Source of the DNA: an uncultured Chlamydiae bacterium
GTDB taxonomy: Bacteria; Chlamydiota; Chlamydiia; Chlamydiales; JAJFMA01
NCBI GenBank assembly: GCA_963713615.1
Contig: CAVQMM010000001.1
Location: 2,944,001 to 3,008,000, forward strand
DNA length: 64,000 nt
Direction of reading: 5' to 3'
Within the stretch, counting starts at the first letter, position 1; each line of letters opens with the position of its first letter. Made by a program: the position numbers and the translations under genes. Below the pieces are notes generated by a model. The model made no database searches and was not told the origin of the DNA. It was given only the letters and a program-made list of their open reading frames with translations. This document shows, one piece after another, positions 1-64,000 of this stretch.

Positions 1-178
1 GCGCTTCGCGCCGACTGACGATTATGACCCCAAAGCACCCCCAATTCTTCCCAAGAACCCCCTTAGGGGCGGGGTTTACAATAAATTGTTTTTACATCCG
101 ATCTTGCTAAATTTTTTGTCTATTCGTTGACTGAAGGTTCTATTGATACGCTTCCGGGGCTTTTAGCAGGCAGTGCAA

Positions 179-880
179 TTAAAGAATGTCTAGCTTATTT
201 AGTATTTGAGCTGCTTTAAAGATCTCCCTTTTGGTTTGACAGTTAAGTTTGTCTTTAATGTTTTCAAAATAGGATTCGACTGTTCGAAAGGAAATTCCTA
301 AGCATTCGGCTGTCTCTTTGGCGGTTTTGCCCTCCAATAGATAGCGAAGGCACTGCTGCTCCCTCTTGGACAACCGCGCCTTATCTATGTGTTGTTCCAT
401 GCCGAAGGCTCTGAGCAATTCATAGGATGAGTCGTTGCTGTTCTGTTCTGGAACAATTTTTACCTGGGCAATCTGATCAAAAAGCCCTAGTCTGTCCCAA
501 GCTTGCCACACTTCTATGATTTTGTTATGAGCGAGGCGGTAAATGGAGATGCCTGAGACGACTCCCTCAGCAAGGCGGGGTGCTATCCCTTCATAGTCAC
601 CTTTATGAAGGAACCTGCAGGTCCAATACACGACCACGCGATCATCACAACCAAAGATGTCATGAATTTCCATGGTCCTTTTGTTGAAGGCGTGAGCTAA
701 GGCCAAGTCTAATTCCTTGGCCTTAGCCAACCCTCGCTCTTCATGGCCTGTAGCAGGTCCGTGCATACGGATATTTATGTCTAGCAGCTCATCATAGAGT
801 TCAATGTGACTTTCCGAGAGCATACCGTCGAGTAGGCGCCGGACAACAGCAATATTGGCCTGAATACGCTTTAGAGTCAT
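179..880 (-). CDS. SnoaL-like (ester cyclase fold) domain fused to a C-terminal LuxR-type HTH regulator
   Basis: N-terminal NTF2/SnoaL pattern (DRVVVYW...HKGDYEGIAP...SGISIYRL..KIIEVWQAWD); C-terminal LSKREQQCLRYLLEGKTAKETAECLGISFRTVESY is a LuxR HTH. Confidence 0.85.
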   Translation of the reverse strand: MTLKRIQANIAVVRRLLDGMLSESHIELYDELLDINIRMHGPATGHEERGLAKAKELDLALAHAFNKRTMEIHDIFGCDDRVVVYWTCRFLHKGDYEGIAPRLAEGVVSGISIYRLAHNKIIEVWQAWDRLGLFDQIAQVKIVPEQNSNDSSYELLRAFGMEQHIDKARLSKREQQCLRYLLEGKTAKETAECLGISFRTVESYFENIKDKLNCQTKREIFKAAQILNKLDIL

Positions 881-895
881 AATCTCTTTTATTAC

Positions 896-1417
896 CTATG
901 TATGTGAGGGGTTGATAGAAATGTCTGCGATTTGCTTCATGATAGCTAACTTATCAAAAGAGCCCCAGATTTCACAGATCTTCCCTTCATCATTAAAACG
1001 ATACATGTTGATGCCCGAAACAGTCACAGTCTTCTGTGTGGCGGGAATTCCCAAGTATTCGCCAACATGTACTAGATGCCACGTCCAGGAGATGATCACG
1101 CGATCATCCCGCGCGAATAGCTCGTGGATTTCTAAACCTACTTGTTGAAAGGATTCCTGCGCTAATTGTTGGTTTTCTCTGGAGCTGTTGATACCTACTT
1201 GGTCGTCGCCAGTTAATCCTAAACCATGAATGACTACATTCTCGTCGACAAACTCGTTGAGTAGATTCCAGTTTGTATCTCTAAAGGATAGATCAAGTAG
1301 TTGCCGGAGAACTGAAACATGGTGTGCTTGGGGGGTATCGGGTTTGGGTTCGGTTCCACACAACAACGTCAAAAGACTACAGAATAATCCAACGCAGAGG
1401 AATTTTACAGAACGCAT
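896..1417 (-). CDS. SnoaL-like ester cyclase family protein with N-terminal signal peptide
   Basis: HVGEYLGIPATQKTVTVSGINMYRF..GKICEIW..FD motif; hydrophobic N-terminus. Confidence 0.85.
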   Translation of the reverse strand: MRSVKFLCVGLFCSLLTLLCGTEPKPDTPQAHHVSVLRQLLDLSFRDTNWNLLNEFVDENVVIHGLGLTGDDQVGINSSRENQQLAQESFQQVGLEIHELFARDDRVIISWTWHLVHVGEYLGIPATQKTVTVSGINMYRFNDEGKICEIWGSFDKLAIMKQIADISINPSHT

Positions 1418-1553
1418 AAATTTACCTTTATGTCATAGTTTGAGAGCTTCATCGTCAATCCTTTAATTGAAGAGTCAAGCTCTAATCGCTCTGAATTATA
1501 GCTTAAGGTAACAATTGAATTTTACCGTATCTACTACGGTGATGGAGATTTAT

Positions 1554-2552
1554 ATGTTCTTTATAAGAATCAGTCTTATTCTTGCGATTTTTTATTTGTT
1601 TAATCCCTTGACATCTCGGGAAACTCCCCTTTCCGTAGTCATTATTGGGGGTGGTCCTACAGGACTTGCAACCGCCATCGAAGCGAAAGTGGCAGGCGCA
1701 AATGTGGTTATCGTGGAAAAAAGGGAGCGATACAGCCGAGAACAATTTGTTTTTCTTCTTGACCCAGCTCTGGGTTTTCTGAACAAGTGGAAAGTTTTTG
1801 TTCCTGAACTAATCCTAGGGGAGGAAGCTGGAGAAAAAGTTGGAGTCATGAGGATTAAGGATTTAGAAATCGCTCTTGCTCAACGAGTCAATGAATTGGG
1901 CATTCCAAAAATCTTTGGAGAATTTCAAAACTTGAAAGACGAGAAAGTGGTTATATCTCAACAAAATCGCAAAATAGAGCTGTCGTACGATATTCTTGTT
2001 GGCGCTGATGGGACGCATAGTGCTGTGCGAGATCATTTGAAGATTACTTCCACGCATTATGGAGATGCTCTTGGTTCAATAGCCGTTATCCCGATTCCGA
2101 TCGGAAATGAAAATATGGAATTTATCGAACCATTCAGCTGCGATACCCTATTCTTTACTAAAATTGTTATCCCTTCTACCACGATCATTTCTGCTCAAGC
2201 CAGGGAGTTGTCAAAACAACTAATGGTTTCTGGAGCGATACAATGTGGATGGTTGGAAGAGGCTGATTTCATCTTCTCCGACAAAGCAAAGTACTTTGCG
2301 GATATAGAAATCCGTTTGCAGCAATCTAAGACTTTTTCAGACATCAAGAAATCAGCGATTCTCTTAGGTGATGCCGCAGCTTCAGCGAGTTTTCTTGTAG
2401 GAATGGGAGCTAACTGTGGATTGGAAACGGCTATGGTAGCTGGTCGATTCTTCAGAACAGAACAGAATGAGATAGACTATGTGGATTTTAATCATGCTAT
2501 GCAAGACATTACTGACCGGCTCATTAATGGGAGCCTCTTTCTTTTTAAATAA
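1554..2552 (+). CDS. FAD-dependent oxidoreductase/monooxygenase
   Basis: GGGPTGL Rossmann motif, LVGADG, LLGDAA...GMGANCG; ATG 1554 follows GGAGA. Confidence 0.85.
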   Translation: MFFIRISLILAIFYLFNPLTSRETPLSVVIIGGGPTGLATAIEAKVAGANVVIVEKRERYSREQFVFLLDPALGFLNKWKVFVPELILGEEAGEKVGVMRIKDLEIALAQRVNELGIPKIFGEFQNLKDEKVVISQQNRKIELSYDILVGADGTHSAVRDHLKITSTHYGDALGSIAVIPIPIGNENMEFIEPFSCDTLFFTKIVIPSTTIISAQARELSKQLMVSGAIQCGWLEEADFIFSDKAKYFADIEIRLQQSKTFSDIKKSAILLGDAAASASFLVGMGANCGLETAMVAGRFFRTEQNEIDYVDFNHAMQDITDRLINGSLFLFK

Positions 2553-2568
2553 AGATGCTGAGCAACCT

Positions 2569-2675
2569 ATGACAACGATTTACCAGCAACACACCTTCTC
2601 GGCAGAGACTATGGTCGTCATTGGCGGCAATCGTGGTATTGGCCTAGGCTTTGTTAGGTATTACCTATCACAGGA
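2569..2675 (+). pseudogene. N-terminal fragment of a short-chain dehydrogenase/reductase
   Basis: MTTIYQQH...VVIGGNRGIGLGFVRYYLSQ carries GxxxGxG, then runs into the antisense of the next gene. Confidence 0.65.
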
Positions 2676-3040
2676 GAATAGCCCAAGAGATATAAAGCAA
2701 AGTCTACAACATGCCCGGCGGAATGAAGACGCATATTGAGATATCGCCTATTCCAATCGAGGGTTCCTTTTAACAAGGTGCCAACAGGTGGGGGTTGCTC
2801 TCCTTCTACATAGTGAATAGTTTTGCCATCTTTTAGTAAAACTTGGCAAACTTTACCTTTCCAGTTGTCTGTAGAAAGTATTCCTTGATCAGTTGATTGT
2901 CCTCCACCCCTCGGATAGAAAATGGTTTTATCCAGAACGATCATCCATCGTTGCTGTTGATCACTTTCTTTGTCAATCTCAGCAATTACTGCATCCATCT
3001 CTTTGAGATACGCATCATTCAAATAAAGTGGAGTGGTCAT
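2654..3040 (-). pseudogene. Truncated alanyl-tRNA editing protein (AlaXp-like)
   Basis: LYLNDAY, LDKTIFYPRGGGQ, MRLHSAGH (HxxxH); stops after 128 aa and lacks the C-terminal CxxxH half. Confidence 0.8.
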
Positions 3041-3162
3041 AAATCCTCTACAATGTCTTTAGAGACACATAACGGCCTATCATAAACGCGCGAGTGGGGT
3101 TAAATAGTAAGCGATCAAGAGCTGGAAGGCAACCGCTATTTAAGCGGCTGCCGGGCTTAATA

Positions 3163-3675
3163 TTACGCAAGTTCAAGCTCTGAGAAGACTTGAATAGCTT
3201 CTGCTATGAATTTGGGCAATTGAGGATGATGAGCTTCATAGGCTTTACGCAGGTCGCTCTCCATAATGAACTGACCGTGACCAGAATAGGATTCTTTTGT
3301 TGGAGTCCAAAATGTCTTTAACCAGAGATAGTGCCTGCGAATAATGCTTTGTACCTCTTTAGAATTCGCCTTGAAGTGTTTTTCCATCATCTTGACGAGT
3401 TCCTTGCAAATTGCGTCAAATTCTTTCCTGGATTTTTCCCAATCAGCTTTGGACCAATTTTTAACATTCTGGTGGCTTTCTGCGATCGAGTCTTTGACGT
3501 TGTCTCCAAAGCGGCTTATGAGCTGTTTCTCATAATCGGCCTGTTCTTCTTCATAATACCGATATCCATTAGATCCGTGATAGGCCGGTTTTAAGAGACC
3601 CACTTCATCGTACCAATGTAGCGTGCGTACGCTGACTCCTGAAATTTTAGCTAACTTCGTAACTGTGTAGGCCCT
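3163..3675 (-). pseudogene. MerR/TipA-type regulator with lost start codon and internal deletion
   Basis: AYTVTKLAKISGVSVRTLHWYDEVGLLKP..NGYRYY HTH joins directly to a TipAS-like domain; the codon after the GAAGGAG RBS is AGG (3673-3675) instead of ATG. Confidence 0.75.
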
Positions 3676-3720
3676 TGATTTTGCTCCTTCAATATCCCTT
3701 TGATATTAAATGATGCCGTA

Positions 3721-3751
3721 ATAGTAGGGAATGACGTGACGTGAGGGTCAA
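3721..3751 (-). promoter_or_regulatory. MerR-type promoter/operator (19-bp spacer)
   Basis: Minus strand TTGACC-ctcacgtcacgtcattccc(19)-TACTAT; CTCACGTCACGT core resembles the TipA operator. Confidence 0.8.
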
Positions 3752-3871
3752 GTGACTTTTTTTTCATTTCCAGCCTTCGAGGAATTATGGTATAATTCGT
3801 GCGCGATTATAGCTTTCTAATACTCTTAAGTTGGCCAGAAGCTTGAGAGCTACCATTCGGATTGATCTAAG

Positions 3872-4489
3872 ATGAAAATTAAACTACTCTTTAAGGGTCT
3901 GTACGTCATTGTTGCTAGCGCAATGTGTTGTTTTGCGGAGGCGGTTGACCTTCCGCACCAATTTACCATTACTGAAAGGCTTCTAACGATCAGGACGGAA
4001 TTCGATATCGAAAGTTCTGGGTATCAGCTCGGCTATGTAAGTCGGACGTTATTTAGTCTGCTGCCGGAGTATACGTTGTATGATTGCCATAACCAGCTTC
4101 AGGCTGTGGCGCGTATGCGCTGGACGGTTTTTGGCACCAGTTTCGATATCGTGGACTCTCAGGGGCTGCTTATCGGCATTGTTGATAAACACGCTCTCTC
4201 CCTATTGTTCTCAACGTTCGACATTATTTGTCCCAACGGGAACGGGCAGAGGTTGGCTACTGCTCAGTCAAACTTTGCGGGCACTGAGTACGTGGTGACA
4301 GAACCGTTAACCTCTGAGGTGATTGCTACCATTTCCCGTCCCTTGTTCCATTTTCGCGATTGCTGGACTGTCGATGTTCTTAATGAAGAATTATTGGCGC
4401 AAAAAGGGATTGACCCTTCGGTATTTGTCCTGATTGCTGTTTTTCAAACGGATGGAAGAGAGGACTGCAACGAGAGTCTAAGCCAATAA
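3872..4489 (+). CDS. LURP-one/scramblase (tubby C-terminal-like) family protein with signal peptide
   Basis: Repeated beta-hairpin units (FDIVDSQGLLIGIV, IATISRPLFHFRDCWTVDV, IDPSVFVLIA); hydrophobic N-terminus. Confidence 0.7.
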   Translation: MKIKLLFKGLYVIVASAMCCFAEAVDLPHQFTITERLLTIRTEFDIESSGYQLGYVSRTLFSLLPEYTLYDCHNQLQAVARMRWTVFGTSFDIVDSQGLLIGIVDKHALSLLFSTFDIICPNGNGQRLATAQSNFAGTEYVVTEPLTSEVIATISRPLFHFRDCWTVDVLNEELLAQKGIDPSVFVLIAVFQTDGREDCNESLSQ

Positions 4490-4548
4490 GGTTGTGTGGG
4501 CGAAGGTCCATCCGCAGTCATTTAGTGCAAGATGGTGTGAGGATTGAA

Positions 4549-4896
4549 GTGATTATCTATATTTATCCAAAGTGTTCAACGTGTAAAGATGCAATTCGAT
4601 TTTTAGAAAAGAAAAAGATCATATTTAGCGCTAAAGACATTACTAAAATACCTCCTACCCTTGAGGAATTGCAAACGATGCTGGGCTATAAGGAGGGTGA
4701 TTTGAAAAAACTCTTCAACTCATCGGGCCAGCTTTATAAAAAAATGCAGCTTAGCCAAAAGCTTCCCGGTATGCCTCTCGAGGCGGCTTTAACGTTGTTA
4801 AATCAGCAAGGCATGCTTGTTAAACGCCCTTTCCTTCTTGGCGAAGATTTTGGGCTTACCGGCTTTAACGAAGCGTCTTGGTCCAAAATATTCTAA
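4549..4896 (+). CDS. ArsC/Spx (YffB-like) family protein
   Basis: YPKCSTCKDA, LFNSSGQLY, MLVKRPFL, GFNE; GTG start at 4549 inferred. Confidence 0.9.
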   Translation: MIIYIYPKCSTCKDAIRFLEKKKIIFSAKDITKIPPTLEELQTMLGYKEGDLKKLFNSSGQLYKKMQLSQKLPGMPLEAALTLLNQQGMLVKRPFLLGEDFGLTGFNEASWSKIF

Positions 4897-4905
4897 TCTG
4901 AGGTT

Positions 4906-5940
4906 TTAGATCCATTGAGGCTTGATAAGAATTTTCCCCAAAGTCATTTCTTTCTGATAAGCTTCAAGAGCTTTTGAAGCGTCCTCTAACTTGACTTGTT
5001 TGCTAATGGTCGTATGAAATGATCCATTTGCTAACAGCTTTTGGACATGATTCGTGGCTTGATAAAGACCGAAAAAGCCCTTTTGAGCAATCCAAGCTGG
5101 TAGATAGAACCCTTCGACCACTTTCTCCTGAAAAATGAGGGCTAGAGGGCTGATGTTGGCACACGCGGCGCCGGATAACGCGCCATAGACCAAAACCTTA
5201 GAATGGTTAGGCATGGCGTTCAGAATTAATCCTGTCATATTTCCTGCAATCGCATCAAAAGCAATTGTTGCATTTACTCTCTTTGCTGCTTCCTTAAGTT
5301 CTTTTTCGAAGCTTTCCGACTCTGAATTCAAGACTATTTTGGCCCCTAAGTCTTTCAGGAGACTCCCTTGATCCTTTCTCCTGACGATATGTATTGATGG
5401 AATTCCTGCTTCATTCGCTAAGTGTAGGACCATTTTTCCGACCTGACTTGCGGCAGCTGTCTGAATAATAGCTTTGTGACTCTCTTTGCGCATCATGTCG
5501 AGAAGGCCTAACGCAGTTAAGGGGTTGATGATCAGTGATGCTCCCTGTTCAAAGTTTACCGCATCTTTTAAAACAACACAGGTCTTTGTATCGACTACGC
5601 AGTATTCCGCCCAAGTTCCATCAGAATCACTTTGAGCAGAAAAGGCCACTCTTTTTCCCATCAACCACCGGGCAAGCATTCCGCCACCGGAGGCAATCAC
5701 AGTACCTGCGCCTTCCCACCCGGGAACGGCTGGAAGGGTTTTCAGCCTTCCATAACGTCCTTGAAGTAGCAAGAGATCGGATGGATTGCAGGGCGCTGCT
5801 TCGACCTTAACCAGGATATATCCATGAGGCGGCTTTGGTACCGACTTCTTAACCACATGTAGGCTTCGAATCGCTTCAAAGGGATCTTCATGATAACCAT
5901 CAATTTGCAATACGCGCATTTCATCAGGGATGTTGCTCAT
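4906..5940 (-). CDS. Medium-chain dehydrogenase/reductase (quinone oxidoreductase/enoyl reductase-like)
   Basis: AAPCNPSD, PGWEGAGTV, GTWAEY, NPLTA, AAASQVG, GKILI. Confidence 0.9.
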   Translation of the reverse strand: MSNIPDEMRVLQIDGYHEDPFEAIRSLHVVKKSVPKPPHGYILVKVEAAPCNPSDLLLLQGRYGRLKTLPAVPGWEGAGTVIASGGGMLARWLMGKRVAFSAQSDSDGTWAEYCVVDTKTCVVLKDAVNFEQGASLIINPLTALGLLDMMRKESHKAIIQTAAASQVGKMVLHLANEAGIPSIHIVRRKDQGSLLKDLGAKIVLNSESESFEKELKEAAKRVNATIAFDAIAGNMTGLILNAMPNHSKVLVYGALSGAACANISPLALIFQEKVVEGFYLPAWIAQKGFFGLYQATNHVQKLLANGSFHTTISKQVKLEDASKALEAYQKEMTLGKILIKPQWI

Positions 5941-6402
5941 AAAAACCTCTAATTTAGAATATGCGTGGTCTATATCTATTCATTTATCGATATGGAGGAT
6001 AATCGCGCAAGCATGTTACAGGCATACGCATCAATCTAACGAGAAAACAGTGATCTTATCTTACTAAATATTAGCTTGTTAAAATCTAAAAAATGTTGTA
6101 GATACGTCTAAAATGGACTTTAACAGGATATGCAGGATCGCTTCGCGGCATGATAGGCAGGATCACTCCCTATCATCTTCAAAATCATAGTGTTAACGCT
6201 ATTTTAAAAAAATAATGAAATAGAGGTTGAATCAGGATCGGCTCAAATGCTCTCCACTCCTACCCCATTTCACATTAAGCATATTGTCAGCCCTATTTGC
6301 ATTAAATTAATTTCTTGTTGTCAAGAAAGCCCATCAAAGCTGAAGATTGCTATTGATTATTTCTGTATTGAGCTTTCAACTTTCGAAAAATGGCAGGCCT
6401 TT

Positions 6403-8343
6403 ATGAATAAAAAATGCTTTTTGACACTAGCTGCAATTGCTTTGAGCCTTTCCAAACTTTTTTCGAATGACCGGCTAATGGATCAAGAGATCAAGCATGT
6501 GGTGATTCTAATGCTTGAGAATCGGTCCTTTGATAATGCCTTAGCCTGGCTATATGAAAACGATACGCCCCTTCAATTTATCCCTAACAATGCCAATCCG
6601 CAGTTCTTGGGGCTGTCAGAGGATAGTCTGAATCGGTATACCAACACGCTGAAAAATTCGTCGGGTGAAATCGTATTCTCCTGTCCACCCCTTAAAGGCC
6701 TCCCTTCTGTAGCTGGACTAAAGGCTATTAATTCACCTCAATTTGATCCTCATGAAGCATTTCCACATGTGACTAATCAAATTTATGGATTTGATAATAG
6801 CAGTACCCCAACGATGTTAGGATTTTTGCAAGACTATGCTACTCAATGGAAGGAAGACGTTTGGTTAAATAAGCAAAAAACCATCTGCGCTGTGATGGAG
6901 ACCTATACGGAAAAGGAACTACCTACCCTTTATAGATTGGCTAGGCACTATGCTGTCAGTGATTTGTGGTTCTCTTCTGTGCCTACACAAACAAACCCCA
7001 ATCGCGCTTTTACTATTTGCGGTACGTCAGATGGTCAAACCGTCAATGGTGCTCTGGGTCAAAGCATTTTCCACTCAGATACCCTGTGGAATCGTTTGGT
7101 AGAAAAATCACCGGAAACTACCTGGGCTATTTTCTGGCAGTCGGATATGCTGCCAGGGGTGATTAAAGGTCCTGCAAGTGGACCCAAGACGTTTAGTAGT
7201 TTGAAACGTATTCCCAATATTGATAGCCACTTCCTCAAAATAGATACGTTTCATGAGCTCGCTAGAAATGGACAGCTGCCCGCAGTAAGTTTCCTAGAAC
7301 CACAATGGACAGTTTCAGATTGTTTGGATCTTTCAAATTGCGATTTTGTGGACGTCAAAGATGTGCCACTAGGTGCGCAGGGGAACGATTTGCATCCTCC
7401 CGGAGATGTACGTACAGGTGAAAACTTTGTCGCTAACATCTATACCAGTTTGATTGCCAATCCAGAAGCGTGGAATCAGACGCTTTTAGTGATCACATTT
7501 GATGAGCATGGCGGATTATTCGACCATGTGCCTCCGCCTGCGGCGGTGCCTCCAGACCACCAGTTCCAAGATGAATTCCAATTTGACCGCCTAGGGGTAC
7601 GCGTCCCGACCATTTTTATTTCACCAAAAATTGAAAAGAAGACCATCGTTCGTTCAAATGACCCTGCAATTCCCTTCGACCACACGTCACTGATATCGAC
7701 GATTTTTCAGTGGAGGCATTTGGACCGGGAACAGTGGAAGATGGGACAAAGAGCAGCAAAAGCGCCGACCTTCGATACGGTGGTAACCCTTACGAAGCCT
7801 CGTGGAGATGCTGTATTGGTGCCTGATGAGATTCTCCTTTCACGAGCGGATCCGAAAGACGTCGTACAAATGGGCGACTCTTTGTGCCTTAAAAATAGGA
7901 ATGGTGTCTATGTTCTTAAGAGCAAAGGAACATCAACCCCTCATTTAGGTAGTGCAGACCAAAAGGCGACTTTGCGGTTTGCGTGCGGAGCGGGGAAAAT
8001 CACTCATGGATCCTTCGTTTTTATTGAAAAGGATAAATCGAACACGGACGATGCAACAATGCTGTTACAGGCGGACCTGCACAAGCATGAGTGCTCTTTT
8101 AGCCAAAATTGTCATGCAAGTTCGCAATGGTGGACAGTGAAAAGCACTGACCACCCTTATGTGGGTTATGAAATTCAATATGGGGACAAAATCTACCTTG
8201 AAAACCATATTTACATGGACCTCGTGCAATATGTTCCTGCCAGATTATGTCAGAAAAAAGGATGGTTTAGCACCTATCTGGCTGCACAAACAATTCTTGC
8301 AGAGGGGTGTGATGACAATTATTGGGTTATAGAAAGGCCATAA
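6403..8343 (+). CDS. Phosphoesterase/phospholipase C family protein with extra C-terminal domain
   Basis: IKHVVILMLENRSFD, TQTNPNR, DLHPP, TFDEHGGLFDHVPPP, LGVRVP, FDHTS; signal peptide from ATG 6403. Confidence 0.9.
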   Translation: MNKKCFLTLAAIALSLSKLFSNDRLMDQEIKHVVILMLENRSFDNALAWLYENDTPLQFIPNNANPQFLGLSEDSLNRYTNTLKNSSGEIVFSCPPLKGLPSVAGLKAINSPQFDPHEAFPHVTNQIYGFDNSSTPTMLGFLQDYATQWKEDVWLNKQKTICAVMETYTEKELPTLYRLARHYAVSDLWFSSVPTQTNPNRAFTICGTSDGQTVNGALGQSIFHSDTLWNRLVEKSPETTWAIFWQSDMLPGVIKGPASGPKTFSSLKRIPNIDSHFLKIDTFHELARNGQLPAVSFLEPQWTVSDCLDLSNCDFVDVKDVPLGAQGNDLHPPGDVRTGENFVANIYTSLIANPEAWNQTLLVITFDEHGGLFDHVPPPAAVPPDHQFQDEFQFDRLGVRVPTIFISPKIEKKTIVRSNDPAIPFDHTSLISTIFQWRHLDREQWKMGQRAAKAPTFDTVVTLTKPRGDAVLVPDEILLSRADPKDVVQMGDSLCLKNRNGVYVLKSKGTSTPHLGSADQKATLRFACGAGKITHGSFVFIEKDKSNTDDATMLLQADLHKHECSFSQNCHASSQWWTVKSTDHPYVGYEIQYGDKIYLENHIYMDLVQYVPARLCQKKGWFSTYLAAQTILAEGCDDNYWVIERP

Positions 8344-8391
8344 AGCGTAGATTTCGTTTACAAACCAAGACTTAGCCCTACCTCAGATAGA

Positions 8392-8428
8392 ACTCGAACG
8401 GCTCCTGCCTGTGAAGAGTCGTTCGAGT
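8392..8428. terminator. Hairpin between convergent genes
   Basis: actcgaacggctc-N11-gagtcgttcgagt, 13-bp stem. Confidence 0.55.
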
Positions 8429-8437
8429 GTAATGGGT

Positions 8438-9061
8438 CTATTTACTTGGGGTAGGTAGTTCGCAAATAATTTGGACTTTGTCATCAGGTTGGAAACCTTT
8501 AAAGTCCTTGGGCACATCGAAGTGAGAGTTTTCTACGATTTCAAGCTCACCTATTTTACTAATATCTATGTTAGATCCTGAATTAGAACTAAACATGCCA
8601 GAAAAGAAGCCTTTCTTCTGTGGCGTGTTTCCTTTCGACTCGTCTTGTTTATTGAATTTGTCTTCGCCGTATGTGACGGAAACTTCTTTTACAGTTTTGT
8701 CTTCTACGACGTTACCTTTAAGGACTGGCTTACCATCTTGGGTTGTTCCAAAGGCATACGGTTCGATGATCAGCTTTTTAATGACGACTTTCTTTTCCTT
8801 GGTGCTCACAATCTCCTTGCTGACAACCGTGATTGCTAAGCGTTGTTGATGGGAGATGGCCATACAAATGGGGTTATCAAGTCTATCAGCCCTAGTGTCT
8901 TGCTGCATGATGTAGCCGCCCCCATTTCCATCCCCATTCCCATTTCCATCCCCATAGCCAAATTGTAGGCTAAAAGGACCAGCGCCGAAGTCAAAGCCTT
9001 GAGCGGCGAGCGCTCCGGTGAACAAAGATGCACTAACGACGAGAGTACTTAGGATTTTCAT
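8438..9061 (-). CDS. Exported protein with a WYL-like domain
   Basis: Signal peptide, Gly/Asn linker, then ICMAI..RLAI...IEPYAFG...VLKG...IDISKIGELEI...F...PDD..IICEL. Confidence 0.55.
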   Translation of the reverse strand: MKILSTLVVSASLFTGALAAQGFDFGAGPFSLQFGYGDGNGNGDGNGGGYIMQQDTRADRLDNPICMAISHQQRLAITVVSKEIVSTKEKKVVIKKLIIEPYAFGTTQDGKPVLKGNVVEDKTVKEVSVTYGEDKFNKQDESKGNTPQKKGFFSGMFSSNSGSNIDISKIGELEIVENSHFDVPKDFKGFQPDDKVQIICELPTPSK

Positions 9062-9360
9062 ACATAGCTCCTTCTGTTGAAACAGAACATAAACAACCGA
9101 AAAACATTCGAAGATATAGATCGGTAGTCCTAGGAGCCCATGAAGTCCCTGCGGGAGAGACTTCTAGTTTGATGGATATGACATCCTTAACCTTAGCTGG
9201 AAATTGTTTTTTTGGGAATGCATCCCGATTTTCAGGTTCATCCGGTTTTGTAGGACTTGACGACGCAGGCAGGAGTGAGGAGGGAAAGAGGAGGATTAGG
9301 AATTAGGGTTTTTACACAGAGAACACTGAGACACATAGCAGATAGGAGAGAGAGAAAATG

Positions 9361-9384
9361 CCCTGCCTCGATGGGGAGGCAGGG
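9361..9384 (-). terminator. Probable terminator of the porin gene
   Basis: ccctgcctc-gatggg-gaggcaggg stem just downstream of the stop, followed by a pyrimidine run on the minus strand. Confidence 0.55.
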
Positions 9385-9406
9385 TGGAGGAGTGCCATTT
9401 TTCACT

Positions 9407-10201
9407 TTAGAATGTCAACCCACCGGCGATTGTACATGCACTTTCGTTAAAAACTCTCGCCTCGAAGTTGATGTAGAACGACTCATAATTGCCTATTGTT
9501 ACCCCGAAAGCGGCTCCAGCATGGTGTCTGCTGCGGAGATTAAATGAATCAAAAGGGACGTTTACGGCCGTAGGCGAAATGTTTTGTTGAATGTTGGTAG
9601 CGCTTCCATGAACCGTGGAATATGTCGCAGTGGCATAAGGCGTAAAAAGGCCTATGCGTTGAGCTATGCCTAACCCTACTTGCCATTCACTATACTCCAC
9701 CTGCATCTGAGTGGGGTCCATGGTTTCATGAAGACCATCCCAAACCATGAGAGGTTGCGCATGTTGATAGTTGGCTGTTAGGCCAATGACTGTATCATAG
9801 GAGTCATAGAGGATGGCTCGTCCACCAACGCTCCAGATTGCTCTATCGAAAGTTTGAAACTCGCGGTGAATTTGTGCAGGAGACCCGGGGCGTGCATAAA
9901 AATCAAAAACCGCACCACCCACAGAAGCATAAATTTCCGCCGTGTCACAAATGGCTAAAGTAGCAACACCTTGGTCTGCTTGGATGGTAAACCGGTCAAT
10001 GCGAAAACCTTCGTCAGTGGAGCGAAGCTTTCTATCATAAGTGCTATCGTGTTGGAACTCTAAGCGAAGTTTGACCCATTCATTACCACAGTAAGTAAGG
10101 GATTCAGGAGCTAATGATGGCAGGGCTGGGTTTCCGCTATAGCTTCCCAATAGCGGTGTAGTGGTAGCTACAGCCATAATCAGGGCCAGAAATTTTCTCA
10201 T
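9407..10201 (-). CDS. Chlamydial MOMP-like outer-membrane porin
   Basis: Signal peptide followed by GNPALPSL, WSVGGRAIL, EYSEWQVGLGIA, FTPY, EARVFNE and terminal Phe, all resembling chlamydial OmpA motifs. Confidence 0.8.
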   Translation of the reverse strand: MRKFLALIMAVATTTPLLGSYSGNPALPSLAPESLTYCGNEWVKLRLEFQHDSTYDRKLRSTDEGFRIDRFTIQADQGVATLAICDTAEIYASVGGAVFDFYARPGSPAQIHREFQTFDRAIWSVGGRAILYDSYDTVIGLTANYQHAQPLMVWDGLHETMDPTQMQVEYSEWQVGLGIAQRIGLFTPYATATYSTVHGSATNIQQNISPTAVNVPFDSFNLRSRHHAGAAFGVTIGNYESFYINFEARVFNESACTIAGGLTF

Positions 10202-10349
10202 ATATATTCTCCGAAGTAATTGTTGTATTAAGGCGCGATATTGCCCCGAACGAAGAGTCGCGTCAAGAAAATTATTGCATTTTGCCTTCTTGCGAGAATG
10301 TTGTCATTTGCGGTACAACCTCTGGCTTTCAACACTAATGAGGGTGGTT

Positions 10350-11702
10350 ATGCAGATGCTGTCATTGATTTTCTGCTTGGGTCTTGCCATGATGATGGTT
10401 AGCTCAGCAATACCTGCGGCATCTTTTGAGAGCTGGGTAGAGTCTGCAAATGATTCGAAAACGGATTTTTCACTTCACAACCTGCCCTATGGAGTGTTTA
10501 GTCGCCTTGAAGCGCCGGATGATAGGCGTATCGGTGTTGCGATTGGTGATCAGGTGTTAGACATCAACAGCTGTATTCAATCAGGTTTATTGTCCCTGCC
10601 CTTGGCCACTCAGGAGGCACTAAAGAAATCGTCTTTGAATCACTTCTTTGGTTTAGGCCCGAGGGCGTGGCATGAGGCTCGCGTCGTCATTCAGTTTTTT
10701 TTGCGTAAGGATGGTTGTGCGAAGCTCGTGAACGATGCTCTTTTATCCACGGTATTGATTCCAATGAATGCCGTTAATATGCACTTGCCGGCGGATATTG
10801 GCGACTATACGGATTTCTATACCTCTTTGCAGCACGCCACCAATGTGGGAAAGTTATTTCGACCCGGAGAACCTTTACCAGCTAATTTCAAGCAGATGCC
10901 TTTAGGTTATCATGGACGCGCTAGCTCTGTTGTGGTCAGCGAGACTTCTGTCTACCATCCCTGGGGTCAGGTTCAGGAAGGACAAGATACTTTTTATAGG
11001 CCATGTCAGCGTCTCGATTATGAAATGGAAATGGCCGCATTCATTGGAGTGGGGAATGAGCTGGGATTTCCCATTAGCATGGACGAGGCTCCCAACCATT
11101 TCTTCGGTATGGTTATCCTTAATGATTGGTCGGCGCGCGATGTGCAGAAGTGGGAATATGTGCCGTTGGGACCTTTCAATGCGAAGAATTTTGCGACGTC
11201 GATTAGTCCCTGGGTCGTTTCCTTTGAGGCGTTGGAGCCTTATCGAGTGGCTGCGCCTGAGCGATTGGAAGGGGACCCGCAGCTTTTGCCATACCTTACA
11301 GCAAGTCGAGATTTTGCATTTGACATCACTGTAGAAGTGTCCCTTACGTCCCAAACGATGCGTGAACAGAAAATGCCCCCGAGCCTGGTAAGCCGTGGTA
11401 ATTTTGCTTCTATGTACTGGACGCTTGCTCAGATGTTAGCGCATCACACTTCTACAGGGTGTAATATGCGTCCTGGCGACCTTATAGGCAGTGGGACCAT
11501 TTCGGGTTTTACTCGCGAATCTCGTGGTTGTTTGCTTGAATTTATGTTGCCTGACGGAGAGCCTGTAACGCTTGCTGACGGTACCCAGAGAAAGTTTTTA
11601 CTTCCGGGAGATGAGGTGATTTTAAGGGCCTATGCGGAGCGGCAGGGATTGCCTAGAATAGGCTTTGGAGAGTGTCGGGGAATTATTTTGCCCGCGCATT
11701 AG
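10350..11702 (+). CDS. fahA: Fumarylacetoacetase
   Basis: SWVESAN, FSLHNLPYG, GDYTDFY, YHGRASS, LDYEMEM, LNDWSARDVQKWEYVPLGPF, GSGTISG, IGFGECRG. Confidence 0.95.
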   Translation: MQMLSLIFCLGLAMMMVSSAIPAASFESWVESANDSKTDFSLHNLPYGVFSRLEAPDDRRIGVAIGDQVLDINSCIQSGLLSLPLATQEALKKSSLNHFFGLGPRAWHEARVVIQFFLRKDGCAKLVNDALLSTVLIPMNAVNMHLPADIGDYTDFYTSLQHATNVGKLFRPGEPLPANFKQMPLGYHGRASSVVVSETSVYHPWGQVQEGQDTFYRPCQRLDYEMEMAAFIGVGNELGFPISMDEAPNHFFGMVILNDWSARDVQKWEYVPLGPFNAKNFATSISPWVVSFEALEPYRVAAPERLEGDPQLLPYLTASRDFAFDITVEVSLTSQTMREQKMPPSLVSRGNFASMYWTLAQMLAHHTSTGCNMRPGDLIGSGTISGFTRESRGCLLEFMLPDGEPVTLADGTQRKFLLPGDEVILRAYAERQGLPRIGFGECRGIILPAH

Positions 11703-12133
11703 TCCATTTCTAGGAGCGAGAACATTTGCATCAGGCTATCATGGATCTTGTTGCCAGCTTTCATCGTGATGATTTTGTCGCCATCAAAGGCCAGCGTGAC
11801 TTCTTCGTCAGGAATGTCTAAGCGCAGACCACTAGGAGGGATGGGTTTGAATCCCAGCATTGTGAGGTCGAGGGTGACCGTGTGTGTGCCCGTAATATGC
11901 ACCTTGGCCTGGACTTGATCGTGCGTGAGAGGTGTAAGACCAAGCAGATGAAAGGACCAATCCGGAAAGGCGATGACGAGAGACTCAATTAAATCGAGCC
12001 AGACAGACTGATTGATGGGTTCGGGCTCTGGCCCATAGTACATGAAGTCAGCGGCAAGAAAGTCGGAAACTTCATGCCAATGATGTTGTTCAATCTTTTT
12101 AAAGAATTCGGAAGCTAGAGTGGTCAGGGGCAT
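11699..12133 (-). CDS. SnoaL-like ester cyclase family protein
   Basis: AFPDWSF, ITGTHT, IPPSG, GDKI; start inferred at ATG 12133. Confidence 0.75.
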   Translation of the reverse strand: MPLTTLASEFFKKIEQHHWHEVSDFLAADFMYYGPEPEPINQSVWLDLIESLVIAFPDWSFHLLGLTPLTHDQVQAKVHITGTHTVTLDLTMLGFKPIPPSGLRLDIPDEEVTLAFDGDKIITMKAGNKIHDSLMQMFSLLEMD

Positions 12134-12225
12134 GACAACATCCTTAAAGAAAAAATAATAGTTTAAACATAGACTGCTATGGTGTTTTCTACAAGAGTTA
12201 GGATGATCACATCGAGAAAGCATAA

Positions 12226-12260
12226 CAAAATCCGAGTAGGGCAACCCTACGCGGATTTTG
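12226..12260. terminator. Hairpin terminator after 12268-12936 gene
   Basis: caaaatccg-a-gtaggg/ccctac-g-cggattttg inverted repeat. Confidence 0.6.
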
Positions 12261-12267
12261 TAAAAAA

Positions 12268-12936
12268 CTAAACTTGTTTTTCCACCAATAACCTAGCATA
12301 GGATTCTGCACAGGGCAATGCTAGCTGGAGAGCTCTAGGAATTTGGCCTCCATTGCGCATTGCGAGGGACTCCATTTCGTTCTGTTTCATATGTTTAAGG
12401 ATGCGTGATGCAACAAATAACGTTGCAGTCACTACCAAAGCAGCTATAGGGTTGACTAGCGGTGCAAACACGCCTACAGCCATGACTACTGTAAATATCA
12501 CCACAGCGCCATAGAGTACCTTGTTTACAGTTTCGTGTCCCAAGAGAGCTCCGATGCCGCATCCACTAAGAATCGTTGAAGGGATAAGTATTGCTGCCGA
12601 ATAAATGAACCCTTCAACCGTTCCGCCAAAATATTCTCGGGGGTCATGAAGCCAATCGGATAGCTTGATTGGTCCAAGGTGGTTAACAAGAGGTCCTGCT
12701 ATGGCTATGGGGGCTATTGCCATGCTGGCTACCGTGGTGGCCTTCTGGCAAAAATCTAAGAGTGCTATCTTTCCCCCGCTTTGAGCGATTTCTGCCTTTG
12801 TCGAGAATCCCAGCTTGGGCTTCGCGAATTCAGGCAGGATACTGTTGCCAGCTTGCCTATAGTAACCTTTAATCGAATTCATATCAGGAATGACTGTATC
12901 GTAGGCTTTGCTACAAAAACTCTTCATAGAATCCAT
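12268..12936 (-). CDS. Membrane protein, Inc-like, paralog 1
   Basis: Hydrophilic N-terminus, several hydrophobic segments, C-terminal SRIL..M...E...RNGGQIPRA motif shared with the neighbour. Confidence 0.6.
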   Translation of the reverse strand: MDSMKSFCSKAYDTVIPDMNSIKGYYRQAGNSILPEFAKPKLGFSTKAEIAQSGGKIALLDFCQKATTVASMAIAPIAIAGPLVNHLGPIKLSDWLHDPREYFGGTVEGFIYSAAILIPSTILSGCGIGALLGHETVNKVLYGAVVIFTVVMAVGVFAPLVNPIAALVVTATLFVASRILKHMKQNEMESLAMRNGGQIPRALQLALPCAESYARLLVEKQV

Positions 12937-13260
12937 AATGACTTCTCCTCAATTGATCTAGATGGTGGAAGTATTATAGCGCGCTTGCATTTAGGCAATA
13001 TTAATTTGCTGAATCTTAACGAATATGGGCTTCAAAGCGGGTGGACGAATTGGACTGATTGAGGTAATTTCAGAAGTATTTGGGCTCTCATGGATCGATT
13101 CTTTGGAAAAAAATCACTTTTTTTTGTGAGAAGGCGATTCTGGAGAGCTTAAGTGGTATGGCACTATCCAGTCTGGAAAGACAGGCTTTTCTCCCTTTCC
13201 AGGCCCGAAGGGTCGATATTGCAACAGGCCATGGCATCGCCACATAGGAAACCTTGTTAC

Positions 13261-13863
13261 TTACGGATATTGGCGACGCTGCCGCTCGCATGGCTGATGG
13301 CTGGAATGCCATTGGATGGAGTCTGGACAGGCTTGGATAATTGCCCTCGGAATCTGTCCTCCATTGCGTTCTGTGATTTTCGCTAGCTCGATGTTTCGCA
13401 TATATTGCAAAATGCGCGATGTTAGAAGCAGAGTTGGCATCGCGATAATCAAAGCCATTTCTCCAAAGGTTAATGCAGCTAATGCTGCTAAGGCTGCTGC
13501 TGTTGTTGCGATACTGTAAATTACTGTGGTGACGCTGCTCGTGCCTAGATTAACTCCGTTGATGATCCCACAGACTCCAGCTAAGGGAACTCCGATAGCT
13601 GAAAGAACAACACCTTTATCAGGATCCGAAGCGTAGTTATGAAAGGTAGACAACGTGGTTCCATCTCTTTTCCTATAAGGAGCCAAGAAAGGTACTGTTA
13701 CAGAAGCTGGCATAAGTGAAATACTAAGGGTTGTTGTTAAATTTTTCCAAAAATCCAGGCGCTGAATTTTTTCGATGCTTGCAGAGATCTCAGCCTTACT
13801 TGGACTTGTGAATGACAACCTCAAATTATTCCAATCTTGTTTTAAACCTTGTAGTGCATTCAT
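13261..13863 (-). CDS. Membrane protein, Inc-like, paralog 2
   Basis: Same layout; SKAEI, LDFW, SRILQYM..E...RNGGQIPRA; GAGGAGG RBS. Confidence 0.6.
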   Translation of the reverse strand: MNALQGLKQDWNNLRLSFTSPSKAEISASIEKIQRLDFWKNLTTTLSISLMPASVTVPFLAPYRKRDGTTLSTFHNYASDPDKGVVLSAIGVPLAGVCGIINGVNLGTSSVTTVIYSIATTAAALAALAALTFGEMALIIAMPTLLLTSRILQYMRNIELAKITERNGGQIPRAIIQACPDSIQWHSSHQPCERQRRQYP

Positions 13864-13991
13864 GAATTTCCCTCCTCATTATTTTCATATAAAAACGAGA
13901 TCAACGCTATATTGTATCAAATGTGTGATGATTAGGTCATGCTAATTTATATGTTCTTAATATGGTCTTGTCATTTTAGGTGAAGCTGTGA

Positions 13992-14018
13992 TTGGCACTT
14001 GAAATGCTGAGGTGCTAA
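13992..14018 (+). promoter_or_regulatory. CIRCE element (HrcA operator)
   Basis: TTGGCACTT-N9-AGGTGCTAA versus consensus TTAGCACTC-N9-GAGTGCTAA, upstream of groES. Confidence 0.8.
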
Positions 14019-14036
14019 AAGGATCGGCTTGGCCTC

Positions 14037-14065
14037 TTGACACAAATGCCTGCACACCCTATGAT
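14037..14065 (+). promoter_or_regulatory. Sigma70/sigma66-type promoter of groESL
   Basis: TTGACA-17 bp-TATGAT. Confidence 0.8.
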
Positions 14066-14170
14066 TCCCACTTCGATCAATTATAAAAGAGCCTTGGCGT
14101 AAAGATCTTGGACGGACTATCAGGTCTAGGCGTCTAGGTCGATGTTAAACGACAAACAGGAGAAGTGAGC

Positions 14171-14467
14171 ATGGTGAAGGTAAAACCACTAGGCAAGCGC
14201 GTTTTGATTAAGCGAGCAAAGGCTGTCACCACTAAAGGAGGCATCTACCTCCCAGATACAGCTCAAGAAAAGCCACGTGAGGGTGAAGTCATCGCTATTG
14301 GTACTGGCAAGGTAGACGACAACGGCAAGCTAGACCCAGTGACACTAAAAATTGGCGAGCGCGTTCTATTCTCGTCCTATTCAGGCACCGAAGTGAAGCA
14401 TCCCGGCGATGAAAATTCCGAGTATTTGGTCATAGCTGAAGACGACGTCTTAGGCGTTCTCAATTAA
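14171..14467 (+). CDS. groES: Co-chaperonin GroES
   Basis: KPLGKRVLIK, TKGGIYLPDTAQEKP, VIAIGTG; AGGAGA RBS. Confidence 0.97.
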   Translation: MVKVKPLGKRVLIKRAKAVTTKGGIYLPDTAQEKPREGEVIAIGTGKVDDNGKLDPVTLKIGERVLFSSYSGTEVKHPGDENSEYLVIAEDDVLGVLN

Positions 14468-14491
14468 GAAACGGCCTCAACCCGAGTATAG

Positions 14492-16189
<1,698 letters not shown>

Positions 16190-16200
16190 ACCCTGACAAA

Positions 16201-16226
16201 CCTGTGGAGGATTCGTCCTCCACAGG
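16201..16226 (+). terminator. Stem-loop after groEL (terminator or stabiliser)
   Basis: cctgtggagga-ttcg-tcctccacagg; weak U tract. Confidence 0.6.
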
Positions 16227-16242
16227 CTTATGAGTATTAACT

Positions 16243-16518
16243 ATGCCTACATATGCTTATCACTGTAAAAAATGCGGCCATGCTCTCGATGTGATGCAGA
16301 AGATCACTGAGTCGGCCCTCAAAACATGTCCTGAATGCGGCCAAGAAGCTTTACAGCGCGGCCCAGGCGGCGGCATAGGTCTTCAATTTCAAGGAACGGG
16401 TTTCTATATTACCGATTATGCATCTGGCAGAGGGGATCCGTCGCCTACAGCATGTCAGAAAGGTGATAGTGGTGGTTGCTGTCCCTGCAGCGCTTCGCCT
16501 AAAGAGGCCGCTGGTTAG
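16243..16518 (+). CDS. FmdB family zinc-ribbon protein
   Basis: MPTYAYHCKKCGH...CPECG...FQGTGFYITDY. Confidence 0.9.
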   Translation: MPTYAYHCKKCGHALDVMQKITESALKTCPECGQEALQRGPGGGIGLQFQGTGFYITDYASGRGDPSPTACQKGDSGGCCPCSASPKEAAG

Positions 16519-16598
16519 AAGAAGTTAGATTCCATGGACTATTTGCACGAATCGAGACGATTGAAGAATTCGTTCGAGATGTCAGATGATTAATAAAG

Positions 16599-16829
16599 CC
16601 CTCACAATCGTGTCTCGGCGCGCAGCGCTTTGGAGTGCGGTCGCTCGCGACCGCTTTGGATTTGGGGCGAGCTTATTGAATCGCGCGCCGTTCTTTGCGG
16701 ACCTCAAACTCTCACGATATTCCCAGAGCGGGAAATCACGTTTCGTGCAATGCCTAGTTTGCCCAAATCCAAAGCGGTCGCGAGCGACCGCACTCCAAAG
16801 CGCTGCGCGCCGAGACACGATTGTGAGGG
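16599..16829. repeat. REPIN-like element 1 (68-bp perfect inverted arms, 95-bp spacer)
   Basis: 16599-16666 is the exact reverse complement of 16762-16829; each arm contains the hairpin gcggtcgc-tc-gcgaccgc. Confidence 0.9.
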
Positions 16830-16831
16830 TC

Positions 16832-17620
16832 TTATGGGATGGCTGTTCCACACAGAAATCGGAAAGCGAGCCACTGATCTTGCTGCTTTTCCTCAGCTAA
16901 ACGCCACCCCCATTCTTGGACATATTCCAGATAAGCGTCGCGTTCTGAGTCCAAAATCCCTGATACAATGACTGTCTGGGCTTTACTCGCTATGGGCAGC
17001 CACTGTGGCCACGCTTGCTGCTGTTCGCTCCAGATCATATTGATGACGACCACCCAAGTTCCCTCTGAAGGCAGCTCTCGGGGTAAACAAAAAGTAACAG
17101 AGCCTTCCAAACCGTTTAAAGCGGCATTTTTGGATGCATGCGCAATGGCTTGATCGTCGATGTCTACGCCATAGGCATGTCTAGCCCCCAACATCGCTGT
17201 AGCTAGCGTTAGGATGCCGCTGCCACAGCCAATATCCAGAACAAATTTGTCTTTCACATGGTTAGTCATCATGGCCAGTACCAAACATGTCGTAGGATGC
17301 GAGAGATCGCCAAAGCCTGGTCCAGGCACCAGCTTCAATGTCTTTGTAGAGCCGATATCGATATGGACCATACCATCGAAAAAATTGTGACCATGAGCTT
17401 CCCATTGCGCTGTCCAGTCGATATCTTGTGAACCGACATAGGACTGTACGCGCAGGCAAAACGAAAACGCATCAGGATCGATTGTCGTGGATAGAACGAT
17501 TTCGCACATCCCATCGGGATCTTCGTTGCTGAAGAGAGGCGTGATGCCACTGGCTTCTAGAGTAGCCCAGGCATCGTCGATGGTATAGCCAGGTTTCAGA
17601 GTGATCGTCGTCCAAGGCAT
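16832..17620 (-). CDS. prmA: Ribosomal protein L11 methyltransferase
   Basis: DWTAQW, PGPGFGDLSHPTT, VLDIGCGSGIL, GVDID, IVSGIL. Confidence 0.85.
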   Translation of the reverse strand: MPWTTITLKPGYTIDDAWATLEASGITPLFSNEDPDGMCEIVLSTTIDPDAFSFCLRVQSYVGSQDIDWTAQWEAHGHNFFDGMVHIDIGSTKTLKLVPGPGFGDLSHPTTCLVLAMMTNHVKDKFVLDIGCGSGILTLATAMLGARHAYGVDIDDQAIAHASKNAALNGLEGSVTFCLPRELPSEGTWVVVINMIWSEQQQAWPQWLPIASKAQTVIVSGILDSERDAYLEYVQEWGWRLAEEKQQDQWLAFRFLCGTAIP

Positions 17621-17629
17621 GAGATTTCC

Positions 17630-19282
17630 TTAACTATTTTTGCGCCAGAATGCAGGCATGAGCATGACGAGGATGGCAAAAAATTCGAGACGTCCGAGAA
17701 GCATCCAAATTGCCGAAACCATGCAACCAAAATTGGATAGAAAGGCACATGACTCCGTGGGGTTTGCAGCGCGAAAGGTAAATCCGGCGTTATTGACAGC
17801 ACACGCCATAAAGGTAATGGCAGTATCGGGATCCACACCGTTGCAAATAAGCAAAAAACCTCCTAACGATAGCCCAGTGACCATCACGACAAAATAACAT
17901 AACACGGTGAAGGCAACACCTCCATCAACTTCTTTGTCCCCGAGGCGTAGGGTCCGAACCCCCTCGGGGCGAAACATGGATTCAAGACGCGCACGGATAA
18001 TCTTGAGGAGCATATAGACGCGGATAATCTTGATACCGCCAGCAGTTGAGCCGGACATCCCTCCAATGAGGGTTGCGAAGAGCAACATCGTTTGCGCAGC
18101 ATAGGGCCACTTGTCATAGTCTGAGGTCGCAAAACCTGTCGACGATTCTGCGGAGACGATTTGAAAGATGGCGTAGCGGATAGCCTGCTCGACGGAAAAT
18201 GTTCCAGCTACCTCACCTGTCAGCAAGGTGTTAGGAGTTCCGACTAGCTGATAGGTGACGAATGCTGTTCCAGCAGCCAAGATGAAGAGATAGAAAACAA
18301 ATTCGGGCTCGTAGAGGCGGTAAAAGCGCCCTTTTAAGATATGATGGTATAAGGTGAAGTTGACGCTACCCAGAAACATGAAGAGAACGATAATCCACTC
18401 TACAGTGGTACTGTTGAAGTAGTCTATATTGGCACTGTGCGTAACGGCCCCACCTGTTGACAGAGTTGAAAAAGACATGGTGAATGCATCGTACCAAGCC
18501 ATTTCGCTATCGGCCAATCGGAGTACCACGACTAGAACAAGCGTTAAGGCCAGGTAGACCTTCCATAGCTGCTTGGCTGTCTCTGCCACACGTGGAGTAA
18601 AACCTCCTTTTACTGGACCTGGAAGTTCAGCAAATAGCAGGATTTTTCCACCCATGCCCATGGCTGGAAGGACGGCTATGAATAGAACGATGATCCCTAA
18701 TCCGCCTATCCACTGCATGAAGCAACGCCACCATAACAGCGATTTGCTCACGGCATCAACTCCCTCATAGAGAATCTTACCCGTATCGGCATCTCGAACC
18801 GGAGTGATAGTGCCATAGTACGTGTATGTGGTGGGAATGACTCCTGGGATAACCTGAACTTTGGGGATCTCTTGACCTGTTTTAGGGTCATAGGCCTTGG
18901 GTTCCATAATGGATGAACCAGTAGTCGTTAGGGCCGACATTCCCTCAAAATAAGCTTGAACAGGGTTTTCCAGTGTTTGACTCAGATAGAAGGGCAGACC
19001 CCCAAGGATTGGCAGGAGCAACCACAGTAGGACGACAGAAGCCAGTCCTTCACGTAGGTAGAATGACCCACTAGAACCTCTACCGCATAATTTAAATAGG
19101 TGTCCAGACATGAGTCCGAGGATAATCGTGGCTATAAATGCGAGGTTGGCGTGTGGCTGAAGGTGGAGCTCGCTAGGGACAAAGAATTCGTAGTAGATGC
19201 CCACAGCCAAAGGACAGAGTAACACCAGGGAAAATGCACTGAGGAAGGTGCCTAAAAGTCGACAAATGTCCCGATACAACAT
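17630..19282 (-). CDS. trkH: Trk potassium uptake membrane protein
   Basis: SALTTTG, QWIGGLGII, STLSTGG, STGF, GGMSGSTAGGIK, LGRLE; start ATG 19282 right after trkA stop. Confidence 0.93.
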   Translation of the reverse strand: MLYRDICRLLGTFLSAFSLVLLCPLAVGIYYEFFVPSELHLQPHANLAFIATIILGLMSGHLFKLCGRGSSGSFYLREGLASVVLLWLLLPILGGLPFYLSQTLENPVQAYFEGMSALTTTGSSIMEPKAYDPKTGQEIPKVQVIPGVIPTTYTYYGTITPVRDADTGKILYEGVDAVSKSLLWWRCFMQWIGGLGIIVLFIAVLPAMGMGGKILLFAELPGPVKGGFTPRVAETAKQLWKVYLALTLVLVVVLRLADSEMAWYDAFTMSFSTLSTGGAVTHSANIDYFNSTTVEWIIVLFMFLGSVNFTLYHHILKGRFYRLYEPEFVFYLFILAAGTAFVTYQLVGTPNTLLTGEVAGTFSVEQAIRYAIFQIVSAESSTGFATSDYDKWPYAAQTMLLFATLIGGMSGSTAGGIKIIRVYMLLKIIRARLESMFRPEGVRTLRLGDKEVDGGVAFTVLCYFVVMVTGLSLGGFLLICNGVDPDTAITFMACAVNNAGFTFRAANPTESCAFLSNFGCMVSAIWMLLGRLEFFAILVMLMPAFWRKNS

Positions 19283-19283
19283 C

Positions 19284-20654
19284 TTAGAAGATTTTCTCCA
19301 TCTCGTGCATATGTCGTGGATGGGTAATAACGATGATGGAGTCACCAGGCGAAATGATTCTGGAACCATTGGCGATCATAATACGCCCTCGATTTTGAAT
19401 CATGGCAATGAGAAAGTCTTTAGGAAGCAAAGGGCCAAGCTCCGAAAGGGGGATACCGGCGGCTTTGGAATGCAGGGAAACCTTTACTTCAACAATTTCC
19501 GCTTGGTCGTCATAGAGGGAGACCATCGAGGCCACTCTGCCGGACATCATTTGCGACAGAATCTTATTTACGGCGCTAGCTCGCGGTGAGACCACATGAG
19601 CGATGCCCATTTTGGCCAGGATGGGATTATAGGAGGTGTTAGTCAAGAGGACAATTGTTTTGCTACACCCGAGCTGCTGTGCTAGAACTGCCGTGAGGAT
19701 GTTGATCTCATCGCTGTCTGTGCAGGCAACAAGGATATCGGTGTTACCTATCTTTTCGGAGGCGAGGAATTCGAGGTCGTTAGGGGCGTGATTAACGACG
19801 ATGCACCCGGGTAGTAGCTCCGAAAGTTGGCAACAGCGGGCATGATCTTCCTCGATGATGCGCACATGGATTCCACGAGGTTGAAGAAGCCGGGCTAGAT
19901 TTAGAGCCGTCAGCGACCCACCCGTGAGTACCACAGACTTGATGGATGATTGTGCGGCTTTGATGAAATTCGGAACATTGGCGATGGCTTCGGTTTCTCC
20001 GATAAAAGTCACTTCGTCGCCTGGCAGGATATGGTCGTTACCATGGGGGAAGATGACCTGGTAGGGCTGTTTACCTTTTCCAATCCCCATGGAGTGATAC
20101 CGCCGAATAAGACCAACCATGAGCCCTGGAGGCAGCGATAATTGGGATAGGCTCTTGTCTTCTTGGCGCCATTTGGATGGAACGGCGATGGTTCGCAGCT
20201 GAACAGCACCGTGAGCAAAATGTTCGACGGCCAGAGAACCGGGCAGCAAGATATATTTGAGGATATCATGAGCAACAGCGAGTTCAGGACCGATCAAATA
20301 ATCTACATTGAAGACTCTCGCAACATCGATGCGGTTGCGATTAAAATAGCCGGCATGGCGGATGCGTGCCATCGTCTTGGGGTATCCGAGGTTCTTGGCA
20401 AGCGACGAGGCGACGAGGTTAGCTTCGTCATCATTGGTGACGGCTACAAAGACATCTGGGTTGAGCTCTAGTAGTTCATCGAGGAGCTCCCAGTCTGTTC
20501 CGGATCCTTTTCTAGTGGCAACATCAATTTGCCAGCTGGCTTGATCCAACCGCTTAGCATTTTTGTCGATTAGGATAACATTATGGCCTTCCGTTGACAG
20601 CGTGGTCGCTAAATACATGCCAACAGCTCCGGCACCAACAATGACAATGTTCAT
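19284..20654 (-). CDS. trkA: Trk potassium uptake regulatory subunit
   Basis: NIVIVGAGAVG, AVTNDDEAN, tandem RCK_N/RCK_C layout. Confidence 0.93.
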   Translation of the reverse strand: MNIVIVGAGAVGMYLATTLSTEGHNVILIDKNAKRLDQASWQIDVATRKGSGTDWELLDELLELNPDVFVAVTNDDEANLVASSLAKNLGYPKTMARIRHAGYFNRNRIDVARVFNVDYLIGPELAVAHDILKYILLPGSLAVEHFAHGAVQLRTIAVPSKWRQEDKSLSQLSLPPGLMVGLIRRYHSMGIGKGKQPYQVIFPHGNDHILPGDEVTFIGETEAIANVPNFIKAAQSSIKSVVLTGGSLTALNLARLLQPRGIHVRIIEEDHARCCQLSELLPGCIVVNHAPNDLEFLASEKIGNTDILVACTDSDEINILTAVLAQQLGCSKTIVLLTNTSYNPILAKMGIAHVVSPRASAVNKILSQMMSGRVASMVSLYDDQAEIVEVKVSLHSKAAGIPLSELGPLLPKDFLIAMIQNRGRIMIANGSRIISPGDSIIVITHPRHMHEMEKIF

Positions 20655-20726
20655 CAAATGGAGTCCTTATTGCTTGGTTTAAAGAATACCCTAGCTGGGG
20701 CGAACAAGGCAAGGAAAGGACCTTAC

Positions 20727-21025
20727 TCGGCGCACAACGCTTTAGAGTGCGGTCGCTTGCGACCGCACTCCAAAGCCATAGGCATCAACTTAAGCAACCA
20801 ACTTCGTAAATAGGCGCGCAGCGCTTTGGAGTGCGCGTCGCTCGCGACCGCTTTGGATTTGGGCGAAGTTGGTATTGCAAGAAACGTAACCCTTCTCTCT
20901 AGGGGTAACTGAGGGGGGGTGCAGCCTCCGTAGAACGGTGCGCGATTCAATAGGCTCGCCCAAATCCAAAGCGGTCGCGAGCGACACGCACTCCAAAGCG
21001 CTGCGCGCCAAGATACGATTGTGAG
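20727..21025. repeat. REPIN-like element 2 plus solo REP-like hairpin
   Basis: Inverted arms 20813-20866 and 20956-21009 nearly identical to element 1; extra gagtgcggtcgcttgcgaccgcactc hairpin near 20745-20770. Confidence 0.85.
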
Positions 21026-21168
21026 TCAAGAAAAAGATGTGTGTAACACTATGCATGGAATGACTGCGCCACATAGAAGGCCTTGCGGGACAAAGGTCGT
21101 TTGGTGTAAACTATTGTGGCCCAGACCGAAAGGCATATAATTGACTCGTAATTGAGGGGGGGGGAGCC

Positions 21169-24100
21169 ATGCGGTTATTCTTTGTTGGGCTAGTGATGTT
21201 GTTGGCGTATTTCTCTACGGCTGCTGCAGCGTTAGTCGATCCTGATCCCATCACTTATGGCATGATTGATGTCATTACAGGTCAGGTTCATCTATCTCTT
21301 CCTGCAGAGGCACCGGACCCTTTAAAACTGAAGGGCATCATTGGGCTATCCGAAGCAAAAAAAGCCCAGTGTCTATATGACGAAAATACCGATACCTACA
21401 TTTTGACAGCGCCAGATGGCCGAACCGCACGGTATCAAAAAATACTTGATCTCCATGACTATTGCTTGGTCAGGGAAGACAATCCCAGCGGCACGCGCAA
21501 ATGCTATGAATACGACCCTAAAGGTCGGTTAACTGTCGTTCGGGATGCAAGCACAACCGGGGAAGTCCTTAGCCAGCTTGTTTGGCAATACCAGGAAGAC
21601 GCTTCAACCTTCACCATTACGGATAACAAAGGGCGTACATTCACCTACGACCTTACTGCGAATGGGGCAGTCCGCGGGCTAAAATATCCCGATGGCCATT
21701 CTTTTGGATATACCTATAACGTTGATGAACAACTGGTACGTGTCGATCAGCCTGACGGATACTATGTGATTGTTGAGTATGGAGATGACGGTAAAGTTAG
21801 CCAGTTGTTGGCACCCCTGGGTTATGATGATACCCCATTAACGCTCGCTCGTTATGTCTACAGCAACGACTGCACAGATGTTATTGATGCCATGGGAAAT
21901 ATCGCGCGTTACCATCATCGAGAAGGACACCTTTCCGCCAAAGAAGACTTACAGGATGGAAAACCCTACAGAAGGCTAGCTTATTGGTGGGATGGCACAG
22001 ACCATTTAACGGCTTGTGCTGCCTTGGATCAAAACCAGCAAGCTCTTTGGTCGCAGGTTTTTTCCTATGACAACCATGGCAACCTCGAGACCGAAACATT
22101 GTACGGCAACCTATCGGGTAGGGGGTCCCCCGCATTCTCTGTTGAGTCGGGACGGCCGAAGGACATGGCGGTCGAAGCATATCAAAGTTTTTACGTTCAT
22201 GATGATCTGAATCGTTTGATTGAGAAACGCGAAGACAATGGTAGCGTGACGTTATACAGCTATTTCGCTAATACGAGCCTGGTCGCATCCCAACATGTAG
22301 GCGACAGCACAGGCATCAAGTGGCGTTGTCTTTTCACGTACGATGCGGCCGGTCGACTGATCGAGACTGTAGTTGACGACGGGAACGGCATCAGTAGAGG
22401 CGACCTTACGGGAGTGACCCAACGACGAAGCGTGAATGTTATCTATGCAAACGGCAAGCCCCTGTTGGTCGATGAGAAGGTTTTTGATCCGACTACTGGC
22501 GGGGAATTCATCAAAGAGACCCTTCTGCATACCTACAATGAGCAGGGATACTTGATGGAGCGCCATCAACTGGATGGTGAAGGTGTCCGTCAGCATACTG
22601 CAAGTTATGCCTATGACATCATGGGTCGCGTTGTTAGTGCCTCCAAGGCTAGCGACGTCATTATGCAATACCGGTACGATCCATTGGGGAGACTTACTCA
22701 TCGTCGCGATAGTGCTAAGGGGATCACAAATTCATTCGTCTTTTCGCCTTCAGGATGTCGAGTGTCGGAAGATGTCCTGGATCGACAGAAGCGAGCATTT
22801 CACCAAAGTTATCGTCATGACAACATGGGCCGATGCATCGGTGCGATTGACATTTACGGCAATGAGACAAAATATGAGTACGATTTTCTGGGAAGGATAA
22901 CGCGAACACTCTATCCTGCAATAGCTGACAGCGAGGGTAACGCCACTCACCCTATTGTGGAGCGTAGTTATGACGTCTTGGGTCGAGTCATCAAGGTTAT
23001 AGATCCCGCAGGTTATGCAACAGAGATGAGTTATACCGCTCGTGGGGCCATTGCACAAGTGCGCCATCCTGATGGATCCAAGGAGTCGTTTGTTTATAGT
23101 CTCGATGGGGCTTTGAAAGAGTACACGGCCCGTAATGGTGTGATCACCTACTATGAACGAGACTACCGATCCCGAATAAGGGAAAAAACAGTATTGACAC
23201 CGGACGGGCATGAATTAACCTCTTCGGCCACCTTTAGCGCCTTCCATTTGCTGTCGACAACCGATCCTGTAGGCCGCACGATGCGTTGGCAGCATGATGC
23301 AGCCGGTCGCGTGGTGTCCGCCATATTTTTGTTTGAGCAGGGCAGTTCACAAGCACAATATACCTATGACCTTCACGATAATCTGACAGCAATTAAACAA
23401 ACATTTAATGATGCCAACATCGCTGATATGCATGGGGGTGCGCAGGAACAAATCACTAGCTGCTCTCTGGTTGATGAGTTGGAGCGACAGTTACTCTCTC
23501 CAACATATTTGCAGCCGAATACCTATCTAGCTTCTCAAATGGATGAAGACTACCGTCATGTCAACAGCCTCGGACAACGCGTATTGCGACAGAAAGAGAC
23601 TGATGAGCGGGGTATTACAACGATGACTACTCGCAATGCCCTTGGTCGCATTGTGGAGGTAGAAAAATGCGATTCCTTCGGAGCGCGGTTAACCGTTAGC
23701 CGATATGGGTATGATTCATGTGGACACATCATAGAAGAGCGCCACGGTATCACCGATCCTATAACGACTAAATATCAGTATGGGCCAATGGGACAACTGA
23801 TCAGCCGAATGGATGGTTCAGAGGCTACTTATTACCTTTACGATGCTGTCGGACAGCTGATTCGCATCCAAAAGCCCGATGGTGTTGAGCTATCCATCGC
23901 CTACGACTCTCTTGGACGCATGATACATTTTTCCTCTTCAGATGGTACCGTAGATTATTCCTACGCCTATGACACAGCTGGCAACCCTATTCAGGTTTTG
24001 GACCATGTAAACAATGCTGTGCTTAAAAGGGAATACCATGCGTTCGGTGGCATCACAAAAGATGAATCCCTGGTTTCAGTCGGTAAAGTTTTTGATTCAC

Positions 24101-26094
24101 AGGGCCGTCCAAACCGCCTCATCTTGCCTGATGGCTCTGGTATTGAGTATGAATATGATTCTGCGGGCTTAAAGGCCCTCCATCGCATATCCGAGGATGG
24201 AACCAGGCGCTATTCTCATGAATACACCAAATTTAGTCCCAAGGGGCAACCTATCGAAGCCAAAATGGTTGGCGCTGCAGGCATTTTAACAACGGAGTTG
24301 AGTAGTCATGGCAGCATCCACAAGATTACATCGCCCTGGTGGAGCCAACGCATTGACGAAGACAAAGGGCGTGTAGTTGGGACTAGGATATGGGATGCAG
24401 GCGGAAAATATGATAGCGTCTATGGCTATGATCAGCTAGGTCAGCTAACGACAGAAACTGGGTTGCGTGGCGCTCAGCATGCCTACGACAGCTTGGGTAA
24501 TCGAGTGGGATGGCAAGGACATCATTGTGATGCTAATGGCAATGTCGTTGTTCGACAGACCAGTGACGGTCCGCAACAGTTGCGCTATGACGCCCTTAAC
24601 CGTCTCATAGAGGTTCTGCAACCAGAAAAGCTCAAAGTAACCTTTACCTATGATGCTTTCAATAGACGTCAGTCAAAAACTGTTTTTCAAGCTCAGGCGG
24701 GTCATTGGGTGTCTGAGGGAACCCAATGCTATATCTACGACGATGATTGTGAGATCGGTGTCGTCGATGGTTCGGGTGAAATCACTGAACTACGCGTGCT
24801 TGGAGCCGGAATTAAAGCAGACGTTGGGTCTGCGGTAGCCATTGAGCTGAAGGGGAGCGTCTTTGCCCCAATCCACGATTCACGCGGTTGTGTTCGATGC
24901 TTGGTAGCTGCTGATGGCTCCGGCATTGCCGAAACCTACCGTTATGGAGCCTTTGGAGAAGAGCATGTCTTGAGTGCTTGTGGTAGTTCTATGAGCCCTA
25001 CAGAAGCACTTTGTCCATGGCGCTTTAGTAGTAAACGTGTGGACTCTGAATTGGGCTTGGTGTTCTTTGGACAGCGTTTCTACGACCCCACGATAGGGCG
25101 TTGGATGACCCTTGACCCTTTGGGAACCATTGATGGACCCAATAGATATGCCTTTGTACGAAATGATCCATTAGGTTTGATCGATCCACAAGGTCTATTC
25201 TCTGTAGACACCTTATGGGATTCAGCCACCACGTATGTTCGAGAGTATTTCCGCAAATTGTCATCCTTTTCCAGCTCATTGACGGACCTCTTTAAGAGTG
25301 ACATCGGCTTTGTCAATGATATCATCGATGATGTGCATTTCTTTACCTATCAGTTCATAGGCCCAGGACTATACCTGGCAGCAGGTTTGCATAATGAGGG
25401 TGTTGAGTTTGGTGTGTATGGCAACGGAGAATTTAGTGACAAAATTCGAATCTCACACATTAACGGAGTATTGAATGTTCGTGAAGGCGCTTTAGAAGCT
25501 GCGGAGTTGATTTCCCGAACGCATGGGGGCATCAACGTTCACTATCTCTTCCGTCCAACAGGAGGATTGACCAAAGACATCATCCAAGGGGCCATGACAA
25601 TCTTTGGAGTTTTTGGATATGTTTCACCGTCAGCTACACGGCTAGCGGAGGGGTGGCGTGAGCTAATCGCCGAAGTCGGGGGAGTTGGCAATGGTGGCCT
25701 TATCGTCCATTATGCCCATAGTCTGGGCGGTGCTGAGACTGCCAATGCTCGACGATTGCTCACACCGGAAGAGCAAAAGATGATCCGCGTGACAACCTTT
25801 GGGTCTGCAAAGGTGCTTCCCGACGAAGGCTTCGTACAAGTCCACAACTACATTAGTAGCTATGATGGAGTGATGGGTTTTGATCCTACAGGTTATGTAG
25901 GAGCCTTCATGGGAGGCAATACCAATGTGTCCTTCTTATCACCGCTTGGTTATTTTGCTATTGATCACATGTTTACGGGACCCACCTACAGCAAGACGCT
26001 GAGGATTCTTGGTGAACGTTTCGTAGCGTTATACGATCCGTCAAAGCGCCATACTATTTATCTTGGTGAACCCGAAGAAAGACAAGTGAAGTGA
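21169..26094 (+). CDS. Rhs/YD-repeat protein with C-terminal alpha/beta-hydrolase-like domain
   Basis: Many YDxxGR repeats; Rhs core PWRFSSKR..GLVFFGQRFYDPTIGRW..DP...NRYAFV.NDPL..IDPQG; tip contains AHSLGG. Confidence 0.9.
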   Translation: MRLFFVGLVMLLAYFSTAAAALVDPDPITYGMIDVITGQVHLSLPAEAPDPLKLKGIIGLSEAKKAQCLYDENTDTYILTAPDGRTARYQKILDLHDYCLVREDNPSGTRKCYEYDPKGRLTVVRDASTTGEVLSQLVWQYQEDASTFTITDNKGRTFTYDLTANGAVRGLKYPDGHSFGYTYNVDEQLVRVDQPDGYYVIVEYGDDGKVSQLLAPLGYDDTPLTLARYVYSNDCTDVIDAMGNIARYHHREGHLSAKEDLQDGKPYRRLAYWWDGTDHLTACAALDQNQQALWSQVFSYDNHGNLETETLYGNLSGRGSPAFSVESGRPKDMAVEAYQSFYVHDDLNRLIEKREDNGSVTLYSYFANTSLVASQHVGDSTGIKWRCLFTYDAAGRLIETVVDDGNGISRGDLTGVTQRRSVNVIYANGKPLLVDEKVFDPTTGGEFIKETLLHTYNEQGYLMERHQLDGEGVRQHTASYAYDIMGRVVSASKASDVIMQYRYDPLGRLTHRRDSAKGITNSFVFSPSGCRVSEDVLDRQKRAFHQSYRHDNMGRCIGAIDIYGNETKYEYDFLGRITRTLYPAIADSEGNATHPIVERSYDVLGRVIKVIDPAGYATEMSYTARGAIAQVRHPDGSKESFVYSLDGALKEYTARNGVITYYERDYRSRIREKTVLTPDGHELTSSATFSAFHLLSTTDPVGRTMRWQHDAAGRVVSAIFLFEQGSSQAQYTYDLHDNLTAIKQTFNDANIADMHGGAQEQITSCSLVDELERQLLSPTYLQPNTYLASQMDEDYRHVNSLGQRVLRQKETDERGITTMTTRNALGRIVEVEKCDSFGARLTVSRYGYDSCGHIIEERHGITDPITTKYQYGPMGQLISRMDGSEATYYLYDAVGQLIRIQKPDGVELSIAYDSLGRMIHFSSSDGTVDYSYAYDTAGNPIQVLDHVNNAVLKREYHAFGGITKDESLVSVGKVFDSQGRPNRLILPDGSGIEYEYDSAGLKALHRISEDGTRRYSHEYTKFSPKGQPIEAKMVGAAGILTTELSSHGSIHKITSPWWSQRIDEDKGRVVGTRIWDAGGKYDSVYGYDQLGQLTTETGLRGAQHAYDSLGNRVGWQGHHCDANGNVVVRQTSDGPQQLRYDALNRLIEVLQPEKLKVTFTYDAFNRRQSKTVFQAQAGHWVSEGTQCYIYDDDCEIGVVDGSGEITELRVLGAGIKADVGSAVAIELKGSVFAPIHDSRGCVRCLVAADGSGIAETYRYGAFGEEHVLSACGSSMSPTEALCPWRFSSKRVDSELGLVFFGQRFYDPTIGRWMTLDPLGTIDGPNRYAFVRNDPLGLIDPQGLFSVDTLWDSATTYVREYFRKLSSFSSSLTDLFKSDIGFVNDIIDDVHFFTYQFIGPGLYLAAGLHNEGVEFGVYGNGEFSDKIRISHINGVLNVREGALEAAELISRTHGGINVHYLFRPTGGLTKDIIQGAMTIFGVFGYVSPSATRLAEGWRELIAEVGGVGNGGLIVHYAHSLGGAETANARRLLTPEEQKMIRVTTFGSAKVLPDEGFVQVHNYISSYDGVMGFDPTGYVGAFMGGNTNVSFLSPLGYFAIDHMFTGPTYSKTLRILGERFVALYDPSKRHTIYLGEPEERQVK

Positions 26095-26104
26095 AATGGG
26101 AAAA

Positions 26105-26177
26105 TGGAGCGTAGCGGGATCGAACCGCTGACCTCAACAATGCCATTGTTGCGCTCTACCAACTGAGCTAACGCCCC
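26105..26177 (-). tRNA. tRNA-Ala(GGC)
   Basis: GGGGCGTTAGCTCAGTTGGTAGAGCG CAACA-ATGGCAT-TGTTG AGGTCAGCGGTTCGATCCCGCTACGCTCCA; CCA tail not encoded. Confidence 0.97.
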
Positions 26178-26192
26178 AAAAACGAAGATACC

Positions 26193-26221
26193 ATTGTAAG
26201 CCAATGGCCTTTTGTTCGCAA
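26193..26221 (-). promoter_or_regulatory. tRNA-Ala promoter
   Basis: Minus strand TTGCGA-17 bp-TACAAT, 15 nt upstream of the tRNA. Confidence 0.65.
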
Positions 26222-26263
26222 GTTTGGGCAGTTTGCTGGGTGTAATTCAAATTTGTACTCACC

Positions 26264-27787
26264 TTAGGCGGCTAGGCAATCGAGCTCACAGACTACCTCA
26301 TCTTGCCAAAGCCTTTCCCATTCATCGTTAGCTCGAAGAGTTCTAAGGTTTGCCATTTGATCCGCATGATCCCGTCTCCACCATGCTCCGGGCTTTTTCA
26401 ACCGCTTCTGAATCACATGGCGATGCGTGCTTTCTATTTTCCCCGAACCTATTGGCAAACCTTTTCTAATCGCTTCATCATACTTAAACTGCCCAGGTCT
26501 ATTAGTTATGTATTGTATACACTTTTGCAGGCCCTCATGCTCAGGGTGAATTTTGGAGTACTTTCGAAGCTTTCGCTTCACATTCACTATCTGTCCTTTT
26601 TTTAAGCGGGTCTTTAGCGCTCGAGTCTCCTTTTTAATATCCTCAGTCCAGGCCGTTGCTGCTCCCGCTAGATACTCACTTAAATGGGCCTTGTTCACCT
26701 TTGCGGTCAGTTTTCGGTCGACTGCAAAAGGATCGTCTGTCGCGTTTTGCTCCTCGGACATAGCTGGCGCTATGCCCTCGTCACAAACCACGACATCCGA
26801 CCTTTTTCGTCCGACCGAAATTCTGACCGTAAAGGTGAACAAGGCCCTTAAATGATACAGATCAATTAGGTAGTTCCCTCGGCTTCCTGCTACCTTTCCA
26901 TCTGTTCAGTTATCCATTTTGCTCCATCCCCTATACCATGTAATTGGCTCTGTCCTTCCCACCCAAATTGCCGTTCTAATAATGTTAGCATTCTATTTCC
27001 CAAATCATCAGGGCTATTAAAGGAACACGTGTATTTCCAGTCTGCTTCCCCTAAGCGCTGAATAACCCCCACTCTAAGCTCTGCCCAGGATACTCTTCTG
27101 TTTTTCCGTCTATCTCCAGAACCAGCTGTTTCAACTAGGGGCACCATTCCACCATCCATTTCAACCACAAGTGGGGTTGTTGGATTGTCTGCCTTTTTCC
27201 CGATAGGAGGCTTTTTCATCATCAGCTGCGCCCTCTTGGCATGTTTAAGCGTGATATTTGATATCGTAGTGGGACCGATTTCCAATCCATGGTGCTCCTT
27301 CATCTGTTTCGCGGCCCTCGAAAAAGAGTCCTCGGATCCTAGATCAGTTATCAAGCGTTGACACCGCTTTGACCAATCTCGGTGTTTTATCCCTGAAAAG
27401 TCCTCAAAAGGCCTTAAACGATGTGAAGGTCGACCACGATGCTTCTTTGCAGAAAACACCTTTGAACAACAGTGATGCGTCCTAGTGTTGTCTGCCATTC
27501 GACTTTTTTTTTCCGTGGGGACGGATGCCCTTCTCAGGCTCGTATTGAGATTCTACCTGCTTAACACGATGATCCGCCCAATTTTGAAGAATGGCCTGCC
27601 CAGACTTACGAATAGCAGCTATGGTAGCTTCTTCTGCTTCATCGCCCGTCTTAAGCTCTTCAAAATTCTTACCAACGACATCAACCATCTCCAGGAGCGG
27701 CTGTAACAGACTTGGATTTTCTCTAAGCACATGTAAAATATAACGTTCATCCTCAGAAAGGTCGTGTGATGGTGGAATAGTCTTCAT
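26264..27787 (-). pseudogene. ISKra4-like transposase (orfA plus frameshifted orfB)
   Basis: A9G slippery run near 27503-27512 joins orfA to orfB; extra 1-bp frameshift near 26893; MITE inserted at 26687-26846. Confidence 0.75.
26687..26846. mobile_element. 160-bp palindromic MITE, copy 1
   Basis: Ends GGCCTTGTTCACCTTT/AAAGGTGAACAAGGCC; 8-bp TSD cttaaatg. Confidence 0.92.
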
Positions 27788-28077
27788 CTAAATTCGCATA
27801 TTATTGATTTGGATAGGGTTTCATGCTGGGTCAGCCGCAACATTGTGTAAACGATCTTACACAAGAATTGCTCTGCGTACAAGTTTGGATTGCACCCCCA
27901 ATCCAATATTTGATTGACCTCTAAGATGAGAATTTTATAACCTGCAACTTGACATTGATCGGAATTTCGGTCAGACCTATCCCTCTAGAGCGTCGGTAGG
28001 CTTAATTCGGCCACTGCAATGACTGAATTTGGACGAACAGTTTATAAATCACTTATTTATCCATCAGGAGAACATTC

Positions 28078-28446
28078 ATGAAAAGGTATCGCAATATAGC
28101 AATCGTATTCAAACTTTTTCTTCTTTCCCTCTGTTGTAACGCATATGCAGATCCCTGTTCTAATTCCGAACAATATCAGGTTAATTTTTTAGAGATGATG
28201 GATAACAAATTCTATATAGAACCCGAGACAATATACGTTTCTCCTAAAGAAATCTTACTAAATATTTCTGGAGAGCTTTTACCTATCAAACATTTATTTT
28301 CCGATGACGGAGGTGTTTTTGTACTTGCAGAAGAGATATTAATGGCTAAAGCAAAGGATGGCCCTTGGACTTGTGCTTGGTGTGGAGAGCCTAATGATGG
28401 AGGCAATTATTGCACCACATGCTTCAAACTACGAAGGGAAAAATAA
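28078..28446 (+). CDS. Small exported protein with C-terminal C4 zinc finger
   Basis: AGGAGA RBS, signal peptide ending AYA, WTCAWCGEPNDGGNYCTTC. Confidence 0.7.
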   Translation: MKRYRNIAIVFKLFLLSLCCNAYADPCSNSEQYQVNFLEMMDNKFYIEPETIYVSPKEILLNISGELLPIKHLFSDDGGVFVLAEEILMAKAKDGPWTCAWCGEPNDGGNYCTTCFKLRREK

Positions 28447-28455
28447 TGGTAAATA

Positions 28456-29334
28456 ATGTTTAAATTCATTTTTATTTTAGTTTTATTGCTACCGAATGTC
28501 GTGCGTGCTCAGGATATAAAAAATATTCTGAGCCAGTTATCTGAGTGTGATAAACAAGACTTGAATGACCTTTTCCATGTATTGATGGATGATGATCAAT
28601 TTAGTTATACATTATTTGGAGACAAACCTGTATCATTATCTGGAGATTATATTATTACTCCTGATGAAGATAAATTATCCGGTATATCATCGGGTGAAAT
28701 TTTTTGGCAAAAGTGGGCCGTCTGGAAACGAAATCAAGAAAGATTTTCTATTTCTCATTATTTATTTATTGAAGAGCCGGCCTATAATCGCCGTGATAGT
28801 ACAATGGTTTTTATTTTCTTTATCAACAAAAAAGCCTTTATGGAGACAGTGAACAAAAATATTCAGGCTTTCAGAGATGTTTTAGGGTACAATGTAGCAG
28901 CATCCGAATTGTTAGAGAAGATGAAAAAAGAGAATGCGTTTATGAGTCTGCTAAAAGATAATGAAATGTTATTGGGTATATTGCTAGGGTATGGTGAAAA
29001 TAATGCCAAACTATACGCTCGAAGAATGAGTTTAAGGAAATTTATTACTGGAAAAACTTTGTCTATTTTACCAGAAGAAAAACCTTTACCATCTAAGGAC
29101 TTTTCGTCTATTGAAGAGGAGGAAGACTTTTTAAATCACCAGTTACGACCTTTCGCTTCTTACAATTGCGAACCGTCGATTATTTCGCCAGTACAATTTG
29201 CTGCTGATTTAAATCATAAAGAAACGCAATTGCTTCAGAAAAAGTATTCTACCTTGAGAAATAAAATTTCTCTTCTCTATGCTGAAAACAATAATTTTCT
29301 AGAAGTTACTTTATCACAATTAACACTCGATTAA
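28456..29334 (+). CDS. Hypothetical exported protein (AT-rich)
   Basis: 292-aa ORF 9 bp after the previous gene; signal peptide ending VRA; YTLFGDKPVS and LLGILLGYGENNA motifs. Confidence 0.75.
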   Translation: MFKFIFILVLLLPNVVRAQDIKNILSQLSECDKQDLNDLFHVLMDDDQFSYTLFGDKPVSLSGDYIITPDEDKLSGISSGEIFWQKWAVWKRNQERFSISHYLFIEEPAYNRRDSTMVFIFFINKKAFMETVNKNIQAFRDVLGYNVAASELLEKMKKENAFMSLLKDNEMLLGILLGYGENNAKLYARRMSLRKFITGKTLSILPEEKPLPSKDFSSIEEEEDFLNHQLRPFASYNCEPSIISPVQFAADLNHKETQLLQKKYSTLRNKISLLYAENNNFLEVTLSQLTLD

Positions 29335-29739
29335 TAAGAGGACTCTGGTTACCACACTCGGGCTCAAGCTTTGAATTTTGACCTCCGCAGAAGCCCTGCG
29401 GTTGATCGATCAAAAATGAACAACAAGGAAGGGCATATGGGGTTCCCAAATAACCTCTGAAAATATGCCTTGAAGAAGATACTGGCAGAACTTGACCGGA
29501 AGGTAGGTCTGGAGCGCTTTTCTACGTTGACTCGTTCCTTTCAGGCAAAAGGTCACGCAAAGTAGTGAAAAGTCAACAAGTTAGACTGATCCTCGCGTTT
29601 ATCGGGCGTTACGACCTCTTAAAGACTGGATTAGAGTGATGATTAAAGGGAATGTAGATGGAGTGGTTTGATCTCTAGCCCTATCCTAGTTAACATTATG
29701 GTACAGATAGGGCAGGGAAGCCACTGTTTCTATATCTAG

Positions 29740-30081
29740 CTACTCTTTGTTATCCGACTCGTCCTTTCCAAATTCAGCTTCGATTTCTTCAACCGTGGGC
29801 AAGCTCTCCTTCAATTCTTTTGTAAGGGTGTCCACAATATTCACTTGATAACCAGAAACGCTGATAGGCTTCTTAAAGTCTCTAAGAGCATATTCAACGG
29901 TAAAATTGTCTTTTGTTTTGCAGAAAATCATTCCGATGGACGGCCTATCTTCAGGTTGCTTCAGATGCTCATCCACTGCCGACAAATAAAAATTTATCTG
30001 TCCAATGTCGTTTGCTTCGAACTCACAGGCCTTCAACTCATATGTTGCGTAGTCAGTTATGTGACGTTCGTTTCCTCTCAT
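29740..30081 (-). pseudogene. C-terminal fragment of a YhcG/DUF1016 PD-(D/E)XK nuclease
   Basis: ELK..EF...DIGQINFYLSAVD..LK...DRPSIGMIFCKTK....VEYALRD..KPI.VS.Y...LPTVEEIEAE; N-terminal part absent. Confidence 0.8.
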
Positions 30082-30746
30082 ACAGATAAATTCTCACAAA
30101 AGTTTCGTTTCTACACAACATAATTTACCTCATTCCCCAGGGCGATCGCATCTTAATTTCCTTGACTAACGAGTCGAAACAGGAACTCAGCCGACATTTT
30201 CATCTTGTTCTGCATTCTTCGCACACTAAGCTTTCCTCGCGCCTGGTTGATAAGGTTTAATCCAAGTTTTCGTGCTTGTGTCATTATCTCGGGACCATTG
30301 TCCTTATATATCCTTGAAGCATCTTCATTGAACGTGAGATCAAGAACCCAATGGAGCTTATTTGCTATTTCCCAGTACGCTCGGATTGCTTGGGAGAGCT
30401 GTCCTGCATTTGCTTCGCGAGATGAAATGTAGAAGCGTTGCTCAACCGTGGTTTTGCCTTTGATGGTTCTCTCGGATTCAATCAAGATAGCAGATTTCAA
30501 GCCAGGCCATTTGCCTATGCTGCTAAGCTCATTTAGATCAGAGCTAGCCCAACATTTTCGACATTCAATTCGACCATGACCCTTGTCATATTCCTCATGC
30601 TTGGTTCCATTAAATCCATTCCAAGCAGTCTTCTTCCAACCCTCGAATAGTAGCTTGATGTCTGTGTGAAGCGTGCCTTGGTTGCCTTTCAGTCCTAAAA
30701 TATAGTCTCCTTTCTGTTCAATGATTTGGGCCGCAATCTTTCTTTG

Positions 30747-30906
30747 GGCCTTATTCACCTTTGCGGTCAGTTTTCGGTCGACTGCAAAAGGATCGTCTGT
30801 CGCGTTTTGCTCCTCGGACATAGCTGGCGCTATGCCCTCGTCACAAACCACGACATCCGACCTTTTTCGTCCGACCGAAATTCTGACCGTAAAGGTGAAC
30901 AAGGCC
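30747..30906. mobile_element. 160-bp palindromic MITE, copy 2
   Basis: Identical to copy 1 except one base; 8-bp TSD tttctttg. Confidence 0.92.
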
Positions 30907-31270
30907 TTTCTTTGGCACCCCATTGCATCCATGGTGACTATCTGACCCTCCAAATCTAACATAGCAAGAAGCTCAGGCTGTACGGCGACAGCGATGATGG
31001 CACCTCGGCGACACGCAGTTGGCACCTTCCATCACCGCCCGGCGTCAGCGAGTTGGCACCTTCCATCACCGACTGACGACAACCTCCTGGCACCTCCTCC
31101 ATCACCGACCCGCGACACGCGGTTGGCACCTCCCATCACCGCCCGACGACAGTCGGTTGGCACCTAAAAACAGGCCAGAATCACCCGGGCCCAGATCCTT
31201 CTCGTCTGAAGTCCTTCCAGCCCGGTCCATACCCGCAGGGCGAGTATGGACCATCTGTTCTAACTTCTTC

Positions 31271-31603
31271 TCAGATCACTGGATCGTCTCCGATAGTCTT
31301 TCTAGTGCTACCCTCCAGAGCCTCCAAGTCTTCCTCCAATTTTGCATGAAAGGCATAGATCTGTTCCAGATATTCTGCAACAAGTTCTCTAAAACGTCTA
31401 CGTAGATCTTCCTCCAAGCCAGCTACTAGGGCCAATAGCTGAAAAATCCCTTCTCGCACCTCTAAAGATGGGGCCACATAAGTCCTGTCTCCACTTAGGG
31501 CGTTTTCTATTGAGCTATCGGCTCTACGCTCAAGCTCAGCCACCGCATTTCGTAAATCCTCAACCAAAGCCCTACTGAGGAGTATTTCTGAATGATGTTT
31601 CAT
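31271..31603 (-). CDS. Hypothetical helical protein inside IS21
   Basis: ATG 2 nt after the istB stop with GAGG RBS; Glu/Leu-rich 110 aa. Confidence 0.55.
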   Translation of the reverse strand: MKHHSEILLSRALVEDLRNAVAELERRADSSIENALSGDRTYVAPSLEVREGIFQLLALVAGLEEDLRRRFRELVAEYLEQIYAFHAKLEEDLEALEGSTRKTIGDDPVI

Positions 31604-31605
31604 GT

Positions 31606-32430
31606 TTACCTCGAATCTTGTATTTCTTGATTCATGCAAGTACTCAATGTTTTCGCCCGATCCTGGTCGGTCACACTGGCTCTTGCTTTAGCTGACAAGC
31701 TGTTCCTGCGATAACTTTCGCCGTTGATCTGGATAATTTGAGCGTCATGTACCAGCCTGTCTATTGCGGCCACCGCCATAGCTTTATCTTGAAATATGTT
31801 GGTCCATTCACTGAATGGCTGATTACATGTTATGATCAGGCTCTTTCGCTCATATCGCTCTGAGATCAGCTCAAAGAGAACATTTGTTTCCATGAGATCC
31901 TTGTTGGCATAGCCAAAATCGTCTAAAATCAAACAATCATATTTATCCAGCTTTGCTAGCGTTGTCGGTAGCGTCAGGGCCTGTTTTGAGGCTTGAAGCC
32001 TTTGAATGAGCTCGGTGGTACGCATGAACAAAACACGGAACTTGTGCTCTAAGAGTCCCGCTCCAATTGCAGCTGCCAGATGTGTTTTACCAACTCCTGA
32101 GGGGCCAAAAATCAGAATGTTTCTGCCCTCGCGTAGCCAGTTCCCACCTGAGGCTAATGTACAAATCAACGTCTTATTGAGCGATGTCACTTTGAAGTCG
32201 AAGTCTGTAAGTGTTTTACCTAGGGGCAGGCAGGATTCCTTCAGGTGCCTGATCATACGACGATCCGTTCTTCCTGTTAATTCGTGTTCACACAAGACTT
32301 TCAGGCATTTGGCGCTTCCCCACCCTTCAAGGTCCGCTTGATGACTCATTTCTTCCCACAAAGCGGCCATTGTTGGCAGGCGAAGCTGCTTGAGTAGTAT
32401 CGGTAGTACTGCTTCTTCTTTTGTAACCAT
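31606..32430 (-). CDS. istB: IS21 helper ATPase
   Basis: GPSGVGKTH, LILDDFGY, ERYE, AAIDRLVH, GESYR. Confidence 0.95.
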   Translation of the reverse strand: MVTKEEAVLPILLKQLRLPTMAALWEEMSHQADLEGWGSAKCLKVLCEHELTGRTDRRMIRHLKESCLPLGKTLTDFDFKVTSLNKTLICTLASGGNWLREGRNILIFGPSGVGKTHLAAAIGAGLLEHKFRVLFMRTTELIQRLQASKQALTLPTTLAKLDKYDCLILDDFGYANKDLMETNVLFELISERYERKSLIITCNQPFSEWTNIFQDKAMAVAAIDRLVHDAQIIQINGESYRRNSLSAKARASVTDQDRAKTLSTCMNQEIQDSR

Positions 32431-32446
32431 GAATCTTCTCCTAAAT

Positions 32447-33943
32447 TTATAATGTGGCGTGCTTTAACAGCTCGTCGTATGAGCCAAGATCGTGTTGTTC
32501 AATCTCTACCAGAGGGACAACGTGCTTCGCTTCCTTAAAGTGTTGCTGTAGCTCTTCAAAGCTTGGTATGCGTTGCTCGTTTAGTGCCTTTCGAAGCTCG
32601 GCTGCAATTTGTTGCTGGTGACCGTCTGCAGCCAGCTTTAAGATCCTCACCATTTCCTTACATGCCATACGCTCATCAAGCCGCGCATCCAGTAACACCC
32701 AAGCCTGGCGAAATTCATCGCTGGGAAATAAATCATCTCTAAAGATGTAGTGTCGAAACGCTTGAGGCTTGCGGACAAGCTCAGGAATGACATGGCGATA
32801 GTCGATGTTTCTTGGGCGAGGACCCGTCTTGCTCCAACGTAATCGCGGAAAAGTAATGATATGAGAGGCTGCATGAAAACACTCTAATCGGTCGTCATGA
32901 ACGTGTACCGTTAACGTATGACCTATCAAGCGCGAAGGCACTGCATAATATGCCTGTCGTACGGTTATGATGCCCGTGGTAGGAACACCGACGTTTTCTA
33001 TATCGTGACTGCCTACCTTATGTTTTGGGAGAGGCTTTAGGTGCTTTCGTTCTTCAGCTACTTCAGCCTGACGTCGCGAATTGTCACTTTTAACAATTTC
33101 ATCGACAAAGTTTCGATACTCTTGCAGTGAGGAAAAGTCTCTAGAACCCCTCAGGCGCAGCTTTTGATCGATTTTATTTTTAAGATGTCTGTGCGAACTT
33201 TCAATACTGCCATTTTCATGCTTTACTCCTTTATTGTTTCGCGTGGGCTTTACATCATAGTGTGCGCACATTTCATTGTACGCGTTTGTAAGGTCCTCTC
33301 TTGCTGATTCATTTAGATTTTTATATGCCGCTGAAAGACTATCGGTACGATGGGTTTCAGGTACCCCACCTAGCTCCCATAACGCATTTTGAAAACCTGC
33401 AGAGAGAGCTACATGGGACTCTCCTCCCAGAATGACAAAGGCATATGCCCAGCCGCTGAATGGAACCCTGAAATGATACAGCAAATGAGGAAGCGAAGTA
33501 CCCTCTATTGTTACATGCAGTTCATCGCAGTTGGTAAAGTCAGAAATGCCCTGAAAACCGGGAGGGTGGTTTTGCCGAAAGATCCGTTCCTTCTCCCTTC
33601 CATGGAGTGCTTTCCATTGCCGAACCCTTCTTTGTAGGGTTCTAAGTAGGCTGTCGGGATATTCCTGTGGATAGCGTTCCTGGAGATCCCGCATTAAGGT
33701 AATGGGCGTTAGGAACGGATCTCTTTCCAACAGGGGAACGAACTCGGTCCTCCAGACTTTCGCGAAGGGGTCTGATGAAGATCCAGATTTGGAGCGATAC
33801 TCCTTGATATGAGTGCCTTTCTCGAAGCGCTTAGCGCTTCGCGTACTAATACCCGCTTTGGCAGCGGCAGTGGCCTGCATGCTGCCACCGTTTCTAATTT
33901 GCATATACAACCTCAATTGTTCTTTCGTAATTCTATTTGACAT
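32447..33943 (-). CDS. istA: IS21 transposase
   Basis: RTLQRR, SDFT, GGVPETHRTDSLSAA, HENGSIES. Confidence 0.95.
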   Translation of the reverse strand: MSNRITKEQLRLYMQIRNGGSMQATAAAKAGISTRSAKRFEKGTHIKEYRSKSGSSSDPFAKVWRTEFVPLLERDPFLTPITLMRDLQERYPQEYPDSLLRTLQRRVRQWKALHGREKERIFRQNHPPGFQGISDFTNCDELHVTIEGTSLPHLLYHFRVPFSGWAYAFVILGGESHVALSAGFQNALWELGGVPETHRTDSLSAAYKNLNESAREDLTNAYNEMCAHYDVKPTRNNKGVKHENGSIESSHRHLKNKIDQKLRLRGSRDFSSLQEYRNFVDEIVKSDNSRRQAEVAEERKHLKPLPKHKVGSHDIENVGVPTTGIITVRQAYYAVPSRLIGHTLTVHVHDDRLECFHAASHIITFPRLRWSKTGPRPRNIDYRHVIPELVRKPQAFRHYIFRDDLFPSDEFRQAWVLLDARLDERMACKEMVRILKLAADGHQQQIAAELRKALNEQRIPSFEELQQHFKEAKHVVPLVEIEQHDLGSYDELLKHATL

Positions 33944-35037
33944 CCTAACTCTCGCTTAAGTTTGGGGACGTCAGCATTCTAAATGCTCTCTTGCAAGCTC
34001 CCAAGAAAGGACTGAAAGATTTGAGGGATTGGGCCGTTGATTCTGGCCTGTTTTTAGGTGCCAACCGACTGTCGTCGGGCGGTGATGGGAGGTGCCAACC
34101 GCGTGTCGCGGGTCGGTGATGGAGGAGGTGCCAGGAGGTTGTCGTCAGTCGGTGATGGAAGGTGCCAACTCGCTGACGCCGGGCGGTGATGGAAGGTGCC
34201 AACTGCGTGTCGCCGAGGTGCCATCATCACTGTCGCCGTACACTCAGGCAGAGCTGTGATCTCGTTGGATTTGCTATCAACAGCTACTTGCCCTAAAACT
34301 AAACGGTTTTGCGTAGCCCAGGCAGACACTGCATGTAAGGCTTCTTTACCATTCTCAGGATTGGCGCTTGCGCGAGCTGTTTTGCCATCAATCGCTATGA
34401 CCTCTTTGCAGGGCTTTTTCAACGTGTTTGTAAATTCTACAAAGCAATGATGAAAGGTCTTTGGATTGAGCCTAGACATTACACGCCCAAATGTATCATG
34501 GGATGGTACACCATTAGGCAGAGGGACAACCGCTGCAAAAAGATCAAAATTAGCTTCACAATAATCGTGCATTCCCACCCATTCATCAATACCAGCCATA
34601 GCTGAACAGATGGCGATGAAGATAATGCTCATTAAGGGATGTTTTTTTGTGCGATCAATTCTGGGATCTTCAATTTGCTGAAAAACAATCTTAAGACGCT
34701 CTGCTGCTGACATTGTTATCTCCTCTATAGTGTGATGGCGAGGAGATATAATACCTAGTCAAAAATTTAGATGCGATCGCCCTGGGAGAATCTCCGAAGT
34801 CATCTGATCCTTTTTGCGCAAAAACTGTAGAGGCCAGAAGACGCTCACACCGGTGGGACCACGTACTGAGGCGCCGCACAGAGCTTCACGGAGAGTGATG
34901 ATCTTATCAGGATCGTTTTCGAGAGGCTTGTTAGTCATATGACCTGGGCTATCCTCGCGTTTTCAAGCATTATCACACTATCTTCAAAAATGGATTAAGG
35001 AACGTAGCCTATGACATTATACATATTGTAGGGTGAT

Positions 35038-35082
35038 TGCCTAAACCCAGAATCGAACTGATGACCTTCGCATTACGAATGC
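35038..35082 (-). other. Degenerate 3' half of tRNA-Thr(CGT), putative att site
   Basis: Minus strand GCAT-TCGTA-ATGC GAAGGTC ATCAG-TTCGATT-CTGGG TTTAGGCA: anticodon arm, variable loop and T arm, no D arm or 5' acceptor strand. Confidence 0.7.
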
Positions 35083-35356
35083 TCAACCCCTCTATGCTGA
35101 CAGCAAAGAACAATACTTAACGGTCTTGTTCTATGCGAGTTGAGATGCTAGCATTGCTGCTGCTTTTTGTCCATTACAGAACGTTTCGGGGCATTACTGT
35201 GACAAAAGCGTGAAAATTCAAAATTTTAATATCGGCTATGACTTTGGGGGTAGAATAGCTTGAATTCATCAAAAAGAGGAACAGTGAATGCAGTTTCACC
35301 ATTCAGGAGGCTCGAAAGGGCTAGTGAGCTGGGTCGAACTTGCACCAGTTTTACTC

Positions 35357-35457
35357 CAAACTTGGGTCAAACTTGGGTCAAACTTGGGTTAATATAATCT
35401 CCCTCAAAGGGTCTAAGAAGGGATGTGCCCCCGCAAATTGGGTCAAACTTAGGTCAA
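35357..35457. repeat. 11-bp tandem repeats
   Basis: caaacttgggt x3 at 35357-35389 and two degenerate copies near 35435-35457. Confidence 0.8.
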
Positions 35458-35464
35458 GCCCGTG

Positions 35465-37102
35465 TTATTTGCCAGGACCTGGGAACCATGCACTGGCACT
35501 AGTTTTTCCTTGAAGATGGATAAGTTCCTGGATTTTTAGTTCTCTTAATAGTTGCTTTATTTGATCACGGGAAAGAGCGGGCAAAACTTGATGCAACTCA
35601 TTAAATTTAGATCCCGTCTTAACGCTTGATTTTATGTGCCGTAGAAGTAGTTCCTTATTGGTTTCCTTGTCCAGCCCTCGCTTTCTAGTATAGGCTCCAC
35701 TTTTACCTGTAAGAGCATAGTACTGCTTACAGAGCATATATCTTACACCACGACCTTTTCCTATGCGTTCAATAATTCCCAAATCCACTAAATGGTTGAG
35801 ACGGGACTTTAGTTCAGGAGGGTTTGAGGGGATGGAACGCTCATTATGCACCAGATCCAAAATTAAGAAATCCTCGGTATTGAACGATGCGAGTCGTTCC
35901 TGACCAATCTTTTCTAAAAATCGCAGAAAGCTCTCATCTTGAATCTGACCGTCTAACTGCAATGCAACCTCATACTCATCCGTATTGTCAAAATTTGGCA
36001 GAGGTTTACCCTGCTTGATGCTCTCTTCAAACATCGTATCCGCGCCTTGTCCTGCTCGTTCGACAAGGCCACACTTGGCAAAAACCTCCGCTATGCGTCG
36101 GTTACGAGGTTGTTGCCTCCAAAGTATATTCTCAGGGGTAATTCCCGTTGGAAAACCTCCCGGGCTGACGATGGCAATCGTGCGCGGAAACTGCTTTATC
36201 CAAATGGAACCGGCCATTCTGTAATCTCGGTGACTAACGGCGTTCAGAATGGCTTCTCGGATGACTTTCTCGTTGAAGGTTGGAACGTTCCAAATGAACA
36301 GCCCATCCCGGAAGTGCTGAGTGTCATTCCTCAGGTTAATCTTCTCCCAAAGATCATTGTAGAAAGAGAAAAAACCCTCTCGATATTCGACTCTTTGTTG
36401 TGCCGGCCCGGTGACATGGCTAGAACGATATTCAAAAATGACTTCTGCTTGCGCTAGGTACTGCCCAAGGGCTTTTCGCGTTCCAAAGAGTATCAACGCC
36501 GCATAGGTGAGCCCTTTATTTATAAGGAGCTCAGTATCGCGCAGTAGCCTTTCGTTAGAGATCTTCTTAATGCCGGCGTTTCCTGAATGTCGAGACCACA
36601 GATCGCGGAAATGAGAGATTGCTTCGGGATTCAAGTCCTTTAAGGTAGCCTCTGGACATATTTGGGCTGTAAAGTCGGGCTCTCCTTCATTAAAGATATT
36701 TTTCAGCATGTCAGGTGTCATAGACACCAACTCTTCCCCTCTTCGCATCCAATATATGCCGTTATATTGAAGGGGAACACCGATAGGTCTAGAAGGAACT
36801 TTAAAGACCAGGACACGTCCTTTTTCGGTAATCATCTCCTCGACATCAATACGAATTTGCAATCTTTGAATCAGTTTTGACTTAATGTCCTCCAAATTCG
36901 GAAAGGCTTTACTACCGACTATGACCCGAGGTGGTTTATCAGTCACCCCTAGGACCATGTGTCCTCCGCCTTCGTTGGCCATTGCACAGCAATATTTAGT
37001 TAATTTGTCGGCATCAAAACTGGCCTTCGCCTCTTTGAACTCAAGGTGTTCATTTTCCTTTCCCACCATCCATGAACGAAGCTGGTCTGCAGTAGCATTC
37101 AT
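35465..37102 (-). CDS. AlbA_2 (Schlafen-like) + HATPase_c_4 + wHTH protein
   Basis: ENEHLEFKEA, AMANEGGG.MVLGVTD, REAILNAVSHRDY, SPGGF, RNRRIAEVF, ERAGQG. Confidence 0.85.
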   Translation of the reverse strand: MNATADQLRSWMVGKENEHLEFKEAKASFDADKLTKYCCAMANEGGGHMVLGVTDKPPRVIVGSKAFPNLEDIKSKLIQRLQIRIDVEEMITEKGRVLVFKVPSRPIGVPLQYNGIYWMRRGEELVSMTPDMLKNIFNEGEPDFTAQICPEATLKDLNPEAISHFRDLWSRHSGNAGIKKISNERLLRDTELLINKGLTYAALILFGTRKALGQYLAQAEVIFEYRSSHVTGPAQQRVEYREGFFSFYNDLWEKINLRNDTQHFRDGLFIWNVPTFNEKVIREAILNAVSHRDYRMAGSIWIKQFPRTIAIVSPGGFPTGITPENILWRQQPRNRRIAEVFAKCGLVERAGQGADTMFEESIKQGKPLPNFDNTDEYEVALQLDGQIQDESFLRFLEKIGQERLASFNTEDFLILDLVHNERSIPSNPPELKSRLNHLVDLGIIERIGKGRGVRYMLCKQYYALTGKSGAYTRKRGLDKETNKELLLRHIKSSVKTGSKFNELHQVLPALSRDQIKQLLRELKIQELIHLQGKTSASAWFPGPGK

Positions 37103-38163
37103 AATCTTTGCCTTTTTCCATGAGAACTTTCCTAAATTGGAAGTCTAAAGAAGCATATCAAGAATGATGCTCAGAGTCAATTTTGGATACCGTTTCTGGA
37201 TTGGTCGTTAGAGATGGGCCCTTTTTAGAACAATGTCAGGGAATCCCCTTGAAGAACAATATACTAGTGAGGGAATGGCTTGACCAGATCATACTAGAGG
37301 GGGAGGCTTGTCAAGATACAGAACATACGCATGAAAAGACAAAACATCAGGTTGTGGACTCAACCTCAAACTTAATGCTGGCTTATGCAAATATAAAGGG
37401 GATCGGGAACCCCTATTAACTCTTACATAGCTGTCAGCATGGTTTTGTAGAAAATTGCTCCAGTGTTGACACTGAGTGAAGTAGGGGGGCGGAACTGGGA
37501 GCTCACGATAGATTTATGCCATAAGCTGTGGCACAAATAGTTTTCCAGAGCAAAAGAGTATTCCAATTTTTAGCGCCCAAAAAGTCCTTCACTTCCGCCA
37601 GATAGCTCCTGTTTTTGGCAGGAAAGCAGGCTATTATTTCTTACATGAAGACTTCTCGAAACCGACTGAAAAGCACCGATTCACAGATACTTGAGGCCAT
37701 AAATGTCCGTGGACGACGCGGGTAAAAGATACATGAAGTACGTTCCCTTTTGGGCAGAGCATTCTAGCGACTTTTCTATTTGATGGTCATTTGATGGGTG
37801 AAGATGCTATCGATCTCGGAATGAATCTGAGCTCTAGGTAAATCCTTCTTATGACCCCATTTTCTTATTTGATTGTCATTTGATTTTCACGACAAAAGGT
37901 CGCCACCTTACGCCCAAACCTTGCTTCATTGAACATGCTTCTCGGGGCTTAATGCTCGGTTGACGGCCTGTGGGGTTTTGCGAGGTTTGCCATTGCAGGG
38001 TACAGCAAACTTAACATCCGATAACTTAGGTTATATATATCCTGGTGTGGGCAGAAGCGTAGCTTCACACCATGGATACCAGTCCGCCGTTCATACATGT
38101 TCTCTTACAATGTCTCCTATCGAAATGTGTACACCGGTAATAATTCTTTCCACTTTATCCTGA

Positions 38164-38187
38164 ATCTGGTAATAATTATTACCAGAT
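38164..38187. promoter_or_regulatory. Perfect 24-bp palindrome next to the RBS of the AAA ATPase gene
   Basis: atctggtaataattattaccagat followed by GGAGG. Confidence 0.55.
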
Positions 38188-38201
38188 GGAGGTGCTGATT
38201 T

Positions 38202-39515
38202 ATGCTTGAATTGCTCAGAAAATTGATTTTGGACTTCGAAGAACTGCCACTCGAAACAGGGCTTCCGAGGCAATTAAAAATAGAAACCGTGCGCGGTAAG
38301 GCCACGATTTGCATCGGTGTCCGACGCAGCGGTAAGTCAACCTATATGTTTCAAGTGATGCAGGGGCTATTAGACCAAGGAGTATCCCGTCAAAATATCC
38401 TCTACTTAAATTTCTTTGATGATCGGTTGCACACACTCAAACAAACTGGATTGGACATTGTCGTTGAAGCTTACTTTTCACTTTATCCAGAAAAAAAGAA
38501 TACTGAGAAGGTGTACTGCTTCTTCGATGAGATTCAGACTATTCCTGGTTGGGAACCTTTTATAGATCGTTTGATGCGAACGGAAAATTGTCAGGTATTT
38601 ATCACCGGTTCGTCCGCAGAAATGCTTTCCAAAGAAATTGCTACACAAATGCGTGGGCGCGCCCTATCCTGGGAGATTTTTCCTTTTTCATTCAGGGAGT
38701 TCCTCGACTACAAGAATATTAATAGCACTGGTCCTTGGTCAACAAAACGGCAGCTTGTCATCAGAAAAGCTTTTGACGATTACTGGGAGAGGGGTGGATT
38801 TCCAGAAGTTGCAGGCTTCAACACTGCGCTGCGGATTAAAACCCACCAGGAATACTTCAACTCGGTCCTCTTTCGAGACCTGATAGAGAGGCACAATGTG
38901 ACCCACCCCACGGCAGTAACAGATTTAGCCTATAGATTGATTGATAATATCGGTGCGCCCTATTCCGTCAACAGCCTGACAGGTTACTTAAAGTCTTTAG
39001 GGCACAAGGTTCCTAAAGCGACTGTGTCAGAATACATCGAATGGTTTGAGGACGCTTATTTTCTATTTACTGTGCATATTTTCGATGCCTCTCTATCCCG
39101 CATCCACAATAATCCAAAAAAAATCTACTGTGTTGACCATGCGATGGTTCCTTCGGTCGCTTCAGGCATACTTGTAAACTCAGGCCATCTATTGGAAAGT
39201 CTGGTTTTTATAACGTTTCGGCGTGACGATCTGAAAGTTAGCTATTATAAAACAAAAAATGGGCGAGAAGTTGACTTCATTGTGCAAATGGCCAATCGCA
39301 CCAAGCAACTTTTTCAAATTTGCGAATCCTTAGCGGACCCATCCACCAAGACACGCGAGGTGACCGCACTTAACGAAGCTATGGTAGAACTCAAATTGAA
39401 GACAGGAACCATCATCACCCGAAATGAAGAAGGGCAAATAGAGGCCGAGGGTGGCAAAATTCACGTTGTGCCCATCTGGAAATTTCTTCTAATCTCGGGG
39501 GTTGAGGCTCAATAG
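38202..39515 (+). CDS. AAA_14 ATPase with DUF4143 domain
   Basis: GVRRSGKST, FFDEIQ, ITGSS, PFSFREF, GGFPE, PKKIYCVD, EVDFIV. Confidence 0.9.
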   Translation: MLELLRKLILDFEELPLETGLPRQLKIETVRGKATICIGVRRSGKSTYMFQVMQGLLDQGVSRQNILYLNFFDDRLHTLKQTGLDIVVEAYFSLYPEKKNTEKVYCFFDEIQTIPGWEPFIDRLMRTENCQVFITGSSAEMLSKEIATQMRGRALSWEIFPFSFREFLDYKNINSTGPWSTKRQLVIRKAFDDYWERGGFPEVAGFNTALRIKTHQEYFNSVLFRDLIERHNVTHPTAVTDLAYRLIDNIGAPYSVNSLTGYLKSLGHKVPKATVSEYIEWFEDAYFLFTVHIFDASLSRIHNNPKKIYCVDHAMVPSVASGILVNSGHLLESLVFITFRRDDLKVSYYKTKNGREVDFIVQMANRTKQLFQICESLADPSTKTREVTALNEAMVELKLKTGTIITRNEEGQIEAEGGKIHVVPIWKFLLISGVEAQ

Positions 39516-39957
39516 AACAGAATTTCGGTCTTAGAAAGTTGATAATATATCGGTAAAGGACGATTGGCTGTCAGGAAAAAAATGTTGCCCGATTTTTCGA
39601 ACTGAGATGAGATTGTGCAGCGAACCAAAGAAAACCGTTACCTTGTGAATACATCTGGAAACGACAGACTTTTGAGCCCTTCTAGCTTGTACGTGTCAAC
39701 AACCACTGAAAACGACCCATTTGGCGGTCGCCTAAACGACCCACTTGGCGGTCACTCAAAACGACCCACTTGGCGGGTCGCCTAAAACGACCCATCTGGC
39801 GGTCATCCAAAATGACCCACTTGGCGGTCGCTTAAAACGACCCACCCTTCACCGCGCTCCATGTCCAAAATACCAAACTCAAACTCCTGCATCTCTTACA
39901 ATACTCCCACTCACTTTTAGTGAGACGAGAGGAACTTTGAGATACCAAGGGAAAACT

Positions 39958-41532
39958 ATGGTGCAAGGAAAGGAAAAAACCATGATTGAAAAAAGAGATA
40001 TCCTCATTCGACTGAGAAACGGTGATTCTATTCGAAAGGTAAGCCGTGACTTGGCGGTTCATAGAAGCATCGTTCGCGAACTATTTGAAGCCGCCATGAA
40101 AAACGACTGGCTGAATCCAAACATCGAAATGCCCAGTAATCATGAGATCGCGCAGTCAGATCTCGGATCATTTGAACACTCACCCCACCGCCTCGATGCT
40201 CACATTGACATTATCAAGCAATGGCATAACGAAGGAATGTCGGCAGTGGTGATCCAGAGATTGCTCAGGGAAACGCATTTCTGTTGTTGTGGAATAGGCG
40301 CTTTGCGCAGGTACATCAGAAAGACGTGTCCAAGACTTCCAGATCCCGTGATGGTACGTTCCACAACAGCAGGTGATGCAATGGAGGTCGACTTTGCCTT
40401 CCTTGGCTATTTGTGGGATGAGTCACTAGAGAAACCTAAGAAGGCTTGGGTCTTTTCTGCTCGCCTCAGGCATTCTCGCAAAGCATACAGAAAAGTTGTC
40501 AGAAGACAGGATGAGACAACGTTTCTGATGTGCCATATCCACGCATTTGAACATTTTGGAGGAGTACCAAGTCGAGTCGTTTTGGATAACCTCAAAGCCG
40601 GAGTCATCAAAAGCTGTATTGATAACGATATGCTCAATCGCTCTTACAAAGAATTAGCTGAATACTATGGGTTTATGATCTCTCCATGCCTACCTCGTAC
40701 TCCTCAGCACAAGGGTGGTGTAGAAAATGACATGAACTATATTAAACGCAGCTTTTGGCCAGAAATCCGAGAAAAGCAAAAAACACACCCCCATCTATCC
40801 TTAAATGAAGCTCAAGAAGTGCTGAACAGATGGGATCATGAAGTTGCAGATGTCCGTAAAATACATGGGGTTGGACGTTCGCCTACAGAAATTTTTGCTG
40901 CTGAGGAAAAGGGGGCTCTCCGGGATCTGCCTGAACATCGATGGGAACCAACAACTTGGTTTCAGTGTATTGTAGGAAGGGATTGGCGCATCAGGTATGA
41001 AGGCGCACACTACTCCGTTCCATACTATTTGATTGCACAAACGGTTCAAGTACGCGTGACATCACAGTTTGTGCATGTATTTTTTGAGTATCAACAAGTC
41101 GCTAGTCACCCTAAAGCTACAATAAAGGGGCAATATCAAAGGAATCCCCATCACGCTCCACCTTTTAAAGAAGTCGTCTTAAGCTGTACCAGAGAGGGAT
41201 TATTGTTACAAGCTCAAGAGTTAGGAGTGAATGTGCATCGATTTTGCAAAAAAATGCTTTCAGATCCACATATCGATAAGCTCAGGCCAGTTCGTTGCTT
41301 ACTGGGATTGGCGATGAATTACGAGGCCAGCAGATTGGATAAGGCTTGTGAAAGAGCTCTTACCTACAAAACAATCCAATACCGCAGTGTGAAGGACATA
41401 TTAGAGAAGTGCTTGGATCAAGAACCCTTCTCATATGCAATTAACCAAAGCCCCACCGCTAACTTCAAATTTGCTCGTGATCCGCAGGAATATCGAAGTG
41501 AAAGCGAGGACATCGCGCTGACAAGCGAATAG
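39958..41532 (+). CDS. istA: IS21 transposase
   Basis: MEVDF, FGGVP.RVVLDNLKAGV, PQHKGGVEN, YSVP; start uncertain (39958 or 39982). Confidence 0.93.
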   Translation: MVQGKEKTMIEKRDILIRLRNGDSIRKVSRDLAVHRSIVRELFEAAMKNDWLNPNIEMPSNHEIAQSDLGSFEHSPHRLDAHIDIIKQWHNEGMSAVVIQRLLRETHFCCCGIGALRRYIRKTCPRLPDPVMVRSTTAGDAMEVDFAFLGYLWDESLEKPKKAWVFSARLRHSRKAYRKVVRRQDETTFLMCHIHAFEHFGGVPSRVVLDNLKAGVIKSCIDNDMLNRSYKELAEYYGFMISPCLPRTPQHKGGVENDMNYIKRSFWPEIREKQKTHPHLSLNEAQEVLNRWDHEVADVRKIHGVGRSPTEIFAAEEKGALRDLPEHRWEPTTWFQCIVGRDWRIRYEGAHYSVPYYLIAQTVQVRVTSQFVHVFFEYQQVASHPKATIKGQYQRNPHHAPPFKEVVLSCTREGLLLQAQELGVNVHRFCKKMLSDPHIDKLRPVRCLLGLAMNYEASRLDKACERALTYKTIQYRSVKDILEKCLDQEPFSYAINQSPTANFKFARDPQEYRSESEDIALTSE

Positions 41533-41602
41533 AAAAACTATTTTGCATCTGCTTGTACAAGCAGATGCAATTTGAAAAACCCAAAACAAAAAGAGAGATT
41601 CT

Positions 41603-42361
41603 ATGGACGATACAGTTCTACTAAGTAAAAAGATGGAAAAGCTACGAATGAAAGGAATGCTAATGACCTATGATCAAAGGTTAAAGGCAGCCCGCGAGGA
41701 ACACTGGAGCTATTCAGCATTTCTAGACACCCTGTTAACAGATGAAGTGGAGCAACGAAATCATGCACAGCTAACCCGACGACTTGCTAAAAGTATGCTG
41801 AATCCAAACAAGACGCTGGAAACCTTCGACTTTGGATTCAACAGCAAAATCCGCCCGTCGACGATTCGAGAACTTGCCTGTTGCAAGTATATAGACGAGG
41901 GCCAAAATATTTTATTCGTAGGCAAAAGTGGAGTAGGTAAAAGCCACTTAGCAGAGGCTTTGGGCCATGAGGCATGTCGCCGAGGGATTGATGTTTTGTG
42001 CTATCGCACACATAAACTTTTCGACTGGATACATAGCGGAAGAGGAGATGGCTCACACAAAAGGCGAATGGAGCAAGCCATCAAGATCCCTCTTTTAATA
42101 ATGGATGATTTTGGGCTACAGTCGATGCTTGAATGTCAACAAGAAGACCTATACGAAGTGATTAATGAGAGGTATGAGAAAAGGGCGTTAATCATTACAA
42201 GTAACCGAGATATGAGCGAATGGCCCACCGTATTTTCGAATCCTCTGATAGGTACAGCAGCCATGGACCGCTTGGTGCATAAGGCGATAGAGGTAGTGAT
42301 TGACGGGGGAAGTTACCGGCTAGATGAGTTTAAGAAACGCAGTAAGCAGAGAACCAAATAA
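41603..42361 (+). CDS. istB: IS21 helper ATPase
   Basis: GKSGVGKSH, LIMDDFG, ERYE, ITSN, DRLVH, GGSYR. Confidence 0.95.
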   Translation: MDDTVLLSKKMEKLRMKGMLMTYDQRLKAAREEHWSYSAFLDTLLTDEVEQRNHAQLTRRLAKSMLNPNKTLETFDFGFNSKIRPSTIRELACCKYIDEGQNILFVGKSGVGKSHLAEALGHEACRRGIDVLCYRTHKLFDWIHSGRGDGSHKRRMEQAIKIPLLIMDDFGLQSMLECQQEDLYEVINERYEKRALIITSNRDMSEWPTVFSNPLIGTAAMDRLVHKAIEVVIDGGSYRLDEFKKRSKQRTK

Positions 42362-42924
42362 CAAGGGAGAATGATCCAAAATCTTATGAAATAGATAATG
42401 GAGCGCGGTGAAGGTGGGTCGTTTTAAGCGACCGCCAGATGGGTCGTTTTAAGCGACCGCCAAGTGGGTCGTTTTTGGGTGACCGCCAAATGGGTCGTTT
42501 CAAGCGACCGCCAAGTGGGTCATTTTGGATGACCGCCAGATGGGTCGTTTTAGGCGACCCGCCAAGTGGGTCGTTTTGAGTGACCGCCAAGTGGGTCGTT
42601 TAGGCGACCGCCAAATGGGTCGTTTTCGTGGTTGTTGACATGTACGATCGTGACGATGGCTTTTTTGTCGATTGACCCTCAAAAGACCTCTGTGCTCGCA
42701 GAACCTAGAAATTGACATAGAAGTACCTGGAAGACGGTATTTGCTAGGTACCACATTCACAACTCACTGTGCATGGAATTCTGATTCGCAATCAATCGGG
42801 GGCAGAGAAATCAACATCCGATAATCAAACTTATGTATATTCCGGTGTTCTATGAAGCATCGGTAAATCACTAAATGTAACGACTCTGGGCTTCGAATCG
42901 CTTTTTTTAAAAGCTGCTGCCAAC

Positions 42925-44163
42925 CAGGGAAATTGCATGAAGAATTTAGTTTACGCCAAGCAACCCCAATAAGTAGCCACGGTTCCACCCTGCTTTCGAA
43001 CGGCGATTTTTAATCCCTGCCTTTGTCTTTTTATCTGCCTTTAAAATATTTAGCGTGGCCCGTCGAAGCACGGAAAAATTTTCCGCCCCATTATCTTTTC
43101 TTACTTTGCATCCATCCTCTGCATAGGATACATCTAGCTGCCAGTGCAACTGGTTCTCAATTGTCCAATGAGAGCGTATCGCATGGGCCATTTTCCTCGC
43201 ATCGGACGAGAGGCTGGATATGTAAAACCGTGTTTCTGTTGAAGTTACACCCTTAATTGTTCTTGTACTCCTAACTGCGGCAAGACTCCTTAAACCTGTC
43301 CATTCTGTTTTTTGTGGTAGCCACTCAAGATCTTCACATACCCAAACTTCTCGTTTCTCAACTCGTCCTCGCGACTTTTCTTCGCTCACAAAAAAGTCAC
43401 AACCACTGGCTTCCGGTAGACCTTCAACCACTTGCTCAAAAAAGTTTTGAGCCTCAGCATGTAGATGTCCTTGATTCCCTTTTAGACCTATCACGTAGTC
43501 TCCTCCTTGCTCCACGATCTGCTTAACAAGTGGCCTATGACATCCTCCGGCATCCACTGTAATTGTAGCACCCCTAATATCGAGCATGGCAAGAAGCAAG
43601 GGAAAAGCAGTGATTTCATTGGATTTTAGCTCTGTTGCAAGCTGCCCTAGAACAAGTTGATTTTCCGCTGAAAATGCACTCACGATATGAATGGCTCTTA
43701 CATCATTTGTCGTATCGGAAGAGTTGCATAAGGTTTTGCCGTCCAAAGCGATGATGCCACCTATCGTTTTGGCAATATGCTGAGTCCAGTTAATAAAACA
43801 CCGCTCAAACGCCTGTGGGTTGACAAAGCGGAAAAAGCGCGAGAAAGTGTCATGCGAAGGGACACCATCAGAACACATTTGAAGCTCGTGTAACCATTCA
43901 AGATTAGACTCAGACCATAAGCTAACCTCTACCCAATCATCAGCCCCGCAAAGTATAGCGAGGATGGCGATCGATACGATCTCGGAGACACTGTAGGCCT
44001 GGTTTCTTGCCTTACGAGGATCTGGTAGGATTGAAAACGCGAGCATGATAGAAGTTTCTCTGACTGCATGTTGTTGTGACATTATACATCTCCCTGATGA
44101 AAAAGAGAAGTAGTCGCAACAATTTGAAAAATAGTCAAATCATTTCTTCATGCAATTTCCCTG
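42925..44163 (-). mobile_element. ISAs1-family IS, copy A (1239 bp)
   Basis: TIRs cagggaaattgcatgaaga; 10-bp TSD tgctgccaac. Confidence 0.95.
42946..44082 (-). CDS. ISAs1 transposase
   Basis: DPR, PSHDTF, LDGKT, KSNEIT, LKGNQ, RSHWTIENQLHW. Confidence 0.95.
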   Translation of the reverse strand: MSQQHAVRETSIMLAFSILPDPRKARNQAYSVSEIVSIAILAILCGADDWVEVSLWSESNLEWLHELQMCSDGVPSHDTFSRFFRFVNPQAFERCFINWTQHIAKTIGGIIALDGKTLCNSSDTTNDVRAIHIVSAFSAENQLVLGQLATELKSNEITAFPLLLAMLDIRGATITVDAGGCHRPLVKQIVEQGGDYVIGLKGNQGHLHAEAQNFFEQVVEGLPEASGCDFFVSEEKSRGRVEKREVWVCEDLEWLPQKTEWTGLRSLAAVRSTRTIKGVTSTETRFYISSLSSDARKMAHAIRSHWTIENQLHWQLDVSYAEDGCKVRKDNGAENFSVLRRATLNILKADKKTKAGIKNRRSKAGWNRGYLLGLLGVN

Positions 44164-44375
44164 TGCTGCCAACAGAGTTTTAGATCCCAAAAACCGTTTA
44201 CATAGCGCTCCTTCACTGCAATAGCAAGAAGCGTAGGAAAAAGACTTAAAGTTTAATTGGTGTAGTCCTTGATTTTTGATATCTGTAGCTGATTTAGACA
44301 ATTTTTTTTCAATTTACTGATATTTTGTTAAGATCTCAAGTTCTATCTTATATCAATTGACTAAAACTAAATGTT

Positions 44376-44891
44376 CTACCCAAGTATTTTTTTTAGTTTA
44401 ATTTGGTTATGAACTTGCTTTTCAATTCCGTAATCAAACCCTTTGTGACTCACACAAAAGCTGATCATTGATTTTGTTACCTTAATAGCTGCAAGTTCCC
44501 AAAACTGCTCTCTATCATTTCCTTGGAGCTGTCGAGCAACTATCGCTAAATCATCGATTATTGTGTCTGTAAATTTTCTGGTATATTTATTGGCGCTTAC
44601 AGAAAGAGGTTCACCTCTATTGGGTCTCCCTTGAGCAGCGCGTATGTCCTGTGAAAATTCATGCTTGTGGGCTTGATAAGAAGTATAGCAAACGGAGTTC
44701 ACAAGTGCCGGTATATCCTCTGATGAATTCCTTTCGGTTATCATCAAAGCATGTTCCGAGAATGTGCTTTGAATGTTGAATAAACAGTCATCCATCGTAG
44801 TTGCTTCTTCATCCCATCCGTGATCAGCTTGCAAACAGCTTGCCATTATAGAAGTCAAAATTGTAAATATCGAGATTAATATTTTTTTCAC
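44376..44891 (-). CDS. Hypothetical exported protein
   Basis: 171-aa ORF, GTG start after AAGGA, signal-peptide-like N-terminus. Confidence 0.6.
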   Translation of the reverse strand: MKKILISIFTILTSIMASCLQADHGWDEEATTMDDCLFNIQSTFSEHALMITERNSSEDIPALVNSVCYTSYQAHKHEFSQDIRAAQGRPNRGEPLSVSANKYTRKFTDTIIDDLAIVARQLQGNDREQFWELAAIKVTKSMISFCVSHKGFDYGIEKQVHNQIKLKKILG

Positions 44892-46004
44892 ATTGATCCT
44901 TTTTATACTGAGATTTAAGAAGTTAGTCAGATGGCCGTCACGCCACTGGATGTAGTCCGGTGATGCAAGTCAACTCGAGGCGCCGAGACGCAAACGGTTA
45001 TAGTCGTTGTTCCGTTGTCTGGACTAGTCTTGCTGATAAATCTTTTCGAAGGCTAAGTGGTCAAAGCCTCTAATAAAATTAGCTTTCATCGGGCCTTCCA
45101 AACGATTTTATGCAAAGTTAATAAGGCTATATCTAGAACATGTTATGCTAACATAGACTGGGATTGTCTGTCTCCAAAAATGTGGTCACTTAGTGGTTCA
45201 AGTATTTTATAATTCATGTCATATTGGATGCAAAATTTGAAGGAACTGGTTCCAGTCGGATCGTTACGGAATAGTGAGAGGTTTTATGTAGGAAATAATT
45301 TACACTACTGTTCAATTCTGTTCGACATAGACCCTTTGGATGAATGATTAATACAAGTATAAATGCACGCAATTGAATGTTTTCTTTATCGTTCTTATTT
45401 ACAGTGTCGATAGTTAAATCGATATTTCAATAAAATTCAAGACCTCCGAAATCAAGAGTTTAGTGATTGAAGAAATGGAGAAGAAAATCGAACGCATTTC
45501 TGTCCCTAAAGGATTCTCAATTAGGCGTCAACGGAGTTAGCCAATATTCAATGATATTGTGGAATTTTCAAAATGTTTCAATTAAAAAGATGAGGCCATT
45601 GGAGTTAGCACGGTTTAGAAACTATTTCGAATTTATAAGGCTTGCCAGAGCACAAAGGGACAGCGAAACTAAAATCCGATAATCTAACGTTCACCATCGT
45701 AGGAGATTATCGCTCAAGGTGAAAGGATCAAGAACAGATCGACCGCTTATTCACTCTGTGTGGATCGTAAAGTCTCTAATCAGGGTTACTCTCGCATTGG
45801 GATATCTCTATGTTTAAATAAAAGACTGATAATTGACTGAAAGTGAAATTTGAATCATACTCATTGTCAGATTCTTATGAGAAAGGAGAAGACTATGTTT
45901 GAAGCAACCTATTGCCCTTCATTTATAGATAGAAGTTTGCGATTTCTGAGATTTTCGAATCTTTTTGCTATCTTGCTGCCTTTTTCAAGCATAGAGATTC
46001 GCGA

Positions 46005-46928
46005 ATGAAAAAATACTATCGTGTCATACTAGGAAGAAAAAACATTCATGTAGAGGACAGTCTTCATGGGAAGTTTATTGGCGCCAGCTTTGGTATTGAA
46101 CAAGATCTTGGCAAATTGTCCGACGATTGGAAGTCCTTTAACCAAGTGCTAATCCCCGCCTATCTCGAAAAATGCCCTGGAAAAAGTAAAATTGCTGCTG
46201 GATTGGCCTGCGGGGTTCTTCACACTATAGCAAAGGAAATGAAAGAAGGCGACGTTGTTCTCTGCCCAAATGGTGCAGGCCAATACCTTGTAGGTGAGGT
46301 GCTTAAAGAGTATTCCTATCACCCCCTGGAAATTTTACCTCATAGGCGAACTGTGTGTTGGCAGACCGAGAGGATAGAGCGATCTAATATGAGCCCCTCG
46401 CTAAAAAATTCAACTGGATCAGTCGGGACGATTAGCGACGTTACCAAGTATGCAGAAGAAATCGAAAGACTTATAGCTGGCAAGTCCTCGGTTGCTCTCG
46501 TAAGCAAAAACGAAGAAATTGAGGATTCTAGCGTTTTCGCCCTTGAAAAGCATCTGGAAGATTTTCTTATACATAATTGGAAGCAGACCCTCTTAGGAAA
46601 AGATTACGATATTTATCAAGAGGAAGGGCAACTAGAAGGACAACAATTTCGCACAGATACAGGCTTTATTGATATTCTGGCTATCAGCAAAGACAAAAAA
46701 GAACTGCTTGTGGTTGAGCTAAAGAAGGGACGAGCAAGTGACGCGGTGTTAGGTCAAATACAGCGTTATATGGGTTATGTTTTAGAAGAACTTGCGGAGG
46801 AAGGACAGACGGTTAGAGGAGTAATTATTGGCTTGGAAGACGATCTCAGAATTCGAAGATCGCTAGCAGTTGCACCAAACATAAGATTTTATAGATACCA
46901 AGTAAATTTTTCTCTCTTCAAAAGTTAA
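46005..46928 (+). CDS. NucS/DUF91-like PD-(D/E)XK endonuclease with N-terminal putative DNA-reading domain
   Basis: LEKHLEDFL, GFIDILA, VVELKKGRASD.VLGQIQRYMG; N-terminal MKEGDVVLCP...VGEV...Y...HRR.V.W. Confidence 0.8.
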   Translation: MKKYYRVILGRKNIHVEDSLHGKFIGASFGIEQDLGKLSDDWKSFNQVLIPAYLEKCPGKSKIAAGLACGVLHTIAKEMKEGDVVLCPNGAGQYLVGEVLKEYSYHPLEILPHRRTVCWQTERIERSNMSPSLKNSTGSVGTISDVTKYAEEIERLIAGKSSVALVSKNEEIEDSSVFALEKHLEDFLIHNWKQTLLGKDYDIYQEEGQLEGQQFRTDTGFIDILAISKDKKELLVVELKKGRASDAVLGQIQRYMGYVLEELAEEGQTVRGVIIGLEDDLRIRRSLAVAPNIRFYRYQVNFSLFKS

Positions 46929-47130
46929 AAGCTATCCAAGGCCCATTTATTAGAACTTGCACGGCAGATTTTTGACTTTTGTCTCATGGATGATGTTATG
47001 GCATTATGTTCATCATTCTTTAAAACAAGTTCTGAATCGAGCGACTTAAGTGATTAAACCATAGTTCTATACGATATTTTTGACCTTGGTATACTGAGAT
47101 CACTATTTGATGGTCAAACAGCGGCGTCTG

Positions 47131-47167
47131 GTGATTTTAATGCACTTGTTAGGTGCAATATAATCAC
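47131..47167. promoter_or_regulatory. Inverted repeat upstream of abiEi (putative autoregulatory operator)
   Basis: gtgattttaatgcac-N7-gtgcaatataatcac, 13/15 complementary. Confidence 0.55.
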
Positions 47168-47211
47168 ATATCACATGCTTATAAACATACATATCGTGTA
47201 TATGTTGTACT

Positions 47212-48033
47212 ATGGATGAGCATGATCTGGGTGGAATAGGAAAGCTTTCCCGTAAAAGGCTTTCCGATGTGGTTAGGCGCTACAAAGGCTGTATTAAAGC
47301 TGCAGATGTTGCTGATTGTCTTGAAATATCAGGGGCCAAAGCTAGGAATTTGCTAGCACTGTGGTCCAAGCATGGATGGTTGCAGCGGATCCGTTCAGGA
47401 ATATACTTGGCTGTTGAATTAGCTTCAGAATCACCAGAAGATATTTTAATAGATCCTTGGGTAATTGCGACTCAGTTGTACTCACCTTGTTATTTAGGTG
47501 GATGGTCAGCTTGTCAGCATTGGGATTTCACGGAACAAATTTTTGATAGAACATTAGTCTTAACTACAAAGCGAATAAATGGAAAAGAACAGATCGTCGG
47601 AAATCTACATTTCCTAATCAAGAAGACCGATTCTGCTAAATTTTTTGGGCTTAAGACCATTTGGAAAGAATCATTTAAAGTACAAATTTCTGATCCTCAT
47701 AGGACGATCATTGATATTCTCGATGACCCAGCTCTTGCAGGAGGGATTCGCTCCGTTGTTGATATGCTTAAGAAGTATCTTTATTCGGAACATTTTAATT
47801 CTTCGTTGTTGTTGGAATATGCTTTCAAAATGAATAACAAAACGATCTTCAAAAGATTGGGTTTTTTGCTTTCCATTCTCAAATTTGAAGACATTGCTTT
47901 AATAAAGCAATGCCGGCAGAATATAAGCCAAGGCAATTCACAAATCGACCCTTCTTCAAAGGGCAAACGACTCATTAAAAAATGGGGGCTTTGGCTTCCG
48001 AATGACTTTGAGAGTATTTTTAAAAAAGCGTGA
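47212..48033 (+). CDS. abiEi: Type IV TA antitoxin, AbiEi family
   Basis: wHTH with GWLQRIRSGIY; YLGGWSA..HW..TEQ; SDPHRTIID. Confidence 0.85.
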   Translation: MDEHDLGGIGKLSRKRLSDVVRRYKGCIKAADVADCLEISGAKARNLLALWSKHGWLQRIRSGIYLAVELASESPEDILIDPWVIATQLYSPCYLGGWSACQHWDFTEQIFDRTLVLTTKRINGKEQIVGNLHFLIKKTDSAKFFGLKTIWKESFKVQISDPHRTIIDILDDPALAGGIRSVVDMLKKYLYSEHFNSSLLLEYAFKMNNKTIFKRLGFLLSILKFEDIALIKQCRQNISQGNSQIDPSSKGKRLIKKWGLWLPNDFESIFKKA

Positions 48034-48039
48034 AAATTC

Positions 48040-48882
48040 ATGATAGATAAATACGAAATACTGAAAACGGCTAAATTGCTTGGTCTGCAGCCTACAACGG
48101 TTGAGAAGGATTATGTGCTCGGATGGGTGCTGATGGCCATACAAGTACATCCCGAATGCCAAGAAAAATGGATTTTTAAAGGAGGAACCTGTCTTAAAAA
48201 ATGTTTCTTTGACAACTACAGATTTTCTGAAGACTTAGATTTTACAATTTTGGCTCAAGACCATATCGAAGAAGCGCTAATGAAGAAAATTCTCAAAGAG
48301 GCTAGTGAGTGGGTATATGAACAATCCGGTATAGAACTGCCTGACAAGCATATTTCTATAGACCTCTACAAAAATTCTCATAGCGCTTTCTCTATTGAAG
48401 GTAAGTTAACCTACTTTGGTCCACTCAAGCAAAAAACAAATTTTCCACGTATAAAGCTTGATTTGACGGCTCATGAAAAAGTGGTGTTGCCACCGGAAAG
48501 GCGCATCATTTTTCACAACTACTCCGATAGGCCTAGTAATGCGCCACATGCTTTAAGTTACTGCTACGAAGAAATTTTTGCTGAAAAGCTTCGAGCGCTT
48601 GCCGAACGTGCCCGTCCCAGGGATCTTTATGATGTTATTCATCTTTATGAAGGGCGCCACGGCCTTTCGGATAAGGGTAAATTTTTAGAGTCCCTTTCAG
48701 CCAAATGTGAGTTCAAAAAAATTCCAGTGCCAACCCTAGAATACATAGAGAGGCATCCTCAAAAGGCAACTCTTTCATCGGAATGGGACAATATGCTACG
48801 TCATCAGCTCCCTGAGTTGAAGCCCTTTGACTATTTTTGGAAAGAACTTGAGCATATTTTTGAATGGGTTAGCAGCAAGTGA
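48040..48882 (+). CDS. abiEii: Type IV TA toxin, AbiEii nucleotidyltransferase
   Basis: VEKDY, FKGGTCLKK, RFSEDLDF, EIFAEKLRAL, RDLYD. Confidence 0.92.
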   Translation: MIDKYEILKTAKLLGLQPTTVEKDYVLGWVLMAIQVHPECQEKWIFKGGTCLKKCFFDNYRFSEDLDFTILAQDHIEEALMKKILKEASEWVYEQSGIELPDKHISIDLYKNSHSAFSIEGKLTYFGPLKQKTNFPRIKLDLTAHEKVVLPPERRIIFHNYSDRPSNAPHALSYCYEEIFAEKLRALAERARPRDLYDVIHLYEGRHGLSDKGKFLESLSAKCEFKKIPVPTLEYIERHPQKATLSSEWDNMLRHQLPELKPFDYFWKELEHIFEWVSSK

Positions 48883-48903
48883 ATGAGGCAAAAATCCCGT
48901 ACG

Positions 48904-50949
48904 CTAATCTTGTATTCCTTTAAGTAATGCATCGCGGGCATCCGAATAGAACTGAATATCTACCTTTGTGGCCATATCGTCCGATAGATCTAGGAGCTGA
49001 CGACGACACGTAACAGGCATTAGAAGTGTAGTAGCTCCTTTTTCTACAGCGATTTCCGCTATTGTCACAGCGTTATGCACGGGCTCAATAGATCCTCCAA
49101 GATTAATCTCGCCGACGACAATTAACCCGCCGCGGACACTTTTTTTCAATAGTGCCGTACTCATACTTAGAATTGCAGCCACCCCTAACCTCGATCCCGC
49201 CTTCGCCGCATCGAAAGCGCGAAGCTGTATAGTGAATTCGTGTTGCCGCGGGTCCTTATCGCCAACCAACTGCATCGAACGTGCGTAAAGGTTTTGTTGG
49301 GCATAACCTACTGATTCTTTGAATGCGGGCGGTACCGGCTTGTTTAGTATTTTTACACCATTCCCAGGGCCTTCATTTACCTCAATCCGGTATAGACCCG
49401 GATGCTCGTCACTATCACCTGGACTTATGGTCCAAATTTGACCCGGTTCGAGTGGATCAGCACCGATTCCTCCGTCGCTCTGAAGTTCAGGTGTTCCTAC
49501 AAATTTTTCAACACCATTGTCACCTAAACTATAGCTAAAATGAGTATTTCGGAACTCCGCTGCACCTATGCGTTTCTGCTGTTCCTTGACACGACGACGT
49601 GCTTCTAGTGCCAATCGCACGGCCCACTCGAGGTCTTCATCCGGAACCATATCATCACTGCCAGGATAGAGTAGCTTTAATAAACCACTGACGGTTTTGT
49701 TAACGGCATTGGTGTCTCGTCCACTCAATGCGCCACCAAAGTATACACGGTTCTGAAGTATAGCGAGGCGACTCTGGCTGCGTAGGCGACTCCAGCACTC
49801 CGACAAGAAATCGCTTACAAGACCGAAGTGATTAGTCAGCATTTCTTTATTTATCTTGGGAACATCCCAACCAGGAAGATAGGCGTGAATGCGGTCCATG
49901 AACGCCGTGTCATCACGCATTTCGGGGGGCAATGGACCAAAAAGATGGCCGATACGTTGCTGATGCTCTATATCCACGTCAAAATTGCCTACTAAAACCA
50001 GGCTTCCATCTGCACGAATACTCTCTTTACCTCGACTGAACTCTCCCGATTCCATGTATCCTTTCATGATATTAACACCATCTTTCTGGTCGAAGGAAAC
50101 ACCGGAGACTTCGTCAAAACACACAACGTCGTATTGGCACACTAGACCACGTTGTCCACTGGTATTGTTGACAAACATGCGTGCTACGGTGGCCTTGCCT
50201 CCAGAAATAAGATGGGCATATGGTGATACTTGTTGGAAAAGATGACTCTTGCCCGTTCCACGGGGTCCTAGTTCCACAAGATTGTAATTTCGCTCAACAA
50301 AGGGCACCATTCGAAGCAAAAAGGCATCTTTGGCACGTTCCGACAATACAGATGGCTCAAGGCCTATGCTACGAAACAGGAGGGTCTTCCACTCTGAAGT
50401 AGAGAAGTGCTTTCGAGCTTCGGCAAGTTGATCTAATACATCGCGTTTTGATAATTGAATTTCACGAAGGGCGTCTACTCCAAACGGTCGGCCGTTTTTT
50501 TCCTGGGCAATTCCAGAATCATAAGATAGTGTAATCTCAGCATAAAAACCACCCGTGAGCATTCTTTCGTGCTCCTTAATTAACTGAGAGCTGATGCGTG
50601 CATCTTTAAGTTGCAGGCTGGGAAGCGTAACCAAGTAGGAATCGGTTTTTGTATCAAGTCGAGCACTAATAAGGTCGATAACCTTAACTTCTCCTTTTTC
50701 ACGCGCATGAGCCTTAAACAGTTCTTCCTCGCCCGCTTTAACAGTTCGCGATTTGAGCTGTCGTTGCACGATTTCCAATCCCTCTTCAATTTCTTCCTGA
50801 TCAGTACTGGCACAGTATCTGCCGAGAAGGAATTCAACCACATAGGTCGGCACGGGAAACTGACGAGAGAATGTTCTTACCAAATCCTTGCGCACCAGAT
50901 AGCCATTAAGTGTGGATGCCAGAAGTTTGTCTATGTGATCTAGATCCAT
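48904..50949 (-). CDS. brxL: BREX Lon-like protein BrxL
   Basis: VPTYVVEFLLGRYC, ELGPRGTGKSH, FDEV, MKGYMESGEF, DTAFMDR; C-terminal Lon-like domain; last gene of the operon. Confidence 0.92.
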   Translation of the reverse strand: MDLDHIDKLLASTLNGYLVRKDLVRTFSRQFPVPTYVVEFLLGRYCASTDQEEIEEGLEIVQRQLKSRTVKAGEEELFKAHAREKGEVKVIDLISARLDTKTDSYLVTLPSLQLKDARISSQLIKEHERMLTGGFYAEITLSYDSGIAQEKNGRPFGVDALREIQLSKRDVLDQLAEARKHFSTSEWKTLLFRSIGLEPSVLSERAKDAFLLRMVPFVERNYNLVELGPRGTGKSHLFQQVSPYAHLISGGKATVARMFVNNTSGQRGLVCQYDVVCFDEVSGVSFDQKDGVNIMKGYMESGEFSRGKESIRADGSLVLVGNFDVDIEHQQRIGHLFGPLPPEMRDDTAFMDRIHAYLPGWDVPKINKEMLTNHFGLVSDFLSECWSRLRSQSRLAILQNRVYFGGALSGRDTNAVNKTVSGLLKLLYPGSDDMVPDEDLEWAVRLALEARRRVKEQQKRIGAAEFRNTHFSYSLGDNGVEKFVGTPELQSDGGIGADPLEPGQIWTISPGDSDEHPGLYRIEVNEGPGNGVKILNKPVPPAFKESVGYAQQNLYARSMQLVGDKDPRQHEFTIQLRAFDAAKAGSRLGVAAILSMSTALLKKSVRGGLIVVGEINLGGSIEPVHNAVTIAEIAVEKGATTLLMPVTCRRQLLDLSDDMATKVDIQFYSDARDALLKGIQD

Positions 50950-53291
50950 TAGTCGTTCTCACTTCCCACGATGGTTTCCTTTTGCGAAACAACGCGATTT
51001 TGCCTGTCAGTTATGATGATGAAGGCCTTGTGATTTTCTAAGCCCTCATCTTGAACTACTACTGAACATGTTCCATCATTTTTAAATGGCTTTACACTCA
51101 TGACGATACTGGTTTTAACATCGCCTGCATAAGTTCGCAGGTCCAGACAAAGGCCAGAAGACTCTCCGTCGATGGCCACTTTACAGCGCAACCCATGCCA
51201 CACTACATCTGTGATTTCGATATGTATTCTTTCTTTTTGTTTTCCTGGAGTAACGATCAACTCTAAAGTCAAACATTCTTGTAAGCTTAACCCACCATGA
51301 GCATATTCACGACCTGTTTTATAGCATCTCACTCCATTTGGAAGGGCAAAATTCAAGCTTGAATTCCAGGACCAAGGAAAGCACTGCTCGTCTGATCTCG
51401 CGTCAGGCTTAAGTGCGGCACACCTTCCCCAGGTGTTTTCTGATAGAGAGCGTGGTAGTTTGGCTTGCGGTAGGCCGCCCGGAAGTAAAAGCCATCCATG
51501 GTCACTTACAATGCGGATTGTCTTCCATCCCTGTTCAAACAATAGATCGATTCGATCAGCGACCTTTGACAGCAGTGCATCAACATGCAATGCTAGTTTC
51601 CAACCCTGGTCGTGTCCTTCTTTATCGATATCTCCAAATTCACACCAACCTGAACCATTTGGTTCTCCATCAGTGATGCAGTCAAAGGCCTGCCAGTTAT
51701 TGTCCTTCAAAAGTTTCTTGAAGTAGTAACCTGTGAGGGGGTTTCCGGTAGATTCCACACATGGCTCAAAATTGGCATTGATGTCCTGTCCAATGATGAG
51801 GTGACGTACAGGGCTGATAGCCGGTTTACCAGTTGCGGTCACAGAGGGAATAGCAGCCCATTTTGGCTTATGTTCTACCTCGTTTCCCCGAGCTTTAAGT
51901 TGTTCAATCAAGCGCTTAGCCAGATCGAGACGTAGTCCATCAACGAAAAAATAGCATAAGCCTTGCTGGGGTTCGATCTTCTTCCAATTTTTCGAAGGGC
52001 CCCCAGGATAACCTTTTGCCTCAACCTCTTTTTGAAAGTGATGCGCTGAGTCTTCAAGCCAAGGCAAATACATGGCGTGAACTACAGAACCAACAGCCTT
52101 CAGATCTTCGGCACTACTGACACAAGCCAAAGCTCTCAACACGGCGTCATCAACCAGCCAACCAGTGCTCTGGTAAGCAGATGCAAGATGATCTATCGTG
52201 CCACTTGCTAGGCTTTGTTTGGTTCTTTCCGACAACTGTTGAATATGTTCAAGAGCTTGCGCAAGAGGCGCCTCTCCCAGTTCCGCCCAAACAAGGGCTC
52301 GTCGTTCGCGATGTTGTTCTTCAAGGCTCTTAATTCTTTGGCGCACAACAGGTGGAGTTTCATCGTTTGTTCTGATAAACTCCTTCCTTAATGAGCGTTC
52401 TTGCTCATCATTCCACTGTGGCCAGCCACCGTGAGTATCTGCGTTAGCGAAGAGGTCGTTAGATGACATTCGTGCGTTTCGAATTAGTTCTGGGATATGT
52501 GGATATCGCTTTACAGACTCGCTGAAACGTTGCCACACTGCTTGCCATGCTCCATCACGCTTAGCCAAGTGTGCGGCTCCTTTGAGAGGCCCATCTTTGG
52601 TTGGATCAAACCCAAACCGAGATTTGCATATGGCCAGAAAGCCGCGCCAGGCATTCTCATCGCGGCTGTTTTTGAATAGGTCTTCCTGATTGAGCCATTG
52701 AAGAAGATCGCGTATTGGATCGCCACCGGTTAACAGATTATTGAAATAGTCCTTATCGAGACGCCTATCTCGCAGTAGGTCGATCTCTTCATCCAACAAA
52801 AGGTAGAGGGCCGACTGCATCGCTATCTTGCAGTCTTTATCTAGGGCAACATCAAATGCCAAGCCCTTCTGACCTGAGCTAAGAAAAGCCAAGATGGTCC
52901 AGTCCTTGGCATTTATTTGGGACCAGAAGGCTCCTCGGTATTGCAATTCAGCCAATGGTTTTAGTCCTTCAGGACATGTTTCCACAGCTCTCAGCATTTG
53001 TCTACTTACACCAGGCAAGTAGAGAACAGGCGTTAGGTCTGATGAGTTTTCGAGACTTTTGTACTTACCTGCAAGAACACAACGAAGCCAAATAGCTGGG
53101 CCGGTGCGTTTTTCGGGGGTATAATCCCCAAGAACTAAAAGTTCGGGCATTTGAGCTTTCAAATGAGGGATAACTGATTCCCATTGCTGGTCGCTATCGG
53201 GCCATAATATACAAACAGGTGCAACTTGAACGTCCGAGTTATAACGGGCCGCATCACGAATCGACTCGATAAGGCGATCTACAATCTTCAT
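50949..53291 (-). CDS. pglZ: BREX phosphatase-fold protein PglZ
   Basis: FVDGLRLD, PSVTATGK, IDKEGH, SDHGW, YAHGGLSLQE. Confidence 0.9.
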   Translation of the reverse strand: MKIVDRLIESIRDAARYNSDVQVAPVCILWPDSDQQWESVIPHLKAQMPELLVLGDYTPEKRTGPAIWLRCVLAGKYKSLENSSDLTPVLYLPGVSRQMLRAVETCPEGLKPLAELQYRGAFWSQINAKDWTILAFLSSGQKGLAFDVALDKDCKIAMQSALYLLLDEEIDLLRDRRLDKDYFNNLLTGGDPIRDLLQWLNQEDLFKNSRDENAWRGFLAICKSRFGFDPTKDGPLKGAAHLAKRDGAWQAVWQRFSESVKRYPHIPELIRNARMSSNDLFANADTHGGWPQWNDEQERSLRKEFIRTNDETPPVVRQRIKSLEEQHRERRALVWAELGEAPLAQALEHIQQLSERTKQSLASGTIDHLASAYQSTGWLVDDAVLRALACVSSAEDLKAVGSVVHAMYLPWLEDSAHHFQKEVEAKGYPGGPSKNWKKIEPQQGLCYFFVDGLRLDLAKRLIEQLKARGNEVEHKPKWAAIPSVTATGKPAISPVRHLIIGQDINANFEPCVESTGNPLTGYYFKKLLKDNNWQAFDCITDGEPNGSGWCEFGDIDKEGHDQGWKLALHVDALLSKVADRIDLLFEQGWKTIRIVSDHGWLLLPGGLPQAKLPRSLSENTWGRCAALKPDARSDEQCFPWSWNSSLNFALPNGVRCYKTGREYAHGGLSLQECLTLELIVTPGKQKERIHIEITDVVWHGLRCKVAIDGESSGLCLDLRTYAGDVKTSIVMSVKPFKNDGTCSVVVQDEGLENHKAFIIITDRQNRVVSQKETIVGSEND

Positions 53292-55736
53292 TTGCCCGTC
53301 CTTGGTATTTGCTCACGGGCTGCATGTTTTTGATCCAGGGTAAGATGATGGTCGTTGATACGGTTTCCCATAAAAACTGAATACCAGGGATTGGAGCTTA
53401 GATCCTTGCCCCGGTCTTTGTTCCACTTGATATTGGGCTTGTCACGTAAAACACCCGCACCTTTGATTTTGATGTCGTCTACCAACATGAAGGGGCGAAT
53501 GTTCAAACGCACACCATCGTTGATATCTGGATTCCAACCAATTGGTTGTTTTTCGATAGATTTCCACCGAACGAAAATGTCATAGGGGTTCTCGCCTTCC
53601 AAAATTTGTTCAAGTCGTTTCCTAAGCTGGTCAGCGGCTACAAAGCGTTCTTCTGCTCCTTCAACGTTGCCTATGTTATCCTTCTGTCGCTTAATCCAAT
53701 CGCCCAAATAAGTGCAGATCAGTGCTTTGAGTGTTTTTCGGTCAAGCGTATGGTAGTTGACTAGAGCGGCAAAACCATCGTGTAACCCATCCCAGATGTG
53801 CCAAATAAAAGGGCTCTGATGAAACAACTGACAGTGCTGAACAAAAAATCTATCCCTCAGCCAGGATTCTAGTGTTTTGTCGGCATGGTTGGCTTCTTTA
53901 AGCAACTTGGCTAAAATGTCGTTTGACCAGTTATCGCCATAAGACTCTACCAAAAGATCAAGTAGAGAATCAGCAGCTGATGCGTCCCCATGGACCGAGG
54001 GTATGCATACGATTCCAGACTCGTTAGTGAACGGCAGGAGTGTGCTACAACGCTCCACCCATTCACGTTGTTGATCGGCAAGTTCTATGCTTGCATCCAC
54101 CTCTGCAGGCCAACGATAGCCCAACAGCCTGGCTACAGCGATGTGCAAAACAGAAGCCTCTATGCGCAGAGGCCGATGGGCCGTTTCTTTTTTCTTCTCA
54201 TCCCAGGCCACAGACCCACAAGGATGGCCGTGGAAAATCCATTGCGTTGGATCGTCAGAATAGGGCTTTGGCAGGCCCTTCGGATACTTATCACTTGCAA
54301 CTTTCGTCCAGTGTTTAAGATCAAATGGGACCTTGACCAAGGTAGCATTAGTCACATTTAATTTTTGGTCGATTCGTCGGACGGCTTTGCTGTATTCCGG
54401 CGAAGAACAAAAGCACCAGATGGCGGGGAGGTGGGAAGGGTCTTTCGGAATAATAGGGGCACTGTTTGAATCCCAACACTCTCCAGTAAACAGGGTAACT
54501 GGAAGATTTCTCATCTGAGATACGTGAATTCCTGCTTTTCCCCATATCTGAATACCTCGTACATATGCGCCTGGGCTGTTTACGATATCTCCTTTACCCT
54601 CTTGCCAATAAAGGATGTGTTCTCTCGCTCCATGATCTGAAGTTTTTAGAATTGTACTTAGCTGAAATATCCAATTCTTATCCGGCAAGATCGTTTCCCA
54701 AAAGAAACGACCAAACCGAGGATAATCACCACTACCCAATCCGCAGTAACTATCAGAGTAACTACTCAATAACTCAAAATTCTCAGCCTCCTCCAGTGCA
54801 ATTCGTGCATCTGGATTTTCCAATTGTTTAGCCTGCGAGACGCTTTTAATTTCTGAGGTGAGTAAGCCTGCAGCTTTTTCGGTTACAGCACGAGGTTCGG
54901 ATACATCTAGGCCGCGAATAATGTTAGTGGTAGTTGCTTCCCCGAATAGCCCGCCGCTTTGGGCGTGCATACTGCCTCGACTTATATTGATAAGAATAAC
55001 CTTAACCACCTCACCACTGATGGTTTCAAAAGCTCCTGGCCCCAATCTCGCAATCAGGTGCCAGGTTTCATTCAGCAAAAGCTTCTGTCGAAATTTTTTA
55101 TAGCTGGTTAAGAATAGCCAATTTTGTGGAAGTACAACACTAGATGTACCTCCGTCAAGGCATAGCTCCAAACAACGATCAAGAAACACTGTGGCCAAAT
55201 CGCTTTTAGCTGCTGGATACTGTTTTTCACAAAATTTTCGCAGTATATCACTCTGCTTACCACTCGTAAGATAAGGAACATTGGTGAACACCCAATGATA
55301 CTTACTCCCGAGCAAAGTGGCAGCCTTGGCCAGGCCGTGGGCTACAACGGAGGCTTCTTTCTGCTCATCCGGTTGTTCTTGATCAAGCGCCTGGGTTAAT
55401 GCAATCGATAGTTCTTCCCACCGAATAATTTTTGCTGCCTCTGTCGTAGCCGGATTGATGAGACTGCCAAGAACCGGAGCATTTGCGAAAATCTCATACA
55501 TCCACTCAAGCGCAAGAGAAAGGTTCTTTTTGCCTAGTCCTAATTGTTTCCACTCATCCTTAGCTGCATTGACAGAAAGCCCACAACAAGCGACGTTCAA
55601 TTCCGGTAAGGGGCGGTAGCCGCCAGCATCCGGATATTTCCATGCCGTGAGGGCCAGCGCAAATGCCGCTAATTCCACGCATCGCTGGTCAATTTCTAAA
55701 CCATGAAGATTTTCGGAAAGCACTCGCGTTGTCGCC

Positions 55737-56975
55737 CAGGGAAATTGCATGAAGAATTTAGTTTACGCCAAGCAACCCCAATAAGTAGCCACGGTTCCAC
55801 CCTGCTTTCGAACGGCGATTTTTAATCCCTGCCTTTGTCTTTTTATCTGCCTTTAAAATATTTAGCGTGGCCCGTCGAAGCACGGAAAAATTTTCCGCCC
55901 CATTATCTTTTCTTACTTTGCATCCATCCTCTGCATAGGATACATCTAGCTGCCAGTGCAACTGGTTCTCAATTGTCCAATGAGAGCGTATCGCATGGGC
56001 CATTTTCCTCGCATCGGACGAGAGGCTGGATATGTAAAACCGTGTTTCTGTTGAAGTTACACCCTTAATTGTTCTTGTACTCCTAACTGCGGCAAGACTC
56101 CTTAAACCTGTCCATTCTGTTTTTTGTGGTAGCCACTCAAGATCTTCACATACCCAAACTTCTCGTTTCTCAACTCGTCCTCGCGACTTTTCTTCGCTCA
56201 CAAAAAAGTCACAACCACTGGCTTCCGGTAGACCTTCAACCACTTGCTCAAAAAAGTTTTGAGCCTCAGCATGTAGATGTCCTTGATTCCCTTTTAGACC
56301 TATCACGTAGTCTCCTCCTTGCTCCACGATCTGCTTAACAAGTGGCCTATGACATCCTCCGGCATCCACTGTAATTGTAGCACCCCTAATATCGAGCATG
56401 GCAAGAAGCAAGGGAAAAGCAGTGATTTCATTGGATTTTAGCTCTGTTGCAAGCTGCCCTAGAACAAGTTGATTTTCCGCTGAAAATGCACTCACGATAT
56501 GAATGGCTCTTACATCATTTGTCGTATCGGAAGAGTTGCATAAGGTTTTGCCGTCCAAAGCGATGATGCCACCTATCGTTTTGGCAATATGCTGAGTCCA
56601 GTTAATAAAACACCGCTCAAACGCCTGTGGGTTGACAAAGCGGAAAAAGCGCGAGAAAGTGTCATGCGAAGGGACACCATCAGAACACATTTGAAGCTCG
56701 TGTAACCATTCAAGATTAGACTCAGACCATAAGCTAACCTCTACCCAATCATCAGCCCCGCAAAGTATAGCGAGGATGGCGATCGATACGATCTCGGAGA
56801 CACTGTAGGCCTGGTTTCTTGCCTTACGAGGATCTGGTAGGATTGAAAACGCGAGCATGATAGAAGTTTCTCTGACTGCATGTTGTTGTGACATTATACA
56901 TCTCCCTGATGAAAAAGAGAAGTAGTCGCAACAATTTGAAAAATAGTCAAATCATTTCTTCATGCAATTTCCCTG
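55737..56975 (-). mobile_element. ISAs1-family IS, copy B (1239 bp) inside pglX
   Basis: Same TIRs and same transposase as copy A; 10-bp TSD cgttgtcgcc. Confidence 0.96.
55758..56894 (-). CDS. ISAs1 transposase
   Basis: Protein identical to 42946-44082. Confidence 0.95.
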   Translation of the reverse strand: MSQQHAVRETSIMLAFSILPDPRKARNQAYSVSEIVSIAILAILCGADDWVEVSLWSESNLEWLHELQMCSDGVPSHDTFSRFFRFVNPQAFERCFINWTQHIAKTIGGIIALDGKTLCNSSDTTNDVRAIHIVSAFSAENQLVLGQLATELKSNEITAFPLLLAMLDIRGATITVDAGGCHRPLVKQIVEQGGDYVIGLKGNQGHLHAEAQNFFEQVVEGLPEASGCDFFVSEEKSRGRVEKREVWVCEDLEWLPQKTEWTGLRSLAAVRSTRTIKGVTSTETRFYISSLSSDARKMAHAIRSHWTIENQLHWQLDVSYAEDGCKVRKDNGAENFSVLRRATLNILKADKKTKAGIKNRRSKAGWNRGYLLGLLGVN

Positions 56976-57992
56976 CGTTGTCGCCTCCTGTGCAGAAAGC
57001 TTCTCTAATTCCATTCGTATAGGAACAAGCATCAATAGAGCAGCAACCAAAAAATGCCCTGAACCACAACATGGATCGATCGTTTTAAGATCGGCGAGTG
57101 TCTCTGGCCATTTTTCAAAGCATCCGGACGCTGGACACCATCTGCCATTTTCGTCCCTTCCAAAACGAAGGTATTCCAACGGTACATTAGGAAGCGCTGC
57201 TTTTTTTCGTAGCTCATCTTCATCTTTCGCATTTAATAGCTCAGCTTCAGATAGCCGCCTTCTTGCCCACCATGCCCCAAGAGAATTGTCGAGTAGAAAT
57301 GCCACCATGTATGGCTCAGTGAAAAGCTGTGTTACAGCTGGTAGTTCTTGTGCACCGATTTTTACCTCTGACGCGTTCACATCTTCCTTTTTCTTGGCCT
57401 GCCAGAACTGATATACCCACCCCAAGGAATCCGATGCATGAAACACTTCAGAGGGTAGGTTGGCGAGTAGAGATTCTAGTTTTTGCTGATGTTCTGGAGG
57501 CAAAGTCAATTGAAGGACCGGCGAATCTGTCTTGAAAATTTGTGGCAACATTCGCGCAGCAAAGCGTGCGGCTAGCTCCCAACCATTCCTCGCGCTTTGT
57601 TCAGAGGCTAGATCTCCGCATTCTTCAAGGCTGATTGCCACAGGGTTATCCGGATCCGGATACATTAGCAGGTTGTTTTCTGCGAGGAATCTGGCAAAAA
57701 GCATGCGATGCCAGTGTTGGTAGCCAACCTCTTCGACGAGACGATTCAGTTCTTGTGTTTCCTTCAAGGGGCAACGAATGTCACCTAGCTGACGGCCATG
57801 ACTGCGAAGCTTAAGGCGAAGCTGCTTTTCGACGTCACTTAGATGCCCATAGGGCTTGGACTCGCCCACACCAAGCTGCTCAACTGCCGCGCGCGCTGCC
57901 ATTTCAGCTACATCTCGGGCATCTCGAATTGTCCGTTCTAGCTTGTTTCTCAGCGTTTTGTCTAGTGTTTGAAAACTCATTATTTCCATCCA

Positions 57993-60900
57993 TTATCCAA
58001 CTATTACCGGACCCTTGGCTATCGCCGTTGTTAACTTGTCCTGCACCTTTTTCATCCAGGCGTCTAGGTCCGCAGCGGATCTGAGGGTCTGGCGTGGTAA
58101 TGGCACTGTCAGAGTTTTCGGTTCCAGAGCCTGAGCAGCTAGTGCGCGCGCCCGCAAAAAGCGCCCTGACAGCGCATCTATTCGATCTTTCCATACAGGT
58201 AGAGGATGTTGCATGAGTGCGGCTAACAAATCTTGATAGGTACCTAACTGAATTTCTGGTAAGTCTATGATATCGCATTTGGTTCGGATCAATGTACGGG
58301 CGTCTTCGGCTAATTGTTTCCAGGATTCGTCCATTTCCAGTTCATGTAGAGCCTTAGAGAGCTCTGTCTTGTATTTTTTTTGTTTAGTGTCGAGTGTTTT
58401 ACGCAAGGCATCTTCTACTGATTTCAAAAGCGGCACCGTGGGATCAGGATCGAGCATAAGAAGGCGATGCTCATCTATAGCTTTGGCTTGAAGTCTAGCT
58501 TCTTCAACTACCTCGATTCCACTAACCTTGTCGAGAAGGAGCTGTAGTTTTTCCCAGACCTTTATGCGAGCATCAATTTTTTGTGCCCGGTCCTTCCAGA
58601 TCTCTACAGTAGTTTTGAGTTCTTCGCGTTTGTTAAAGATCACTAGGAGCTGTTCATTGCCTCCTTCTGCGTGAATTTCATCAAGAAGGGCAGTATCGGG
58701 CCGCTCTGGCCTTGGACTTGCGCCACCGGCTTTGTCCGCTAAAATACGGGCCTTCATAAGAAATTCGGCAACCTTGTCGAGTTCTTCTCCCGGCTTAGCA
58801 TTGATATCGATCCGCTGCAGTAGCTTGCGAATGTGGATACGCTGTTCGGTGGACAGAGTGGTCGACTCAACTTTAAAGGTAGTCCCACCGATAGCCTTGC
58901 GTTCAAGATTTTTCGGATCAATGTTACGCCCTCTTTCATCCTTGGCACAGATCAATCCGGCCACGAGTAGAACCTGTAGACCTCCATCAATAGCGTCTCC
59001 TGACCACCCATAAGGGGGTGTTTCGAATTGGTTGCGAATATCACAGCCTTTTTTAGCGACTGCGATGTAAGTCAAAATCCCTTTACACACAGCATTTTTT
59101 CCAGGATCGCCATCATCACCTATTAGCTTTAGCGCATCAGGGGATCCTTGTTTAGCCTTGGTGTAGACTTTATCCCACGCTGAGTGATCTGCGATGGAAA
59201 ACTGAGGATATAGTCTCCGCAGTGAACAGTTTATGGCCTGCCGCACTGTTTCAAGTAGGTCGTCGCCGGAAAGCTCGCTACCACCACCTTGAAACACCCG
59301 AGAGTTGTTGAATGCTTCATCTAGTAGTTCGTTGATTTTGTTCTCGGCACACTTTTTAGTAGTTTCCATAGCAGCACGAGCTTCTATCCCTTCGGGATTA
59401 CTAGGTGTGCCACGTTTGTCTAAGGTGGCAATGGCTGCTTTGTGTTGGATAAAATGGTGACGGAGGTAGTCCGCAGATCGCTTAGGAATAAATACAAATA
59501 TAGTTGGTGATTCATTACCAGCTTGCCGGGCATCCGCTTGCACTGAGTTTTCGTCTATAGACCAACCATCCCGCACCCAAATGGTCACCTTTTTCTCAGC
59601 GTCACCTGAGAGTTGTGAGTCAAAAACAATATGGGCATCTCGCGAGACCTTGGCAGCACCATGGGGAGGGGATGCTTTTTTCAGTAGCTCATTGATTTTT
59701 GTACGAATACGGCCATCACGTTCGGCCTCGATACGGTGCGGTTCATTGGCTAGTTGATGTCGTTGGCTAAGAAACTCATCATTCCACGCAATGCTTTCTT
59801 CAGTTTGAATACGGTATTCATCGCCAACTTGCATCAACAGTTCGCAATTTTTCAAAAGGGAAGGTAATTTCGTTCGTAACACACTGCTTCCCTCTGATAG
59901 GTCTTCAACCATCAGTTCGGCTAACGTCTCAATTGTGGCTTTAATACCCACCTCGGTATTGCTTCCTGCAAGTTTATTGATGAGAAATATGAGACCACAG
60001 GCCCTACCCATAAGCTTTTCATCATCCGATCCTGCAACCCAAATCATGGTTTTTTCGTGGAAGTTGCGGGGAAGGATACGAGACTGAAGGAGTTTATCGG
60101 CACATTCAAAAAATAGATGGTCTGCTGCAATTACATGTCCAAGAGCTTTATCCAGGTTGGATTGGATAACTTTATGGACCATACTAAGTTGGTTTCTAAG
60201 CTGGCTTTCTGTTCCAGTACGGTCAAGAACTTGTAACGTGGTCTCCCAAAAGCGCCGCCTTACAGGCAGGATTGGATAATCTTGCGAAAAAAATGCGTTA
60301 TCGTCTTGTCTATGGCAAATTTTCGTACCTTGTAAGTGGCCTGAAATTTCACCCTGATTCATTTTTATAACCCGGTTAATCTCTTTAATTGCATCGGGCT
60401 TTTTAGCAAGAATAACCTGGCGAATTACTGCACCTACATCGCTGTCGGAAAGCTCGACGCGAATGGTGAAACGACCTTCAAGTTTTTTTAGGCTGGGAGT
60501 TCCAGTCAAAGCAGTTTGACCTGTACCAATGAAGAGAAGTTTTCCACCAATGTTTTTGCAACATGCCTCAACTACTTCCTGGACATCGATAGATCGTTGA
60601 CTGTTTTCGCCAATGTATTGCTGTACCTCATCTAAAACGATTAATGTAAGGGGAAATTTGCCATTTTTTGATAGAGACTGTTTTATGGTGGTGATCATTT
60701 CATCGTTACTGATATCATCGACCTTCGGAAATTGATTGCTCAGAGCTTCACCACAAGCAGCCTCAGATGAAAAGAGATTAGGCTTAGCCTTCACAAGTGC
60801 CTTACGCAATCCTTCGGCTACATGGAAGTTACTTAATTCCTCCTGCCAATCGTAACCCATGGCCTCTACATCTTTCGTAATTTGATCAAAGAGGCCCTCG

Positions 60901-61427
60901 TTGCAGAGCCACATAATGAATCGGGCTACCCAATATTTTTCAGGTAGACCAACAGACTTCAATACAATGCGCAGGAGAGCAAGGCGCACACTACCATCAG
61001 CACCGGCTCCAAGTGTTCCTGAGGCTGCATGTAAACCGCCATATCGTTTGGCTTGCGTATCCAATTCCTTAAATAGGTCTGCAACGGACTGCGGTAGGTT
61101 AGCGAGGATTCGGGCTGAGGTACCGTCCTCGAAACGAGTATCCACCCAAAGCGCGCGAAGCATTTTAACTAAATGCGATTTTCCTGAACCATAGAATCCA
61201 CTTATCCAAACTGCCGGCTGATACGCTTGATCGATATTCTTAAGGTACTCTTCGAGCAAATGCTGCATTCCCTTTCTATACTGTCCTTCGCATACGAAGT
61301 TCTCCAATTCCCATCGAAGCACTGCTAAAGCATCTTCACTAGTCTCGTCATTGACAGTAACTACTCCTGTGTTGACTAGCTTTCTCGTCGAAGGATCTTT
61401 TGAATAGACGTCTCGGTTAATCATCAT
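57993..61427 (-). CDS. brxC: BREX P-loop ATPase BrxC
   Basis: ENFVCEGQY, WISGFYGSGKSH, VLDEVQQYI, RF, YP, PPYGW. Confidence 0.92.
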   Translation of the reverse strand: MMINRDVYSKDPSTRKLVNTGVVTVNDETSEDALAVLRWELENFVCEGQYRKGMQHLLEEYLKNIDQAYQPAVWISGFYGSGKSHLVKMLRALWVDTRFEDGTSARILANLPQSVADLFKELDTQAKRYGGLHAASGTLGAGADGSVRLALLRIVLKSVGLPEKYWVARFIMWLCNEGLFDQITKDVEAMGYDWQEELSNFHVAEGLRKALVKAKPNLFSSEAACGEALSNQFPKVDDISNDEMITTIKQSLSKNGKFPLTLIVLDEVQQYIGENSQRSIDVQEVVEACCKNIGGKLLFIGTGQTALTGTPSLKKLEGRFTIRVELSDSDVGAVIRQVILAKKPDAIKEINRVIKMNQGEISGHLQGTKICHRQDDNAFFSQDYPILPVRRRFWETTLQVLDRTGTESQLRNQLSMVHKVIQSNLDKALGHVIAADHLFFECADKLLQSRILPRNFHEKTMIWVAGSDDEKLMGRACGLIFLINKLAGSNTEVGIKATIETLAELMVEDLSEGSSVLRTKLPSLLKNCELLMQVGDEYRIQTEESIAWNDEFLSQRHQLANEPHRIEAERDGRIRTKINELLKKASPPHGAAKVSRDAHIVFDSQLSGDAEKKVTIWVRDGWSIDENSVQADARQAGNESPTIFVFIPKRSADYLRHHFIQHKAAIATLDKRGTPSNPEGIEARAAMETTKKCAENKINELLDEAFNNSRVFQGGGSELSGDDLLETVRQAINCSLRRLYPQFSIADHSAWDKVYTKAKQGSPDALKLIGDDGDPGKNAVCKGILTYIAVAKKGCDIRNQFETPPYGWSGDAIDGGLQVLLVAGLICAKDERGRNIDPKNLERKAIGGTTFKVESTTLSTEQRIHIRKLLQRIDINAKPGEELDKVAEFLMKARILADKAGGASPRPERPDTALLDEIHAEGGNEQLLVIFNKREELKTTVEIWKDRAQKIDARIKVWEKLQLLLDKVSGIEVVEEARLQAKAIDEHRLLMLDPDPTVPLLKSVEDALRKTLDTKQKKYKTELSKALHELEMDESWKQLAEDARTLIRTKCDIIDLPEIQLGTYQDLLAALMQHPLPVWKDRIDALSGRFLRARALAAQALEPKTLTVPLPRQTLRSAADLDAWMKKVQDKLTTAIAKGPVIVG

Positions 61428-61438
61428 GTAATCCAGAG

Positions 61439-61990
61439 TTAGACTTCTTTATCTGCAGTGATGAGTACTGCATGATAATCCCAGCCATCATAGGCATCTA
61501 GAAGTCGATAGTTGTTATTTTCAAAGGTGCCTGGAAAAAAAACGGCTAGCCGGCCAATAACCATCGGGGCTAGTCTATCCACAACCTCCTTAACCTTGAG
61601 TAAACCAAAGAGTGTTCCAACACCTTTTAGGGCTACCACGCTGTTTGCATTAGCGCCCTTATTAATGAGAAATGTTCTGAACTGTTCGCTGATATAATCG
61701 AGATATTTTGGTAATAGGGTTGGGAGGTGAGTTGGTTGTTCAAAATAGCGCTCAGCATATCGCTGAGTTGAGAGCCATTCCGCAAACGTATTGGTTAAAT
61801 CAAAAACGTGCCAGTCGTGCGCAACATTGCGGGTGGCAATTTCAAATTCGTCGAACTTCGCTCGCAATTTTAACTCGTCACTTTCATCATAAACACAGAA
61901 GATTACGCGTTGTGGCGGTGCCGCATCCTTACGCCAGGGGACTTTAATAAAATTGCTGTAAGATTCGCACAAGCGATCAACTTTACTCAC
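61439..61990 (-). CDS. brxB: BREX protein BrxB (DUF1788-like)
   Basis: GVGTLFG, LAVFFPG..E...YRLL...DGWDY.A; operon position. Confidence 0.85.
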   Translation of the reverse strand: MSKVDRLCESYSNFIKVPWRKDAAPPQRVIFCVYDESDELKLRAKFDEFEIATRNVAHDWHVFDLTNTFAEWLSTQRYAERYFEQPTHLPTLLPKYLDYISEQFRTFLINKGANANSVVALKGVGTLFGLLKVKEVVDRLAPMVIGRLAVFFPGTFENNNYRLLDAYDGWDYHAVLITADKEV

Positions 61991-62781
61991 AACATAAACC
62001 CCATTTCGTCTTGGTTGAGTAGATTTGGAAACAGGACTTCCATTACGTTTCCAATACGTTTAAAGTTGATCCATCCTCGCTGCGAAGCGCGCTCAGCAAA
62101 TTCAACTAATTCATCAAACGAGCAGTCGAGCAATTTCGCATATTCCGTCTCAAAAAGGGCAAGACCACGCGCACCTGTGAGGTACCCGATGAACAGGGCA
62201 TAGGCTGTTGTAGCAGATGTGGCGTTCATTATTGTGCGCGTTTTAGACACTCGCCCTTTTAAATAGCCTGCCTGAGTCCAGGTTGAAGCTATATTCCGAG
62301 CTGTTGATTGTAGAGTAGCCTTGCTGAATCGGCCGGATTGTGCGGCTTCGATACAGCCCTCCAATGCCACACGAGAGTACAACTGACCTTTAGACATAGT
62401 AAGAACGAATGAAGTGGTCAACCTTAGTATTGGATCACGAGTGTAAGCGCAAAGAAACGCCAATAGAGGGCGTCCCTCTATTTCCCGATCCCAGAAATAT
62501 CGAAGTGCACTAAAAAGGGGAGCTTTGAAATCGAGCGCGTACAGGTTGGCAAGATGTTTGGCGGTCAATTTTCTTGTTTGGCCGGAACGTTTACCCAAAC
62601 GGTTATCGCCTTCAATGGCGTGAATGTAGTCATTATGTGACGCTGAAGGAGCGCTCACATAGTCGAGGAGTTGCTCAAGCTCGTTAAGCATCATTGTCCT
62701 TGCCAAGTGCACACCACCACGTTCATCCTTGAAACCAAAACGCAAAAGTCTATTATCTTTAACTAATTCGTTATTCATCAA
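61987..62781 (-). CDS. brxA: BREX protein BrxA-like
   Basis: First gene, overlapping brxB; ARTMML, FSKATLQSTARNIASTWTQAGYL; assigned mainly by position. Confidence 0.7.
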   Translation of the reverse strand: MMNNELVKDNRLLRFGFKDERGGVHLARTMMLNELEQLLDYVSAPSASHNDYIHAIEGDNRLGKRSGQTRKLTAKHLANLYALDFKAPLFSALRYFWDREIEGRPLLAFLCAYTRDPILRLTTSFVLTMSKGQLYSRVALEGCIEAAQSGRFSKATLQSTARNIASTWTQAGYLKGRVSKTRTIMNATSATTAYALFIGYLTGARGLALFETEYAKLLDCSFDELVEFAERASQRGWINFKRIGNVMEVLFPNLLNQDEMGFML

Positions 62782-63290
62782 TTCATACGTAGATTAATTA
62801 ACAATCGATTCATTTATCAGAAAATATAGCATGATTCAGTAATACCATCATCATAAATAAATTCTGCGTACTTAAACTAATTTTTAAATAATGATTAATG
62901 TTTTTTACGAGATGCGACATATCTTTAAACAAAGCAGGTTGTTACTGACATGAGTATGCAGAAGAGCACTTCGAGCATATGTGATCCATAGATTCTCCTA
63001 GACGACAACGGAGTGAGTCACTTAGTATGTCGCCAAAAACGAAAGATTGCATTGAGTTATCGGAGCTTTCCCACCTCCCGGAGAAATGATAGATGGAGCA
63101 AAAAATGGATAGAAATCAACCTTGCCCCTGTAAAAGTGGACTTAAGCCAGAAGAGTGCTGTCTACCATCATGTTGTGAGGTGTGTCTTTTTAGTAAGGAG
63201 AATCTGGGCGCTCTTGAAGCGGGTTGGACTTTGCAACGTTCACTCATACGACAAAATAAAAAACATCACCTCCCCCTTTGCCCCTTGCTA

Positions 63291-64000
63291 ATGGAATTTC
63301 AACCCAAAACCGTAGTGATTTGTGGCAGTGGTTCAGTTTATTGGCACAATCCTGACTATCCAAATGAGGAGATCAATACCTGGGAGATCATCCAAACATG
63401 TGTGGACCAAATTAAAGGCTCCCCAGAAGGCAGAGGCGCAGGCATTCCTTCAAGAAAAGAAAATTTCTTGCATTGGTTAGCTGCTACAGAAAAATTAGTG
63501 ACTTACTTCACCGAAGCCTACCCACCTCACGCTTCCAATTACGAACAAATCCAACAAGTTCACAAAAAATTTCGTGAATTATTAGGACAGTCTTTTCAAG
63601 GCGCGGATATTCGCTTGCGATCCCTTACCTGCTTTCATTGCAATAACACACATGGTTTAGATCCCAAAGCGCTTAATACTTGTGGGTTTCTTACGTTAAA
63701 CTGGGATGGAGCTGTACGACAATTGTCAAATACAATTGAATTGCATGGGATATGCGAGTTACCTGAAACGATGGTATTACCTAACCAGGATCTAACTCGT
63801 CTGCTACCAAAAAATCGGACAATAAGACCAGGGTTTGAAGCCTTTGCTTCCGCACATCACTGGCTTACCGATTGTACAAATATAATTATTTGGGGATGTC
63901 AATTGAATGATTATGATGCCATTATTTCGGTCATTATGTCGATTTTTTCTCTTACCAAAGCTCGCGGAAAAATTGGACTGTTTGTTTCCAATCGAAATGC
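63291..64000 (+). CDS. SIR2-like domain protein (runs off the window end)
   Basis: Own translation, no stop: MEFQPKTVVICGSGS...FLTLNWD...IELHG...MVLP...IIIWGCQLNDYD. Confidence 0.7.
   Translation, partial: MEFQPKTVVICGSGSVYWHNPDYPNEEINTWEIIQTCVDQIKGSPEGRGAGIPSRKENFLHWLAATEKLVTYFTEAYPPHASNYEQIQQVHKKFRELLGQSFQGADIRLRSLTCFHCNNTHGLDPKALNTCGFLTLNWDGAVRQLSNTIELHGICELPETMVLPNQDLTRLLPKNRTIRPGFEAFASAHHWLTDCTNIIIWGCQLNDYDAIISVIMSIFSLTKARGKIGLFVSNRN

Follow-up and report, generated by a model that had tools for sequence, protein, structure and literature searches.

A 160-bp palindrome found in two transposase genes is a MITE, present in 129 full copies, that a DUF6399 protein probably mobilises in trans

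The two 160-bp palindromes that interrupt transposase genes in the window, the whole 64,000-nucleotide stretch of DNA analysed here, are copies of a non-autonomous miniature transposon (MITE), a genuine jumping element present in the genome in 129 full copies. Our overall reading, to which we give a probability of roughly 0.8, is that this MITE is likely mobilised in trans by a DUF6399 protein and that its in-frame position in the window genes is likely due to chance. What the genome shows directly is that the duplications have a fixed length of 8 bp, the ends match, the target is oriented and T-rich, and the orientation of copies follows the replichores. An earlier sequence-only reading had proposed a transposon able to enter open reading frames without breaking them; that claim fails, and the element is therefore not a second case of the Rickettsia palindromic elements (RPEs). 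The remaining result is useful but modest: 110 clean insertion sites establish, for an IS family still labelled DUF6399, a duplication of 8 bp, an oriented target and an orientation linked to the fork, and one hairpin core is common to MITEs with unrelated ends. The features concerned are as follows.

26687..26846, no strand: copy 1 of the type A MITE; a hairpin over its whole length of 160 bp, with G at nt 7 and TIRs of ~24 bp, GGCCTTRTTCACC
26679..26686, + strand: left target-site duplication (TSD) of copy 1, CTTAAATG; a single 8-mer in empty alleles
26847..26854, + strand: right TSD of copy 1
30747..30906, no strand: MITE type A copy 2; the consensus sequence, with 80 identical copies
30739..30746, + strand: left TSD of copy 2, TTTCTTTG
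30907..30914, + strand: right TSD of copy 2
26238..27897, - strand: host 1, ISKra4-like IS; transposase frameshifted ~45 bp upstream of the MITE
30138..34784, - strand: host 2, ISAs1-family IS; an IS21 element upstream of the MITE interrupts its transposase
30979..34242, - strand: IS21 element (istA/istB) inserted into the ISAs1 transposase with CTCAGGC as its 7-bp direct repeat

Both palindromes, each with its own 8-bp TSD, were confirmed in coordinates and sequence, and they differ only by G or A at nt 7, which is synonymous in the frame used. Self-complementary positions make up 106 of the 160, and folding of the minus strand yields -105.8 kcal/mol (z = -15). The element is short, carries no transposase and ends in TIRs whose 24-nt arms are 92-96% complementary, as expected of a MITE. 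The 129 full copies comprise 116 of type A and 13 of type B. The TSD was exactly 8 bp in 110 of these, had one mismatch in 3, measured 9 bp in 1 and was missing in 15, and the TSD-less copies could not be paired as reciprocal recombinants. Natural empty alleles with one 8-mer were found elsewhere in the genome, three for the ISKra4 site and one for the ISAs1 site; a constant TSD together with empty alleles is again characteristic of a MITE. Since 80 of the 116 type A copies are identical to one another and 110 of the 129 TSDs are exact, the earlier description of an active element holds as regards recent activity, but not as regards the sparing of reading frames. The chlamydial setting also proposed is plausible, as records titled Chlamydiae contain 160-bp homologues. 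The length of 160 bp is kept in four genomes at 70-85% identity. A GTDB pattern scan returned at least 67 loci, mostly chance matches, and two among the matches listed aligned to the element. Comparison of four peat or soil assemblies with the window revealed an ISKra4 site that is empty and four element flanks that this genome lacks; because the contigs are short, these give only a hint of other insertion sites. A scan over copy 2 found neither promoters nor terminators (0 and 0).

The hosts are indeed ISKra4-like and ISAs1 transposases entered in the same register, and both are broken by other lesions, a frameshift in the former and the IS21 split in the latter. A sister of host 1 at C1:1539k has the same frameshift and the same MITE site, and three copies are empty there; six more near-full-length copies of the IS21 element lie elsewhere in the genome. 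The 53-aa peptide had been quoted correctly and is the sole open frame on the minus strand, and two plus-strand frames bring the open frames to three of six. Insertion adds 168 bp, and the chance that two insertions share one open register is ~7%, or ~21% that both are open. In a small set of 15 intragenic type A copies, hand-picked from 49 candidate sites, the frames were +0 in 4, +1 in 0, +2 in 3, -0 in 3, -1 in 3 and -2 in 2, giving 7 open copies and 8 with stops against 46% open expected (P = 0.58). Only 3 of the 15 use the register seen in the window, and both well-supported intragenic type B copies introduce stops. The frames of other intragenic copies had been proposed as the check on frame preservation; spread over five frames, they speak against it. 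Genes are broken as often as spared, so the in-frame landing in both window genes is likely chance. Three closed members were placed by coding score alone, and removing these with two weakly supported open members leaves 5 open and 5 closed. Dropped from the count were sites before a start codon (e.g. 38048, 126984, 235585, 492192, 2740813 and 3263872), sites that scored poorly for coding, 1539319 as a non-independent twin, and 3742581, which is uncertain and if added gives 8/16 (P = 0.47).

The element resembles RPEs in being a palindrome of ~150 bp with an open frame, in a probably intracellular bacterium, with some insertions in frame (PMC10969869, PMC2229807). RPEs, however, lie in frame in conserved working genes, with 11 of 12 homologues in frame and gmk active (PMC10969869, PMC2229807), whereas here the frames are random, the hosts dispensable, the TSD sharp and a transposase partner visible. 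Neither hallmark of RPEs, nearly all intragenic copies in frame and intact conserved hosts, was found.

An RPE-like coding palindrome would have its length and sequence selected to keep host frames and its 53-aa peptide tolerated. That the added length is a multiple of 3 in 108 of the 129 copies fits such selection, but other MITEs with such ends range from 103 to 317 bp, and among them the sum of length and TSD takes every residue modulo 3. In every 160-bp relative sampled (21/21 copies) and in 5/5 subfamily consensuses, frames +1 and -1 are open; for the consensuses the rough chance, taken as a product, is ~0.09. A third-codon-position bias is absent among the relatives (105:125:110). New stops in open frames are somewhat below expectation (3 against 5.8), with no significant avoidance (P = 0.20). 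Among the seven open-frame hosts, C1:386723 alone seems whole apart from the insert; it is similar to an adjacent HEAT-like gene, but its insert is in frame +0 and not in the register of the window; the other six, both window hosts included, have other lesions. No recognisable housekeeping gene carries a confirmed intragenic copy. A search of longer proteins for the peptide yielded 9 matches among 19 candidates, all 97-100% identical, and these trace to this genome, their host parts mapping to it or the proteins being located on its contig. Nine peptides of the element had no match (0/9 at E up to 10) in NCBIfam, a library that presumably holds RPE models. Nothing was found of the upstream piece of the NUDIX host in five relatives. 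The RPE-like explanation is largely refuted, and we consider it improbable.

The search for an autonomous IS with matching ends, which the sequence-only reading had recommended, led to a 1,883-bp element at C1:1035800-1037682 (8-bp TSD CTCAAAGG, ends GGCCTTATTCAC/GGCCTTGTTCAC) encoding a DUF6399 protein. Its ends match those of the MITE at 20-22 of 24 nt, and it shares the A/G asymmetry of the type A consensus at nt 7. The type B ends match a second DUF6399 element, C1:1074398-1076015, at 22 of 24 nt. Another genome, G144, has DUF6399 elements of 1,966 bp in four full copies, whose 8-bp TSDs all differ. G002 and G268, both fragmented drafts with 160-bp relatives, yielded no DUF6399 match. Taken with the predicted fold described below, the ends and the TSD suggest that the DUF6399 protein is the likely mover of the MITE, acting in trans. 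The parent named earlier was an IS1595 (ISPna2 group) or IS1 element, and GGC ends with 8-bp repeats are common to several IS families; yet when all matching ends in the genome were scanned, DUF6399 elements were the only long partners, with a protein that no NCBIfam family matches. Specific targeting of transposase genes would suit the 6 of 15 intragenic hosts that are transposases (by HMM or paired copies), but most copies lie outside transposases, those inside are the survivors to be expected, and the MITEs RUP and NEMIS are likewise known within transposase genes (PMC2229807). We regard another mover, or such targeting, as very improbable.

Pfam assigns the partner protein to DUF6399 only. 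Residues D165, D220 and E472 are invariant in 96/96 sequences, and the structure model (pLDDT 86.9) has Hermes (E 1e-5) and ISCth4 (E 7e-4) as best fold matches, with an RNase H core comparison giving Z 14.4 and rmsd 2.9 over 142 aligned residues. A PDB sequence search with the DUF6399 profile gave nothing meaningful, and the fold search alone was informative. The protein is thus predicted to be a DDE transposase similar to Hermes and ISCth4. ISL3 elements have GG ends, an 8-bp repeat and an AT-rich target; these DNA features fit here (TSD GC 33%), but the DUF6399 protein has no PF01610 match. Atlas neighbours carry PF00872 and PF01610, and 21% of the members of one DUF6399 cluster have PF01610. 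The Mutator-like transposases of prokaryotes (p-MULT: IS256, ISH6, ISLre2 and ISKra4) have an RNase H DDE core with an alpha-helical insertion of 99-138 aa, a C/D(2)H motif lying 11-19 aa past D2, direct repeats of 8-9 bp and inverted repeats of 18-39 bp (PMC3942029). Like these, the DUF6399 protein is modelled with an RNase H DDE core and a helical insertion, its element has 8-bp repeats and ~24-bp inverted repeats, and ISCth4 is among its top fold matches. It has D239xxH242 19 residues after D2, with E in 65/96, D in 31/96 and H invariant, where p-MULT has C/D. In contrast to p-MULT, ~250 aa separate D220 from E472, and it matches no NCBIfam family HMM. Searches of the openly accessible literature turned up no paper on DUF6399 and no description of the element.

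The target is oriented and T-rich. The motif YTTnnnTG noted at the two window sites does not generalise, fitting only 7/110 exact TSDs. Targeting of gene starts or ends was rejected, the median distance to the nearest called gene being ~200 bp. Orientation of type A follows the replication fork: 83/112 copies lie on the leading strand, where target preference would predict 52%; four other repeats have no such bias, and type B has none that is significant (8/13). Fork-linked orientation bias is family-specific and has been described for IS200/IS605, IS607, ISL3, IS91 and ISNCYa, whereas here it occurs in a MITE and in a family absent from the table of that survey (PMC3971601). Mobilisation by the DUF6399 protein would then run as follows: the transposase would bind the ~24-bp ends, make an 8-bp staggered cut and, at the replication fork, prefer one of the two orientations. 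Where a gene is needed, insertions into it would be purged whatever their frame, and intragenic copies with a TSD are indeed only ~19/114 against 72% expected. Survivors would lie in intergenic DNA, in other repeats or in genes that are dispensable, such as dead transposases and Rhs cassettes, where frame would be random; with 168 bp added and three of six frames open, about half of the intragenic survivors would be in frame.

RUP of Streptococcus pneumoniae and Correia/NEMIS of Neisseria are similar elements of 100-200 bp with TIRs, a long hairpin and a TSD, present in ~100 near-identical copies that are mostly intergenic but also in transposase genes, with a partner inferred from shared ends (PMC2229807, PMC10969869). 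Open frames of the 107-bp NEMIS are fused to ORFs, transposases included (PMC2229807, PMC10969869). They differ from the present element in having a TA duplication rather than 8 bp and IS630 rather than DUF6399 as partner, and the oriented T-rich target and replichore bias set our element apart from them as these texts describe them (PMC2229807, PMC10969869).

A reading compatible with mobilisation by DUF6399, and not exclusive of it, is that selection acts on the body of the hairpin, a portable module of RNA or ssDNA that travels with ends belonging to several unrelated IS families, with length and open frames as by-products. Compensatory change is seen in 23/57 hairpin pairs, and 95% of cells are paired, against ~40% when the partners are slid; arm-to-arm copying within a palindrome would, however, yield equal covariation, and in G268 copy L196 one arm has been converted. 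The same central core lies between wholly different ends in seven genomes (G003, G203, G247, G268, G279, G314 and G329) and at three places in this one, and in all five subfamilies folding is better for the minus strand than for the plus, but Rfam has no match to the element (0 at E up to 1). We hold this reading only tentatively. Equally speculative is its extension, in which DUF6399 would be an unclassified Mutator/ISL3-like IS family with fixed fork orientation, and the hairpin module would have been picked up repeatedly by unrelated IS ends across the phylum since the hairpin, as ssDNA or RNA, aids spread. In the gene calls of this genome, MITE insertion accounts for false N-terminal extensions (P0007-P0009).

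The sequence-only reading had described two imperfect 160-bp palindromes, each flanked by an 8-bp target duplication (TSD), as a MITE that enters genes in frame without breaking them. Both palindromes were found in the window with TSDs CTTAAATG and TTTCTTTG, a single difference between the copies (G/A at nt 7) and the expected stop-free 53-aa frame, and their hosts matched ISKra4-like and ISAs1 transposases. When folded, the palindrome strand formed a single long hairpin (-105.8 kcal/mol, z = -15). The copies and neighbouring features are as follows.

Window 21169-26094: 1,641-aa Rhs-repeat ORF
Window 26105-26177: putative tRNA-like stretch (by eye and high read depth), just past the Rhs gene and ~60 bp from the ISKra4 end
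Window 26687-26846: 160-bp palindrome
Window 30747-30906: 160-bp palindrome
Window 30979-34242: IS21 element, ends with several short tandem repeats; six more near-full-length copies in the genome

A BLAST search of the whole genome (3.97 Mb, 3 contigs) returned 162 loci. The 129 full-length copies comprised 116 of type A, the subfamily of both window copies, and 13 of type B, also 160 bp long and ~73% identical to type A. Since 80 type A copies are identical, the family has undergone a recent burst. TSDs of the full copies were exact 8-mers in 110, with one mismatch in 3, of 9 bp in 1 and absent in 15, and naturally empty alleles, in which the 8-mer occurs once, were found for 28 sites, both window sites among these. 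The target was loose (S-W-T-rich-S) and oriented, with T > A in 77/110 and A > T in 22/110; the proposed YTTnnnTG motif fitted only 7/110 sites. Internally deleted derivatives of 54-67 bp were located at chromosomal positions 1056875, 1551998, 1916159, 2169087, 2251201, 3278605, 3583648 and 3678934. An exact 8-bp TSD flanks three of the eight, and the MITE ends alone thus seem sufficient for movement. At 130119-130342 a full copy is inserted in a shortened derivative of the same element, and 19 of the 129 copies are nested inside other high-copy repeats, of which there are at least four families (301, 128, 63 and 50 matches; 143100-143254, 2094151-2094300, 1105549-1105700 and 2233228-2233380).

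The six host frames, named by element strand and offset, were scored at every copy. Candidate ORFs were listed at 49 sites, and their flanking pieces were checked by Pfam, NCBIfam, paralogues and relatives. The open frames of type A are +0, +1 and -1, and both window copies use -1. Fifteen type A copies were confidently intragenic (chromosomal positions).

227376: +0, open, GT92 host
384250: +0, open, ISAs1 host
386723: +0, open
1369314: +0, open
1963401: -1, open
Two window copies: -1, open
1037935: -0, closed
1125965: -0, closed
3694341: -0, closed, Rhs host
3158190: -2, closed
2113302: -2, closed
1393926: +2, closed
3092123: +2, closed, IS701 host
3491436: +2, closed

The frames were open in 7 and closed in 8 of these copies, compared to 46% open expected from a null weighted by target preference (P = 0.58), and frame -1 was used by 3/15 compared to 17% expected (P = 0.48). 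Hosts supported by HMM or paralogue gave 5 open and 5 closed, and both well-supported intragenic type B copies (NUDIX, Rhs) were closed. The claim of a frame-sparing MITE is therefore not borne out, and frame preservation is incidental. Only ~19/114 TSD-bearing copies were intragenic compared to 72% expected, which indicates that gene insertions are purged; bacterial MITEs are typically ~90% intergenic (PMC11602168).

Other lesions were found in six of the seven open-frame hosts. The window ISKra4 transposase has a frameshift ~45 bp upstream of the MITE, an IS21 element splits the window ISAs1, and frameshifts are also present in the GT92 gene and the 384k ISAs1. At 1369314 and 1963401 the host is a gene fragment; in relatives these genes have 900-1,000 and 648 codons, respectively. 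Only the host at 386723 looks whole. In a sister ISKra4 at 1539319 the same site is occupied by a 162-bp variant, which no longer preserves the frame. One Rhs gene (L008, 3690500-3697500), with an uninterrupted paralogue near 1.74 Mb, has both type A and type B insertions and gains a stop from each. At 492192 (L009) the host's likely ATG is inside the TSD; the downstream duplicate restores the start codon and the gene remains whole. At 126984 (L030) and in the proteins P0007-P0009, gene callers use a GTG within the MITE as the protein start, and the N-terminal extensions of P0007-P0009, for instance on an LMF1-family gene, are false or incidental.

The best point for coding constraint is that +1 and -1 were open in 21/21 160-bp copies from relatives. 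Such homologues occur in three genomes (G002, G268, G376) at 70-85% identity; lengths elsewhere are 161 bp (G286) and 153 bp (G144). Substitutions between subfamilies showed no third-position excess (105 vs 125 and 110), and among 145 distinct within-family changes 3 created stops in +1/-1 compared to 5.8 expected (P = 0.20). When the interior was shuffled between fixed ends, 14% of the shuffles had both frames open. Other MITEs with GGCCTT or GGCTATT ends are 103-317 bp long, and their length plus TSD falls in all three residues modulo 3. Compensatory changes were found at 23/57 hairpin pairs; arm-to-arm copying could be their source. A peptide search of longer proteins gave 9 matches out of 19 candidates; each was 97-100% identical and could be traced to the sequence of this genome.

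Every matching end was scanned, which revealed a 1,883-bp element (1035800-1037682) with its own 8-bp TSD, a 577-codon open frame and the ends GGCCTTATTCAC and GGCCTTGTTCAC; another copy, beginning at 3024579, is interrupted. Type B ends are matched by a related element at 1074398-1076015, whose protein lacks ~90 internal residues. The sole Pfam match of both proteins was DUF6399, and neither matched an NCBIfam family. Scoring of 7,994 candidates gave 1,194 homologues; most of the 120 listed are on contigs of ~2 kb, as expected for a multicopy IS, and G144 has four full 1,966-bp copies with a different 8-bp TSD in each. D165, D220, H242 and E472 were invariant in 96/96 aligned sequences. The AlphaFold model (pLDDT 86.9) predicts an RNase H core carrying a long helical insertion; its best fold matches were Hermes and ISCth4, and Mutator and ISL3 domains are present in Atlas neighbours. 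Across the phylum sample, DUF6399 was present in 14/400 genomes and the MITE in 17/400, and two MITE-rich draft genomes gave no DUF6399 match. We infer that the DUF6399 protein probably mobilises the MITE. It would work like a Mutator-type or ISL3-type DDE transposase, yet is filed in neither family (PMC3942029). DUF6399 elements in G226 (L228, L230, L233) have unusually long terminal inverted repeats of >60 bp, starting GGCCATTTTC.

The 160-bp element, a MITE by sequence criteria, is real and recently amplified, and its partner is unclassified. It works like RUP and NEMIS, both known within transposase genes (PMC2229807), and unlike the Rickettsia palindromic elements, whose defining features (PMC10969869, PMC2229807) it does not share. 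ORF-bearing enterobacterial repeats (PMC2759123) were also part of the comparison.

The + strand was on the leading strand in 83/112 chromosomal type A copies (P = 2e-6 vs 52% expected from target preference), with GC skew turning points at ~0.81 and 2.87 Mb. Four other repeat families showed no orientation bias (153/301, 61/128, 27/63, 27/50); replication-linked bias is known for several IS families (PMC3971601). The central hairpin core was also found flanked by unrelated ends, in seven other genomes and at three places in the source genome. Because the same core sits between completely different inverted ends at the loci below, it may be a module common to several MITE families.

Source genome: L060, L061, L059 (191k, 1795k, 2417k)
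Other genomes: L208, L205, L247, L211, L164, L159, L180
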